Below are positions 1-50,572 of a DNA stretch of 50,572 nucleotides, piece by piece. The notes below the pieces were generated by a model. That model worked only from the letters and a program-made list of their open reading frames with translations. It had not been told where the DNA came from and made no database searches. The DNA comes from a virus. Taxonomy: Duplodnaviria; Caudoviricetes. Within the stretch, counting starts at the first letter, position 1. Each line of letters begins with the position of its first letter. Location: positions 1-50,572 of the IMG/VR virus record IMGVR_UViG_3300048850_000082. The stretch is one strand, 5' to 3'. Position numbers and translations under genes: made by a program.

Positions 1-76
1 TCCCGCCAGCACAAGGGGGGAGCACCGGCGGGACCTAAGCGAGTGCGGTCACTGGGGGGAGGAACGCACCCGCCTG
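1..76 (-). ncRNA. Candidate 6C-like small RNA in the host flank (may continue beyond the window edge)
   Basis: Minus strand reads two consecutive hairpins each exposing CUCCCCCC (73-39 and 33-1); TAGCCT -10-like hexamer at 88-83. Confidence 0.5.
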
Positions 77-106
77 AAAGCGAGGCTACGCGGTGGACGG
101 GACGAG

Positions 107-151
107 ACCCGGCGGCTGCGTCCCCCTAGTCCCCTGACGCAGCCGCCGGGT
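107..151. repeat. Perfect 16-bp inverted repeat with 13-nt C-rich loop (terminator or sRNA hairpin)
   Basis: acccggcggctgcgtc (107-122) / gacgcagccgccgggt (136-151), loop cccctagtcccct. Confidence 0.75.
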
Positions 152-430
152 GTCAAGAATTTACACACGCGTAAGCGACGTAATGGGGATTATTGCTCGC
201 GTGAGAGCCGTGTCACATCAACGACAATGAGGCATCGTCGACCTCACCCGCGGTTGCCCCCTGAGGCCCCTGCCCAACCGCCGGACTCTTAAGGTATAGC
301 CCCTTCGGCAAAAGAAATCCAGTCCCTTGGACGTCGTTGACGACGCTAAACAACTACATCTAGCTAACGATCCCTGGGCGCTCCGCGGCTTGTCGAGCAC
401 TGACCTTACCGATTGCCCGAGGACCCAGAT

Positions 431-523
431 ACGCAGTCAGGCCCCCTCGAAAGGGGGCCTGACATGTGTGGCAGGTACAGGATTCGAACCTGTGTAGGCG
501 TTAGCCGACGGATTTACAGTCCG
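431..523. repeat. Left att junction: displaced tRNA-Tyr 3' half plus terminator
   Basis: Matches 50411-50503 except 2 nt (464-465); 466-523 is identical to 50446-50503. Confidence 0.96.
436..463 (-). terminator. tRNA-Tyr terminator hairpin, host copy
   Basis: 12-bp stem GUCAGGCCCCCU / AGGGGGCCUGAC with UUCG loop on the minus strand. Confidence 0.8.
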
Positions 524-624
524 GGTCGTACCGTCCCGGGGTGTCCAGCCGTGTTCAGCCTGCACCACTTGAGCTGCAATTTCGTCTCACCGTGTTCCGT
601 CACGACGCAACGCGACTCGCACGG

Positions 625-646
625 GTTGTGACAACGCCGTGACAAC
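625..646. promoter_or_regulatory. Putative integrase arm-type binding sites, left arm
   Basis: Tandem GTGACAA at 628-634 and 639-645; the same pair occurs inside the right att. Confidence 0.7.
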
Positions 647-700
647 CCCAGGCGCTAGAAACCGCGGCGCTCCGGTCGGCCCCGGCAATAGACTCGCCGC

Positions 701-961
701 ATGGGGGACGTGAGCAGTTTGCTTCTCAAGGTGGTCGGCACGCTCGCCGTGGTGGGGTTCGTACACCCGTCCTACTGGTGGCTGGCCGGCGCAGTCGCCG
801 TCGGATGGTTCGGATACCGGGGTTATCTCATCGCCGCGGCGGAGTGGCGCGAGGATCTGACCGAAAAGCAACAGCTGATCGCCGACGCCGACCGCCAGCA
901 CGCCCAGGTGCTCGCCGGCGACGAACGCGGCGTCTACGGCCACTACCCGCCCGCGGCCTGA
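701..961 (+). CDS. Small membrane protein (86 aa)
   Basis: Hydrophobic N-terminal half; TAGACT -10 hexamer at 689-694 suggests a leaderless start. Confidence 0.7.
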   Translation: MGDVSSLLLKVVGTLAVVGFVHPSYWWLAGAVAVGWFGYRGYLIAAAEWREDLTEKQQLIADADRQHAQVLAGDERGVYGHYPPAA

Positions 962-963
962 CG

Positions 964-1131
964 ATGAATCGGGCCATCGACGTCATCGACTCGGAGTTGC
1001 GGCTGGTCGCCGACATTCGCCAGGCATGTCGTGAGCAGGGCTGGCCGACGCCGACGACCGACCGTGCCGATGAACTACTCGACGAACGGGTCTCGGCGCA
1101 CCCGGCTCGGCAGCTACCAGCTCTCGAATAG
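964..1131 (+). CDS. Hypothetical protein (55 aa, MNRAIDVIDSELRL...)
   Basis: ATG 2 nt after the previous stop; protein-like helical composition. Confidence 0.6.
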   Translation: MNRAIDVIDSELRLVADIRQACREQGWPTPTTDRADELLDERVSAHPARQLPALE

Positions 1132-1174
1132 CGTGATCACTCGACTACCACCCTTCGTTGAGCCGCACGTCGAC

Positions 1175-1693
1175 TCACCCGCGCAGTAAGCCGGGATTGA
1201 CGATCGTGATGCCAAGCACGACCAACGCTGCGGCGCCGAAGAGCATTAGGCCCCCGATCCACGTCTTATAGCCGGGCACGAGGGGGACGAATCGATCGGC
1301 CCAGCCGCCATCCACCACGACTGCGTTTCGGCTCTGCTGGAACGGGAGACCATGCACTGATTGCCTTCGAGGCCAGTGCGCCTGTTCGTAATGCTCGAGC
1401 CAGCGTGCGTCGTGGATCTCCGCCTGGCGGTGTCGCGCCATCAAGGTGGTCGTCACGTATGTGACAACCAGCGATAGCAGGCAGGCGACGATGCGTGAGG
1501 CCTGTCGGCTGTCGCCGCCCAGGGCGATCGTGAACAGGAAGGCTTGTGCTGTGAGGCTGAGCAATGGGACCTGCCAGATGAGGTTGTCCCACTGCAGGCG
1601 TCTTGCTGCCACCACTGTGTAAACGACGTGGTCCGCCGACTGAGCGTTCGCCAGCGACGATGGGTTCGTACTCCCCTTGTTCTGAATGAACAC
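1175..1693 (-). CDS. 3-TM membrane protein, candidate defence effector
   Basis: Two adjacent hydrophobic helices, a soluble loop and a C-terminal TM; accessory location; start uncertain. Confidence 0.7.
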   Translation of the reverse strand: MFIQNKGSTNPSSLANAQSADHVVYTVVAARRLQWDNLIWQVPLLSLTAQAFLFTIALGGDSRQASRIVACLLSLVVTYVTTTLMARHRQAEIHDARWLEHYEQAHWPRRQSVHGLPFQQSRNAVVVDGGWADRFVPLVPGYKTWIGGLMLFGAAALVVLGITIVNPGLLRG

Positions 1694-1817
1694 CGTTCCC
1701 CCGATGCGGCTATATGCGGCGCGCGACCTGCAGCCCGCGTGGGGTGCAGCTTAGAGAGTGTCGCGCAGCTTCTCATCTGATGCCGCCGCCATCCGCTGGC
1801 AGACTGGTGCCAGTCTG

Positions 1818-2813
1818 ATGAGGCATCCCGACATCGCGCCCATGCTGGCGACACTCGGACGGCCCCCCGCTCAGTACGCCGACTTCGCCGTGGAGGCGAA
1901 GTACGACGGACAGCGGGGCATGGCCGTGGTCGACCGTGGCCAGGTGATGTTGCTCAGTCGCAACGGCGCCGACATCACCCTCACATTCCCCGAGATCACC
2001 GCAGCGCTCCCCTGCGTCGTGGCGGGCCGCCGCACGGTGCTCGACGGTGAGATCGTCGCGCTCGACGAGACCGGTGTGCCGTCCTTCGAACGGCTGCAGC
2101 GGCGGTGGCCGCAGAACCGCCGACCGAGCGCCGAGCTGCTGCGTCAGGTGCCGGTCCAGTTCTTCGCTTTCGACGTGCTGCGCTCCCAAGGCCAGGACGT
2201 CACCCATGAGCCGTACGCCCAGCGCCGTCAGCACCTGCTCGAGCTGACCGCCGAGTGCACCACGACGTCGGTCATGCGAGCACCGGGCAGCTTCACCGAC
2301 GTCGACCCGGCCGCGGTGCTCGAGTCCGCTGCCGAACTGAACCTCGAGGGCATCGTGTGCAAGCACCTCGACTCGCCCTACATGCCCGGTCAACGATCCC
2401 GCGATTGGATCAAGACGCCGCTGCGTCAGCGCGGTGAATTCGTCGTCGGCGGCTGGCTGCCCGGCATCGGCGCGAACCGACACAACGTGGCTGCGGTACT
2501 CGTCGGTGCCCACAACGCGGAGGGCCGGCTGCAGTTCTGCGGGGTGGTCGGGGCCGGGATGAGCGCGCGGGAAAGTCGTCGGCTCACCGCGGTATTGCCG
2601 AAGCTGGCGCGCGCAACATCGCCGTTCAAGTCACTTCCGAAGGATGTAGCCCGGTGGGCGCTGTGGGCGACGCCGGTGCTCGTCGGCGACGTCGAATACC
2701 GGGAATTCAATCGCGGGGCTCTTCGCCATCCATCGTGGAAAGGGCTGAGGATCGACATCGCGGCCGACACAGTCGCACTGAGCGATCCGACCAGCCGCCA
2801 GGAGCCGGAGTGA
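1818..2813 (+). CDS. ATP-dependent DNA ligase, stand-alone LigD/LigC-type ligase domain
   Basis: APMLA, motif I EAKYDG, LDGEIV, FFAFDVL, EGIVCK, Y.PG.RS.DWIK, and OB-fold end LRHPSWKGLR; no polymerase or phosphoesterase domain. Confidence 0.92.
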   Translation: MRHPDIAPMLATLGRPPAQYADFAVEAKYDGQRGMAVVDRGQVMLLSRNGADITLTFPEITAALPCVVAGRRTVLDGEIVALDETGVPSFERLQRRWPQNRRPSAELLRQVPVQFFAFDVLRSQGQDVTHEPYAQRRQHLLELTAECTTTSVMRAPGSFTDVDPAAVLESAAELNLEGIVCKHLDSPYMPGQRSRDWIKTPLRQRGEFVVGGWLPGIGANRHNVAAVLVGAHNAEGRLQFCGVVGAGMSARESRRLTAVLPKLARATSPFKSLPKDVARWALWATPVLVGDVEYREFNRGALRHPSWKGLRIDIAADTVALSDPTSRQEPE

Positions 2814-3049
2814 CGCCCGGCATTCAACGAATTACGCTGACGCGGTCCGTCGAGTCGGCCGACGGAGAGCGCGCGTTCGCGTATCCCGGGACGGAACTCT
2901 GGTGGGTCGAGTGGACCGTGCTCTCCCGCGGCAAGCACTACACGCACCGGCACTCGCATTTCACCGAGGGGGCGGCGCGGCGCCACGTCCACGGGCTGTT
3001 GCAGCGCCGACCAACTGGTACGGCGGTTGAGGACGTGTTCGAAGACTAG
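2810..3049 (+). CDS. Hypothetical protein (79 aa) coupled to the ligase
   Basis: GTGA overlap with the ligase stop; GGAG upstream. Confidence 0.65.
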   Translation: MTPGIQRITLTRSVESADGERAFAYPGTELWWVEWTVLSRGKHYTHRHSHFTEGAARRHVHGLLQRRPTGTAVEDVFED

Positions 3050-3051
3050 GT

Positions 3052-3573
3052 CTAGGACGGCGGAACCGCCGGTGCCCCCGGTGCGCTCTGCTGCACTCTG
3101 AGCGGCGGGGCCTCACCTGTAATGCCCAGCACGCTGGCGTCATTGGCGAACGCTACGAAGTGTGGCCATAGGTCGTGTCCATGCTGGTCGTTGCGGAGAT
3201 GGTAGAAATTGCACTGCCGGGCAGCCTTATAGGTGCGCACTGCTGTCTTGCCCCAGATCTCGAACGCATCCTTCTTCGGGATGTGCCCCTTCTGGTGCAT
3301 GTAACTCACGAGTTCGAACCACGCCATGGCGTGATTGGCTTTGCGCCAGTCCTCCGAACTGACGTCACTCGGGTCAGTCCCCATTTCGCACCACTCGAAG
3401 AGTAGCTGGCGGCCGTACTGGCGATCCGGTTCGAGCATCTTGTCGTAAAGCTCGACGAAGAGTTCGCGCTTCTTCGACCTGCGCGTGTAGACGAATCCCG
3501 CCGTACTCACCAGCAGCGATAAGACAGCGATGGTGATCGGAAGGTACGACGGAATCCCCTGAGCCCCCTGCAC
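3052..3573 (-). CDS. N-terminal TM plus helical domain protein, DUF4760-like
   Basis: TM LPITIAVLSLLVSTAGFVY followed by a helical domain with AMAWFELVSYMHQKGHI and WPHF; start uncertain. Confidence 0.65.
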   Translation of the reverse strand: MQGAQGIPSYLPITIAVLSLLVSTAGFVYTRRSKKRELFVELYDKMLEPDRQYGRQLLFEWCEMGTDPSDVSSEDWRKANHAMAWFELVSYMHQKGHIPKKDAFEIWGKTAVRTYKAARQCNFYHLRNDQHGHDLWPHFVAFANDASVLGITGEAPPLRVQQSAPGAPAVPPS

Positions 3574-3614
3574 CCCGTCAGCATAAGCAAATAGCTGGGA
3601 CGGTCCGCCCCCAC

Positions 3615-3806
3615 CTAGACGTTCCGCACACCCGCCGCGCCGTGCAGGATGCGGCACGACGAGCCGAGTGGCGGACGGTAGGCCGTCTGATTGCACTCGA
3701 CGCAAGTCCACGTCAGATGCCCGCCGCCGCAGAGCTGATTGCCGAAGAGCACCTGGCCGCCGGGCCCCATCGAGTGGCCGTCCGGGCAGTGGGTCGGCGC
3801 AGTCAC
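3615..3806 (-). CDS. Small Cys/His zinc-binding protein, possibly 5'-truncated
   Basis: CPDGH...CGGGH..W.CVEC pattern; the frame stays open upstream (GDLVRISTGWA) without a nearby start. Confidence 0.55.
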   Translation of the reverse strand: MTAPTHCPDGHSMGPGGQVLFGNQLCGGGHLTWTCVECNQTAYRPPLGSSCRILHGAAGVRNV

Positions 3807-3884
3807 CGCCCAGCCCGTGCTGATCCGAACGAGATCGCCACACCGCTCATGTGGAGAAAGTACCCTCTCCAGCGGGGAGGGAAT

Positions 3885-4373
3885 ATGGAACGCTACTTCA
3901 GCGAAATCCGGGCGGCAGTCGACGGGCGCTTATGGACACTCGCGGTCATGGGGGTGTTAGCGATCCCAGACATCTGCGGCGCCCTTGGTAGCCCCGACGG
4001 CCGAGCCACGGGAGCGAGATTCAGGAATTGGGTGACGTCCAATCTGGGTGAGCGGTACCCAGAGCTAGACGCCGACGAGATCTATCAAATGCGATGCAGC
4101 ATGTTGCACCAGGGCATTACGGCTACCCGCAGCTACACACGAACCATCTTCGTAGTGCCGGATGGCAGAGGAAATGTCATGCATAACAATATCGTTGACG
4201 ATGCGTATCAGCTTGACTTGGTCACCTTCGCCAGCGACGTGATTAACGCCGCGGAAACGTGGCTAGCCACGCACTCGAATGACGACGCAGTGCGGGCGAA
4301 CCTTGAGCGAACGGTGAGGTACTACCCGACCGGCTTGCCTCCTTACATCGGCGGGATGGGCCTAGTCACATAG
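3885..4373 (+). CDS. HEPN-domain protein, predicted RNase (162 aa)
   Basis: Helical protein with IPDICGAL and the Rx4H motif RCSMLH; SD GGAGGG upstream. Confidence 0.72.
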   Translation: MERYFSEIRAAVDGRLWTLAVMGVLAIPDICGALGSPDGRATGARFRNWVTSNLGERYPELDADEIYQMRCSMLHQGITATRSYTRTIFVVPDGRGNVMHNNIVDDAYQLDLVTFASDVINAAETWLATHSNDDAVRANLERTVRYYPTGLPPYIGGMGLVT

Positions 4374-4387
4374 GCGCTGGAACCCGT

Positions 4388-4582
4388 CTATGCGAGTCCT
4401 TCGACTGTCGACTCGCATTCCGCGGCGTACAGCTCGGCGTCGGCACGCTCCGCGTCGGTGAAGGCGGGCATGCCGAACGGGTTCCTCGGAGGCCGGACGA
4501 TGAGCGTCAGCTCAGCGAGAGCGGCCGGACCGCGGGACGGCTCTGACGACTCGACATGTCCGACACGGTGGGAACGTAGCAC
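4388..4582 (-). CDS. Small hypothetical phage protein
   Basis: TLIVRPP...FTDAERADAELYAAE segment resembles small genes at mycobacterial prophage ends (recollection, unverified); start uncertain. Confidence 0.5.
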   Translation of the reverse strand: MLRSHRVGHVESSEPSRGPAALAELTLIVRPPRNPFGMPAFTDAERADAELYAAECESTVEGLA

Positions 4583-4669
4583 TCACGCACGACAAACCGC
4601 CCGCGCCGAGCCGAGGCCGGGTGGGGGCGGTTCGTGGCGCCGATGTGCGGGGCGCAAACCTAGTGCGGC

Positions 4670-5104
4670 TCAGTGATAGTCGTCGTCGAAGTCGAAGTCG
4701 TCGTTGCCGTTACCGACTTGGTCATCGTCTTGATCGTTGTCATTCCAGGCATCGATATGGGCGTTGTTCGTGTCCTGAATGCCCTGCTGAATGTCGATCA
4801 TGCTTGGACCCGCCGATCCGCAGAGGTTGACCCTGGCGGCAGCCTGGTAATCCTCCGAGCCTGCCGGAGCCGGCAAGCCCGCCCGGTCAGACTCGCAGAG
4901 CAAGTAGCCCAGCTTCAGCGCGAGCGTCACATGCTCCTGGTCCAGGGTCATGCCGTTTGTCGCGTTCACCTGTTGCAGGTACGCGACTTCGTTGTCGACA
5001 CCGGCTGGGCCCGCCGCCGCCATCGGCGCCGCAAAAACCGCAACTCCGACTGCCATCGCGCCAGCTGCTGCAACGACTCCAGCCACACTTCGATACCGCT
5101 TCAT
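4670..5104 (-). CDS. Secreted DUF732-like protein with Asp-rich tail
   Basis: Signal peptide MKRYRSVAGVVAAAGAMAVG...AAA, YL..V...G..LC...LC two-Cys pattern, C-terminal DNDQDDDQVGNGNDDFDFDDDYH. Confidence 0.7.
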   Translation of the reverse strand: MKRYRSVAGVVAAAGAMAVGVAVFAAPMAAAGPAGVDNEVAYLQQVNATNGMTLDQEHVTLALKLGYLLCESDRAGLPAPAGSEDYQAAARVNLCGSAGPSMIDIQQGIQDTNNAHIDAWNDNDQDDDQVGNGNDDFDFDDDYH

Positions 5105-5340
5105 CCATCCCCCCCGGGTTAACACGCTTGTGCGTGACCCACGCATAGTCGCAGCATGACGGCCAAGATCACAAGCATTGCAGCTTTGCTGCCTGGGTCC
5201 ATTGGATTCTCCGGGCTCAAGTGGAGAGCCGTGCCGCGTGATGGCGACCTGTCCTTCCGCACGACTTCGGCGTCGTCACGATTACGGACGAGCCAGGCGT
5301 TCACCGCGCCAACGACCGAAGCGATGTACTGCGGGTGCGA

Positions 5341-5745
5341 CTACTCCTCGACCGACGCCTTGTCCCGTTCTCGCGCGCGACGTCGTCGGTCCCCACGCTG
5401 CTCATGCCACAGCGACGCCACCATCGCGAGGTAGGCCAGGGCGCCGAGGCTGTAGATCAGGAAGCGGATCTGCTGCCGGAACGGGTACTCCGTGTCGCCC
5501 CACACCGACGCGACGATCTGCCACAGCACCATCGGCAGCACGACCGCCTTGGCGAAGAAGATCCGCCCGATGTGATTGGCCCGCCAATTCGATCGGAGCC
5601 CGTACAGCAGCACGAAGGCTGTTGTGAGGGTAGCGATGTACACCAGCGACACGTTCGCCGCGATCCGGTAGTCGATGTCGAGCCACCCGTCGACCAGGAA
5701 CGTGACGGCAATCCCCGCCAGTCCGACCGCATACACCCAGCGCAT
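5341..5745 (-). CDS. Lysis-cassette multi-TM membrane protein, holin-like
   Basis: About 4 hydrophobic helices and a basic C-terminus; TGATG coupling to the upstream gene. Confidence 0.75.
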   Translation of the reverse strand: MRWVYAVGLAGIAVTFLVDGWLDIDYRIAANVSLVYIATLTTAFVLLYGLRSNWRANHIGRIFFAKAVVLPMVLWQIVASVWGDTEYPFRQQIRFLIYSLGALAYLAMVASLWHEQRGDRRRRARERDKASVEE

Positions 5746-5921
5746 CAACGTCCCCCCATAGCGTTCTGTAACAGCTCTGTCCAGCCGTTCTTGTCGAGTT
5801 CTCGGCGTAGTGCCGCCGTAGCGTGGCGGGATTGATCGGCGAGCTTCTTCGCGTGTTCGAGCCGCTTCTCGGCTTCCCGGTCCTGGCGCTCGGGGCTTTC
5901 GCGGCGCGCCCAGTGCCACAT
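5745..5921 (-). CDS. Small lysis-cassette protein (58 aa, MWHWARRESPE...), not in the ORF track
   Basis: TGATG overlaps at both ends; fills the gap between neighbours exactly. Confidence 0.75.
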   Translation of the reverse strand: MWHWARRESPERQDREAEKRLEHAKKLADQSRHATAALRRELDKNGWTELLQNAMGGR

Positions 5922-6208
5922 CAGTGCTCGCCCCCCTTGACGGTGAGGGTCTCTCGTAGTGCGGCGAGGATGCGAGTGGTGGCGTCTTCGGTCGCGTTCT
6001 TCTCCGAGATGGCCCTACTCAGGGTTTCGATTGCGTCGGCATCCTTGACCGCGCGCGCATCGAGTCGGCTCACCACGTCGCGGTGATAGCGCCCGATGAC
6101 GATCCACTCACGGGTCAGTGCCACGAAGAGCAGCACGCCCATGAAGACGACGACGCCGACGACGCCGAAGCTGTTCCACGCCTCTGGCGACCAGGCGGGG
6201 ATAATCAC
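5921..6208 (-). CDS. Single-TM plus coiled-coil lysis-cassette protein
   Basis: TM FGVVGVVVFMGVLLFVAL; GTGA overlap with lysB. Confidence 0.8.
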   Translation of the reverse strand: MIIPAWSPEAWNSFGVVGVVVFMGVLLFVALTREWIVIGRYHRDVVSRLDARAVKDADAIETLSRAISEKNATEDATTRILAALRETLTVKGGEH

Positions 6209-7203
6209 GCGGCCACCCTGGCCTGGTCGACGATGCGCTGAAGCCGCATCGTCGCTAGCTGCTCAAGGTGCCGAATGCCGAACTCGTAGTACGTCATCCC
6301 GGTGCCGGGGCACTGGTCGACGTGGTACCTCACGTGAGGACCCGTGCCCTTCGCGAAGAACATGCCCGCCTTGAGCATCGCGTTGATCGCCGCAGGGATC
6401 TCGATCCACGGGTTGGTGAACAGCTCGCCGAACTGCTCGACCAGGCCGTCGACGCCGCCGATCCGCTTGAACACCAGCAGGAAGATCGCCCGCTGGAACT
6501 CCCCCGCGTTGCCCTTCGCGCGGGCGGTGTACATGTCGCCCTTCGCGGCCATGTGGATCAGGCCGGGCTCGGTGGCCGTCTCGAGCGTCGGGTCCAGGCC
6601 GCCGGTGCCGGGGTTGACGTTGCCCGCGTAGGAGTCGTCGGGGCGCATCGGGTTGCCGAACGTGACCCCGCCGAGGATGGTCACCTCGCGACGAGCCTTG
6701 CCCGCGCGGATACGGTTGCGGACGCGGCCGGCGCAGATCGAACCCTGGCTGTAGTCGATCATCACGAGGGGGCCGGGCACGATGAACGGGTCGTCGATGA
6801 ACCGGTTGATCTCGCGCTCCCCGGCGTCGGCGCTGTCGTCCATCGGCACCGCGATCGCCGGGTAGTTCCCGACCGGCTTCCACCGGTAGAGGTGCAGCAG
6901 CCGTCGCGCCATGTCGGCGGGATAGCCGATGCCGAACGGGTCAGGCTGGCCGGTGCCGTGCGTGGTGATCAGCGACGGCAGCAGGCCGAGGCGATGCAGA
7001 TCGTCATCGCTGACGCGGCCTGTGGGTTCCTGGCCGGTGCGGCGCTGGTACTCCCGTTGCACGCCTTGCTCGTCGTACCCGAAGTACCGATCGTTCTTGA
7101 GCCGCTTGCCGTCGCGACCCAACGCGTAGGCCGGGAACCGCGTGAGCATCGTCGCGGTCCAGGCTCCGGTCATCAGCCCCGACGAACCCAGGTCGAGGCT
7201 CAT
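6205..7203 (-). CDS. lysB: Lysin B (mycolylarabinogalactan esterase, cutinase-like)
   Basis: N-terminal PG-binding-like segment, HGTG, nucleophile DYSQG, FGNPMR, GDMY, HVRY; follows lysA and holin. Confidence 0.9.
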   Translation of the reverse strand: MSLDLGSSGLMTGAWTATMLTRFPAYALGRDGKRLKNDRYFGYDEQGVQREYQRRTGQEPTGRVSDDDLHRLGLLPSLITTHGTGQPDPFGIGYPADMARRLLHLYRWKPVGNYPAIAVPMDDSADAGEREINRFIDDPFIVPGPLVMIDYSQGSICAGRVRNRIRAGKARREVTILGGVTFGNPMRPDDSYAGNVNPGTGGLDPTLETATEPGLIHMAAKGDMYTARAKGNAGEFQRAIFLLVFKRIGGVDGLVEQFGELFTNPWIEIPAAINAMLKAGMFFAKGTGPHVRYHVDQCPGTGMTYYEFGIRHLEQLATMRLQRIVDQARVAA

Positions 7204-7685
7204 CGGAAGGTGAACCGGCCCAGCAGATCCTCTGCCGCTTGGGCCCCCGCGTTCACCGCCCCAGCCGCCGCGCCGCCGACAACGGGAAGGTTCCCGAGCA
7301 CGCCGGTGATCACGTCCGTACTGGCCTTCACTGCCGCCTCGCCACGACTGAGTTCTTGACTCGCGACGTCACGGAGGATCTTGATCTGCTCCAGCGCCGG
7401 GACTGCGGGGAGGACCGGAGCCTCGGTGAAGGTTCCGTTGTTGAGCTGCTTCTTGGTGCGGAACGATGCGACAGCGGTAGCCGCCGCACCGATGAACGCC
7501 GCGCCAGTCGTGCCCACGGCGCCCAGGCTTGCGGCCTGCTCGGCGGTGATCATCCCGAACGTGCCGGCCACAGCAACCAGGCCGAGCAGAGCCGAGACGA
7601 CGGTGTAGGACTTCTGGATCGCAGGGGCCTTCGGGTCGGCGGGGCCGAGGGTCTGAATCTGGGGGTAGAGCGTCTGGTCGGACAT
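7200..7685 (-). CDS. Holin
   Basis: Two N-terminal hydrophobic helices; lies between lysA and lysB. Confidence 0.7.
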   Translation of the reverse strand: MSDQTLYPQIQTLGPADPKAPAIQKSYTVVSALLGLVAVAGTFGMITAEQAASLGAVGTTGAAFIGAAATAVASFRTKKQLNNGTFTEAPVLPAVPALEQIKILRDVASQELSRGEAAVKASTDVITGVLGNLPVVGGAAAGAVNAGAQAAEDLLGRFTFR

Positions 7686-7693
7686 GATTTCTC

Positions 7694-9346
7694 CTAGGTG
7701 GTGGGGATGGCTGCGCGGATGAAATCGGGGTGGGCGGCGGCGATCTCGTCGAACACGTCGCGGGCCTGCTTGATCGCTGCCGGGGTCTTGACGCGGCCTT
7801 GGCCGCTGGCGGCGCGGGCCACGCGCCGGATCGAGTCGGCGTCGCCTTCGCGTGCGAGCTTCTCGACATAGGGCTCATGGGGGCCGTGGGCGTCGAACGC
7901 GGCGATCATCACGGGGATCGGCACGTCGGGCTCGCCCGGGTTGGCGTAGATGGACATCGACGGCACGGACAGCGTCATGAGTTCCTCCCAAGGGTCGAGG
8001 GCTGGTGGATCGAGCAGACGGTCGCCCTCGGTTTGGGCGCGGTCGTAGTAGAGCTGGCGGTCGGCGATCCCGTTGGTGCCACCGTTGATAGCTCGGGTGG
8101 CGCTGATCATGTCGCGCTCGTCGGCGTAGAGATTGAGCTTCGGACGGGCGATGGTCCAGTAGTAGGTGACGACGGCGAAGGCGTTCTCGTCGGTCTCCAT
8201 CTGCTCGGGATGGTCGACGAACCACAGTGGCGTGGGACACTTCCCGCGCGAGTACATCCACTTCGAGAAGGCTGTGACGTTGGCGCGGCCGGTGAGTTGG
8301 ACGAAGCCGCGGCCGCGGAACCGACGCCCGTCGCCGGGCTGGTTATTGCCGAGGTCGTCGCGACCCTCGTAGGCGGCGCCGTCGGCGATCTCGCGCTTGT
8401 AGTAGAGCGCGCCCGACTCGTGGAACATCTGGCCGAACCACATCGCCCGGCGGTTGACGCTGTGACAACCACAGTCCGCCAGGCACATTCGCAGCAGGGG
8501 CAGCAGTTCGTTGTAGCGAGCCAACGTCATTCGGCTCGGGCGGCCAGCGATGCGCCACAGCACCTCGGCGACGAGCCCGCCCGTGACGCTGAGCGGGGGC
8601 GGTGGGGTGACCGGACCCGCCGGGGTGATGAACAGGCCGAGCGAGCGCAGGGTGACCGGACCGGCAACGCCGTCCGCCTCCAGTCCCTTGCTGCGCTGGT
8701 AGGCGATGACGGCTGCCTCGGTCTGGGGTCCGAACTCGCCGTCGGCGGGCACCCCGAGCTTGCGCTGGAGTTCAACGACGCGCGGGCCGACGTTCTCGAA
8801 GTTGCGTCCGAGGTAGATCGCGCCGCCGAGCTGCGGCGGGGCGACCGGCGGAGTTCCGTCCTCGCTGATCGGGCCGGGAAGGTAGAACCAGTCGTTGGCG
8901 TAGCTGTCGTAGAACGAGCGGGCCTTGCTACCGGTGACCGCACCGCCGACGCCGTAGGAACCGCCACGCGACTCCATGCGGACGCCGTCGAGTTCGCCCC
9001 ACATGTGCGAGCGCGCACCGCCTCCGGGGCCGTGGTGCAGTGCGACCTTGACTGGGGCGTTCGCGGGTACGGCTGCGGCGCTGGCGGCGCGGATGAGACC
9101 GAACGGGCCGCGCGCACCGGGACCGCCGACGTAGCGGTAGGACTCGGTCGTCGATCCTTCGGACTCACGGCCCCAGCGGACCGCGCCCGTCGTAGCGGCG
9201 GCGAGGATGTCATTCCACAGGCCCGAGCAGTCGGTGCCCTGCTTCAGGTTGAGCGGCGACCACATGCCGCCGTAGACGTACGGGTTGCCCAAGCGGTCGA
9301 AGAACACGCGCTTGGCGTGTTCGAGGTGCGCGCGGTAGACGGTCAC
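7694..9346 (-). CDS. lysA: Lysin A endolysin: NlpC/P60-like peptidase, PG-binding domain, GH19 glycosidase
   Basis: PYVYGG..TDCSG..H; DGEFGPQTEAAV..YQ...GLEADGVAGP; HESG..RGRGFVQLTGR..INGGTNG. Confidence 0.93.
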   Translation of the reverse strand: MTVYRAHLEHAKRVFFDRLGNPYVYGGMWSPLNLKQGTDCSGLWNDILAAATTGAVRWGRESEGSTTESYRYVGGPGARGPFGLIRAASAAAVPANAPVKVALHHGPGGGARSHMWGELDGVRMESRGGSYGVGGAVTGSKARSFYDSYANDWFYLPGPISEDGTPPVAPPQLGGAIYLGRNFENVGPRVVELQRKLGVPADGEFGPQTEAAVIAYQRSKGLEADGVAGPVTLRSLGLFITPAGPVTPPPPLSVTGGLVAEVLWRIAGRPSRMTLARYNELLPLLRMCLADCGCHSVNRRAMWFGQMFHESGALYYKREIADGAAYEGRDDLGNNQPGDGRRFRGRGFVQLTGRANVTAFSKWMYSRGKCPTPLWFVDHPEQMETDENAFAVVTYYWTIARPKLNLYADERDMISATRAINGGTNGIADRQLYYDRAQTEGDRLLDPPALDPWEELMTLSVPSMSIYANPGEPDVPIPVMIAAFDAHGPHEPYVEKLAREGDADSIRRVARAASGQGRVKTPAAIKQARDVFDEIAAAHPDFIRAAIPTT

Positions 9347-9353
9347 TACTCTC

Positions 9354-9476
9354 CTAGAAGCTGATGTTCAGGTCGTCATCGACTAGGCCGAAGTACAGGG
9401 CGACCGCGCCGACGACGGCGGCCAGGGCGATGCCAGCGGCACTGCCACCGGCGAGGGCGAGGGCGTAGGACTTCAC
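9354..9476 (-). CDS. Single-TM microprotein (40 aa)
   Basis: VKSYALALAGGSAAGIALAAVVGAVALYFGLVDDDLNISF, directly upstream of lysA. Confidence 0.6.
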   Translation of the reverse strand: MKSYALALAGGSAAGIALAAVVGAVALYFGLVDDDLNISF

Positions 9477-9559
9477 AGCGCCACGCAGAGGATTAGCGCG
9501 ATGAGCAGCGGCACCGAGGCGTAGGCGCCAACGAGCGCCCACGGGAAGGGGCGCTCCAC
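9473..9559 (-). CDS. Single-TM microprotein (28 aa), not in the ORF track
   Basis: VERPFPWALVGAYASVPLLIALILCVAL; GTGA overlap with the next gene. Confidence 0.55.
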   Translation of the reverse strand: MERPFPWALVGAYASVPLLIALILCVAL

Positions 9560-9614
9560 ATACCACCAACGGTTCTGATACCAACGGGTCACGACGCGCC
9601 TACACTTCCTTCGC

Positions 9615-9896
9615 ATGGGGGGACCGCTCAAAAAGCTCATTCACACGTTGCTTGTGAAACTTGACGTTGACGCCACGTGCAAGTGGGAGCACTTCGTCGA
9701 CGGCCCTGACTCGCCGCGCCTGACGTGCGGGAACCCGGCGGATTGCTTGATCACCGACCCTCGGTGTGGCCACAGCACCACGGTGTGTGCACACTGCTGT
9801 GAGTTGGCCAGGACGGCTCGGTGGTGGTGGTGCCGCGACTGTGGCATGGCCACCAGCACCCGCGGGGTTCCGTTCAAGGTGTGGCAACCGCGGTAG
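9615..9896 (+). CDS. Cys-rich putative zinc-binding protein, antisense to the late operon
   Basis: Nine Cys including CAHCC and CRDC; TACACT -10 at 9601-9606, 8 nt before the ATG. Confidence 0.65.
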   Translation: MGGPLKKLIHTLLVKLDVDATCKWEHFVDGPDSPRLTCGNPADCLITDPRCGHSTTVCAHCCELARTARWWWCRDCGMATSTRGVPFKVWQPR

Positions 9897-9897
9897 A

Positions 9898-11274
9898 TCA
9901 GGCGGCACGCCAAGGCGAATGGATCGGCATGATTTTCGCCCCAACCTTCTGACCCGTAGTAGCCATGTCGTCCAACGCGGCGATAGCGTCGGTCACGTCC
10001 GAGTCTGAGACGCTCGTGCCGCCAGCCGGGATGACAACGAACTGAGAGTCTGTGTCGCGGCCGTTCATGGCGGCCCACGCTTCGCCGTCCTCGATCGTCG
10101 GCGCAGTCCCATGCAACATCACCGTCTCGGGACGCAACGCAATCACGTTGCGGGACGACACCAACCCGGCAGGGTCGATCGATGAGTAGCGGTACCCCCC
10201 ACGCGCGTCGTAGTAGATGTTGCGCCGCAGTGTGAGGTCGTTACCGGTCCCCCACCCGTAATTGAGCACATGGACCCGCACATCTGTGTCGCTGCGGTAA
10301 TCGGATCCCCACCCGTACCCCGCGAACAAGTTGGTGTTGTACTCCGACACGCAATTGATGAACCCTGGGCCCGTGGGGCGCCGCCAATACTCTTCGGACT
10401 GGGCGTTGCGGTACACCAGGTTTCGTCGCCACGTGATGTTCGTGAAGGTGGATGGTGCACCGTCCGCGCCGCCTTGGATGGACCAGGCGGTGTCGTAGCA
10501 GTCACGAAGGACGTTGTGCTCGCAGTGAACGTCGGCCGAGTTGTTCCACACGTTGATGCCGTTGCCATACCGGGTGGTGCCCGACAGATATGAGCCGCCG
10601 ACTTCACCGATCTCGCAGCCGATGATTCGAATGCGGGTGGACTGGCCTTCCCCGGGGGCGCGGACACCGCATGCGCCGTGACCGAGGATGGCTAGGTTTC
10701 GTAGTTCAACTCCGGAGCGGCCGATCCACCCGTCGCCGTCCACGGTGCATCGGACGTCGGCGGCGAGGGTGGTTGGCTTCGCCGAGGACCGGACGTACAA
10801 GGTGGTGCCGGTTGAGTAGAAGTCCCATTGCTGGGTGAGGCTGGCGAGGGACGCTTTCTTGGCTCCGTAGAGGACCTCGTCGACCTTCAGGAACCCAACG
10901 TCCCCGTCGCCTTGGGCGGAGTTGTAGCCCGTGTACGTGACTCCGTGGTTGGCGGCGGAGTAGTCGACCTTCCAGGTGTCGGCGTCTTCCTGCACCCATC
11001 CGGAGGCGGTGTTGAGAATCTTGTAGCCAGAGATGACGGGCGCCGACCCGGTGCCGTAAGCGCCGATCTTCAGCCACCCCGGGTTCGCGGGGTTGATCGT
11101 TGAGGGGGTGCGGAGCAGGCCATGGAAGGTGTCTCCGCGGCGGAGGAAAACGCGGTTGTTCAGCCCCACACCGCCGGCGAATGCTGTGTTGAGACGGGTC
11201 AGTGTTGCCCAAGGGGAGGTGAGAGTTCCGTCGTTTGAATCGTTCCCGGCTGCTGACAGGTAGTAGTCGGTCAC
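9898..11274 (-). CDS. Right-handed parallel beta-helix (pectate-lyase-like) protein, candidate tailspike or depolymerase
   Basis: YYLSAAGNDSNDGT..SPWATL and VFLRRGDTF N-cap, Asn-ladder repeats; GTGA-coupled to the tail fibre gene. Confidence 0.8.
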   Translation of the reverse strand: MTDYYLSAAGNDSNDGTLTSPWATLTRLNTAFAGGVGLNNRVFLRRGDTFHGLLRTPSTINPANPGWLKIGAYGTGSAPVISGYKILNTASGWVQEDADTWKVDYSAANHGVTYTGYNSAQGDGDVGFLKVDEVLYGAKKASLASLTQQWDFYSTGTTLYVRSSAKPTTLAADVRCTVDGDGWIGRSGVELRNLAILGHGACGVRAPGEGQSTRIRIIGCEIGEVGGSYLSGTTRYGNGINVWNNSADVHCEHNVLRDCYDTAWSIQGGADGAPSTFTNITWRRNLVYRNAQSEEYWRRPTGPGFINCVSEYNTNLFAGYGWGSDYRSDTDVRVHVLNYGWGTGNDLTLRRNIYYDARGGYRYSSIDPAGLVSSRNVIALRPETVMLHGTAPTIEDGEAWAAMNGRDTDSQFVVIPAGGTSVSDSDVTDAIAALDDMATTGQKVGAKIMPIHSPWRAA

Positions 11275-12617
11275 GTTGCGATGTTCCCGTCGAGCACCCA
11301 CTCATCGGTGGCCCGCTTCCGCAGCGTGGCGACGCCGTACTGACCTGAGATTTTCGTTGCGCCGCCGAGACTGCGGATCGTCACGCTGGCGCCGGGTGTG
11401 ACTGTCACCTGCCCGGCTCCGAGTTGGCACAGCTCAATGGCGGTGCCTACGGGGAATGCGACCGTGGAGTTCGGCGGAACCGTCAGCGCGACGGCCGCAG
11501 CGTTGTTCAGCTCCAGCACCTTTGATTCGTCGGCCAGCACCAGCGTGTAGGAGGTGCCGGTTTGGAGGTTCACAGTCCGTCGCGCCAAAGCAACTGGGAC
11601 GCCGTTCTCCATGAGGCGTCCGGCGTTCTTGGTGGCCATGTTCCAACCGATGTCGGTTGCAGACCCCGACGCCAACATGCGTACCGCCGCAGCGGCCGAC
11701 GCCCACACCGCCAGAGTAGGAGTCGACCCCTTTGGGGTGAACGCAATATTCACAGTGGCGTCGGCGCCCAATGCCGTCAAACCTGGCGACGTGCCGGCGG
11801 CGCCGCTATCGATGCGTAGGTAGTTCACCGCCGAGGCAGCGGGATTCAACGCCAAAAGTTGATTGCTGCTGGCGTCGAAGATTCCCGTGGTGATCTTGGG
11901 TGATGGCAGGGTCTTGTTGGTCAGCGAGGCGACTGCGGTGCGGAATGCCTCGATGGCAGCGGCGACGCCCACGGCAATTGCGCTGTCGGTCTCGGCGATG
12001 CTGTAAGCGCCGACGTCGGAAGGCGTGGGCGGTGTGGTGTCGATGTCGTAGGTGTCGACGGGGTTCCCGTCCATCGTGAGGCCCGTGAAGAGCAGCGGCG
12101 AGATGTCGACACGGCCGACCTCTTCGCCCTGCACATAGGAGACCAGCTCGCCGTCTTCGAGTTGAACGTCGTCGACAGGGAGCCCGTCCGGCCCGCGCGC
12201 GATGCCCTGCCCCGCAGCACTGGGCACGGGCAGCACGTTGGCCAGCGGCACCTCGACGTCGGTGGATGGTGCGTCGAAGGTGGTGCCGTTCACCTTGACC
12301 GGACGCCCCAGTGGGTCAGCCAGGTCGAAGATGATCTCGTAGGGCAGCCGCGTCAGATTCAGCACGGGATCGTTGGCCCACACGCGCATCCCGGGAGTTC
12401 CGCCGGGCTTGTTCTTCAGCACGCCGTCGGTGTCGAGGTATCCCTCGAAGACGCGGATCGAGTATCCCTTGCCGTCGGACCCGAGTGCCGCGGCGCCGTC
12501 GCGAAACTTCGCGCGTGCGTAGACGGGTCCGATGGCCGGCAGAGTGCCGATGTCGCCGTTCTCGTCCTCGGTGTCGTTGACGACGTGCTCGTAGGTCAGT
12601 GTGCAGTTGATCGGCAT
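11271..12617 (-). CDS. Minor tail / tail fibre protein
   Basis: Position; Ala/Gly/Thr-rich middle; C-terminal YTLVLAD...VPPNSTVAFPVGT...W.LDG domain typical of fibres. Confidence 0.8.
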   Translation of the reverse strand: MPINCTLTYEHVVNDTEDENGDIGTLPAIGPVYARAKFRDGAAALGSDGKGYSIRVFEGYLDTDGVLKNKPGGTPGMRVWANDPVLNLTRLPYEIIFDLADPLGRPVKVNGTTFDAPSTDVEVPLANVLPVPSAAGQGIARGPDGLPVDDVQLEDGELVSYVQGEEVGRVDISPLLFTGLTMDGNPVDTYDIDTTPPTPSDVGAYSIAETDSAIAVGVAAAIEAFRTAVASLTNKTLPSPKITTGIFDASSNQLLALNPAASAVNYLRIDSGAAGTSPGLTALGADATVNIAFTPKGSTPTLAVWASAAAAVRMLASGSATDIGWNMATKNAGRLMENGVPVALARRTVNLQTGTSYTLVLADESKVLELNNAAAVALTVPPNSTVAFPVGTAIELCQLGAGQVTVTPGASVTIRSLGGATKISGQYGVATLRKRATDEWVLDGNIAT

Positions 12618-12922
12618 CAGCCCTCGACCTCCGTGCCGTAGGTTGCGGTGTATTCGTCCTGGGTGAGCACGCTGATCGCACCGTTGATGACGACCTTCCA
12701 GTCGCCGATCCGTGCTTCGACGGGCTTCTCCAGCCTGTTCATGGGGGCCGGCGGCAGGGTTGCCTGAAGGCTCCATCCGACGTCGCCATTGGGGTCGGTG
12801 TCGAAGGTCGCGGCGGTGATGCTGCCGACGTACCCGGCGGCCTTGAGCTGCTTCAGTAGCGCCCACAGCTCGTCTTCGGAGTCGATCTGATCAGCTGTCG
12901 CTTCGATCGTGATGGACGGCAT
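12617..12922 (-). CDS. Small tail-region protein
   Basis: AGGAG SD and ATG; coupled to neighbours. Confidence 0.75.
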   Translation of the reverse strand: MPSITIEATADQIDSEDELWALLKQLKAAGYVGSITAATFDTDPNGDVGWSLQATLPPAPMNRLEKPVEARIGDWKVVINGAISVLTQDEYTATYGTEVEG

Positions 12923-12930
12923 GTGCACTC

Positions 12931-14019
12931 CTACGCGGCTGCGAGACGGTCGTTGGCGGTGAAGCTCTGAATGGACGGTGGGGGGTTCTGCACGAACGCG
13001 AAGCCCACGAACTGGGTGCCGGACTTCATCACGAACGCCGTGTGCAGGAAGTCAGGCCCGAGGTTCGAGAGGGTGCCCGAGTCGTCGGTGACGGTGATGA
13101 TGGCGTCGGAGTTGCAGTAGAGGATGAACTCGCGGTCGTCGACGTCAGTGCCGGCCTTGAAGGTCCACCGATCGCCAGCGGCGTTGCGGCCGGGTGCGGT
13201 GTCCAGGCTGGTGTAGACGCCGGCCACGACCTTCCCGATGCTGCAGCCCTCACGGGAGAACCGTGCCTCGACGTAGTTGGTCAGGGTCGCGTCGGCGCGC
13301 AGGATGAGCCGCAGGTGGGTCGGGTTGGTGATGGTCGGGAACTTGGCGTTCTGGACGACCGCGACGGCCTGGTAGTCCGTGTGCAGCGGGGTGTTGTGCA
13401 AGACGATGCACCCGCGAGCGTCACCGCCGAGTGCGTCCCAATAGGCGTTGCCGTCGGCGATCTTCACCGTCCCCGCGCTACCGCTGAAGTAGCTCAGCGT
13501 GTAGTCGGGACCGATGTCAGACCCAGCGCGGTTGAACGTGTCGTCGATCAGCACGCCGCCAGGAACGTTGCCCTGCGCCAACTTCGCCTCGAGCTGCGCG
13601 ACGCCGACGTTCGCGTGATCAGCCGACTCCTGCGCGCCCTCGCCGGTCGCCTGCGCCGCGTCGGTCTTGTCCTTGATGACGCCGAAGATCTGGCCGAAGT
13701 ACTCCAGCGCATCACCCGCGGGTGGCCCGATGATCGGTATCAGGTCGAGGACGTTGACGATGATCGTGATGAGGTCGCGGATGGGCTGCAGGATCTGGTC
13801 GGGCAGCAGCACGTCGGCCCAGTGCTGAAGCTGGTTGATCAGCGGCCCCGGGAGGACGACACCGACGATCGCCAGGACGACCTTCTTGAGCACCGCCTCG
13901 ATGAGGCCGGTGAACATTTTCCCGATGCGACCGACGTCGGGCATCGTCGCGCCGGGCTGATTCGGAAACCCGTGGATGTCCTCGTTGGTGCCCTCGGCCC
14001 AATCGGGTGGCTCGCTCAC
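12931..14019 (-). CDS. Minor tail protein
   Basis: Synteny; beta-sandwich-like C-terminal domain beginning DDTFNR. Confidence 0.8.
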   Translation of the reverse strand: MSEPPDWAEGTNEDIHGFPNQPGATMPDVGRIGKMFTGLIEAVLKKVVLAIVGVVLPGPLINQLQHWADVLLPDQILQPIRDLITIIVNVLDLIPIIGPPAGDALEYFGQIFGVIKDKTDAAQATGEGAQESADHANVGVAQLEAKLAQGNVPGGVLIDDTFNRAGSDIGPDYTLSYFSGSAGTVKIADGNAYWDALGGDARGCIVLHNTPLHTDYQAVAVVQNAKFPTITNPTHLRLILRADATLTNYVEARFSREGCSIGKVVAGVYTSLDTAPGRNAAGDRWTFKAGTDVDDREFILYCNSDAIITVTDDSGTLSNLGPDFLHTAFVMKSGTQFVGFAFVQNPPPSIQSFTANDRLAAA

Positions 14020-14900
14020 GGAACCGGGACGACTCGGGCCTGCATGCGGGTGGCGGCCGCGCTGCTCTGGTAGGTCGCCGTGCCGCCCTGCTTTTCGGTG
14101 CGCAGGTAGATCGTCACGCCCGCGTTCGCCGCCAGCGTCACGTTCGAGACCGCCGCAGCGGCACCAGCAGCGAGTGCACTGTCGTCCAGGCCACCGATCA
14201 GCGCGAGACGGTCGGTGAGCCCGCCGAGACCCACGCAGCGGCCCACGACAGCGCCGTCGGTCGCGCTGAGCCGTGCCACGAGGTCGACCTGGGCGTCGAT
14301 GCCCGACGCCGTGATGACGGTGCCGCCGTCGACCTCGACGCGGTAGGGGAAGCCGTAGGTGTTGGCGGGGATGTTGATCTGCTGGACCGTGAACCCGCCC
14401 GTGGTGCCCGCCGGTGCCGAGGCAGCCGCCGACGTCGGGTAGTGGATGCCGCCGACCCTCTGCGGCACCAACTCGAAGCCGTTGGCGCCGGAGTTGACCT
14501 GCAGCATGCGCTTGTAGGCCGGCGAGCCGAACGACGACGGGTTGAGCACGCTTGCACCGTCTTGACCGGGCGGGCCCTTGCGCTGCGTGGCCACGACCTT
14601 GAGGATCTGGCGCGTCGTCTCGGTGGCGGGGGCGAGTTCGACGATCTGGTAGCTATCAGGGGTCGGGTCGTCGTGCTCGAGGATCGTCACGTCGGGCGTC
14701 GTGACGAATACCGCGCCGAGGCCCGGGTCGCCCTTGACGAGGAACGGGAAGTTCGCGTGGGCGACGCCGCCGGGAGGTGCCGCGAGGAGCATGACCGGCT
14801 TGCTCGGGTCGAACGGGTACTCGAACTCGATCAGACCCTCCCACCGGAACTTCTGCTTACCGGTGACGGGGTCGGTGACTACCTGCGCATACTGTGGCAT
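14016..14900 (-). CDS. Minor tail protein
   Basis: Synteny; short collagen-like KGDPG and KGPPGQDG segments; GAGGGAGG SD. Confidence 0.8.
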   Translation of the reverse strand: MPQYAQVVTDPVTGKQKFRWEGLIEFEYPFDPSKPVMLLAAPPGGVAHANFPFLVKGDPGLGAVFVTTPDVTILEHDDPTPDSYQIVELAPATETTRQILKVVATQRKGPPGQDGASVLNPSSFGSPAYKRMLQVNSGANGFELVPQRVGGIHYPTSAAASAPAGTTGGFTVQQINIPANTYGFPYRVEVDGGTVITASGIDAQVDLVARLSATDGAVVGRCVGLGGLTDRLALIGGLDDSALAAGAAAAVSNVTLAANAGVTIYLRTEKQGGTATYQSSAAATRMQARVVPVP

Positions 14901-14913
14901 TCGATTGCCTCCC

Positions 14914-16650
14914 TCACGAATTGGGGGCCAGTGAGGCCACGTTGATAGCTTCTTGCGCCGCGGTGATGAGTCGTTCGTGCCGGGCGATCGGCGGTTCGTC
15001 GGCCTGGCCGTCACCGATCTGGGCGAGAATGACGCGCTCGGCCGGCGTGATGCGCCACATGATGTTCTCGACGTAGTCGGTGACCATGCGGGTGCGGTCC
15101 ATGTAGACCAGCGAGAAGAGCATCCCTCGCCAGAAATCCTTGCCGAGCGTGTAGATCTCGCCGTTGCGGAACGTGGCCACGACCGACGTCCAGCCGCGGC
15201 TCTCCCAGATCACCTTGAGGAAGGTGAACAGCGCCTGGATGTTGTAAGGCGGTGAGCCGGTCGCGTGGAACCGGGTGATCGCCGGGTGGTACGGGCCGAC
15301 CTCGACGCGCTTCTCGAACAGGTCGAGCTGTTGGAACGCGAAGAACGAATCGTTTAGGAAGCCCGCCAGCAAGTCCGATGGGATGCCGGTGAACCCCAGG
15401 AAGATCATGGCGATGTCGATGATGTAGGCGTAGAACGCATTCATCAGGTCGTTCAACCACTTTGGGCTCTTGCCGCCGATGATGTGCCGCCAGCCGGTCG
15501 GCGAGTGGTCGGTGATCTCGCACGTCAGCAAGCCGCCCTTCTTGCCCGGTGCGGCCAGCTCGAGCATCGTCCAGGGCGCGATGAAGTTGACGCCGAAGAT
15601 GGGCGCGACGTACACGCCCTCCATGCCCTCGGCCTGTTTCAGAATCCCCGCCACGTTGCCGAACAGCGCGCCGGTGAGGTCGACGGTCGTGCGGATGGCC
15701 GAGTCCAGCACGGTCTTCGTCGGGCCCTCGATGTTCGAGTAGTCCTTCACGCGGATGACGTACGTGGGCCGCACCAGGTTGGCCCAGCGGTCGGGCTGCG
15801 GGTCGCCGGGCTTCCACAGGTCGACGTCGACGGTGATGCCGTAGGGCTTGGTCCCCTCAGTGATGACGGAGCCGCAGGTCTCCATGCGAACGGTTCTGCC
15901 CCACAACGGCGAACCATCGAGGAACGGGTTGCTGCGCACGACGTACATCGGCGTCTTGGTCATCTGGAACAGCGAGTCGAGCGTGAGGCCGCCGTTGGTG
16001 ATCAGCGTGCCGAACCACGTGCGGAAGTCAGGGTTGAGCGACGCCGCGTTGTCGATGAAGTCGAACAGCCCGAGCTGCAGCCGTAGCGCGCACTCGGTGA
16101 TCATGTTCTCGATACAGGTCACCATGGGGCCAAAGAAGATGGCGTGCGAGAACGGCTGAACCTGCAACGGTAACCACCAGGTCGGGATGATGACCAGGTA
16201 GTTGAGGATGTCCCAAATGCCCTTCAGCTCAGCGGTACTGGTGTACTCGCCTTGCTCGTCGAGCTTGTATATGTGCTTCTTGACGTAGAACGAGAACCGC
16301 ACGCCGGCGGTCTCCACGGTCATGCCGACCATGGTCTTGCGGCAGGCCATCATCTTGCCGATGTGCGGCGAGACGCCCGTCTGCTTGACCATCGCCGAGG
16401 GTGTGTTGTTGCGCGGGTCGGTACCGGACGCCTCGATGAGGTGCTTGCCTAGCTCGCCGTCCTCGTTCCACCACTTGTCGTGCAGGGTGAAGATCCACTC
16501 GGGGTCGAGTGCGGCCTGCTTGTCGGCGAGCGCGCGCGCCGCGCGGGCCACCTCGGTTGGGCTGCCGGTGGCGATCGCCGCGTTCCACCGCTCCAACTCC
16601 GTCTGCCGCGCCGCGGTGTCGCGCTCTCTCCAGCGCACCAACTCGCCCAC
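14914..16650 (-). CDS. Minor tail protein (hub, L5 gp28-like)
   Basis: Second gene after the tape measure; size and GGKSP motif. Confidence 0.85.
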   Translation of the reverse strand: MGELVRWRERDTAARQTELERWNAAIATGSPTEVARAARALADKQAALDPEWIFTLHDKWWNEDGELGKHLIEASGTDPRNNTPSAMVKQTGVSPHIGKMMACRKTMVGMTVETAGVRFSFYVKKHIYKLDEQGEYTSTAELKGIWDILNYLVIIPTWWLPLQVQPFSHAIFFGPMVTCIENMITECALRLQLGLFDFIDNAASLNPDFRTWFGTLITNGGLTLDSLFQMTKTPMYVVRSNPFLDGSPLWGRTVRMETCGSVITEGTKPYGITVDVDLWKPGDPQPDRWANLVRPTYVIRVKDYSNIEGPTKTVLDSAIRTTVDLTGALFGNVAGILKQAEGMEGVYVAPIFGVNFIAPWTMLELAAPGKKGGLLTCEITDHSPTGWRHIIGGKSPKWLNDLMNAFYAYIIDIAMIFLGFTGIPSDLLAGFLNDSFFAFQQLDLFEKRVEVGPYHPAITRFHATGSPPYNIQALFTFLKVIWESRGWTSVVATFRNGEIYTLGKDFWRGMLFSLVYMDRTRMVTDYVENIMWRITPAERVILAQIGDGQADEPPIARHERLITAAQEAINVASLAPNS

Positions 16651-18374
16651 TAGAACGGCAGCCTTCGACGCGGTGTGCCGGCGGCGATGATCTTCGTGGC
16701 AGCGTTGCCGCCCTCGACGACCACCTTCACGTGGTACGGCTGTGCGGGCTTGCCGGGTGACTTGGGTGGGATCGCCGCTGCGGTCGAGAAGCGGCCCGTC
16801 AGCAGCGAGTACACGTTGCCCTGTGGTGCCCGGATGCCGAACTGCGATTCGATCTGCTGGCCGAACGGGGTGCCCGAGATGCCAACGACGTCGAACAGCT
16901 TGTCGAGTGCCGACTGGAAGAGGTTCAACTCCTGGGGCGTCGGCGGCACCGTCGTCAAGTCCTGCACCGTGCGGTCCTCAGGATCGGTGCGCAGGAACAT
17001 CACCTGGTTGGGCAGGATCGGCCCGAACTCGACCCAGTCCTCGGACCCGGGGCCGTTGTAGACCTTCACCTTCTTGGCAGGGCCGAAAAGCGTGAGGTCG
17101 TCGTACATGTCCTGGTCGCCGATGTTGACGCGCTCGAGGAACCCCTCTTGGTCGACCAGAGCGTTGTCACCCGCGGTGATCTTGCGGATCGACGCTGGGG
17201 TGGATTGCGTGATGAGCGCGCCGCCGGCGCGCATGCCCGCGCTGATGCCGCGGTTGGCCGCACCCAGCGGTGACGGGCCGCCGGCTTTCTCGGTGTGGTT
17301 CCAGATCGGCAGGCCGTTGCGCTGCACCTGGAACCGTCGCTCGTTGCCGTCGAATCCTGCGATGGCGGTGTACTTCTCGCCCGGGAATGACGGCAGGTTG
17401 GGCCACACCGCCATGGTGGCCTCAACGAAGTTGTTGAACCGGGACAACTCGACGGAGAACGGGCCAATGCTGACGCGGACGCCGCTGCCGTTCCAGGTGC
17501 CGTCGACGTTGCGGCCGACGCGCAACCAGATGTGGTCTTCGGCGCCGTCGGGGAATGTGAACTCCTGAAACGACCCCAGCTCGATGGTGACGACCTGGTT
17601 GTTGGTGTCGGTCTGGAAGTTCTTGTAGGGCCCGAACATCACCGACCGGCCCTGGGTAGTGATCGGGTCGTCGGGGTCGTCGACCCACTTCGCCTCGCCG
17701 CCCGACGCGTGCGGGTAGCCGCCGCCGGATCCGCCGTAGTAGTACAGCGGCCAGTTCGGGCCGAGGTCGGTCGCGGTGTTCGTGCCGAACGTCTCGACCA
17801 TGCTCTCGTAGGCAAACTCGAACATGTCGACGTCGGGCTTGGTGCGCCAGTACCCGTCGTCGGCCTGCAGCATCAGGTCGACGGCCTGGAACCGCTGCTG
17901 GGCTCCCGACATGGCGCCGGGCAGCGTCTTCATCCACCGCATGTCGGCCCACCAGTGGCCCATGGAGTTCGTCCAGAAGTGCAGCCGTGAGGTCTTCTTC
18001 GGGTGCAGCGACCCGGTCAGATGATCGATCACCCGGCGCAGGTGCTCGCCGTCGCGGGCCCGGGCGACGGCGTTGATCGTGACTTCGGTGGCCTCGCCGA
18101 GCGAGGTGACGAACGTGACGCCGTCCTGCGTGGCGCCCTTCTGCTGGATGATCTTCCACGGCGCGATCAGCCCCTTGAGGCCGTTCTTCTTGATGTGCAC
18201 CGACTCTGGGCGGGTGTGGTCGATGATCGACGCGCCGCCCATGAGGTCGATGTGCACCGTCTCGTCGAACGAGGTCAGCCACAGCGACGGGATTCTGCCC
18301 TTGAGGATGTGATAGGCGCCGTGCGGCGTGAGCGGGCCGGCCGGATAGCGGACGAGCGGCGTGGGACCGGTCAT
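16650..18374 (-). CDS. Minor tail protein (distal tail, Dit-like, with inserted domain)
   Basis: First gene after the tape measure; QQKGATQDGVTF motif. Confidence 0.85.
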   Translation of the reverse strand: MTGPTPLVRYPAGPLTPHGAYHILKGRIPSLWLTSFDETVHIDLMGGASIIDHTRPESVHIKKNGLKGLIAPWKIIQQKGATQDGVTFVTSLGEATEVTINAVARARDGEHLRRVIDHLTGSLHPKKTSRLHFWTNSMGHWWADMRWMKTLPGAMSGAQQRFQAVDLMLQADDGYWRTKPDVDMFEFAYESMVETFGTNTATDLGPNWPLYYYGGSGGGYPHASGGEAKWVDDPDDPITTQGRSVMFGPYKNFQTDTNNQVVTIELGSFQEFTFPDGAEDHIWLRVGRNVDGTWNGSGVRVSIGPFSVELSRFNNFVEATMAVWPNLPSFPGEKYTAIAGFDGNERRFQVQRNGLPIWNHTEKAGGPSPLGAANRGISAGMRAGGALITQSTPASIRKITAGDNALVDQEGFLERVNIGDQDMYDDLTLFGPAKKVKVYNGPGSEDWVEFGPILPNQVMFLRTDPEDRTVQDLTTVPPTPQELNLFQSALDKLFDVVGISGTPFGQQIESQFGIRAPQGNVYSLLTGRFSTAAAIPPKSPGKPAQPYHVKVVVEGGNAATKIIAAGTPRRRLPF

Positions 18375-21300
18375 CAGTGCCCCGGCCCGGCGTTCGCGGC
18401 CTGCTGGTGGAACTGAATGGCCCGCGCGGTGCCGTCATCAGTCTGGGCGGCGGTCGTGACGTTGATGTTGGTGTCGCCGCCCTTCTGACCAACCGGTGCG
18501 GGCGCCGCTCCGCCGGGCGGAACGGGAGCCTGCTGCGGCTCGCCGCCCTTACCGCCCGCCATGTTCGGCTTCGCAGGCTTTGCGCCCGACAGGCCGCCAA
18601 CGAGCTTTGAGAACCACGAGTTGGCGGCCAGCGGGGAGCCGGCGGGTAGCACGGTCTGGGCGACTGCGTCCACGCCGATCGCGGCGGCCTGGGCGCCGAA
18701 CTGGATGGTGCGGTTGGCGACCTTCAGCGCGAGACTGGAGCCGGGCGCAACCATGTCTGCGGCCATCCCGGCCGCACCCATGAGGTCGCCGCCCAGGCCG
18801 ATCCCTTGACCGCCGGGGGTCGCGGCAGGCGTGACGCCAGTACCCATTCCGGGAGTGCCCGCAGCGGCGCCGACGCCAGGGGTCGGACCGAGACCCGAAC
18901 CCGCCGACGCGCCGACCCCGCCACCGAGAGGCGCGGGGCCGATGTTCGGCGCCAGCTTCGGACCCGCGATGCCACCGAAGCCTTCGCCCGACGGCGCCGA
19001 CGTCGGCAGTCCGGCGCCAGGGGGGAACCAACCCGGGCCGCCGGTCGGGCGCGGCGAGTTGACCGTGATGCCGTCGGCTGCGGTCGACCCGTTGGTGATG
19101 ACCTCCCAGGCGCCGAGGCCCTGCGGCTTGGTCCCGTTGTAGCCGGTGAACGCGGTGCGGTCGGCGACGGCGATCTGCTGCTCACGCGTGGCCTCGTGCG
19201 GCATCTTCGCGAACTCCTGGCCACCGAACGCATTCCACGTCGACGGGGAGAACTGCAGACCGCCGTAGTGTCCGCTTCCGCCGGTGTCGGCGTTCGCCCA
19301 GTTGCCGCTCGATTCCTTGGCCGCGATCTTGTCCCAGAAGGTGTCTGCGGCCGCGCTGACGGCGGGTGTTGCTGCACCACCGAACAATGCCGTCGCGGCG
19401 GTGCCCATGTCGCCGCCGCCGGGCATGTTGACGACGAACACGGGAGTCGCACCGCTGGCGCTCGCGAAGCCCGCCCTGGCCGTGGGCGCCATGACCGCAC
19501 CGCCGGTCCCGCCCTTGCCGTCGAAGTGCGCGTCGATGTGGTCCTGATGGCCGGGCGTAGTGAACCCGGTCTTGCCGCCAGTGCCGGGGTACACGCCCTG
19601 GTCGCGCCAGATGGTGTACTCCAGCCCGAGCGCTTCGGCGTTCGACTGCAGGTAGTCGCGGATCTGATCGCCGAGGGCCTTCTGGTCAGGGCCGATGGGG
19701 ATGTCGATCGACAGACCGGCGTCGTGAGTGTTCTTCGCCGTGTTGTTGTCGCGACTGCCGCCAATGGTGCCGCGGATCTGATCGCCGAACATCTGCTGCA
19801 CCAGCGCGGCGGCCTGGCGGGACTGCGGTCCCGATGGCACGCTGCCGGTGTCCTTCAGAATCGAGGGCATGACGCTGGCCGACGGCATCGCCGTGGTCGC
19901 GCCGCTGAAGTAGTCCATCGACGTCGGCGACGCCGTGCTGCTGGAGGCGACCGCAGTGCCGTCAGCAGTGAAGTACTTCTGATTGAACAGGCCGGGGGCC
20001 ACTCCACCGTTGGCGGCGAGGGCCATGGCACCGGCCTGCAGCGAGGGGCTCGATCCGATCGCACTACCCATCGCGAGGTTGCCGAACGTCTTGACGAGGT
20101 TCTCGACGAACCCGGGGATCCCCTTGGACAGGCCGAAGTCCTCATCGATCGACGTGAACACCGAGTTGATGTCGCCCGCGGCTTGCTTGATCTTCCCGGT
20201 ACGGGCCTGGAGCGCGTCGTACTCGGCCGCGTGCACCGCGCGCTCCTGCTCCTGCAGATCGTTGCGCGTGGTCAGCAACTCCTGTTGCGTCGCATTGCCC
20301 TTCGCCTCGAGCACCTGCAGCGCCAAGCGCTTCTGCTCGAGGCCGTTGGTCGCGGTGATGAGCTTCGAGTCCGTCTCGAATACCTTCTCCATGTCGGCGC
20401 CGGCCACCGGTGCGGGCAGCTTCGCGAGCGGGTCGCCGATCGTGTACTTCGACGGGTCGATGAACGGGGTGATCTCCGCGCCGCTACCGCCAACAGGCTC
20501 GGTGATGACCGGATCCGAGTAGCCGCTGAGAGCCACGGGATCAGTCGGCTTGATGATCGGATCGGGGACACCCGACACGTCGTCCTTGCGAGCCAACGTG
20601 TCCGGTGAGATCGAACCGGAACGCGGGCTGAGATTGCCAGCCTCGCGCGATCCGGCGGGACGGGTCGCCTGATCGCCGGGAAGTCCGCTCGCGTTGGGAA
20701 GTCCGCCGGATTCGCGGGTGCCGGCGGGGCGGTTGAGCTGCTCCTGTGGAATGCCCGGTGCGGTGGGCGCCGGCTTGCCTTCGCCGAAGATGTTGCGGTC
20801 GACCCAGTCTCGCGCGTTCTTGCCCCACTGGTCGGGGGTGTTCGAGTGGTTGATGTCCCGCAGCGCCGGGTTGCTGTCGACCGCCGCCTCGATCTGCTTG
20901 CCGATCTCGATGCCGATCGCCGGGATGACGATCATCGACAGGGCCTTGCTGATCCCGGCTGCGGCGGTCGTCGCCTTGGCGGGGAGCAGGCCGAGCGCGT
21001 TGCTGACGTTCGCGAGGTTGGCCAGGAGCATGACCGGGCCCTGCATCGTCTTCCATGCGACGAACGCAGTGACGACCGCCTCGGCGCCACCGGGGATGCT
21101 GTTGATGACCGCGAGGCCGTCGCGGATGATCGGCAACCAGACGTTCGCCGCTGAAACGCCCGCGCTGAAAACGCCGGCCAGCACGGGGCCCGCGGTCGTG
21201 GCGACGTCCTTCAGCTGAGTCAGCAGGTCGCGACCCTGCGCGAAGTAGTCCCGCAGCTTCGACTGGCCCTCGGTCGAGTTCAGGAAGATCTGCAACCTGC

Positions 21301-22657
21301 CGGTCGCCGACTCCAGCGTGCCCAGTAGGCCCGTGCCGCCGCCCGCTGCTTCAGTGAGCGCTGTGAAGGTCTTGCCGATGTTCAGCGCCGTGTTGCCGAG
21401 TTGCGTGAAGCCGGTGAGCCCTTGGTCGATCCACTTGTCGAGTCGGCCATCACCGTCGGCCGCGGTGATGAACGCGTTGAAGCGATCCGCGACGTTGCCC
21501 ACTGCGGTCGCCAGGCGCGGCAGCGAGTCCGAGCCCGCGGCCGTCAGTGTGCCGATGGCGTTGACGGCCGGGTCGATCGCCGCGGTGAGCTTCGACTGTG
21601 CGTCGGCGGTGCTGCCGAAGATGCGATCGAGGAACCCGACCGAGGACTCCGAGCCCAGCGAGTTCATCGCCTGCAGCAGGTTCTGGTTGATGCCCTGCGA
21701 GATGCCGTCGACACCGCGGGTCACCGACGGCAGCAGGTTGCCCGCCATATCCCGCAGGCCGCCCGAGACGCCCTCGAACATGTTGCCGGAGCCCAGTGCG
21801 CGTAGATCGTTGAAGGTGCCCCGCATGCCAACGGCGGTCTTCACGACTTCGGCCTGCGCGGGCGCGAGGTCGGCGAGCGCCTGGTTCGCTGCCTCAACCG
21901 ACGCCTTCGTGCCGTCGGAAGCCTTCGCGACCGCGGTGATCGCGTCGCCCATGCCGTACATGCCCAGCGCACCGACGCCCACGGAGGCTGCGATGCCAGC
22001 GAAGATGCCCGGCACCGCGAAGCCGGCGCCGGCCAGCTGCTGCATCGCCCCGGCCACGTCGGTGATCGCAGTCGCCGCAGCAGGCAGCAGGCCAATGCCC
22101 GCGAGGCCGAGGTTGAGCTTCAGGCCCGAACCGAGGCTGGCGCCGAGGCCGTCGAACTTCGCCCTGATCCCGTCGAGATCGGTACCGGTCTGCCGATAGG
22201 CGTCCCCGGCCTCACGGATCGCCCGTGCCTTGTCCCGCTCGGCCCGCGACACTGCGGTGGCCGATGCGACCAGCTGGTTGTTGATCCGCGTCTGCGCCAG
22301 CTTGAGTCGGTTCAGATCCTCGGTCGCCTTGGCCACCGCATCGCTGTCTGCGGCTTCGGTCTTGAGCAGTTCCAGGCGCTTCGCCTCGGACGCCGCGACG
22401 GCATCGTTGATCGCCTTCGACCGCTCGAGCTGCGTGGCTCGCTTGGTCTCGGCGATCGTGATCTTGTCGAGCTGATCGGCGACCTTGTCGGCGGCCGCGC
22501 GCACCTTCGAGTCGCGCTCGACCGCCCGCGCGAAGTTCCCCATGAAGCCGGAACCCGAACTGGTTCCTGCCCGCTCGAAGTAGCCCTTCGCCTCCTCGGC
22601 GGCCCGGCGTCCAGAGGCATCGTCGAACCGGGACTTGACGTCAATGAAAACAGACAC
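18374..22657 (-). CDS. Tape measure protein (1427 aa) with peptidase-like and Rpf transglycosylase domains
   Basis: Longest ORF, Ala/Gly-rich helical; WDKIAAKESSGNW..GGLQFSPSTW..ATREQQIAVA; THDAGLSID..HQDHIDAHF. Confidence 0.95.
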   Translation of the reverse strand: MSVFIDVKSRFDDASGRRAAEEAKGYFERAGTSSGSGFMGNFARAVERDSKVRAAADKVADQLDKITIAETKRATQLERSKAINDAVAASEAKRLELLKTEAADSDAVAKATEDLNRLKLAQTRINNQLVASATAVSRAERDKARAIREAGDAYRQTGTDLDGIRAKFDGLGASLGSGLKLNLGLAGIGLLPAAATAITDVAGAMQQLAGAGFAVPGIFAGIAASVGVGALGMYGMGDAITAVAKASDGTKASVEAANQALADLAPAQAEVVKTAVGMRGTFNDLRALGSGNMFEGVSGGLRDMAGNLLPSVTRGVDGISQGINQNLLQAMNSLGSESSVGFLDRIFGSTADAQSKLTAAIDPAVNAIGTLTAAGSDSLPRLATAVGNVADRFNAFITAADGDGRLDKWIDQGLTGFTQLGNTALNIGKTFTALTEAAGGGTGLLGTLESATGRLQIFLNSTEGQSKLRDYFAQGRDLLTQLKDVATTAGPVLAGVFSAGVSAANVWLPIIRDGLAVINSIPGGAEAVVTAFVAWKTMQGPVMLLANLANVSNALGLLPAKATTAAAGISKALSMIVIPAIGIEIGKQIEAAVDSNPALRDINHSNTPDQWGKNARDWVDRNIFGEGKPAPTAPGIPQEQLNRPAGTRESGGLPNASGLPGDQATRPAGSREAGNLSPRSGSISPDTLARKDDVSGVPDPIIKPTDPVALSGYSDPVITEPVGGSGAEITPFIDPSKYTIGDPLAKLPAPVAGADMEKVFETDSKLITATNGLEQKRLALQVLEAKGNATQQELLTTRNDLQEQERAVHAAEYDALQARTGKIKQAAGDINSVFTSIDEDFGLSKGIPGFVENLVKTFGNLAMGSAIGSSPSLQAGAMALAANGGVAPGLFNQKYFTADGTAVASSSTASPTSMDYFSGATTAMPSASVMPSILKDTGSVPSGPQSRQAAALVQQMFGDQIRGTIGGSRDNNTAKNTHDAGLSIDIPIGPDQKALGDQIRDYLQSNAEALGLEYTIWRDQGVYPGTGGKTGFTTPGHQDHIDAHFDGKGGTGGAVMAPTARAGFASASGATPVFVVNMPGGGDMGTAATALFGGAATPAVSAAADTFWDKIAAKESSGNWANADTGGSGHYGGLQFSPSTWNAFGGQEFAKMPHEATREQQIAVADRTAFTGYNGTKPQGLGAWEVITNGSTAADGITVNSPRPTGGPGWFPPGAGLPTSAPSGEGFGGIAGPKLAPNIGPAPLGGGVGASAGSGLGPTPGVGAAAGTPGMGTGVTPAATPGGQGIGLGGDLMGAAGMAADMVAPGSSLALKVANRTIQFGAQAAAIGVDAVAQTVLPAGSPLAANSWFSKLVGGLSGAKPAKPNMAGGKGGEPQQAPVPPGGAAPAPVGQKGGDTNINVTTAAQTDDGTARAIQFHQQAANAGPGH

Positions 22658-22680
22658 GGTTCACCACCTCTCGATTAGGG

Positions 22681-23115
22681 CTAATCGCCGAATAGGTTGT
22701 CGTACAGGTCTTCCAAGGAGTCGTCGCCGTACAGCTCGGCCTCCTCCTTGAGTTCCTTCAGGCGTTCTCGGAAGCTGACCGGCGACTCGAATGGCGTGAA
22801 CTTGGTGTCATCGCCTTCGCCGCCGTGAACTTGGGCATAGGACGCCCGCAGCTTGGCGGTCTCCTCATGTGTCGCGGCGGCGATCTCCATCGCAGGCGGC
22901 CAGTCACCGTCACGCAGTGACCACGTCTTGAACTCGGACTCGTCGGGTAGACGCCAGAGGATGTTGAGCAACAGGCGGCTCGACAACTTCAGTCGGCCGT
23001 GCTCGTCGCGGGTGCCCTGATGCCAATCAGCGATGCTGATCGGCGCGGGCAGGTTCAGAAGGTCGAACTCGATCTGCGCTGGCCAGCGCCGCCAGATCTG
23101 AAGTGCGTCAGCCGC
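22681..23115 (-). CDS. Tail assembly chaperone, frameshift extension (gpT-like part)
   Basis: Open +1 frame from the TCG AAA AGC site (AADALQIWRRWPAQIEFDLL...) to the stop at 22681. Confidence 0.8.
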   Translation of the reverse strand, partial: AADALQIWRRWPAQIEFDLLNLPAPISIADWHQGTRDEHGRLKLSSRLLLNILWRLPDESEFKTWSLRDGDWPPAMEIAAATHEETAKLRASYAQVHGGEGDDTKFTPFESPVSFRERLKELKEEAELYGDDSLEDLYDNLFGD

Positions 23116-23602
23116 TTTTCGAGTCGTCGGCGACCCGCTTCATGAACTCGCGCTGCATCCGCGAGAGCGTCAGGCGGAACTCGCTCGATCGGCCACCGAG
23201 TTCGAAGTACCGCTTGGCCGCCTCCTCGCCGAGGTTGGCCTTCACGCGCCGCGCCCAGTAGTTGGGCTTCACCAACTCGCCGCCCTTCATGTGCGGCTCG
23301 ATGAGGACGCGCTCGGTCAGTGGCTCGCCGGTCTTCGGGTCGATCACCACCTCGTTGGTGATCGCGTTGCGGATCACCACCGTCTCGTGGTCGAAGGTGC
23401 GCAGTTCGGCCTGGACTTCGTCGAGCGCCTCCTGCTGCTCTTCGCTCAGCAGGTTCTCGTTGGTGACGGTGAACGTCTCGCCGCCGACGGTGATCGTTGC
23501 GTGCTGCGCGAAGCCGAAGTACTCGGCGAGCTGCTCGCGGCCGGCCTCCTCGGCCTCGGGAGTGACCGGCGGGAGCTTCGGCTGCGAATCGGGTTCGGAC
23601 AT
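23108..23602 (-). CDS. Tail assembly chaperone (gpG-like)
   Basis: Between major tail and tape measure; AGAAGGAG SD. Confidence 0.85.
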   Translation of the reverse strand: MSEPDSQPKLPPVTPEAEEAGREQLAEYFGFAQHATITVGGETFTVTNENLLSEEQQEALDEVQAELRTFDHETVVIRNAITNEVVIDPKTGEPLTERVLIEPHMKGGELVKPNYWARRVKANLGEEAAKRYFELGGRSSEFRLTLSRMQREFMKRVADDSKSG

Positions 23603-23682
23603 GGGCTATCTCCTTCTGCGGTGGGCTAAGAGTGGGCTAGACCCAGCGGGACGCGCGCTAGCCCAACGCGCGCCCCGCTGGG
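23602..23682 (-). promoter_or_regulatory. Structured leader between major tail and chaperone genes
   Basis: GC-rich hairpin at about 23643-23681 with UGGGCUA in its loop; three downstream UAGCCCA copies. Confidence 0.6.
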
Positions 23683-23688
23683 GCTCTG

Positions 23689-24765
23689 TTACGACGTGAC
23701 GGGTGCGATCGCGAAGGTGCCCGGCGTGGCGAGCGACGCTCCCGAACCCGTGATCGGCAGGCCACCGGGGGTGGTCACCGTGTAGGGGCCACCCGCGGAA
23801 CCCGTGACGGTCCAGTCCGCCGCGGTGTAGCCGTCGTCGAGGGCGACCAGCGCCGCCTTCACCGCGGCCGACGTCGCGTTGTACGGGAGGGGGTCGGTCG
23901 TCTTGCCCTTGAACGTCAGCGTGAACGTGCCCGACGCCTGGGTGCCCAGCGTGGTCAGGTACTGCGAGGTGGGCGAGCCCCGCCACGCGCGCCACGCCGA
24001 GCCGTCGATCCACTCGTGCTTGATGATCGGCCGGTACTCGCCGTCGACCATGGCCATGAAGAAGCCAGACGGGATCGGCTTGAACGTCAGCGGCGCAGCC
24101 TCAGCGTCCTTCTTGCCCATCTTCGCTTCGCCGATGTCGTTGTTCTTGACGAGGTCGTAGCCCTTGACCGTGACGAGAGTCTTTCCGCTCTTGCGGAACT
24201 CACGGACCAGCAGGCACTGGTATTCCTCGGGTGTGTGATCCGTCGGCTTGCTGTACCCGGTGTTCGGCGTGCCGGGGTACTCGACGAGGTTGTTGCCGTC
24301 CTCATCGGTCAGCGGCAGGCCGTTGCGCAGACGGCGCACCACGCCGCGCAGCGTCTCGACGGGAGTGATGGTGAACGGCTCGGTCTCCTTCACGCGGTCC
24401 GAGTCGTAAATCTCGTTGGTCTGCTCGACCATGTAGTCGTCGTCGTCGATGCTGGGCTTCGTCGACGGGCCATCGCCCTCCTTGAACGCGCCCGCGAGGT
24501 GCCAGCCCTGGTTGTCGTCACCGTTGGGCACGTAGAACCCGCCGGCGACCTTCTTGAAGGCCAGCAGATCGGGGCGCAGCCTGCCATCCTCGGCCAGCGG
24601 CGAGTACTTGATCGAGCCGTCCTCGTTGTGCGGGGATAGGTCGGTGTCGGCGCCGCGGGCCTGGCGGAACAGGGCCGCGATCTTGCCGCCACGCTCGAAG
24701 AGCCGGGGGTCGAGGTCGCCGAAGCCGCCTGCGGCGAACGACGTGCCGGTAGCAGGTTGCGTCAT
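23689..24765 (-). CDS. Major tail protein with C-terminal accessory domain
   Basis: Synteny; MTQPATG start; C-terminal GTFTLTF.G.TT.PLPYNATSAAV.AAL.AL domain. Confidence 0.88.
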   Translation of the reverse strand: MTQPATGTSFAAGGFGDLDPRLFERGGKIAALFRQARGADTDLSPHNEDGSIKYSPLAEDGRLRPDLLAFKKVAGGFYVPNGDDNQGWHLAGAFKEGDGPSTKPSIDDDDYMVEQTNEIYDSDRVKETEPFTITPVETLRGVVRRLRNGLPLTDEDGNNLVEYPGTPNTGYSKPTDHTPEEYQCLLVREFRKSGKTLVTVKGYDLVKNNDIGEAKMGKKDAEAAPLTFKPIPSGFFMAMVDGEYRPIIKHEWIDGSAWRAWRGSPTSQYLTTLGTQASGTFTLTFKGKTTDPLPYNATSAAVKAALVALDDGYTAADWTVTGSAGGPYTVTTPGGLPITGSGASLATPGTFAIAPVTS

Positions 24766-24846
24766 GGTGATATTCCCTTCGGGATGGGTTGAACCGGAAG
24801 GCATCCGGCGGGTGGTGGTTGCGGCTTCCGGCCGCGACGCGGGTGG

Positions 24847-25281
24847 CTAGACCGCGACGAATGAGAGGCCGAAGCGGTACACGGCCTTGTAGCGGTGAAT
24901 CGTGTCGACGCCGTAGTCGCTGAGGCGCGGCTTCTCGACCGTCTCTAGGTAGTCGAGGTTGGCGATGGAACCGTCGGGCATGGTGATGTCGCGCAGCGGG
25001 TCTCGCGCGAGCAGCGTCATTCTGCGGTGAGTCCGGTCGCACTCGTGCAGCGTGGTAGAACGCTCGGCGGGCGTGCGTGCCCAGCCGAACGTGTGCACGG
25101 ACATCAGCACGTGGTCGATGCCCTCGTCGTCGACGTCGGTGCCGCCGATGCGGTTGAACTGTCGGTACGGCAGCGGGCCCGACTCGTAGCGGGACTGCCC
25201 GACGGCGCCGAGCGGGGCCGCCCACGACAGCATGAACAGCGTCGCGTTCGGTGCGTCCTGATCGACGAGGTCAACGCTCAC
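24847..25281 (-). CDS. Tail terminator
   Basis: Synteny, size, RIGGTD...MSVHTF pattern. Confidence 0.75.
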   Translation of the reverse strand: MSVDLVDQDAPNATLFMLSWAAPLGAVGQSRYESGPLPYRQFNRIGGTDVDDEGIDHVLMSVHTFGWARTPAERSTTLHECDRTHRRMTLLARDPLRDITMPDGSIANLDYLETVEKPRLSDYGVDTIHRYKAVYRFGLSFVAV

Positions 25282-25639
25282 TGGTGCGCTCCTCGATGGA
25301 GCCCTGGCCGAACTTGTCGGCGGTGCGCGCCATCACGGCGAACTCGGGAGTGGGGGTGTCGGGGCCGAAGCGCGACTTCGAGTCCGAGGGGTCGGCCTTC
25401 GTGCCGTCCTCGATCATGTGCGACTTCCAGTCCATCGCACCGACGGTCACCTTGGCGGCGGTGTCGGTGACGATGCGGATGCCGGCGGCGTAGTCGCCCT
25501 CGTCCTTCGGCGCGATCGACTTGGCGTAGGCGACCATCGCCTCGCCCGTCCGGCGCTTCTCGGCCCGGGCGTCGGCACCGGCGTGAATCTCGCGCTCCAG
25601 ATCAGCATCGGAGACACCGAGATCGCGGAGGCTGGCCAT
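25271..25639 (-). CDS. HK97 gp10-like neck / tail completion protein
   Basis: AKSIAP...G.Y..GI and A.DWKSH.IE.GT motifs. Confidence 0.75.
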   Translation of the reverse strand: MASLRDLGVSDADLEREIHAGADARAEKRRTGEAMVAYAKSIAPKDEGDYAAGIRIVTDTAAKVTVGAMDWKSHMIEDGTKADPSDSKSRFGPDTPTPEFAVMARTADKFGQGSIEERTSER

Positions 25640-26061
25640 CAGCCGGCCTGCCGCTCAGCGAGACAGAAGACGTGATTCTCCACGCCGTCGTAGTCCTCCA
25701 TCAGCTGCGCGTCGCCGCGCAGCTGGTAGTCGGCGCTGCGGTAGCGCAGCGCGGCCTTGGAGGTGATGTCGTCGACGGGCACCAGCACCGGCTCGTCGTC
25801 ATCGTCGAGCGCCGGCACCTGGCCGTCGACGACCGGCAGGAACGCCCACGCGACGTTGCTCGTGGTCGTCTCCGTCACCGACTGCCGCTCGGATGTCGCG
25901 GGTGAGGTTTGGTTCTGCAGCTCGAACGACGCGCCGTCTACCCACACGACCAACTCGGCCGTGTCGACCTCCTGCATGTCGGTCATCACCGGCTGGCCGT
26001 TGCCGTCGAGCTTCGGCACGGTGCGGACGATGCCGACGCGCTGGTTGCCGAGGTCGTCCAT
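25639..26061 (-). CDS. Head-to-tail stopper
   Basis: Synteny; TGATG coupling on both sides. Confidence 0.7.
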   Translation of the reverse strand: MDDLGNQRVGIVRTVPKLDGNGQPVMTDMQEVDTAELVVWVDGASFELQNQTSPATSERQSVTETTTSNVAWAFLPVVDGQVPALDDDDEPVLVPVDDITSKAALRYRSADYQLRGDAQLMEDYDGVENHVFCLAERQAG

Positions 26062-26444
26062 CAGTAGTCGTACTCGGCGAAGTGATAGGCCGGGTCTGCG
26101 GACCGTGAGGTCGACAGCCCAAGCATCTGCTTGTGCCGATCGGTGACGAAGTCGTCGATGCCAGGGGCCACGGTGCCCGACTTCGTGCGATGGCCCGTGG
26201 TGAACGAGAACGTCGAGAGCCCCTCGCGCCTGGCGAACCACACTGCCTCGCGCACGATCTCGAACGTGACGACCTCGCCGGCTCCATCGTCGGCGGGTAG
26301 GTCCGGCTTGCGCGAGGGTTCGCGGATCCAGTTCGACACCACCTCGAGCAGCGGCGCCACCCAGAGCTTCTCGGTCTCTTTGAGAGGCCCGAAACGCTGG
26401 ATGAACGCCGCTGCGTCGAGGAAAGGTTCGAGGGGAGGTGGCAC
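26061..26444 (-). CDS. Head-to-tail adaptor
   Basis: Synteny and size. Confidence 0.7.
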   Translation of the reverse strand: MPPPLEPFLDAAAFIQRFGPLKETEKLWVAPLLEVVSNWIREPSRKPDLPADDGAGEVVTFEIVREAVWFARREGLSTFSFTTGHRTKSGTVAPGIDDFVTDRHKQMLGLSTSRSADPAYHFAEYDY

Positions 26445-26447
26445 TGA

Positions 26448-26924
26448 TCAGCCGCCGTACAGCTCGATCAACTCGGCCTTGGTCAGTTCGGCCGCCTCGA
26501 CCTCGCTGACCCCGTGCGCCTCGGCGACGTAGACACGCCAGTCGGCGACCGGTGCCGTTTTCAGTGGCCGCTTCGGTGCGTCGCTCATCGGGGCGGCCGG
26601 GACCGCCTCGACGGGAGCTTGCACGTCATGGCGCAACGGTGCGATTTCGTCCGCGACGCTCAGCCCCGGCGAACGGCCGGGCACCTCAGCCGCGAGCGCG
26701 TCGTAGACACCCTCGAAGTTGTCGGCGAGCACCGGCTCGGGCATGACCGGGACAGAGACGAACCCGGCGCCGGGCTGGTCGAATACGCCTGCCTTCGCGC
26801 CGCGTTCGGCCTCATCCTTGTCCAGCTCAACGACGTCGCCGCGGTAGGCGATCGCACGCGCACCCTCTGGAGTGGTGTAGTCCCAGAGGGCCGTCGTGAT
26901 CGTCCTCTTGACGGTCGTGGCCAT
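26448..26924 (-). CDS. Head-region hypothetical protein
   Basis: Follows the capsid gene; C-terminal W..Y....G......LTKAELI helical motif. Confidence 0.75.
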   Translation of the reverse strand: MATTVKRTITTALWDYTTPEGARAIAYRGDVVELDKDEAERGAKAGVFDQPGAGFVSVPVMPEPVLADNFEGVYDALAAEVPGRSPGLSVADEIAPLRHDVQAPVEAVPAAPMSDAPKRPLKTAPVADWRVYVAEAHGVSEVEAAELTKAELIELYGG

Positions 26925-26927
26925 GGG

Positions 26928-27833
26928 CTAACCCGCCAGACCGGTGAGCTTCTTGACCGCGTAGGGGTTGGTCACGCCCATGATCGGCATGACGAAGCCC
27001 TGCACCCAGCTGGTGCGGTTCTTCGGCTCGCGCCACGTCTCCGTCTGCAGCATCTTCTCGTAGTCGAGGAAGCCCACCTGGCCCTCGACCGCGGCGTAGG
27101 CGGTGCCGGCGGTGACGCGATTCGACACGAACGTCGAAATGTTGGCGTCGGCCAGGATGCTCTGCAGGTCGGGGCCATAGATGATGCGCAGGTTGAACCA
27201 CTCCTGCGGGTTCATCACCCACACGTTGTACTCGTTGCCGAGTTCCTCGACGTCGCCCGCGAGCTGTGCCGCCATGAAGTCGGCGAACGGGCGCGCGTTG
27301 TTCGGCGTCGGCGAGGTGCCGGTGAGAGTCACGTTCGACCAGTTGTGGCCGGTGATGACCCCGGCGCCGCCGAGCGACGCGATGACCGCCTCGAGCACGG
27401 CGACGGTGCGGGAGTTGACCTTCCGCACGATCGTGTTGCCCAACTGGCGGGTCTGGTTGTCGAGGTAGAAGCGGTCGTTGCGGGTGACCGCCTCGTCGGA
27501 GACGGGGAACTTACCGCCCCAGTCCTCAGACTTCGCGACCTTCGGCGCCGGCCGCGAGCCGCCGACGATGGGGTACTCGTCGGTCGGGCCGCGCTGCTCG
27601 ACGTCACGATCCAGGTACAAATCGTTGGCCGTGATGGCGTCGTAGATGATGGCGCCGGCGGCGGTGCTGGCCCCGGATCCCGAGAACAGCTTGTCGACGA
27701 TGAACTTCTGCTTCGTCAGGTCCGCGAGCCGCTTGGTGATGCGGCCGGGCTGCTGCAGCGCCGTCTCGACGGTGAGGGTGGTGCCGTTGATGGTCGGCGC
27801 ACCCAAGGGGTAGGTGATCTGTGACGTAGGCAT
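26928..27833 (-). CDS. Major capsid protein
   Basis: 301 aa, strong SD, strongly biased codons, position after the decoration gene. Confidence 0.9.
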   Translation of the reverse strand: MPTSQITYPLGAPTINGTTLTVETALQQPGRITKRLADLTKQKFIVDKLFSGSGASTAAGAIIYDAITANDLYLDRDVEQRGPTDEYPIVGGSRPAPKVAKSEDWGGKFPVSDEAVTRNDRFYLDNQTRQLGNTIVRKVNSRTVAVLEAVIASLGGAGVITGHNWSNVTLTGTSPTPNNARPFADFMAAQLAGDVEELGNEYNVWVMNPQEWFNLRIIYGPDLQSILADANISTFVSNRVTAGTAYAAVEGQVGFLDYEKMLQTETWREPKNRTSWVQGFVMPIMGVTNPYAVKKLTGLAG

Positions 27834-27851
27834 GTCTGGTCAGTCCCTTTC

Positions 27852-28226
27852 TCAGTAGAGGCTGATCTCGGCGTCGTTACCCGACGTCGCAGCGGTGACG
27901 GCGTAGCCGACGGCCACACCCGATGCCTTCGTGATGGCCTGCCCGTTGGACCCGACCTCGACTTCGGCGAATGCGGCGATGTTCGCCGCCGCGGTCACGA
28001 ACGTGACCCGCGAGTTCCCGCGCGCCACGCCGACGATGTCGCCGGATGCCGCGTCGTACTTGGAGACGCCGCACACGCGCCCGGCCGCGTCGGCGTGCGC
28101 CACCGCGATGTTGCCGCTGGACCGGTTTCCGCTGATCTTCAGGAACCGCTTGCCGACGACGGTGGCCGACGCGCGGCCGGTGATGTCGCGGCCGGGTTCG
28201 TAGACCCCGATGTTGTCGTTCGCCAT
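27852..28226 (-). CDS. Capsid decoration / cement protein (DUF2190-like)
   Basis: Ala/Gly/Val-rich 124 aa; GVSKYDAASG and G.AVG.AVTAA patterns. Confidence 0.8.
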   Translation of the reverse strand: MANDNIGVYEPGRDITGRASATVVGKRFLKISGNRSSGNIAVAHADAAGRVCGVSKYDAASGDIVGVARGNSRVTFVTAAANIAAFAEVEVGSNGQAITKASGVAVGYAVTAATSGNDAEISLY

Positions 28227-28230
28227 GGCC

Positions 28231-28761
28231 TTAGCCGTCCTTTCGCTCGGTGGCGGGTTCGGCCGGTGCGGTGTCGAACCAGCCCAGGTCGTCGTCGGCG
28301 GTCAGTCCGTTGCCGCCGGCGGCGACAGCGTGACCGGCCTCGGCCAGCGGCACGAAGCCCTTGGCCATCTGGTCGATCAGGGTGGTGGTGCGGGCGCGGT
28401 CGACCTCGAGCAGTCCGAGGTAGTGGTCGCGCTGCACGGGCGGGAACTTGCCGTCCTTGATCGCGGCCTCGACGAGCGCCTTGTCGCCCTCGCGGACCTG
28501 GTTCTGGAATGCGGTCGCGCCCTGCTGGGCGGCCTGCACGGTCTGGTCGAACTGGGCCCGGTCGACGAGCACCATTCCGGCCTTGGCCGCGGCGGCGACG
28601 AGCTGCTCGGCGCTAGGCTCGTCGGCGACGACCGATCCCGGACCCGCACCCTCGTCGGCGCGCTCTGAGAGCGCCTCGTCGAGTGCCTTGAGTGTGGTCT
28701 CGTCGTCCGCGTCGGCCGAGATGCCGAGCTTCTGCGCGAGGCCTTCCTTCAGGGTGGGCAT
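28231..28761 (-). CDS. Nested in-frame scaffolding protein from an internal start
   Basis: AAGGAAAGGAGG SD directly before the in-frame ATG (MPTLKEGLAQKLG). Confidence 0.65.
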   Translation of the reverse strand: MPTLKEGLAQKLGISADADDETTLKALDEALSERADEGAGPGSVVADEPSAEQLVAAAAKAGMVLVDRAQFDQTVQAAQQGATAFQNQVREGDKALVEAAIKDGKFPPVQRDHYLGLLEVDRARTTTLIDQMAKGFVPLAEAGHAVAAGGNGLTADDDLGWFDTAPAEPATERKDG

Positions 28762-29631
28762 GGCGCCCTCCTTTCCTTCGGTTACCTCGGCCTGCGCGGC
28801 AGAGGGGCTTTGGTGGGCTAGCGCCGTGCGCGCTTCGGCGCGCGAGGCGAACGCGAGCACCGGCGTCTCACCGGCGGCGCGGGCACTGATGTACTCGACC
28901 TTCACCGGTTGGCCGTCGCCGAACTCGATCGAGCCGTCGGCGCCGAGGGTGTAGGGCACCCGCAGCAGTGAGTCGGTGCTGTCGTCCTGGACGATGAGTT
29001 CGGCCGGTTCGACGTACATCTCGCGGATCCAGAGCGCCCAGTTGGACGCTGCGGGCCCGTTGTAGTACGCCTTGCGCACTTCGTCGGTGGTGGTACCGGC
29101 CAGTGCGATCGGGGCGTTGGCCACGGTGATCTCCTCTATGGCAGGGGCTTTGGCGTACAGGTCGTAGAGCGATTCGAGTGTTCCGATGCCCGGGCGCACG
29201 ACGCCGAGCAGCGCGACGGCGTGCACCACGAACGGATGCACGTGGCCGAGTTGGCAGACGTAGTCGCGCTGGAACTCACCCGATCGGTCTGGGTAGGCCG
29301 AGGCGATGACCGAGCGGCCTTCGTCGTCTGCGGAGGCGAGCCAGCCTGGAACTCCGACGAAGTCGCCGACGAGCGTCTGCCCGTCGTCAGTGAGGCGCAG
29401 GTCGTCGACGAGTCCGATCGAGGGATCACCCTCGCCGGGAACACCGGTGTGGCCGAACTTCAGCGTCGGCCGGCGCACCGCGGGGCAGTCCAGTGCGGCC
29501 ACCGCGGAGGCGAGTTCTTCGGCGCTGGGGTGCCAGTCGTCGGCGTTACTGATGTTCCAGTAGCCGACTGAGGCGATCTCGACGCCGGGCACGGTCGCCA
29601 GTGTTGGCGCCGTGTGGTTCTCGGCTACCAC
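28231..29631 (-). CDS. Capsid maturation protease fused to scaffolding domain (Mu gpI-like)
   Basis: LKFGH, YPDRS.E, AVALLGV.RP protease motifs; C-terminal VEAAIKDGKF.P scaffold segment. Confidence 0.82.
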   Translation of the reverse strand: MVAENHTAPTLATVPGVEIASVGYWNISNADDWHPSAEELASAVAALDCPAVRRPTLKFGHTGVPGEGDPSIGLVDDLRLTDDGQTLVGDFVGVPGWLASADDEGRSVIASAYPDRSGEFQRDYVCQLGHVHPFVVHAVALLGVVRPGIGTLESLYDLYAKAPAIEEITVANAPIALAGTTTDEVRKAYYNGPAASNWALWIREMYVEPAELIVQDDSTDSLLRVPYTLGADGSIEFGDGQPVKVEYISARAAGETPVLAFASRAEARTALAHQSPSAAQAEVTEGKEGAMPTLKEGLAQKLGISADADDETTLKALDEALSERADEGAGPGSVVADEPSAEQLVAAAAKAGMVLVDRAQFDQTVQAAQQGATAFQNQVREGDKALVEAAIKDGKFPPVQRDHYLGLLEVDRARTTTLIDQMAKGFVPLAEAGHAVAAGGNGLTADDDLGWFDTAPAEPATERKDG

Positions 29632-31013
29632 AGCTCACCCTGCTCGGGCTTCGGGCGCGGCGCGCGTGCCGTGACGACGGGCTCGTCGTCATCGGGGACC
29701 GGGGCGGGCGCGGGCTTCGTCGGCACCGTCTCGTCGCCTTCGTCTTCCGGCGGCGCACCGAGGTTCTGGCGGATGAACGCCCGCAGCGACTCGTCGGGGG
29801 TGAGCAGGCCCGACTGCACGAGCATGTTCATCGCCGCGGCGGTCGCGTCCTGGCGGCTGCCGATCTCATCGGCCACGATGCGTGGCGCCGACTCGTCGAT
29901 CGAGTAGTTCAGGTCGATGAGGTCTTCGACAATGTGCTCGTTGGCGACGTCGAGCAGGTCATCGCAGATCGTCTGCACCGACTGGACGAAGGTGTCCTCC
30001 TGCACCGAGGCCAGGGCATAACTGCCGCCCTTGCCGTCGAGGTTGAGGAAGTGCTGCAGCGCGGCGAGCCCGATCTGCTTGTCGTGGTACTCGATCGCCA
30101 GGCGCAGGTCCGGCAGGTTGCCCGAGACGCCCAGCAGCTTCATTACCGTGCCCTCGGGCAGCGCGACACCGGAGCTGTTGCCCGCGCGGTAGGACATCGC
30201 CAGCCGCTTGAGCTTCTCCATCTTCTCGGGGTCTTCGGAGTCCTGCGTGTTCGCCGTGATCATCGGGACGCCCATGCCGTTGCGGCGGGCGACCGCGGCC
30301 TCGATGCGGATCAGCTCGTTCTTGAGCACCCAGTGCTTGTAGGACGGGCGCAGCAGCGACGTGCCGATCCAGACGCCAGGCTCGGGCTCGTTGCGGTACA
30401 CGACGAGTCGGTTCACGTCGATCTTCACGCCGTTGAGTTCGCCGACTGCCGCCGCCGACGGTGCATCCTGCTCGATCGACACCAGGCCGCCGTCGCGGGC
30501 GACGTTCCACTTCGCGATGGTGCGCTGCGGGCGTGGAGCCAGCTTGTACAGGTGAGCCTTGCCGTCGTCGCCGATGCGGTACACCTGCTCGAACACCGAG
30601 TGGCCGTACTGCAGGAACGGAAGCGCCTCGCGCAGATGGTGATTCCAGGAGAACCGGCCGCGCCGTCGGGGCACCGTCGTCTTCTCGGCCGGGTCGCCGC
30701 CGTTGTCGCCCTTGATCGGCAGGCCGAGGTCGCTGGCGACATGCGCGGTGGCCTCGTCGCTGGCGCCGTTCTGGTCGATCCGGAACTTCGTGCGCCGGAT
30801 CGGCAGGTAGATCGCCGACAGCATCGACCACGTGCGCGAATCGTCGCGCGGCATCTTGCCGAAGACGTTGAGCGACAGCGGGTAGACCAGGTCGGGGACG
30901 TCCTCGAGGAGATCCCAGACCATGAAGTCGGTCAGCCCGCCGTTGAGTTGGTTGGCGTACGGGTTGACGTAGCCGCGTTCCTGCGCGACCGATGCGGGGA
31001 TCTGCGGTGCCAT
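29625..31013 (-). CDS. Portal protein (Mu gp29/DUF935-like)
   Basis: YGHSVFEQVY, G.SLLRP.YKHW..K, RNGMG.P and GGSYALASV motifs. Confidence 0.92.
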   Translation of the reverse strand: MAPQIPASVAQERGYVNPYANQLNGGLTDFMVWDLLEDVPDLVYPLSLNVFGKMPRDDSRTWSMLSAIYLPIRRTKFRIDQNGASDEATAHVASDLGLPIKGDNGGDPAEKTTVPRRRGRFSWNHHLREALPFLQYGHSVFEQVYRIGDDGKAHLYKLAPRPQRTIAKWNVARDGGLVSIEQDAPSAAAVGELNGVKIDVNRLVVYRNEPEPGVWIGTSLLRPSYKHWVLKNELIRIEAAVARRNGMGVPMITANTQDSEDPEKMEKLKRLAMSYRAGNSSGVALPEGTVMKLLGVSGNLPDLRLAIEYHDKQIGLAALQHFLNLDGKGGSYALASVQEDTFVQSVQTICDDLLDVANEHIVEDLIDLNYSIDESAPRIVADEIGSRQDATAAAMNMLVQSGLLTPDESLRAFIRQNLGAPPEDEGDETVPTKPAPAPVPDDDEPVVTARAPRPKPEQGELW

Positions 31014-31030
31014 CGTGGGATCCCCTTTCG

Positions 31031-32623
31031 TCAGAATCGGGCGGTGAGTACGTCGAAGCCGTCGTCGATGTCGTATCGGGCGGCGCTCTCGACGGCCTGC
31101 GTGGCGGTGTCGTAGTCGGGCAGGTGGGTCGGCATGCGCATCTCGCCGAACGTCAGCAGCGCCCAGCGCGCCAGTGCCGCGCTGCGCAGTGTCGCGATGG
31201 CGTCACCGGCCAGGGCCGCGTCCCAGATGAACCCGCCGCGCAGCAGATCCTTCTTGCCCGCCAGGCTGATCGCCGTGTTCATCAGCGACTGATTGCCGTG
31301 GGTGAGTCGGCCGTCGAGCGCATCGTCGAGGAACCCGCCGCATGCGAGGCCGTAGTGAGTGGTGTTCGTGATCGTCGGCTCGATCTTCGCGTCGATCACG
31401 TCTGGCTCGATGACCGCAGCGTCGGACTTCGCGTCGATGACGAATGCGATGGGGTCGAGCGCAGTCGCGATGTCGACGACGTGCTTCACGACCGCCGTGT
31501 TCGATGCCTGCTGGTGATAGCCGATCTCGAGGTAGATGCGATTGTCGGTGGTGCGCTGGGCGGCGGTCACGACCCACAGTCGCTTCCCGGCGGGCTCGCG
31601 ATCGAGGACCGTGACCCTTGGCCCGATCAGCGTCGGTGCGTCGGTTCCCATGTCCTTCCACCCCTTGGCGTTGATCAACACCGGGCGGTCTGTTGCGTCC
31701 ACCGGCCAGTCGCCCCACCCGAGGATTTCAACCTCGAACGACCGTCGGCCGGCGGCGGTCGCGAATCCGATCATCGCGGCCTCGACCTTGTCGTCGGTCT
31801 GGACGACGCCGTGCGACGGGTTGGCCGTGCGCCAGACCTCGGGTGACTCGCGCAGTCGCGCCCGCTCGACGTCGGTGGTGCCCGGCGGCGGCTCGGGCGC
31901 CATGTACTCGCGGAACCCCAGGCGCGGCGCGTGGGCGAGGCCCTTGCGCCGGATGCCGGCCAGCACTTCGCCGTTCGCGTGCTGCATCGCGTTGACCGCC
32001 GACGACGCGTAGATCGCCTGCGGGTTCTTCGCGGCCATCTGTGTGAATGTCAGCGCCGCGATCTCGCCCTCAGTGACGTTGTACGCCTCGTCGACGATCA
32101 GCAGGTCGACCTCGTCCCAACCGCGGGCGACGTCGTTCGAGCGCGTCGTGAACAGGATCGCGCCGCCGTCGGCCGTGTGGATCTCGGCCTGGCCGCCAGA
32201 GAACGTCGGTGGCTTGAGCAGGCGGCGCTGCAACGACGGCCGCGCCTTGATCATCTTCGCCAGGCGCTGAGCGAGCTTCTTGGCCGTCTTCCACTGCTGA
32301 GTCGAGTAGATGATCGTCTCGCCGAGCTTGAACAGGCCGTAGAGGCAACGCAGCAGCAGGATCTCGGACTTACCCGCCTGCCTCACGCAAATCAGGCAGT
32401 AGACCGGATGCGTCCACGTGCCCCCCGGCGTGGTGCGCAGGATGGCGCGGACGTTGTCCTGCTGCCACGGCATAGGCGGAGAGCCCATCCGGCCGGCCAG
32501 CTTGAGTGCGCCGTTCCCGCGGGTGTCGTCGCCGTCGAAGATCGACTCGTGCTCGGCCTGGCGACGACCGACGAGTGTGGGCCACTCCTGGTCAGTCGAT
32601 GCCAGCGAGGTCGTCATCGTCAT
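31031..32623 (-). CDS. terL: Terminase large subunit
   Basis: MPWQ, Walker A RQAGKS, Walker B LLIVDEA, YASSA, ANPS. Confidence 0.93.
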   Translation of the reverse strand: MTMTTSLASTDQEWPTLVGRRQAEHESIFDGDDTRGNGALKLAGRMGSPPMPWQQDNVRAILRTTPGGTWTHPVYCLICVRQAGKSEILLLRCLYGLFKLGETIIYSTQQWKTAKKLAQRLAKMIKARPSLQRRLLKPPTFSGGQAEIHTADGGAILFTTRSNDVARGWDEVDLLIVDEAYNVTEGEIAALTFTQMAAKNPQAIYASSAVNAMQHANGEVLAGIRRKGLAHAPRLGFREYMAPEPPPGTTDVERARLRESPEVWRTANPSHGVVQTDDKVEAAMIGFATAAGRRSFEVEILGWGDWPVDATDRPVLINAKGWKDMGTDAPTLIGPRVTVLDREPAGKRLWVVTAAQRTTDNRIYLEIGYHQQASNTAVVKHVVDIATALDPIAFVIDAKSDAAVIEPDVIDAKIEPTITNTTHYGLACGGFLDDALDGRLTHGNQSLMNTAISLAGKKDLLRGGFIWDAALAGDAIATLRSAALARWALLTFGEMRMPTHLPDYDTATQAVESAARYDIDDGFDVLTARF

Positions 32624-32927
32624 CTGGTCCCATCGGGATCGAGGCCCGCTGACGGTGGATCTCGGCGAGCAGGTGGCGCAGCTCGGTCGTGAGCTGCCGC
32701 GACTCCCGCATCGCGCCGTCGATGCGGACCTCGAGCACCTGGTCGCGGTTGACTCGCACGTGCATCCAGGCCGCGCGCTTGCCGTTGATGAGATCGGCCA
32801 GCTTGTCGAGCCAGTCGGCGGTCTGGGCGGCCCGCCCGATGAGCATCTGGAGCGTGTACGGGTCGTCCGGCTGGCTCAGCTCGTCGATGAGCCTCTGGCC
32901 TGCGGTTTTCGTCCGTCTCGCGGCCAC
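32592..32927 (-). CDS. terS: Terminase small subunit
   Basis: 111-aa helical protein directly upstream of and overlapping terL. Confidence 0.75.
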   Translation of the reverse strand: MAARRTKTAGQRLIDELSQPDDPYTLQMLIGRAAQTADWLDKLADLINGKRAAWMHVRVNRDQVLEVRIDGAMRESRQLTTELRHLLAEIHRQRASIPMGPDDDDDLAGID

Positions 32928-32939
32928 TCAGACCGCCTC

Positions 32940-33080
32940 CGCAGCGAAATTTCGGGCGCCCGGCAAAAAAATCTTGGCTGGGCCGGGGTCAGGACGGAAC
33001 CCCGCCCCCCTCCATATTTTCAGGCCCCTGACCTGCGGCGATGCGTTGGCCAACGGGCTTGACCTGCGGCTATCCATATG
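32940..33080. other. Candidate cos / packaging region
   Basis: Non-coding gap between HNH and terS; CCCGCCCCCC at 33001-33010 flanked by AT tracts; TGACCTGCGGC at 33029 and 33060. Confidence 0.55.
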
Positions 33081-33091
33081 GGCCTGCCTGG

Positions 33092-33442
33092 TCACGGCCA
33101 TGGCATGGCCAGGGCGCCGAGTTCGTCGAGGTCGTCGGCCTGGTCGATGGGCCGGCCAGTCAGGGCGGGGCGCAGGTGGTCGCGCTTGCCGTCTTGGCGC
33201 TCGTTGTTGCAGGTGCTGTGGAGCAGTCGGTCGGCGAGGGTGCCGAGGCCGGTCGAGCGGGCGATGCTGTGGTCGGCGGCCAGCGCCTTGCGATCCCAGT
33301 TGCGTTCGGCGTCGCGGTACATACCGCGGTCGCACCACCAGCACGGTGTTCCGTCGACGTGCACTCGGAGTAGTGCGGCGCGCTGCTGCTGATGCCGCCA
33401 CCCCAACCCTCGAGCTGTGGTGCTGGCCTTACGGGCGACCAT
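33092..33442 (-). CDS. Terminase-associated HNH endonuclease
   Basis: PCWWC..ADH..RLLHSTCN motif; position upstream of terS. Confidence 0.85.
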   Translation of the reverse strand: MVARKASTTARGLGWRHQQQRAALLRVHVDGTPCWWCDRGMYRDAERNWDRKALAADHSIARSTGLGTLADRLLHSTCNNERQDGKRDHLRPALTGRPIDQADDLDELGALAMPWP

Positions 33443-33448
33443 GCAGCA

Positions 33449-33760
33449 TCACGGCGCCAGGTCATCCATCGTGGTCGGCGGGCTCTCGACTGTGATGGTG
33501 AACGATCCGACACCGTCGGGCTTGGCGTCGACGGTGATGGGTTGCAGCATGGGCGATTCGAGCGCACGCACGAAGCCCTCGATCATGGTGGTGAGCATGG
33601 CCAGGCGCTGCAGTGGCAGCAGTTGGAACGGTGCGCTGGTCTTGGGTCCGTCCATGCCGAGCGCCTTGGGGAACATGGCGTCGCGCTTGGGCAGGTACGC
33701 GGTGGGGACCTCGCCGTTGAACCGTTCCTGGCCGTCGACGAGGACTACGAGGTGGCTCAT
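33449..33760 (-). CDS. Hypothetical protein
   Basis: ATGA overlap with the upstream gene; protein-like composition. Confidence 0.7.
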   Translation of the reverse strand: MSHLVVLVDGQERFNGEVPTAYLPKRDAMFPKALGMDGPKTSAPFQLLPLQRLAMLTTMIEGFVRALESPMLQPITVDAKPDGVGSFTITVESPPTTMDDLAP

Positions 33761-34206
33761 GCCTGCACCTGATGACCCAGCGCGCACTCGGCACTCAGCT
33801 GTTTGACGGCCGCGATGACCTGCGGCGTGATGAGCGGCTTGTCGCCGTCGAAGTCGCGCACGAGGATCGTGAACAGCGGTGTGCGGCAGGTGGTGCAGTG
33901 GAGCTGGACTTCGCGGTTGCGCTGCGTCTCGTTGGCTGCGGCCGCCACCTGAAGCTGGTCGATCTGCGCCTTGGGAGTCGGCGGCATGCCGTTCTTCTCG
34001 AGCAGCTCGACGATGGCCTCGGCGACGAGCACGTTGATGTCGGCGTGCGGCAGGCCGGCTTCCTTCGCGAACTGCTCGGCCTGGTCGGCGGGGATGCCGC
34101 TCGATCGGAACATGGGCAGCGGCAGGACGACGGGCTTGCCGTTGCCAGGGTGTGTGAGGGCAGCGAGGTTGTCCGCGATCAGCTTGGCTGCGCCATCGTT
34201 GGGCAT
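33757..34206 (-). CDS. Hypothetical protein with CxxC, first gene of the putative late unit
   Basis: GGGAG SD; CTTC motif. Confidence 0.75.
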   Translation of the reverse strand: MPNDGAAKLIADNLAALTHPGNGKPVVLPLPMFRSSGIPADQAEQFAKEAGLPHADINVLVAEAIVELLEKNGMPPTPKAQIDQLQVAAAANETQRNREVQLHCTTCRTPLFTILVRDFDGDKPLITPQVIAAVKQLSAECALGHQVQA

Positions 34207-34245
34207 GGGTGCTCCCGGGCTAGTGGGAAAGGGGGAATACGACGA

Positions 34246-34348
34246 ACGCCGCCCTGCTCAACAGTGGCGGCGTGGGGATGCGGACATGAGTCGTCAGCAC
34301 CGGTTCTAGCGGCAAGAGTAGCAGCCGGGAATCACACGCGTGTGATTC
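34246..34348 (-). promoter_or_regulatory. Candidate late promoter with 20-bp palindrome and leader hairpin
   Basis: GAATCACACGCGTGTGATTC (34329-34348); -10 TACTCT (34320-34315); hairpin at 34246-34273. Confidence 0.5.
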
Positions 34349-34487
34349 GGCGGGCGACACGCGCCTCCTCCGTGGCGCGTCATGCCGATTGGTAGTACAG
34401 TTCGTATTACCGATCGGCGAGCGGGGGCTTACCGATTGGAAGGCCAGCGGCATCGGGCCGCAGGCAGAACATGGGAGAGAGAGTTTC

Positions 34488-34625
34488 ATGCGTGAGTACA
34501 TGAAGGAGATGCGAGCTGCTGCCACCAGCTCGCGAAGGAACGGTCGGGCCAAGAAGACGACGGCCCACAACGGACGCACTATCCAACTCAGCGCCAACGA
34601 CGCAGGCCGGGTCGGAAGGGAGTAG
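34488..34625 (+). CDS. Small basic protein (45 aa)
   Basis: Purine-rich SD; ends 6 nt before the RHH gene. Confidence 0.4.
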   Translation: MREYMKEMRAAATSSRRNGRAKKTTAHNGRTIQLSANDAGRVGRE

Positions 34626-34631
34626 AAGCCA

Positions 34632-34901
34632 ATGTCATTGACGTCAATGAGCTCCTTCCTCGATCACTACAAGAAGAAGGAAGAGCGCTTGACCCACGTG
34701 GTGCAGGTCAAGATCACGAAGCGGGAGTCCGATGACTTGGACGAACTCGTCGAGTACATGAAGAGCGAGGGCGCCAACGCAACGCGTTCCAGCATGGTTC
34801 GGGCGTTGCTCGTCAACGGTCTCGACGTGTACCGCGAGGAGTTCGGCGGAGTCACGCCGATGTCGACGAACAAGAACCCGATGGTGATGAAGAAGGCCTA
34901 G
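34632..34901 (+). CDS. Ribbon-helix-helix DNA-binding protein
   Basis: VVQVKIT strand, DDLDEL helix, TRSSMVRALL helix (CopG/Arc pattern). Confidence 0.75.
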   Translation: MSLTSMSSFLDHYKKKEERLTHVVQVKITKRESDDLDELVEYMKSEGANATRSSMVRALLVNGLDVYREEFGGVTPMSTNKNPMVMKKA

Positions 34902-34986
34902 ACCTGGGAAGTGGTCCCCCCGCAGGACGACTGACGGCGCTCCTGCCGTTCGGTTAAGTGCTCGAGGACCGGTTGGAGGGGTTTCC

Positions 34987-35280
34987 GTGACGGAGCCTGC
35001 ATCTGATTCCGGTAACGACAATCCGAGTTCGAAGGAGGTGAAACATTCAGGCGGGTCTCGGCCGCCAGCTCGTGACGGCACCGGGGAAGCTGTCGACCAG
35101 TTCCACGCGAAACACAAGGAGCGTGTGAGGTCGGTCTTCGGGTTCATCGGTCGAAATGCCGCGCGAGGTGTCCTGATGGGTGCCGGTAAGGAAATCGGCG
35201 GGGAAGCCATCAAGGACATTAAGGAGGACATCCCGGACCACGTTCAGCGCTTCCTCGACATTGTCGGGGGGTGGATGTAG
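34987..35280 (+). CDS. Hypothetical protein (97 aa)
   Basis: GGAGGG SD; disordered N-terminus and Gly-rich amphipathic C-terminus. Confidence 0.6.
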   Translation: MTEPASDSGNDNPSSKEVKHSGGSRPPARDGTGEAVDQFHAKHKERVRSVFGFIGRNAARGVLMGAGKEIGGEAIKDIKEDIPDHVQRFLDIVGGWM

Positions 35281-35343
35281 CCAGACGTCAAGGCCTTTCC
35301 AGAGCGGAGCGACGGCGAGCAGCACGCAATTCCGTACCAACGT

Positions 35344-35380
35344 GAAATGCCCCAGGCGAAGATAGCGCCTGGGGCATTTC
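35344..35380. terminator. Bidirectional terminator between convergent units
   Basis: 15-bp inverted repeat gaaatgccccaggcg / cgcctggggcatttc. Confidence 0.8.
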
Positions 35381-35388
35381 TCGTTCCA

Positions 35389-36393
35389 TCAGGAAGTGCG
35401 ACCGACCTTACTCCGCTCTGCTCGAAGGCGTCGGACGTCGGCCCAAAGGTACACCGGCACGTCGCGGCTGTCGTGCCGATTTACTACCAGCGGCCCGTCG
35501 GGCCCACCACGTCGGTACCCGCGGGGCTTGAGCTTCCCGCACTGGCGCCAATGCCGAAGCGTCCGTTCGGGAATGCGGTACTCGTCGGGCAAGATCTTGT
35601 TCAGCTCGAGGATCTTCTCGACGGTGAGCTTCTTGCGTTCGAGGTCGTTGATCAGGAGCAGCTGTAGGCGGGCGACGTTGTGGGTCTGCCGACAGGCCTT
35701 GCATGTCACCTCGATCGCGTCCTCCCGCGCGCGTAACTCGTTGCCGCACACCGTGCGCGTCGTCTCGTCCCACGTCGGGCACGCTCCGAGGAAGCGCCAT
35801 GGCACGGGCCGGTTGACCACCTTCTCGATGGCGATCTTCTGAGATTCGATGTCGGCGAAGCACTCCCCCGCGGTCTCGTCGCCCGCGATGGCGTGCACGT
35901 GGTGGGCGAGCATCAGCGCCATGGTGCCGGCCGACGACACGTCGGGTACGTCGGCCCCGTGGGTCTCGCACAGGTGCCGGATCCAGGTGCTGAGCGAGTT
36001 GCGCACGACGTCCTGGCGCTCGCTGGCGCGGGCATTGACCCGGCCGGCGGCGAGGAACTGCCGACGCAGCGCGTCCTGCTGCGTGACCGGCTCGTAGTCG
36101 TCGCACGTGCACGGCTCAGCGAGTTCATCGATCCATGCGCGGCAGGCCCCGACCTCGTGCTCGGGATGGCCGCAAGCCTTGCAGCGCGCGATCGCCTGGT
36201 CCTCGCCCTTGAACGGCTCGCGTCGTGATCCACCGCGGCCCCCGCCTCCGAGACGCACTTGTCCGACGGCGGCCTCGGCGAGGCGGTCGATCCACCACGG
36301 CAGGTCGAGCAGCATGCGGCGCAGGTCGTCGATGTGCCTTGAGCACAGGTACAGGTCGCTGGTCGCGCCGCATGCCTGGCACCTGGTCGTCAC
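35389..36393 (-). CDS. Zinc-finger plus C-terminal HTH-like protein, candidate late regulator
   Basis: Several CxxC pairs; C-terminal IPERTLRHW..G.L; last gene of the early operon. Confidence 0.75.
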   Translation of the reverse strand: MTTRCQACGATSDLYLCSRHIDDLRRMLLDLPWWIDRLAEAAVGQVRLGGGGRGGSRREPFKGEDQAIARCKACGHPEHEVGACRAWIDELAEPCTCDDYEPVTQQDALRRQFLAAGRVNARASERQDVVRNSLSTWIRHLCETHGADVPDVSSAGTMALMLAHHVHAIAGDETAGECFADIESQKIAIEKVVNRPVPWRFLGACPTWDETTRTVCGNELRAREDAIEVTCKACRQTHNVARLQLLLINDLERKKLTVEKILELNKILPDEYRIPERTLRHWRQCGKLKPRGYRRGGPDGPLVVNRHDSRDVPVYLWADVRRLRAERSKVGRTS

Positions 36394-36557
36394 TGGCCAC
36401 TCCTCATGTCGACGAACTTCCGGCGCAGCCGTGCGTGGATGCCGGTGACGTATTCGGCGCGCGTCCAGCCCATGGCGGCCAGCACGGTGTCGGGGTGCTT
36501 TCCCGCTGCCTTCTCGGCGATCTCGCGCAGCTCGGCGTCAATGAGTTCGGGGATCAC
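36390..36557 (-). CDS. Small hypothetical protein (55 aa)
   Basis: GAGGTGGTGA SD-like sequence; GTGA overlap downstream. Confidence 0.55.
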   Translation of the reverse strand: MIPELIDAELREIAEKAAGKHPDTVLAAMGWTRAEYVTGIHARLRRKFVDMRSGQ

Positions 36558-36561
36558 GCGA

Positions 36562-37122
36562 TCACCACCTCGGCCACGCGACCGCGTCGAGGTTGTTGAG
36601 CCGCCAGTCGGGCACGACGATCGGCAGCGTGTCACCCAGGTGCACGGCGCCCATGGCGGCGAGCACGAGCGCATCTGCTCGGTCGTCGTTGGTGAGGTGC
36701 CGCGTCACCCAGTCGGGCCACTCGGCCTTGATCGCGGCGAACACGTCGCGCTTGGACTTCGACTCGCCCTTGCCCGTGGCCCAGGTGGCGCGGGTCTGGT
36801 TGTGCACGACGGCAATCGGCAGGCGCGCGACGTCGAGTTGGTCGACGAGGCCGCACAGGAACAGCGCGTACCGGTCGAATGCGCTGCCGGTGTTCGGCCC
36901 GTGCAGCAGCGGACCCTCGATGACGACGAGGTCGGGCTCGCGGGCGATCACGATGCGCGCGACGGCGCGGCCTTGGCTGCGGACGCGGCGGGCCCGGTCG
37001 ACCCACGATGCGCCGTCGCGGCCCGGGTGTCCGAGCGAGGTGATCATCACGGGGTCGCCGTCGCGGATGGCCACGATGCCGGCCGAGGTGAGGCTGGGGT
37101 CGACGCCCACGACGGTGCTCAT
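36562..37122 (-). CDS. RuvC-like Holliday junction resolvase
   Basis: VVGVDPSLTSAG, VVIEG, ATGKG..K, DDRADAL. Confidence 0.9.
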   Translation of the reverse strand: MSTVVGVDPSLTSAGIVAIRDGDPVMITSLGHPGRDGASWVDRARRVRSQGRAVARIVIAREPDLVVIEGPLLHGPNTGSAFDRYALFLCGLVDQLDVARLPIAVVHNQTRATWATGKGESKSKRDVFAAIKAEWPDWVTRHLTNDDRADALVLAAMGAVHLGDTLPIVVPDWRLNNLDAVAWPRW

Positions 37123-37337
37123 CGGTTGCCCCGCTTCGCCAGTGCTTCCCGCACCTTGGCCATGCCGGCGCTCGCCGCGGCGGCGTGGTCGACGTGATCG
37201 CAGACCAGGTGCCCGCGGTACCCGTCGTCGTCGCAGATGCCGCAGGCCGCGATCGCTTCGGGGTTCGCCCAATCGAGCGAGTCCTCGTCGAGCACGACGA
37301 ACCCGTTGGCGTCGAGACGCGGTGCTTGGTCAGACAT
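37119..37337 (-). CDS. Small zinc-binding protein
   Basis: CGICDDDG..CDH, which echoes the initiator C-terminus CPLCDDEG..CTH. Confidence 0.7.
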   Translation of the reverse strand: MSDQAPRLDANGFVVLDEDSLDWANPEAIAACGICDDDGYRGHLVCDHVDHAAAASAGMAKVREALAKRGNR

Positions 37338-38310
37338 TGACCACCGCCGGGTGCGTGCACGGCCGCGCCGGATCCGCGACGGTGCCGTCGGCGTCGAGCG
37401 CCCAGCCCTCGTCGTCGCACAGCGGGCACTCGCGTTGGCGCCGCGCCTTGGCCTTGATCGTCTCGCGGTTGCGCTCGGCCTGGGCGTCGGTCCACGCCTT
37501 GAGGGCGATGCGGTCGGCTTCGCATGCCCGGCACGCCTTCAGCGAGTTGCCGTTCGGATGCTGGGTGCAGGTTCTGGGGGGTGGTCCGGCGTCCGGCTGC
37601 CCTGGTGAGGTACCCGACTTAGGTAACCCCCCATGGAGAATGGAGCAGGAGGTAGGAGCAGGAGCAGGAGTAGGGCCGGGGTTGGCAGGGGGGTTAACCC
37701 CAACCCCCCCGTTAAGGGTTGAGCCAGGGGTTAGCCCATGGGTTGGCGGCGGGGTTGGCCCATGGGTTGGGCTAAGGGTTGGGTCGGGGGTTAGGTGCCG
37801 GGTTACGGCCGGGGTGAACGGCTCCAGTTCGGCCGGATCGATCGGCTTCGCGGTCAGCAGCTTCTCGACCGATTCCCGCTTCCATCCCGCGTGATTCGGC
37901 TCCCTGGCGGCGAGCTTCCTGACCTCGTGGATGACGACGCCGCGCAGTGTTCGCGAGGCCAGATCGACGCGGGCGTTGGCCATCGAGACGGCCATGTTGG
38001 GGCTCTTGTAGAGACCGTCGTGCTTGATCCAGGAGCGGATCAGGTACTCCTCGGTCTCGGTGTCGATGATGAGGAACAGCTCGGCCGACAGCTCTGCTGC
38101 GGCATCCTCGACGGCGGCCACGGTCCACCCCCTGGCGCGGCTGGCGAGCTTCCCGGGCCGCCACTCGCCGGCGCCGCAGTACGACAGACCAGCGCTCGTC
38201 CACAGCACGAAGTACAGGTGCTGGGCGGCCGGCGTCAGGTCGAGGAAGTCGTCGTCGCTCCAGATGTCGAGATTGATCTGCGAGTGGTCTTTCCCCGTGG
38301 CACGTGGCAT
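37330..38310 (-). CDS. Phage replication initiator (lambda O / RepA-like)
   Basis: IWSDDDFLDL..AQHLY..L N-terminal domain, Pro/Thr linker encoded by periodic repeats, C-terminal Cys motifs. Confidence 0.78.
   Translation of the reverse strand: MPRATGKDHSQINLDIWSDDDFLDLTPAAQHLYFVLWTSAGLSYCGAGEWRPGKLASRARGWTVAAVEDAAAELSAELFLIIDTETEEYLIRSWIKHDGLYKSPNMAVSMANARVDLASRTLRGVVIHEVRKLAAREPNHAGWKRESVEKLLTAKPIDPAELEPFTPAVTRHLTPDPTLSPTHGPTPPPTHGLTPGSTLNGGVGVNPPANPGPTPAPAPTSCSILHGGLPKSGTSPGQPDAGPPPRTCTQHPNGNSLKACRACEADRIALKAWTDAQAERNRETIKAKARRQRECPLCDDEGWALDADGTVADPARPCTHPAVVNV
37679..37816. repeat. 12-bp-period iteron-like array, candidate origin
   Basis: GGGTT at 37716, 37728, 37740, 37752, 37764, 37776, 37788 and 37800, plus 37679, 37691 and inverted copies. 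Confidence 0.8.
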
Positions 38311-38477
38311 CAGGCCGTCGCCTCCTGGTTGTCGTTTCTCTTCGCATGGCACCCGTCGCACCGCGGGCGGCCTGCGGAATGAGTTCGGCCGCACAGTTCG
38401 ACGCACTCTCCGCGGCGGTACGCGCTGTTGCCAGCGAGGCTTGTCGGCCGGGCGCCGCTGGCTATTCGGGTGGTCAT
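38310..38477 (-). CDS. Small Cys-containing protein (55 aa)
   Basis: MTTRIASG...CVELC...CDGC; coupled at both ends. Confidence 0.6.
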   Translation of the reverse strand: MTTRIASGARPTSLAGNSAYRRGECVELCGRTHSAGRPRCDGCHAKRNDNQEATA

Positions 38478-38758
38478 GCCACGACACGCAGCGGCGCGGG
38501 AACATCAGCCGGGGCACCGCCTTCGCGCCCGAGCCACGCCATATCGGCGTCGTCGACGCGTGGGCACTCGCAGGGATAGCGGTCGCAGTCGCCGCAGCAG
38601 ACGGTGACGGCCCCGACCTTGACGCCGGTGCACCGCGTACAGCGGCCGCGGCGGTACGGCTCCCGACCCCACTGACCGCACGCATTGCACAGAACGCGTG
38701 TGCCGCAGGCGCCCTCGAGGTCTGCAATCGCGGCCTCGACCGCCGCAACAGCGGTCAT
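38474..38758 (-). CDS. Cys-rich protein (94 aa)
   Basis: CNAC, CTRC, CCGDC, CEC; ATGA overlaps. Confidence 0.65.
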   Translation of the reverse strand: MTAVAAVEAAIADLEGACGTRVLCNACGQWGREPYRRGRCTRCTGVKVGAVTVCCGDCDRYPCECPRVDDADMAWLGREGGAPADVPAPLRVVA

Positions 38759-38892
38759 GCGACGTCGTCCAACTCGTACACCGGGCACGGGCACCGGTGG
38801 CGTCCGAACTCGTCGTCGTCGACGACGGCGCAGCAGGGCCCGCGGGTGCTGTCGTGCGAGGCGGGGCTGTGTCCGCAGGCACAGGAGTGCAT
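38755..38892 (-). CDS. Cys/His microprotein (45 aa)
   Basis: MHSCACGH..H...CC...CPC; coupled at both ends. Confidence 0.6.
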   Translation of the reverse strand: MHSCACGHSPASHDSTRGPCCAVVDDDEFGRHRCPCPVYELDDVA

Positions 38893-39155
38893 CAGCGCAC
38901 CGCCATCCGGAGAGGCCGATTGCTCTGCCCGGGCTCACGGAGGAAGACGTTCGACCGCCCGCCGAACGCCAGCTCGATCGCCCGCTCGGCGTCGGCCTTG
39001 TTCGTCCACCGCTCGGTCGATTTGAACAGCGGCTCGTAGTTGTCGCCTGAGATGATGATGGCGTCCCATGGCTGCCAGCGCGGGCCGTCGTAGCCGTCGG
39101 GCTTCTGGGTGAAGCGGAGGTCCACGTAGACGACGTCAGGATCGGGCGCGCTCAT
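38892..39155 (-). CDS. Hypothetical protein, weakly YegP/DUF1508-like
   Basis: N.E.L..STE.WTNKADAERAI pattern. Confidence 0.65.
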   Translation of the reverse strand: MSAPDPDVVYVDLRFTQKPDGYDGPRWQPWDAIIISGDNYEPLFKSTERWTNKADAERAIELAFGGRSNVFLREPGQSNRPLRMAVR

Positions 39156-39403
39156 GCGGCACCACGCAGCGCGTCGATGCGGTCGGGCCGGTAGCCGTCC
39201 CAGGCCTGCTCTTTGCCGTCGACGTTCGCGCACACGACGGGCGCGCTGGTGAAGCCCATCTCATCGAAGGCTGCATAAAGCTGGCTGTCGTCACCGATGG
39301 GCTGCTCGGTGAATTCGATGCCCCGCTTGCCCAGGTGGCGCTTCGTCTGCGTGCACGCCATGCACGACGGGCCGGTCGTGTAGACAGTGACGACGGCGCT
39401 CAC
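39152..39403 (-). CDS. nrdH: NrdH-like glutaredoxin
   Basis: VTVYT..CMAC..TK..L, APVV, W.GYRPDRI. Confidence 0.92.
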   Translation of the reverse strand: MSAVVTVYTTGPSCMACTQTKRHLGKRGIEFTEQPIGDDSQLYAAFDEMGFTSAPVVCANVDGKEQAWDGYRPDRIDALRGAA

Positions 39404-39795
39404 TTCGACGCCTCGGCGTACTCGGGGTGCTGGCCGGCCATGTGGCGACCGAGATCAGCGAATGACCTATTGCAGCAGGGGCACACGCCGTTGGCGACGC
39501 GCTTCTTGGTCTTGGTCAGCACGCCCTTTGTCGCGGTCAGCGAGGCCCGCGTCGAGCGCAAGTCCTCATCGGTGTTCGCGAGCTGGCGTTCGAGGCGTTC
39601 GGCTTGCGCCTTCAGTCGATCACGTTCCTTCTCGATGGCCGACTTGCCGTAGTAGCCCTGCTGATGGCCGTTCGGGCAGTAGAACGACTTCTTGTCCTCG
39701 CGGCGTGCCCGCTCGAACCCGGCGGCGAACCCGAACGTCACTCCGCAGTTGCAGCACTGGACGACGGTCATCGTCTCGGTGTAGGTGATGCTCAC
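39400..39795 (-). CDS. Zinc ribbon, coiled coil and C2H2-like finger protein
   Basis: CCNCG..YCPNGH, heptad region, CPCCNRSF..L.RHM...H. Confidence 0.8.
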   Translation of the reverse strand: MSITYTETMTVVQCCNCGVTFGFAAGFERARREDKKSFYCPNGHQQGYYGKSAIEKERDRLKAQAERLERQLANTDEDLRSTRASLTATKGVLTKTKKRVANGVCPCCNRSFADLGRHMAGQHPEYAEASK

Positions 39796-40211
39796 TTGCC
39801 GCCCTCCCCGTGTGAGAAGTTGGGCCGCGCAACGTTGTCCATCGCGTCGGCGAGCACCTCGGGCTCGTCGTCGGTCGGCGTGATGCCGTCGTCGGCCAGG
39901 AGTGCGGGCTGCTCTTCGTCCGTGTTGGGCGGTTCGGGGTCTCCCTTGAGCCAGGCCGCGATGATCTTGCAGCCGCGGAAGTGGACGAGTTCGCCGTCCT
40001 CCTCGCCGCCGAGGTCCTTCGCCTCGCGCTTGACCTTGAGGCGCATCGTGACCGTGATGGTGTCGCCGGCCGCGGGCGGGTCGTCCATCATCATCAGGAC
40101 GTTGGCGCCCAGGCGGATCTCGGCCGGGATGGGCCCGAGGAGGTCGCGGGGGATCTCCGACAACGCGTCGGTCTTCTTGATGTCGCGCGGCATAACGGTG
40201 TTCAGCGCCAT
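39792..40211 (-). CDS. Hypothetical acidic protein
   Basis: GAGAGGA SD; codon usage like neighbours. Confidence 0.75.
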   Translation of the reverse strand: MALNTVMPRDIKKTDALSEIPRDLLGPIPAEIRLGANVLMMMDDPPAAGDTITVTMRLKVKREAKDLGGEEDGELVHFRGCKIIAAWLKGDPEPPNTDEEQPALLADDGITPTDDEPEVLADAMDNVARPNFSHGEGGK

Positions 40212-40228
40212 GGTTCAGTTCCTCTCGG

Positions 40229-41170
40229 TCAGTTCTCGTTGAAGATGTCGATAAGCTTCTGCGCCTGCTCGGCGGTGAGCTTCTCGTCGGCCTCGACGCG
40301 TTCGCCGACCGCGCTTTCGATGAAGTCGAACCACGCCGCGTCGTCGTCGAGCTTCTCGGCCGCGCGGACCTGCTTGAGCTTGGCGAGATCACTGGTGCTG
40401 GCGTAGACCACGTCGGCCGGCGCCTCGACCGCGGCCTGGTCCGATTCAACGCTGCCCTCGATGTAGTCCGGCGTGACGTCGACCAGGTCCGAACCGACGT
40501 TGGTGCGCACCGCGCCGTCGTGCACCACCGCGGCGCTGAACTCCGAGGACAGCGGCAGCCACTTCGAGAGCTGCTTGACTGCCGTCTTCTTGGCCATCGC
40601 CTCCCAGTCGGTGACCCACGGGCCGTTGTTCTTCGCCATCGAGCGGCCGCGGATCTTCTCGACCTGGTCGACGGTCATGACGACGAACGGCGTGCCGCCG
40701 TCACGGAGCTGGGCCGCGGCGTAGACGTGCGTCGGCCTGCCACGGTCACCGGGTGCGGGTTGGTGGGTGAGGTCGCGGTGCAGGCCGAGCGACCACGCGA
40801 AGTCGTCGTGCTCGTAGGCGATCTCGGCCCACAGGTCGATCACCTGACCGGAGTTGCGGGCCAGCTTCACCAGGCCGCGGTAGCCGGGGATGAAGGTGAC
40901 GGTGTTCTTGTAGGGCACGAAGTACGCCTCGCCGAGCGGGCCGGGCTCGAGGCCGAGCTGGCTGGCCGTCATCAGTGCGCCGAGGAACGACTCGGGCGTG
41001 CACCGCGCGAGCGCCGGCGTCTGCCGCAGCACCGTGGTGGCGATGCGCGCCATCCGGTCTGGTGACATGTGCTTGGGCAGCGCCCGGGCGATCTCGGGTT
41101 TCATGTCGTTGATGAGCGTGGCGAGCGTCTTCGGGCGGTCCTGCTGCTGGGCGACTTCGGTTGTGGTCAT
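40229..41170 (-). CDS. recT: RecT-like ssDNA annealing protein
   Basis: ALPKHM, LGLEP..GEAYFVPY, FIPGYRG, GPWVTDWEAMAKKT. Confidence 0.95.
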   Translation of the reverse strand: MTTTEVAQQQDRPKTLATLINDMKPEIARALPKHMSPDRMARIATTVLRQTPALARCTPESFLGALMTASQLGLEPGPLGEAYFVPYKNTVTFIPGYRGLVKLARNSGQVIDLWAEIAYEHDDFAWSLGLHRDLTHQPAPGDRGRPTHVYAAAQLRDGGTPFVVMTVDQVEKIRGRSMAKNNGPWVTDWEAMAKKTAVKQLSKWLPLSSEFSAAVVHDGAVRTNVGSDLVDVTPDYIEGSVESDQAAVEAPADVVYASTSDLAKLKQVRAAEKLDDDAAWFDFIESAVGERVEADEKLTAEQAQKLIDIFNEN

Positions 41171-42069
41171 GCTGAGATCCCTTCGAGTTCGGTGATGAGC
41201 GCTTCGGCGGCGGCCTTCACGCCGTCGTAGGCGGCCCAGCGGGGCAGGCTGATCGACACGACGGTGTCGTCGGCGTAGCCGGGCCAGATGCCTGAGTCGC
41301 GGCACTGCACGTAGGTGGCGATGGCCATGCGCATGAGCCGTCGTCCTTCGGCGATCGCCTCGTCGTCGTACTGGATGACCGTCACGATGTGTGGCGGTTC
41401 CTTCTCGACGACGACGAACCGGAACGCCGGCGCGTCGGAGAGGCCGATCGCGGTGACGAGGTCCAGGTAGTGCGCGGCCTGCATGAAGTAGCCGAACTGC
41501 CAGAACTTGCGCTCCAGCTCGGCGGGGTTGGCCGTCGTCGACGTCTTCAGGTCGACGACCGTCAGCACTTCGCGGTCGCCGCGTTGTACCAGCGTCAGCC
41601 AGTCGGTCCGGCCGCGTAGCCGTACCCCCGTGCCGGGATCGGTGTGGTAGAGCGACTTTTCGGCATAGCCGCGCTCGAACAGCGGGCCGGCCACCGAGTG
41701 CGAGCGCACCGCGGCCGCCATGGCTTCGGCCTTCTCGAACTCCGCGGCGAGGATCGGTGTCTTGCCTTCGGCGTGCGCGGCGTCGCGCGCCTCACGCGCA
41801 TCCTTGGTCCGCCAGTCGGTAGCGTCGACCACGACGACCTCCGCGCCCTCCTTGAGGATGAGCTTGTGCGCCACGTGGCCGAAGTCGTACTCACGCTTGG
41901 GCTTCGGCGGGTTGTCCATCCGTTCACGGAACTTCGCCGGGCACGACGGCGGCAGCAGCAGCTTCGCCCCGGACACCGACAGCGACCCGCGATCGGCGTG
42001 GTACGCGGCCTCGTCGACCTGGCCGGTCATGCCGTCTTGGACCGGTATGCCGTCGATCAGTGTTGCCAT
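41167..42069 (-). CDS. recE: RecE-like PD-(D/E)xK exonuclease
   Basis: YH...LS.SG, FGHVAH, RGRTD, VDLKT, GYFMQAAHY, FVVVEKEPP; adjacent to recT. Confidence 0.9.
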   Translation of the reverse strand: MATLIDGIPVQDGMTGQVDEAAYHADRGSLSVSGAKLLLPPSCPAKFRERMDNPPKPKREYDFGHVAHKLILKEGAEVVVVDATDWRTKDAREARDAAHAEGKTPILAAEFEKAEAMAAAVRSHSVAGPLFERGYAEKSLYHTDPGTGVRLRGRTDWLTLVQRGDREVLTVVDLKTSTTANPAELERKFWQFGYFMQAAHYLDLVTAIGLSDAPAFRFVVVEKEPPHIVTVIQYDDEAIAEGRRLMRMAIATYVQCRDSGIWPGYADDTVVSISLPRWAAYDGVKAAAEALITELEGISA

Positions 42070-42212
42070 GCTGCTCCCCCGTACCTGTCGTCGTACTTGT
42101 CTCCTACGACCCCCAGCGCGGCCCGGTGCGAGTCGGCGTTGCGCTCGCGGTCGGCCTCGCTCATCGTGGTCACGTCGCGCCACCACTCGTCGCGCTCCCA
42201 GTCGTTGATCAC
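42057..42212 (-). CDS. Small hypothetical protein (51 aa)
   Basis: VINDWERDEWW...; GTGA overlap and AGGAG SD. Confidence 0.55.
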   Translation of the reverse strand: MINDWERDEWWRDVTTMSEADRERNADSHRAALGVVGDKYDDRYGGAAWQH

Positions 42213-42376
42213 TGGTCACTCCTGACTTGCACGAATCCCACGCAGCCCCACGCGATGGCTGCGACGGTGGCGACCAGGCCGGTGAGACCCATGGCGGTCT
42301 GCCACTCCAGTGCGGCGAAGAACACCGCGAGAAGTGCTGAGGCGCAGATGATGAAGAAGAGCAGGCGGCGGATCAT
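42209..42376 (-). CDS. Small 2-TM membrane protein (55 aa)
   Basis: MIRRLLFFIICASALLAVFF...; GGAGGG SD, ATGA overlap. Confidence 0.65.
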   Translation of the reverse strand: MIRRLLFFIICASALLAVFFAALEWQTAMGLTGLVATVAAIAWGCVGFVQVRSDQ

Positions 42377-42768
42377 GCCGCACCCTCCATCCGGCGCTTC
42401 CGCCGCAGATAGCGGTCGTGCTCCTTGTCCCGTATGCGTGGCGATCGCTCCCGGTACTCGCGCACTGAGAACATGTGTGCCACCAGGCAATTGCCGCAGG
42501 CGGGCGTGCCGTCCTTGAGGTGCTGCTTGTAGCCCTGCTCGGTGCCGTGCTCGCGCAGGTAGTCGGCGACGTCGTTGCCCGCGTTCTTCGACATGTGCAC
42601 CTCACCGCCCCAGACGCCGCGGTAGGCGTCGGGCCATGCGGTGCGGCACTTCTCGGCCACGGGGCACATGCCGCAGACGCGCTGCGCCTCAGCTCGCCGC
42701 CTGGCGTCGAACCACACCTCGGGGTCGGCGCCGACGCAGAGTGCGCGGTCCATCCACTCGGCGGTCAT
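42373..42768 (-). CDS. whiB: WhiB-family transcription factor with C-terminal extension
   Basis: W...ALC...DPEVWF, VCGMCPV..C, GVWGG; extra HGT..GY..H...C..C domain. Confidence 0.9.
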   Translation of the reverse strand: MTAEWMDRALCVGADPEVWFDARRRAEAQRVCGMCPVAEKCRTAWPDAYRGVWGGEVHMSKNAGNDVADYLREHGTEQGYKQHLKDGTPACGNCLVAHMFSVREYRERSPRIRDKEHDRYLRRKRRMEGAA

Positions 42769-43148
42769 CGCTCACCGCCCTGCTCGTCGATCCACGAGAC
42801 CACCTGGTCGGCGAACTCGGTGGCCGCGTCCCCGGACGTGAACGGGGTGCAGAGCTGCTCGACGACGACGCCGCCCCAGAGCGTGACGCCCACCTTCTCG
42901 GCCATCTGGCGCAGTTCCTTGAGCTTCGCCTCGGCCTGGTCGCGGGTGTCGTAGATCTCGGGACCGTGGGCCGGGGGCTTCTCCTGCGCGGTGGGGCCGC
43001 TGCCCATGAACATCGCGTACAGGTCGCGCATCGGGCTGGCCATGCTGTAGTCGTCGGCCACGTTGACCGCCGGGGTCGGCTTCGGTTGGTACAGAGCGCC
43101 GTTCGGCATGCAGATGGCGAAGCGCCGGCTGAATCCGTCTGCGCTCAT
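42765..43148 (-). CDS. Hypothetical protein
   Basis: ATGA coupling; protein-like composition. Confidence 0.7.
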   Translation of the reverse strand: MSADGFSRRFAICMPNGALYQPKPTPAVNVADDYSMASPMRDLYAMFMGSGPTAQEKPPAHGPEIYDTRDQAEAKLKELRQMAEKVGVTLWGGVVVEQLCTPFTSGDAATEFADQVVSWIDEQGGER

Positions 43149-43237
43149 CCGCGCACCGCCGCTGCGACGAAGGCCCCGACGCCGAACACTGCGACGACCG
43201 CGTAGATGGACAGCTCGATGAGGCTGGGGAGGCTCAT
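43145..43237 (-). CDS. Single-TM microprotein (30 aa)
   Basis: MSLPSLIELSIYAVVAVFGVGAFVAAVRG; ATGA overlaps at both ends. Confidence 0.6.
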   Translation of the reverse strand: MSLPSLIELSIYAVVAVFGVGAFVAAAVRG

Positions 43238-43530
43238 GCGACGAACCCCGGTGCTGGTGCGGGAGTGTTGTCGGCCCAGCGGTACTCGCAGAGTTCGAAG
43301 CCCATCCCCCACTGGCAGTGGTAGTGGCGGCCGACGCCATCGGGCTGGCTGTCACAGAACCCGCCCCATGGCGTGGAGACGCTCGGAACGCCGAAGCCAC
43401 ACGCGGGGTAAGCAGCGGCAGGCGGCGCGCACTGCGTGAGCCCCACGGCGGCGAGGACGGCGCCGACGGCGGTGGCCGCAAGTAGGCGACGCAACCTCCT
43501 GGGGCGCATCGGTATGATCAGGTTCGACAT
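43234..43530 (-). CDS. Small secreted Cys-containing protein
   Basis: Arg-rich n-region, hydrophobic core, PAAA cleavage site; GGFCD..PDG..HC..C. Confidence 0.75.
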   Translation of the reverse strand: MSNLIIPMRPRRLRRLLAATAVGAVLAAVGLTQCAPPAAAYPACGFGVPSVSTPWGGFCDSQPDGVGRHYHCQWGMGFELCEYRWADNTPAPAPGFVA

Positions 43531-43586
43531 CGGGTTTCCTATCTCTCGGTGTTTGCGGCCATCGCCCCTGCACGGGCGGTGGCCGC

Positions 43587-43979
43587 TTACTTGTTGCAGT
43601 GCTTGGTGGACTGCGGGAAGAACTCGCACGCCATGTCGAGGCGCGCCCCGAAGTCGACGCCGGATTCGAAGTTGGGTGACCCGGCGGGCTGGGGGGTGCC
43701 CGCCGGGTCGTCCACCGCGGCGGGGGGTTCCGCGGAAGTCGGGTGCCCGACGGAGGGAACCGGGCTTTGCTGTCCGGTGCTCACCCCCGCCGGGCGGTCC
43801 GCAGTCGCGCTGGCTGCGGGGGTCTGCATCGCACGCAACGTCTCGGGGTCGTCCAGGTCGGAGTCAGTGAGGAAGTCGCCCGCCTCGCGGTCCGAGAACC
43901 CGGTCGCCGCCTCGGCGATCGCGCGCTCGATGCTGCTACGGAAGCGACGCACGGCGTGCTCGACGGCGGCGACGATCAT
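43587..43979 (-). CDS. Hypothetical protein
   Basis: TGATG coupling; low-complexity middle. Confidence 0.55.
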   Translation of the reverse strand: MIVAAVEHAVRRFRSSIERAIAEAATGFSDREAGDFLTDSDLDDPETLRAMQTPAASATADRPAGVSTGQQSPVPSVGHPTSAEPPAAVDDPAGTPQPAGSPNFESGVDFGARLDMACEFFPQSTKHCNK

Positions 43980-44119
43980 CACTTCGCACCCCGCAGCGCC
44001 AGACGCTTCGCGTACTCGCGGCCCCGCGCGCACCGTTTGCACTTCGGGCGCTTGCACTGCTCGCCGCCACACATCTTGCGTTGTGCCAGCAGGGATCCGA
44101 GGCGTTGGTCGATGGTCAT
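43979..44119 (-). CDS. Small basic Cys-containing protein (46 aa)
   Basis: GGAGG SD; C....C....CKRC. Confidence 0.6.
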   Translation of the reverse strand: MTIDQRLGSLLAQRKMCGGEQCKRPKCKRCARGREYAKRLALRGAK

Positions 44120-44463
44120 CACGATGCGGCCTCCTCGGCGGCATTGGCGGCGGCAATGAGAGCGGCGGCGAACACGCGCGCACGTTCGGCAGACACGAAG
44201 TCGCCGTTGGGAAGCGAGACACCCTCCCTGTCGGGCCATGCCGACACTGGGTCTTCGAACGGGCGCTCGTTAACCCCAGATGGCCATGCGCCAAGGCAGT
44301 CCTCACGCCATCCGGTCGGGATGATCGTTTGCTCAGGCAGCTTCACGACCGCGTATCCGGCGGCCTTGAGGTCGACCAGCACCGCGTCCGCACAGACGCC
44401 GGACATCTGCTCGTTGCGCGTATAGAACTGCAGCGCATGCACGATCGCGTCGCGGGCGCTCAT
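44119..44463 (-). CDS. Hypothetical phage protein
   Basis: L.AAGYAVVKLP and AR.FAAALIAAA motifs; coupled to neighbours. Confidence 0.75.
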   Translation of the reverse strand: MSARDAIVHALQFYTRNEQMSGVCADAVLVDLKAAGYAVVKLPEQTIIPTGWREDCLGAWPSGVNERPFEDPVSAWPDREGVSLPNGDFVSAERARVFAAALIAAANAAEEAAS

Positions 44464-44735
44464 GGCTGGCCGCCCAGGTCTCGCACCTGCTGCGCCAGTT
44501 CGTCCTGGCGGATGAGCGCTTCGGCGAGCTGGTCATCCCGCTCGGCCAGTTGCCGCAGCGCCGTATCGCGCTGCTCGCAGAACATCTCGCAGTCTTCGCG
44601 GGCATCTCCGAGGGCGTCGATCGCCGCGTCGCGCTCGGCCTCGGCATTCTCCGCGCGGGCGACGGCGTCGAGCTGCTCGCGCGCGATGGGTAGACCGACC
44701 TCGAGCGTCTCGGCCGCGGCTGCCGCGGCGGTCAT
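44460..44735 (-). CDS. Coiled-coil hypothetical protein
   Basis: Heptad-rich; ATGA overlaps. Confidence 0.7.
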   Translation of the reverse strand: MTAAAAAAETLEVGLPIAREQLDAVARAENAEAERDAAIDALGDAREDCEMFCEQRDTALRQLAERDDQLAEALIRQDELAQQVRDLGGQP

Positions 44736-45544
44736 ACGAGCACCCCGCCCATATCGGCGAGCAGGCGCTGCAGACCCTTCGGCGTCACGCGCGGCTGCGG
44801 AGGATCAAGCACCAGCTCACCGGTCTTCGGGTGGTAGTGCGTCTGCGGCAGCACCGACATCCATCCGGCGTCGATGGCGCGCTGGCACACCCGGTAGCGG
44901 CCATCGCCGCGCGACCGATAGATCCACGACTTGCCCTCGAGCGTCGCGAACAGTCGACCGCGGCCGGTCTTGATGCCAGCGCGAGTCAGGGCCTGGGCGG
45001 TGTCGCCGACCGAGAGGTCACCGTCGGCGTCGAGCAGACGGTCGGCCATCTCAGCCTTGGGCTTGAGTTCGGCGATCTGCTCGTCCTTCGCGGCGAGCAT
45101 GGCCTGGGCCTCGATCACCGCACGGGCGAACAGCTCGGGGCCTTCGAGCGCGGGTGCCGTGGAGTAGGTGCCGGTGCGGCGGATCGTCGGAATGACTTCG
45201 GTGGTCACCCAGCGGCGGAACGGCTTCGCCCCGTCCGAGTTCGACCGAAACACCGCGTCATACAAACCCGACTCGTTGACGACGGCCATTTCCTGCTCGC
45301 CGCCGGGGGTACGCACTTTCGCGTACCCCTTGTCGGCGTCGTCGAGGCGGCGCGTCATGTCCGACGCCATGCGGTACTCGAGGACGGCGGCAACGTCGGC
45401 GGCAACAAACCACGGCTCCCCGTTGACTAGGACCGTGCGTAGTGCCGCGCCCTGGTAGGTGAACGACCCGGGAACCGGCGGCGCGTCGTAGACGACGCGC
45501 TCGACAGCCTTCGATGCGCGGCCGGGGTCGGGGATGCCGGTCAT
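44732..45544 (-). CDS. Antirepressor (BRO-N plus ANT/KilAC)
   Basis: GEPWFVAADV, VNESGLY, FRRWVT.EV.PTIRRTG.Y, LKPKA, VTPKG. Confidence 0.93.
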   Translation of the reverse strand: MTGIPDPGRASKAVERVVYDAPPVPGSFTYQGAALRTVLVNGEPWFVAADVAAVLEYRMASDMTRRLDDADKGYAKVRTPGGEQEMAVVNESGLYDAVFRSNSDGAKPFRRWVTTEVIPTIRRTGTYSTAPALEGPELFARAVIEAQAMLAAKDEQIAELKPKAEMADRLLDADGDLSVGDTAQALTRAGIKTGRGRLFATLEGKSWIYRSRGDGRYRVCQRAIDAGWMSVLPQTHYHPKTGELVLDPPQPRVTPKGLQRLLADMGGVLV

Positions 45545-45720
45545 GACGCCACCTGCGTATGCGCATCGACGAACCGGACGATCTCGGAGGCGGTCACGCG
45601 GCGGTGCGCGCCGATCTGAACCCAGGCCAACTCGCCGGAGGCGAAGAGACGGTAGAGGCTCGCGCGGGAGATGCGCAGTGAGGCCGCGGCCTCGGGGATG
45701 GAGAGCAGGGTCGTGTTCAT
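45541..45720 (-). CDS. xis: Excisionase-like HTH protein (59 aa), not in the ORF track
   Basis: LLSIPEAAASLRISRASLYRLFASGEL..QIG..RRV; ATGA overlaps. Confidence 0.8.
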   Translation of the reverse strand: MNTTLLSIPEAAASLRISRASLYRLFASGELAWVQIGAHRRVTASEIVRFVDAHTQVAS

Positions 45721-46031
45721 GCCGGCACCTCGTCACCAATGAGGCTCGGGGTCACCCGTGGCCGGTAGGTGGTCGTGATGGAGCCCGGCTCGAGGCCGTA
45801 CGCCATCTCCAGTGCCGTGAGCAGTTCCGCCGACACCCCTCGGTGACCGTTCTCGATCGCACTCAAGGCGCCCTTAGTGAGCTTGTCGCCGGTGATCTCG
45901 TGAACGCGCTCGGTGACGTCGGTCTGCGACTTGTTGAGGGCTAGCCTGAGGGTCTTGAGAGACACGTGGGGCGGAGTTTTCTTCTCCCGCTGCTGGCTGT
46001 ATCGCCGTCTTGCGGCAATATTGCTTTGCAT
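45717..46031 (-). CDS. cro: Cro-like XRE HTH regulator
   Basis: LKTLR...SQ..V..LSAIENGHR; divergent from the repressor. Confidence 0.85.
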   Translation of the reverse strand: MQSNIAARRRYSQQREKKTPPHVSLKTLRLALNKSQTDVTERVHEITGDKLTKGALSAIENGHRGVSAELLTALEMAYGLEPGSITTTYRPRVTPSLIGDEVPA

Positions 46032-46196
46032 GCTGCCACGGTAGCGGCAAACCCCTGGTTCGGCAAGCAATTCTGCGGCAAGTTTGCCGTACAGTGCAGA
46101 AACACTGCGTTGTAAGTCCGTTAGCAGGCGCGTTACAGCCATGTCGTTTGCCGAGTTGCACTATGGTTTGCCGAAAGTTTTTGGCAACCTTGTGCC
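46011..46196. promoter_or_regulatory. Genetic switch: divergent promoters and operators
   Basis: CGGCAA at 46013, 46045, 46061, 46076; TTGCCG at 46084, 46148, 46168; leftward promoter TTGCCG-N17-TACCGT ending 6 nt before the cro ATG. Confidence 0.8.
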
Positions 46197-46919
46197 ATGA
46201 CAGATACGCGGCCGGACCTCGCACGATTTGGTGCGATCGTGAAGGCGCGACGCGAAGAGCTGGGCCTTCGGCAAGATCAACTCAGCGATCGAGGTGGCCC
46301 CTCGACCACCACGCTGACCAAGGTTGAGAATGCGTCCGGCGTACCCGCCGACGTCACCATTCGGAAGCTCGACGTCGCTTTGCGATGGCAGCCAGGGTCA
46401 GCCCGGCGCACGCTCCACGGCGGTGAGCCGGAAGTTGTCCCCGCCAACGTCTCTTATGAAGCGCCCGAGTTCGATGAGCAGTCGACCGCCATCACTCGGA
46501 TGTCTGCCGAGCAAGCGTTCCTCTACCTCGACGACGTCGTCAACCTCCTCGAGTTGCTCTCGGATGAGGACCTGAGCGCGTCGGCGACCGAGGCTGCAGA
46601 CATCGTGCACTCGGGGACAATGGCCCTGGTGCTCGCCGTCGCTGCCGGCGTGCCGGGAGCAAGGGCTGGCCAACTCGCCGCGAATCGTCTCGGCCAGTTG
46701 TCACTTCGCCTCTCTCGCATTCTTTCCGACGAGGACAGGCATGAAGGGAACAGCGCGTCCAGGATCATCGAGCTTCCGTACCGCCTCCGCCCTCGTATGC
46801 AGAGCGACCGCTCGGAAGGTGTGGCCGCGCGTGACACCCCCGAGAAGTCAATGGGCAGGCAGCTTCGCGAGGGCCAGGACGCCGACGCCGAGGCCAGCCA
46901 GGACAACGATGGGGGATAG
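46197..46919 (+). CDS. Immunity repressor (XRE HTH, no recognisable S24 peptidase domain)
   Basis: VKARREELGLRQ..GGPSTTT..KVE..LD.AL.W.PGS; divergent from cro. Confidence 0.88.
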   Translation: MTDTRPDLARFGAIVKARREELGLRQDQLSDRGGPSTTTLTKVENASGVPADVTIRKLDVALRWQPGSARRTLHGGEPEVVPANVSYEAPEFDEQSTAITRMSAEQAFLYLDDVVNLLELLSDEDLSASATEAADIVHSGTMALVLAVAAGVPGARAGQLAANRLGQLSLRLSRILSDEDRHEGNSASRIIELPYRLRPRMQSDRSEGVAARDTPEKSMGRQLREGQDADAEASQDNDGG

Positions 46920-47166
46920 CGAATTCCCCTCGCTGAAGGCGACGAAGCTGAGGAAGGTTCTCGAGAAGAAGTTGGGCTACCGGTTCGAGCCTGGGTCGAA
47001 GAAGAGTGGCGGTAGCCACTGCTACCTGGTGGCGGAAGGCCGCAAGCGCATACGCTGGGCGTTTCACAACGGTGTGAGTGTGCCGCCGCGATCTGTTAAG
47101 TCGGTGCTGGTCGACCAGGCGGGGCTTACAGTTGAGGAAGCCAAGGAGGTGTTGGGCATTGTCTGA
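46909..47166 (+). CDS. hicA: HicA-like toxin (85 aa)
   Basis: P.LK...L...L...GY....GSH......H....P...V..VL....G.....A pattern. Confidence 0.85.
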   Translation: MGDSEFPSLKATKLRKVLEKKLGYRFEPGSKKSGGSHCYLVAEGRKRIRWAFHNGVSVPPRSVKSVLVDQAGLTVEEAKEVLGIV

Positions 47167-47839
47167 TCTACACCTGATCATTACCGAATCGGGTGGCTAC
47201 GGATGGACGTTTGAGTCTCCGCAACTTCCTGAGTTGATCGGCGGACGTGATACCTCCGCCGAAGTGATTGCCGATATCCCAGGCGTGATCGAATGGGCAA
47301 AAGAACCGGACGACGTCTTCGACCGGGTCTTCACTCATGAACAGCACTTGATATCCGATCCTGACGGGCGCGATTTTCTCATCCGATTCCTGTTTAGCGG
47401 CAGCGATGAGGACTACAACGAGCGCCATGAGACCGCCGGGCGGCTGAACTTCGCCGTGCTGAATGGTCTGGTCACCGATGAGGAATACGGTCTGCACGTT
47501 CCAGTTGCCACGACGGGCGAGCGCCTCTACATCTGCGTTGTGGACAGCGACACGCTTGGCTGGATTGAGGACCAACTGCTCGAGCGCGAAGGGTGCTGTG
47601 TACTGGCTCAACACCTCGAGGATGGCGCAGTTGTTCACCTGCCCTACGGACGCACGGGAATGCTTCCGAACGGTATCGACACTGGGGCTCTTGGACTGAG
47701 TCGACATAGCACCTTCAGTGAGATGAGGGAAGCCGTACTTCGGCGAGAAGTTGAATCGCTGCACAGGACCTATTCGGCGCCAGACGCGGTTCGCGGGTTC
47801 GAACACGGTATCGACAATCCGTTAATTACAACAACGTAA
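47159..47839 (+). CDS. HicB-like antitoxin with long unknown C-terminal domain (226 aa)
   Basis: N-terminal IITE.GGYGW..ESPQLP.L..G.DT..E resembles the HicB neutralising domain; TTG start overlaps hicA by 8 nt. Confidence 0.68.
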   Translation: MSDLHLIITESGGYGWTFESPQLPELIGGRDTSAEVIADIPGVIEWAKEPDDVFDRVFTHEQHLISDPDGRDFLIRFLFSGSDEDYNERHETAGRLNFAVLNGLVTDEEYGLHVPVATTGERLYICVVDSDTLGWIEDQLLEREGCCVLAQHLEDGAVVHLPYGRTGMLPNGIDTGALGLSRHSTFSEMREAVLRREVESLHRTYSAPDAVRGFEHGIDNPLITTT

Positions 47840-47859
47840 TTCCTCGTCAGCGAACGATC

Positions 47860-47882
47860 TTGTCGGAGCCCTCCCCTAGCTT
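47860..47882 (+). promoter_or_regulatory. PafBC-dependent (RecA-NDp) DNA-damage promoter
   Basis: Exact TGTCGG-N10-TA-N3-T match: tgtcgg agccctcccc tagctt (47861-47882), 8 nt before the ATG at 47891. Confidence 0.75.
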
Positions 47883-47890
47883 TCGACGGC

Positions 47891-48325
47891 ATGGGGGCAT
47901 ACGACCCGTGGGGGGATCTCAGCCGACGCGCCTATCTCAGCGTGGAATTCATCGATATGCCGACGGGCCGCCGCGGGATCATCGCTGGCGACGTCATCAT
48001 GATCGACCGACTTCAGCTACAGGTTGAGCGCCGGTCGACTGTCGCGCACGAGCTGGTTCACGACGAGCGCCGCGTCTATCCGACCGAACCTGCTCTGCGC
48101 GTCCGCGAAGAGACGCTCGTCGAGCGCACCGCGGCCCGCCGGCTGATCGAGCTGCCCGACCTCGTCGACGCGCTGCGGGCCTGCTCGACCCGATGCGCCG
48201 AAACGCTGGCCGACCATCTGTGGGTCGACCGCCCGATGCTCGAAGCCCGCATGAATTCCCTCGACCCGGTTGAAATCGCCGAACTCGAGCACCACCTGGA
48301 GGACCAATGGCTGTGGATTCCTTGA
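47891..48325 (+). CDS. ImmA/IrrE-family zinc metalloprotease (anti-repressor)
   Basis: RRSTVAHELVH (HExxH), E..VE..AARRLI; located between repressor and integrase. Confidence 0.88.
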   Translation: MGAYDPWGDLSRRAYLSVEFIDMPTGRRGIIAGDVIMIDRLQLQVERRSTVAHELVHDERRVYPTEPALRVREETLVERTAARRLIELPDLVDALRACSTRCAETLADHLWVDRPMLEARMNSLDPVEIAELEHHLEDQWLWIP

Positions 48326-48543
48326 CCGATATCGACACCGCGATGCTTGCGATCGAGCACGAATGGTGGCCGACTGCCGGCCGCAAGGAGGACGCGATCC
48401 GCGACCTTCTCGGGATGACGCCGACGCGGTACTACCAGCGGCTGAACCGCCTCGCCGACAGCCACGCCGCCTTGGCGCACGATCCCGTCACGGTGAACCG
48501 TCTCCGGCGGCTGCGCTCTGGGCGATCATCGACCCATGGCTGA
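48322..48543 (+). CDS. DUF3263-like protein
   Basis: E..WW..AG.KE.AIR...G...TRYYQ.LN.L.D...A...DP..V.RLRR. Confidence 0.82.
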   Translation: MTDIDTAMLAIEHEWWPTAGRKEDAIRDLLGMTPTRYYQRLNRLADSHAALAHDPVTVNRLRRLRSGRSSTHG

Positions 48544-49729
48544 GCAACGTCGGCAGCTGCCGCCGCAGATCAAGCGCGTCGAGTTGGGGCAGCGCGCCGG
48601 CGGGCGCCCGGTGGTGCGGTATCAGCTGACGGTCGACGTCGGTGTCGTCGATGGGAAGCGGAAGCAGTACCGGAAGCGGTTCGCGACGGAGAAGGAAGCT
48701 CGCGAGGCGCTCGACGGGATCCGCGGTGATGTCGCCCGCGGCACCTACGTGCACCCCACCAAGGTGACTCTCGCCCAGGCATGCGAGGACTGGCTCGCCG
48801 CAAAGCACGGACTGAAGGCGTCCACGCTGCACGGGCACCGCGTGAACCTCGCCGCGGCGATCGAGGTGCTCGGCGACGTCGACGTGCAGAAGCTGACGAA
48901 GCGACACCTCGACGACCTCGTGACCGCGCTGCGCGCCGGCGGGATGCCCTCCCCCACCGGGAAGGTCCGGAAGCCGTGGTCGCCGCGATCGGTGAATTAC
49001 ATGCTCGGACTGTTGACCGCGGTGCTGAAGGATCAGATGCGGCAGGGCCACGTGGTGCGCAACGTCGCCGAGCTGGTGGACCGGATCCCGGCCGACGCGA
49101 AGACGGCAGACACGTTCAGCGCGGCCGAGCTGCAGAAGGTGCTCGAGCACATCGACGGCGACAGGTATGCGGTGGCGTGGCAGCTGGCGCTCACCGGCCT
49201 GCGGCGCGGCGAGGTCGCCGGACTCCGGTGGAGTGACGTCGACCTGACCGGGCGGACGATGACGGTCGCGTCGACGCGGCTGCGGTTCGGCGCCCACGTG
49301 GTGGAGGAGACGCCGAAGTCGGCCGCGAGCCGGCGGACGCTGCCGCTACCTGATCACCTCGTCGCGGCGTTCAAGTCGGCCCGCGCGGTGCAGGCCGCTG
49401 ACCGCCTGGCGCTCGGCGAGGCGTACCAGGCGTCGGGGTACGTCGTGGTCGACGAGGCCGGTGAGCCGCTGAGCCCGCACGCGCTGACGTCGCGGTGGTC
49501 GCGGATGCTGAAGGCCGCCGGCGTTCGGCACATCCGCCTGCACGATGCCCGCCACACGTGCGGGACGCTGATGCACCTCGAGAACGTGCCGATCGCGTTG
49601 ATCTCTGCGTGGCTTGGGCACGCGTCGAAGGCGTTCACCATGGCGACCTACGTGCACTCGCAGCCGGACGCACTGGCTGCCGCTGCTATGAGCTTCGGCA
49701 GGATGGTTGATCAACCATCCTCGGGGTGA
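48536..49729 (+). CDS. int: Tyrosine integrase
   Basis: Arm-binding N-terminus; GLRRGE, K, HDARH, LGH...T..TY catalytic residues. Confidence 0.97.
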   Translation: MAEQRRQLPPQIKRVELGQRAGGRPVVRYQLTVDVGVVDGKRKQYRKRFATEKEAREALDGIRGDVARGTYVHPTKVTLAQACEDWLAAKHGLKASTLHGHRVNLAAAIEVLGDVDVQKLTKRHLDDLVTALRAGGMPSPTGKVRKPWSPRSVNYMLGLLTAVLKDQMRQGHVVRNVAELVDRIPADAKTADTFSAAELQKVLEHIDGDRYAVAWQLALTGLRRGEVAGLRWSDVDLTGRTMTVASTRLRFGAHVVEETPKSAASRRTLPLPDHLVAAFKSARAVQAADRLALGEAYQASGYVVVDEAGEPLSPHALTSRWSRMLKAAGVRHIRLHDARHTCGTLMHLENVPIALISAWLGHASKAFTMATYVHSQPDALAAAAMSFGRMVDQPSSG

Positions 49730-50334
49730 CGAGCGTAGAAGTCCGCCAGCGATTCGTCGACCTTCGCGACTGGCGTTCCTGCCTCTTCAAGTTGGGCGCG
49801 GACCACCCGGTCTACATCGACGGCCCAGGACGCAATTTCTCGAGTGTCGATTCCGCCAATCTCGATGTATTTCCCGGTGTACACCACCCGAGTCGGGCCT
49901 TCCTCGGGCATACGATCGCGAAGCATGGCGAGGGACTCTCCCCTCTCAACCTGCTCCCAATGCTCGTCGACGTCTCTCAGCCACTTGAGCACCTTGCGGT
50001 CCGGCAACTGCGGCACCGCGACCTTCTTCTGCTCTAGGGCGACAGTGCACTTCCTCAGTTGCGCTGCTGCTAGCACGAATGAGTAGCGGGCCATCGACAT
50101 GCGCCACACCGTTCCCAAAGTCATCACGCTGGTGGCTTTCTCCAGCTGGTTGCCGAACAGGTAATGACTCTCGGCGGGGCTCTGCAGGATGGTGTTTCGA
50201 ATGCCACCGTGTTGGCGGGCCTCGGAATACGCCTCGACCGCCTCGCGCAGTTGCTCGTGATAGAGCCCGACCGCGTATGCCCACATGGTGGCGCTTGTGC
50301 GGTACTCGGGAACTCCAGGATCGGTCGTCGACAT
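49711..50334 (-). CDS. Hypothetical protein with HEPN-like Rx4H motif
   Basis: Helical protein containing LRDVDEH; convergent with int with a 19-bp overlap; start uncertain. Confidence 0.6.
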   Translation of the reverse strand: MSTTDPGVPEYRTSATMWAYAVGLYHEQLREAVEAYSEARQHGGIRNTILQSPAESHYLFGNQLEKATSVMTLGTVWRMSMARYSFVLAAAQLRKCTVALEQKKVAVPQLPDRKVLKWLRDVDEHWEQVERGESLAMLRDRMPEEGPTRVVYTGKYIEIGGIDTREIASWAVDVDRVVRAQLEEAGTPVAKVDESLADFYARHPEDG

Positions 50335-50375
50335 CTCTCTACCTCGCATGCACGTTCGCGCTGAGTTCTGCGCAA

Positions 50376-50396
50376 GTTGTGACAATCCGTGACAAT
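50376..50396. promoter_or_regulatory. Putative integrase arm-type binding sites, right arm
   Basis: Tandem GTGACAA at 50379-50385 and 50389-50395. Confidence 0.7.
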
Positions 50397-50410
50397 TGGC
50401 CACCGTTCGA

Positions 50411-50503
50411 ACGCAGTCAGGCCCCCTCGAAAGGGGGCCTGACCAGTGTGGCAGGTACAGGATTCGAACCTGTGTAGGCGTTAGCCGACGGATTTACAGT
50501 CCG
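50411..50503. repeat. Right att junction reconstituting tRNA-Tyr
   Basis: Direct repeat of 431-523. Confidence 0.96.
50416..50443 (-). terminator. tRNA terminator hairpin, phage-supplied copy
   Basis: Identical to 436-463. Confidence 0.8.
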
Positions 50504-50531
50504 CTCCCATTGGCCGCTCGGGCAACCTGCC
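50449..50531 (-). tRNA. tyrT: tRNA-Tyr (GTA), intact, CCA not encoded
   Basis: GGCAGGT/ACCTGCC acceptor stem, CTGTAAA anticodon loop, long variable arm, GGTTCGAATCC T arm. Confidence 0.97.
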
Positions 50532-50572
50532 GGGATGCACCGATCCCGACCCGGGTTTGGTGCGACTAGCAG

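What the first reader, a model, noticed from the sequence alone, without database searches (positions are those of the whole stretch)
46197..49729. Candidate PafBC-wired prophage induction switch: DNA damage, ImmA-type protease, repressor cleavage without RecA or LexA
Seen: the short gap before the HExxH protease holds an exact TGTCGG-N10-TA-N3-T motif (47861-47882), 8 nt before the ATG. The protease, DUF3263-like gene and integrase overlap as one unit. The repressor has no recognisable S24 autopeptidase domain, and I saw no canonical LexA box in the control region. Known: this motif is the mycobacterial RecA-independent promoter activated by PafBC, and ImmA/IrrE proteases inactivate XRE repressors by cleavage. 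Inference: the phage uses the host PafBC regulon to switch on both its anti-repressor and the integrase needed for excision. I am not aware of this circuit being described, but could not check the literature.
Basis: partly seen in the sequence, partly recalled or inferred. Interest (0 to 1): 0.88.

Follow-up and report, generated by a model that had tools for sequence, protein, structure and literature searches.

The report
DNA-damage promoter on prophage anti-repressor operon
A mycobacterial-type prophage has placed its small repressor-cutting-type zinc protease, a NapA-like DNA-binding protein and its integrase behind the promoter type that its hosts use, through the activator PafBC, to switch on DNA repair, which suggests an untested, LexA-independent way for hundreds of related phages to wake up after DNA damage.

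Summary
TGTCGG-N10-TAGCTT sits at 47861-47882, 8 nt before the ATG of a 144-aa HExxH protein (one match in the window, 0.06 expected). The protease, DUF3263 and integrase genes overlap. The repressor has no S24 domain, and no SOS box with 1 mismatch or fewer exists.

45 of 47 loci whose protease is at least 40% identical carry the motif at -28 to -30. These include the cultured phages Sbash, Che9c and CarolAnn.

New here:
- Serine integrases transcribed separately carry their own copy of the promoter.
- A complex model docks a conserved repressor C-terminal motif (V209-D213) into the protease active site, score 0.65 against 0.01 for the best control.
- The DUF3263 protein is a NapA homologue (PDB 9n2n, 54% identity).
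- An AT-rich dyad at 47824-47841 is the element found before host napA genes.

Nothing has been tested at the bench. No paper found links PafBC to prophage induction. This scan reached the same core reading before on other DNA.

Verdict: a new variant of the ImmR/ImmA-type switch.

The parts
431..523 (.). attL-side copy of the attachment repeat (includes a partial 3' copy of tRNA-Tyr)
   Evidence: Exact repeats of 33 and 58 nt shared with 50411-50503.
44732..45535 (-). Bro-N/KilAC antirepressor-family gene in the leftward (lytic-side) operon
   Evidence: Pfam ANT E 2.3e-22 and Bro-N E 3e-21.
45541..45720 (-). Excisionase-type HTH_17 gene (candidate recombination directionality factor) in the leftward operon
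   Evidence: Pfam HTH_17 E 9.9e-12.
45717..46142 (-). Cro-like XRE HTH gene, divergent from the repressor
   Evidence: Pfam HTH_3; phrog_6463 E 2e-35.
46197..46919 (+). Immunity-repressor candidate: N-terminal XRE HTH, no S24 domain, and a conserved C-terminal motif V209-A210-A211-R212-D213
   Evidence: Pfam HTH_3/HTH_31 only; phrog_6288 E 3e-25. Its HTH region aligns with Sbash gp43, 28% identity overall. Sbash gp43 confers immunity (PMC6426596, passages). The C-terminal motif is the only conserved block in the C-terminal half. Residues 206-221 form the modelled interface with the protease.
46909..47839 (+). Two cargo genes between repressor and protease: HicA-like (46909-47166) and a 226-aa unknown (47159-47839)
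   Evidence: Pfam HicA_toxin E 1.4e-4, below the cut-off. No family found for the second gene. CarolAnn holds its defence genes 43/44 in the same slot (PMC6426606, passages).
47824..47841 (.). AT-rich dyad AATTACA-N4-cGTAATT at about -67 to -50 of the promoter; inferred NapA-family operator
   Evidence: One mismatch to AATTACA-N4-TGTAATT. The 69 loci hold 72 hits against 0.5 expected. It co-occurs with a downstream DUF3263 gene: 35 loci with both, 23 with neither, 2 and 1 discordant. The same dyad precedes chromosomal napA in 4 of 5 and in 20 of 29 genomes.
47861..47866 (+). PafBC-type -26 element TGTCGG
   Evidence: About 2 bits of information per position across 35 non-redundant relatives. 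Consensus taken from PMC8635444 (passages).
47877..47882 (+). -10 hexamer TAGCTT, 10 nt after the -26 element and 8 nt before the ATG (leaderless geometry)
   Evidence: spacer 10 nt in 35 of 36, gap 7-8 nt in 35 of 36, and no Shine-Dalgarno-like tetramer in 0 of 36.
47891..48325 (+). ImmA/IrrE-like (COG2856/M78-fold) zinc metalloprotease, 144 aa
   Evidence: phrog_87 E 1.2e-15. H53, E54, H57 and E74 are invariant in 26 homologues. AF2 model pLDDT 91.5. Best Foldseek hits are PprI/IrrE 8sln, 8slm and 3dte, prob 1.00, TMq 0.49-0.55.
48307..48543 (+). NapA-like DUF3263 DNA-binding protein, overlapping the protease gene by 19 nt
   Evidence: Pfam DUF3263 106.6 bits. Profile hit to PDB 9n2n/9n2g, E 3e-28. 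Foldseek to Mtb NapA, prob 1.00, 54% identity.
48536..49729 (+). Tyrosine integrase, overlapping DUF3263 by 8 nt
   Evidence: Pfam Phage_integrase E 2.2e-22 and Arm-DNA-bind_4; phrog_1 E 1.9e-70.
50411..50531 (-). attR-side repeat and the intact tRNA-Tyr gene (50448-50531)
   Evidence: ARAGORN; repeat with 431-523.

Best explanation
This is the lysogeny switch of an integrated, probably active, roughly 50-kb prophage at tRNA-Tyr of a Mycobacterium-like host. The repressor keeps the leftward lytic operon off. Downstream, a promoter of the host's PafBC class (a -26 element TGTCGG, a 10-nt spacer, a -10 TAGCTT, no -35) starts a leaderless mRNA at or next to the ATG of a small ImmA/IrrE-fold zinc protease. 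That mRNA also encodes a NapA-like DNA-binding protein and the integrase. After DNA damage, ssDNA-activated host PafBC would let RNA polymerase fire this promoter. The protease would then bind the repressor's conserved C-terminal motif (around A210-R212) and cut it, derepressing the lytic operon, which carries the excisionase. The integrase made from the same message would then excise the prophage. An AT-rich dyad upstream of the promoter, usually repeated in the repressor/cro intergenic region of relatives, is most likely an operator for NapA-family proteins. Through it the phage's NapA-like protein, or host NapA, would tune the promoter and perhaps the switch. Shown here: the sequence features, their conservation and fixed geometry, the folds, and the modelled interface. 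Inferred: PafBC dependence, cleavage, the role of the dyad, and independence from RecA/LexA.
For: - Exact motif, unique in the window, equal to the ChIP-derived consensus tGTCgg(N10)tA(N3)T, whose GTC is read by PafB (PMC8635444, passages).
- Conservation: 45 of 47 loci with a protease at least 40% identical have it at -28 to -30. They span Mycobacterium, Gordonia, Williamsia, Tsukamurella and Nocardioides genomes, IMG/VR contigs, and phages Sbash, Che9c and CarolAnn.
- Across 35 non-redundant sequences, information content peaks only at TGTCGG, at TA...T and at the dyad.
- Of 44 strict motifs in 912,312 nt of 70 sequences (both strands), 32 are this promoter and 6 precede serine integrases.
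- Leaderless geometry with no Shine-Dalgarno-like sequence in 0 of 36.
- Positive control: five genomes carrying related prophages each have exactly one strict motif upstream of recA and a tandem WYL gene pair like pafBC.
- Convergent wiring: serine integrases on the other strand have the motif 6-7 nt before their start. It is present in 10 of the 12 serine-integrase loci that have upstream DNA.
- The protease has an IrrE/PprI fold and an invariant HExxH plus Glu.
- Complex model: score 0.65 against 0.01 for the best of 3 controls. That mark was reached by 58 of 80 solved complexes and 2 of 110 mismatched pairs. The runs agree in at least 74% of contacts, and the partner's pLDDT is at least 61. 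H53, E54, H57 and E74 face repressor residues 206-221.
- The repressor lacks S24, and no SOS box with 1 mismatch or fewer exists.
Against: - No experiment and no RNA data exist for this element. The window's own host is unknown (the record is a virus contig), so PafBC in the host is inferred from relatives.
- In Sbash lysogens genes 40-43, including the IrrE-like gene, are transcribed without induction (PMC6426596, passage). The protease message is therefore not strictly off. This can be reconciled only by inference: an internal ATG without a Shine-Dalgarno sequence may be poorly translated on read-through mRNA.
- Known relatives (ImmA, IrrE/PprI, CapP) are regulated at the protein level, which may apply here too.
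- Pfam M78 is below threshold.
- The repressor alignment given to the complex model had only 6 rows, and the tool states that a pass supports binding but does not show it.
- Tsukamurella copies have TACAAC or TAGAAC instead of TAnnnT.
- Among 23 distant homologues (<40% identity, mostly Acidimicrobiales), only 7 have even a relaxed form of the motif.
- A 2-mismatch SOS-like box lies at 47799-47814.
- The window's own repressor/cro region has only 4-mismatch copies of the dyad.
Confidence: 0.6

Rival explanations
1. The protease is made constitutively by read-through from the repressor promoter, and its activity is switched at the protein level by ssDNA, RecA or another signal, as in ImmA, IrrE/PprI and CapP. 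The PafBC-type promoter only boosts the operon or mainly serves the integrase.
For: Sbash genes 40-43 are expressed in uninduced lysogens (PMC6426596, passage). The best structural match, PprI, was solved bound to ssDNA (8sln title). The promoter also occurs on integrase genes alone.
Against: The 144-aa protein has only the protease core and lacks the extra C-terminal domains of the 240-300-residue IrrE/PprI chains. The promoter is kept at fixed leaderless spacing in 45 of 47 loci, with no Shine-Dalgarno-like sequence for translation from a longer mRNA.
Confidence: 0.2
2. The promoter is PafBC-dependent, but the operon does not cause induction. It would be a damage-induced accessory module, for example integrase plus a NapA-like architectural protein for excision or re-integration, with a protease that has another substrate, while the repressor is inactivated some other way.
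For: The conserved core is protease plus DUF3263, with the integrase variable in type and position. Cargo genes separate the repressor from the protease here and in CarolAnn.
Against: The complex model places the repressor's only conserved C-terminal motif in the active-site cleft, with controls at 0.00-0.01. That motif is kept in repressors that are otherwise 26-36% identical. No S24 domain or SOS box offers another damage route.
Confidence: 0.12
3. The conserved TGTCGG-N10-TAnnnT is read by RNA polymerase with some other factor (another WYL regulator or a phage protein) or with none, and has nothing to do with PafBC.
For: Other WYL activators also act at a -26 region, for example SiwR (PMC10693628, passages). 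No binding data exist for this promoter.
Against: SiwR uses a 19-bp palindrome with a GGA triplet, not GTC (PMC10693628, passages). The same pattern picks out recA in 5 of 5 genomes that carry related prophages. No WYL gene is present in the phage record.
Confidence: 0.06

Closest known systems
ImmR/ImmA of Bacillus subtilis ICEBs1 and phi105-type phages (recalled from my own knowledge; no paper on it was read here)
   Same: An XRE-family repressor without a self-cleavage domain, a small HExxH anti-repressor protease and an integrase on one strand, with DNA damage as the presumed trigger.
   Different: ImmA is co-expressed with ImmR and activated at the protein level (recalled). Here the protease has its own host-activator-type, leaderless promoter, a NapA-like gene is coupled to it, and cargo genes separate it from the repressor.
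PprI (IrrE)/DdrO of Deinococcus
   Same: It is the best structural match for the protease (8sln, 8slm, 3dte). The substrate is an XRE repressor, and the modelled contact lies near the repressor's C-terminus, as I recall for DdrO. The system gives a LexA-independent damage response (PMC12392091, passages).
   Different: PprI is a chromosomal global regulator of about 290 residues (chain lengths) that itself binds ssDNA (8sln title). This protein has 144 residues, and the ssDNA sensing would be delegated to host PafBC at the level of transcription.
PafBC-dependent (RecA-NDp) promoters of mycobacterial DNA-repair genes, e.g. recA P1
   Same: Identical bipartite motif and spacing (PMC8635444, passages). 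The same pattern is found once upstream of recA in 5 of 5 related host genomes.
   Different: It sits on a prophage and drives lysogeny-switch genes. It also has an upstream NapA-type dyad.
REP13E12 family genes of M. tuberculosis (Rv1128c, Rv1148c, Rv1945, Rv3466)
   Same: Mobile-element-related genes with phage attachment sites that are damage-inducible and carry RecA-NDp (PMC3381160, passages). This is a precedent for mobile DNA in this regulon.
   Different: No ImmA-type protease or repressor logic is described in those passages. Most family members are LexA-controlled.
M. tuberculosis NapA (PDB 9n2g, 9n2n)
   Same: The DUF3263 protein is 54% identical over the matched region. NapA was solved on AT-rich DNA (entry title).
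   Different: The phage copy scores 86.4 bits against NCBIfam's 160-bit cut-off for the NapA equivalog, so it is a paralogue. It is translationally coupled to a protease.

Membership tests
PafBC-dependent (RecA-NDp) promoter | -26 element tGTCgg with a conserved GTC | tested here: met
   TGTCGG at 47861-47866. TGTC[AG][GT] in 36 of 36 non-redundant relatives.
PafBC-dependent (RecA-NDp) promoter | 10-nt spacer to a tAnnnT -10 hexamer, with no -35 consensus | tested here: met
   The spacer is 10 nt here and in 35 of 36 relatives. By inspection, the hexamers 17-18 nt upstream of the -10 (around 47853-47860, gaacgatc) do not resemble TTGACA.
PafBC-dependent (RecA-NDp) promoter | The host encodes PafBC | tested here: inconclusive
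   The window's host is unknown. Five of 5 genomes with related prophages have a tandem WYL gene pair.
PafBC-dependent (RecA-NDp) promoter | Damage-induced, PafBC-dependent transcription | not testable with these tools
   No RNA holder was listed; a bench test is needed.
ImmA/IrrE (COG2856, Peptidase_M78) anti-repressor proteases | HExxH plus a downstream Glu | tested here: met
   H53, E54, H57 and E74 are invariant in 26 sequences.
ImmA/IrrE (COG2856, Peptidase_M78) anti-repressor proteases | Match to the family profile | tested here: inconclusive
   Pfam M78 E 0.045, 14 bits against a 22-bit cut-off. phrog_87 E 1.2e-15. IrrE is the best PDB sequence hit, E 0.03.
ImmA/IrrE (COG2856, Peptidase_M78) anti-repressor proteases | The fold of the protease domain | tested here: met
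   Foldseek: PprI/IrrE prob 1.00, TMq 0.49-0.55, on a model with pLDDT 91.5.
ImmA/IrrE (COG2856, Peptidase_M78) anti-repressor proteases | Site-specific cleavage of a cognate XRE repressor | not testable with these tools
   Only a model is available: score 0.65 against 0.01 for the best control.
LexA/CI-type self-cleaving repressors | C-terminal Peptidase_S24 domain | tested here: not met
   No S24 hit in the 240-aa repressor.
NapA / DUF3263 | Match to PF11662 and to the solved NapA structure | tested here: met
   106.6 bits against a 22.3-bit cut-off. PDB 9n2n/9n2g E 3e-28. 54% identity.
NapA / DUF3263 | Equivalog of chromosomal NapA (NCBIfam NF053843) | tested here: not met
   86.4 bits against a 160-bit cut-off. 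Host genomes hold a separate, higher-scoring chromosomal copy.

The most novel reading that the evidence does not exclude
The switch has three layers that together form a damage-gated commitment device. First, host PafBC turns on a leaderless message, and the protease is translated only from that message because it has no Shine-Dalgarno sequence. Second, the protease removes the repressor through a C-terminal recognition motif. Third, the co-translated NapA paralogue binds a NapA-type operator, borrowed from the host's own napA promoter, at the protease promoter and at the repressor/cro region. There it displaces host NapA or blocks repressor resynthesis. Integrases of either family are recruited to the same signal by operon fusion or by their own copy of the promoter.
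Probability: 0.25. Interest if true: 0.85.

Novelty: new variant of a known kind. Interest (0 to 1): 0.72.

Why it matters
How temperate phages of Mycobacterium, Gordonia and their relatives sense DNA damage is not explained by the classical RecA/LexA/CI scheme. Their repressors lack self-cleavage domains, and most damage-induced genes in their hosts are controlled by PafBC. The wiring found here would give a concrete, testable induction pathway for a family present in at least 253 sequenced phage records and in many prophages. It can be tested directly in the non-pathogenic laboratory hosts in which Sbash, Che9c and CarolAnn are propagated. It would also be a case of a phage delegating damage sensing to a host transcription activator and not to RecA. 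It would assign a first phage-linked role and a candidate operator to the NapA/DUF3263 family.

Tried and rejected
RNA evidence: the look-up of sequencing runs listed no RNA holder. The only holder is a DNA run that may be the source of the window.

Own-genome searches: the window is a stand-alone virus record, so no host gene could be sought in it. A WYL search of it found nothing.

Literature: 10 searches were run. None returned a paper that links PafBC or RecA-NDp to prophage induction, ImmA/IrrE-like phage proteases or phage integrases. The 'irre' term matched words such as 'irrelevant' and 'irrespective'. The DUF3263 search gave one unrelated cyanophage paper. Subscription journals are not covered. 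Supplements were closed, so the published PafBC regulon tables could not be checked for mobile-element genes.

Rejected, dyad as the immunity repressor's operator: the same dyad precedes chromosomal napA genes and follows DUF3263 rather than the protease. Nocardioides locus L020 has the promoter but neither DUF3263 nor the dyad. This rejection is not absolute.

Rejected, motif as a generic feature of the phage's promoters: there is only one copy in 50 kb.

Rejected, LexA control: no SOS box with 1 mismatch or fewer.

PADLOC found nothing for the three unknown cargo genes.

Not used: the search for homologous proteins, the search of protein representatives, the protein atlas, and the RNA-model tools.

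Rows dropped before counts:
- One search removed sequences more than 85% identical (44 to 35).
- One search used those 35 plus Sbash.
- One search left out L132, which comes from the unpublished genome G012.
- One search left out 7 IMG/VR duplicates of genome loci (L045, L050, L055, L057, L059, L060, L061), the truncated L019, and loci with under 120 nt of upstream DNA.

Full report
**What is in the window.** The window is an IMG/VR virus record with no host genome attached. A repeat at 431-523 and 50411-50503 includes the 3' part of tRNA-Tyr (50448-50531, minus strand). It marks the two ends of an integrated prophage of about 50 kb.

The right-hand 5 kb is a lysogeny module:
- Leftward: a Bro-N/KilAC antirepressor-family gene, an HTH_17 excisionase-type gene and a Cro-like XRE gene.
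- Rightward: a 240-aa XRE repressor (46197-46919), a weak HicA-like gene, a 226-aa unknown, a 51-nt gap, a 144-aa HExxH protein (47891-48325), a DUF3263 gene (48307-48543) and a tyrosine integrase (48536-49729). The last three overlap.

**The observation.** TGTCGGagccctccccTAgctT lies at 47861-47882, 8 nt before the ATG. It is the only match in the window, against 0.06 expected. It equals the consensus tGTCgg(N10)tA(N3)T derived from PafBC ChIP-seq. In that consensus the 3' part is the SigA -10, and PafB reads the GTC of the -26 element (PMC8635444, passages). The repressor has no S24 domain. No SOS box with 1 mismatch or fewer exists in the window. One 2-mismatch site sits at 47799-47814 inside the non-conserved upstream gene (consensus checked in PMC3381160, passages).

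Homologues of the protease were collected from three sources:
- species-representative genomes, 36 loci;
- IMG/VR, 30 loci;
- three cultured phages: Sbash, CarolAnn and Che9c.

Of the 47 sequences with a protease at least 40% identical, the window included, 45 have TGTC[AG][GT]-N9-10-TAnnn[TC] at -28 to -30 from the start. The two exceptions are L019, a C-terminal remnant, and L062.

After removing near-duplicates, 35 upstream regions remain. Their information content peaks only at TGTCGG, at TA...T and at an upstream dyad, while the spacers differ. In those 35 plus Sbash:
- the spacer is 10 nt in 35 of 36;
- the -10-to-ATG gap is 7-8 nt in 35 of 36;
- the start codon is ATG in 36 of 36;
- a Shine-Dalgarno-like tetramer is present in 0 of 36.

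The strict pattern occurs 44 times in 912,312 nt of these 70 sequences, counting both strands. Of these, 32 are this promoter, 6 precede serine integrases and 6 are other sites.

Two deviations should be stated. Tsukamurella copies end the -10 in C. Among the 23 distant homologues below 40% identity, mostly Acidimicrobiales, only 7 have even a relaxed form.

**Positive control in hosts.** Five genomes that carry related prophages were searched (G001-G005: Mycolicibacterium, Mycobacterium, Gordonia, Tsukamurella, Nocardioides). All 5 have two WYL-domain genes about 1 kb apart on one strand, the arrangement expected of pafBC. Each of the 5 recA loci, 3.8 kb scanned on both strands, holds exactly one strict motif, upstream of recA on the coding strand.

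**Integrase wiring is convergent.** In CarolAnn-like Gordonia phages and in a Williamsia prophage the integrase is a large serine recombinase on the opposite strand. It carries its own TGTC[AG]G-N10-TAnnnT 6-7 nt before its start codon.

Fourteen serine-integrase loci were collected:
- 2 have no upstream DNA;
- 10 of the other 12 have the motif at -28/-29, including two that are only 46-49% identical and have unrelated spacers;
- L075 has a TGTCTG variant;
- L083 (24% identity) has none.

Two unrelated integrase families are thus tied to the same promoter type, one by operon fusion and the other by a private copy.

**The protease.**
- Pfam M78 is below threshold (E 0.045), but phrog_87 matches at 1.2e-15.
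- In 26 homologues H53, E54, H57 and E74 are invariant.
- IrrE is the best PDB sequence hit, though weak (E 0.03).
- An AF2 model (pLDDT 91.5) matches PprI/IrrE best (prob 1.00, TMq 0.49-0.55). Next comes an M. tuberculosis regulator, 6cyy.

**Protease and repressor.** The repressor's HTH region aligns with Sbash gp43, which confers immunity (PMC6426596, passages). The C-terminal halves of related repressors are very divergent except for one block, SDYDLAARD...GR..R.EQD, which reads EGVAARD at residues 207-213 here.

A complex model was run with controls:
- It scored 0.61, 0.65 and 0.65, against 0.01 for the best of 3 controls.
- That mark was reached by 58 of 80 solved complexes and by 2 of 110 mismatched pairs.
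- The runs agree in at least 74% of contacts, and the partner's pLDDT is at least 61.
- Repressor residues 206-221 lie along protease strand 25-33 and against H53, E54, H57 and E74.

This supports binding but does not show it. The repressor alignment had only 6 rows.

**The DUF3263 partner and the dyad.** DUF3263 follows the protease in all of L001-L019. Its profile hits PDB 9n2g/9n2n at E 3e-28. Foldseek names these entries M. tuberculosis NapA, apo and bound to a 20-mer AT-rich DNA, with 54% identity. Against NCBIfam's NapA equivalog it scores 86.4 bits with a cut-off of 160. Host genomes hold a separate, higher-scoring chromosomal copy. The phage protein is therefore a paralogue.

About 20 nt upstream of the -26 element lies an AT-rich dyad, AATTACA-N4-TGTAATT (47824-47841, 1 mismatch). 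The evidence on it is as follows:
- With up to 3 mismatches it occurs 72 times in the 69 loci, against 0.5 expected.
- It co-occurs with DUF3263: 35 loci have both, 23 have neither, and 2 and 1 are discordant. Relatedness confounds this count.
- Many loci have a second copy, always on the upstream side.
- In the 5 cases where both genes were located (Sbash, CarolAnn, L001, L002, L014), that second copy lies between the repressor and the Cro-like gene.
- The same dyad lies just upstream of chromosomal napA in 4 of 5 genomes. It does so in 20 of 29 sampled genomes of the order, where it is the only copy in each 3.3-kb locus.
- It is enriched in host genomes, 5-11 sites against 0-2 for the control pattern, for example before ripA-like NlpC/P60 genes.

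I infer that it is a NapA-family operator. In the window itself the repressor/cro region has only 4-mismatch copies. A 2-mismatch copy lies far away at 34330-34347.

**Mechanism proposed.**
1. DNA damage produces ssDNA, which activates host PafBC.
2. PafBC fires the promoter and starts a leaderless mRNA.
3. The message yields the protease, the NapA-like protein and the integrase.
4. The protease cuts the repressor near A210-R212.
5. The leftward operon, including the excisionase-type gene, is derepressed.
6. The prophage excises and grows lytically.

The absence of a Shine-Dalgarno sequence suggests that read-through transcripts from the repressor promoter give little protease. This would reconcile the lysogenic transcription of Sbash genes 40-43 (PMC6426596, passage). 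All of this is inference.

**Comparison with what is known, and novelty.** The module works like ImmR/ImmA of ICEBs1 (recalled) and like PprI/DdrO. The difference is that the trigger would be a host activator acting on the protease's promoter. PafBC-class promoters on mobile-element-related genes have a precedent in the REP13E12 family (PMC3381160, passages).

The ten library searches found no paper that connects PafBC or RecA-NDp with prophage induction or phage ImmA-like proteases. The Sbash and CarolAnn papers mention the gene only as 'IrrE-like' or not at all.

Earlier notes of this scan reached the same core reading on other genomes. None found by word search mention the serine-integrase promoters or the dyad.

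**Verdict.** It is a new variant of a known kind of switch and remains untested at the bench.

Noticed in passing
window 46909-47839: A HicA-like gene (Pfam E 1.4e-4, below the cut-off) and an overlapping 226-aa gene with no family hit sit between the repressor and the protease. CarolAnn keeps its RexAB-like defence genes 43/44 in the same slot, co-transcribed with the repressor. This is probably lysogen-expressed cargo.
   Followed up: partly
window 34330-34347: A second NapA-type dyad, AATCACACGCGTGTGATT, matches the form seen before host napA genes. It lies in a roughly 430-nt stretch between two leftward ORFs, far from the switch. The neighbouring genes were not identified.
   Followed up: no
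L102, L105, L107 (host genomes G001, G002, G004): The same dyad lies in the intergenic region between an Rv1476-family membrane protein gene and a ripA-like NlpC/P60 gene, in Mycobacterium-type and Tsukamurella genomes. It also lies next to a GNAT acetyltransferase gene (L103, L104). These may be members of a host NapA regulon.
   Followed up: partly
L017:3435-3456 and L060:1935-1956: A further strict PafBC-type motif lies 30 nt upstream of a 142-aa ORF, about 0.5 kb upstream of the protease promoter in a Tsukamurella prophage. The ORF's family was not determined.
   Followed up: no
L025, L029, L032, L033, L035, L062, L063, L069 (upstream of distant protease homologues): Many Acidimicrobiales-type homologues do not have TGTCGG. 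They share a CGCGCACCCC-like element about 20-30 nt before the start, possibly the -26-type element of another regulator.
   Followed up: no
window 47799-47814: TCGAACacggTATCGA is a 2-mismatch match to the mycobacterial SOS box, about 90 nt upstream of the protease start, inside the non-conserved cargo gene. Nine such 2-mismatch hits occur in the window, so it is probably chance.
   Followed up: partly
L038:5025-5034 (CarolAnn integrase): The RefSeq start of the CarolAnn serine integrase (a GTG) overlaps the -10 hexamer of the motif. The leaderless model predicts that the ATG three codons downstream is the real start.
   Followed up: partly
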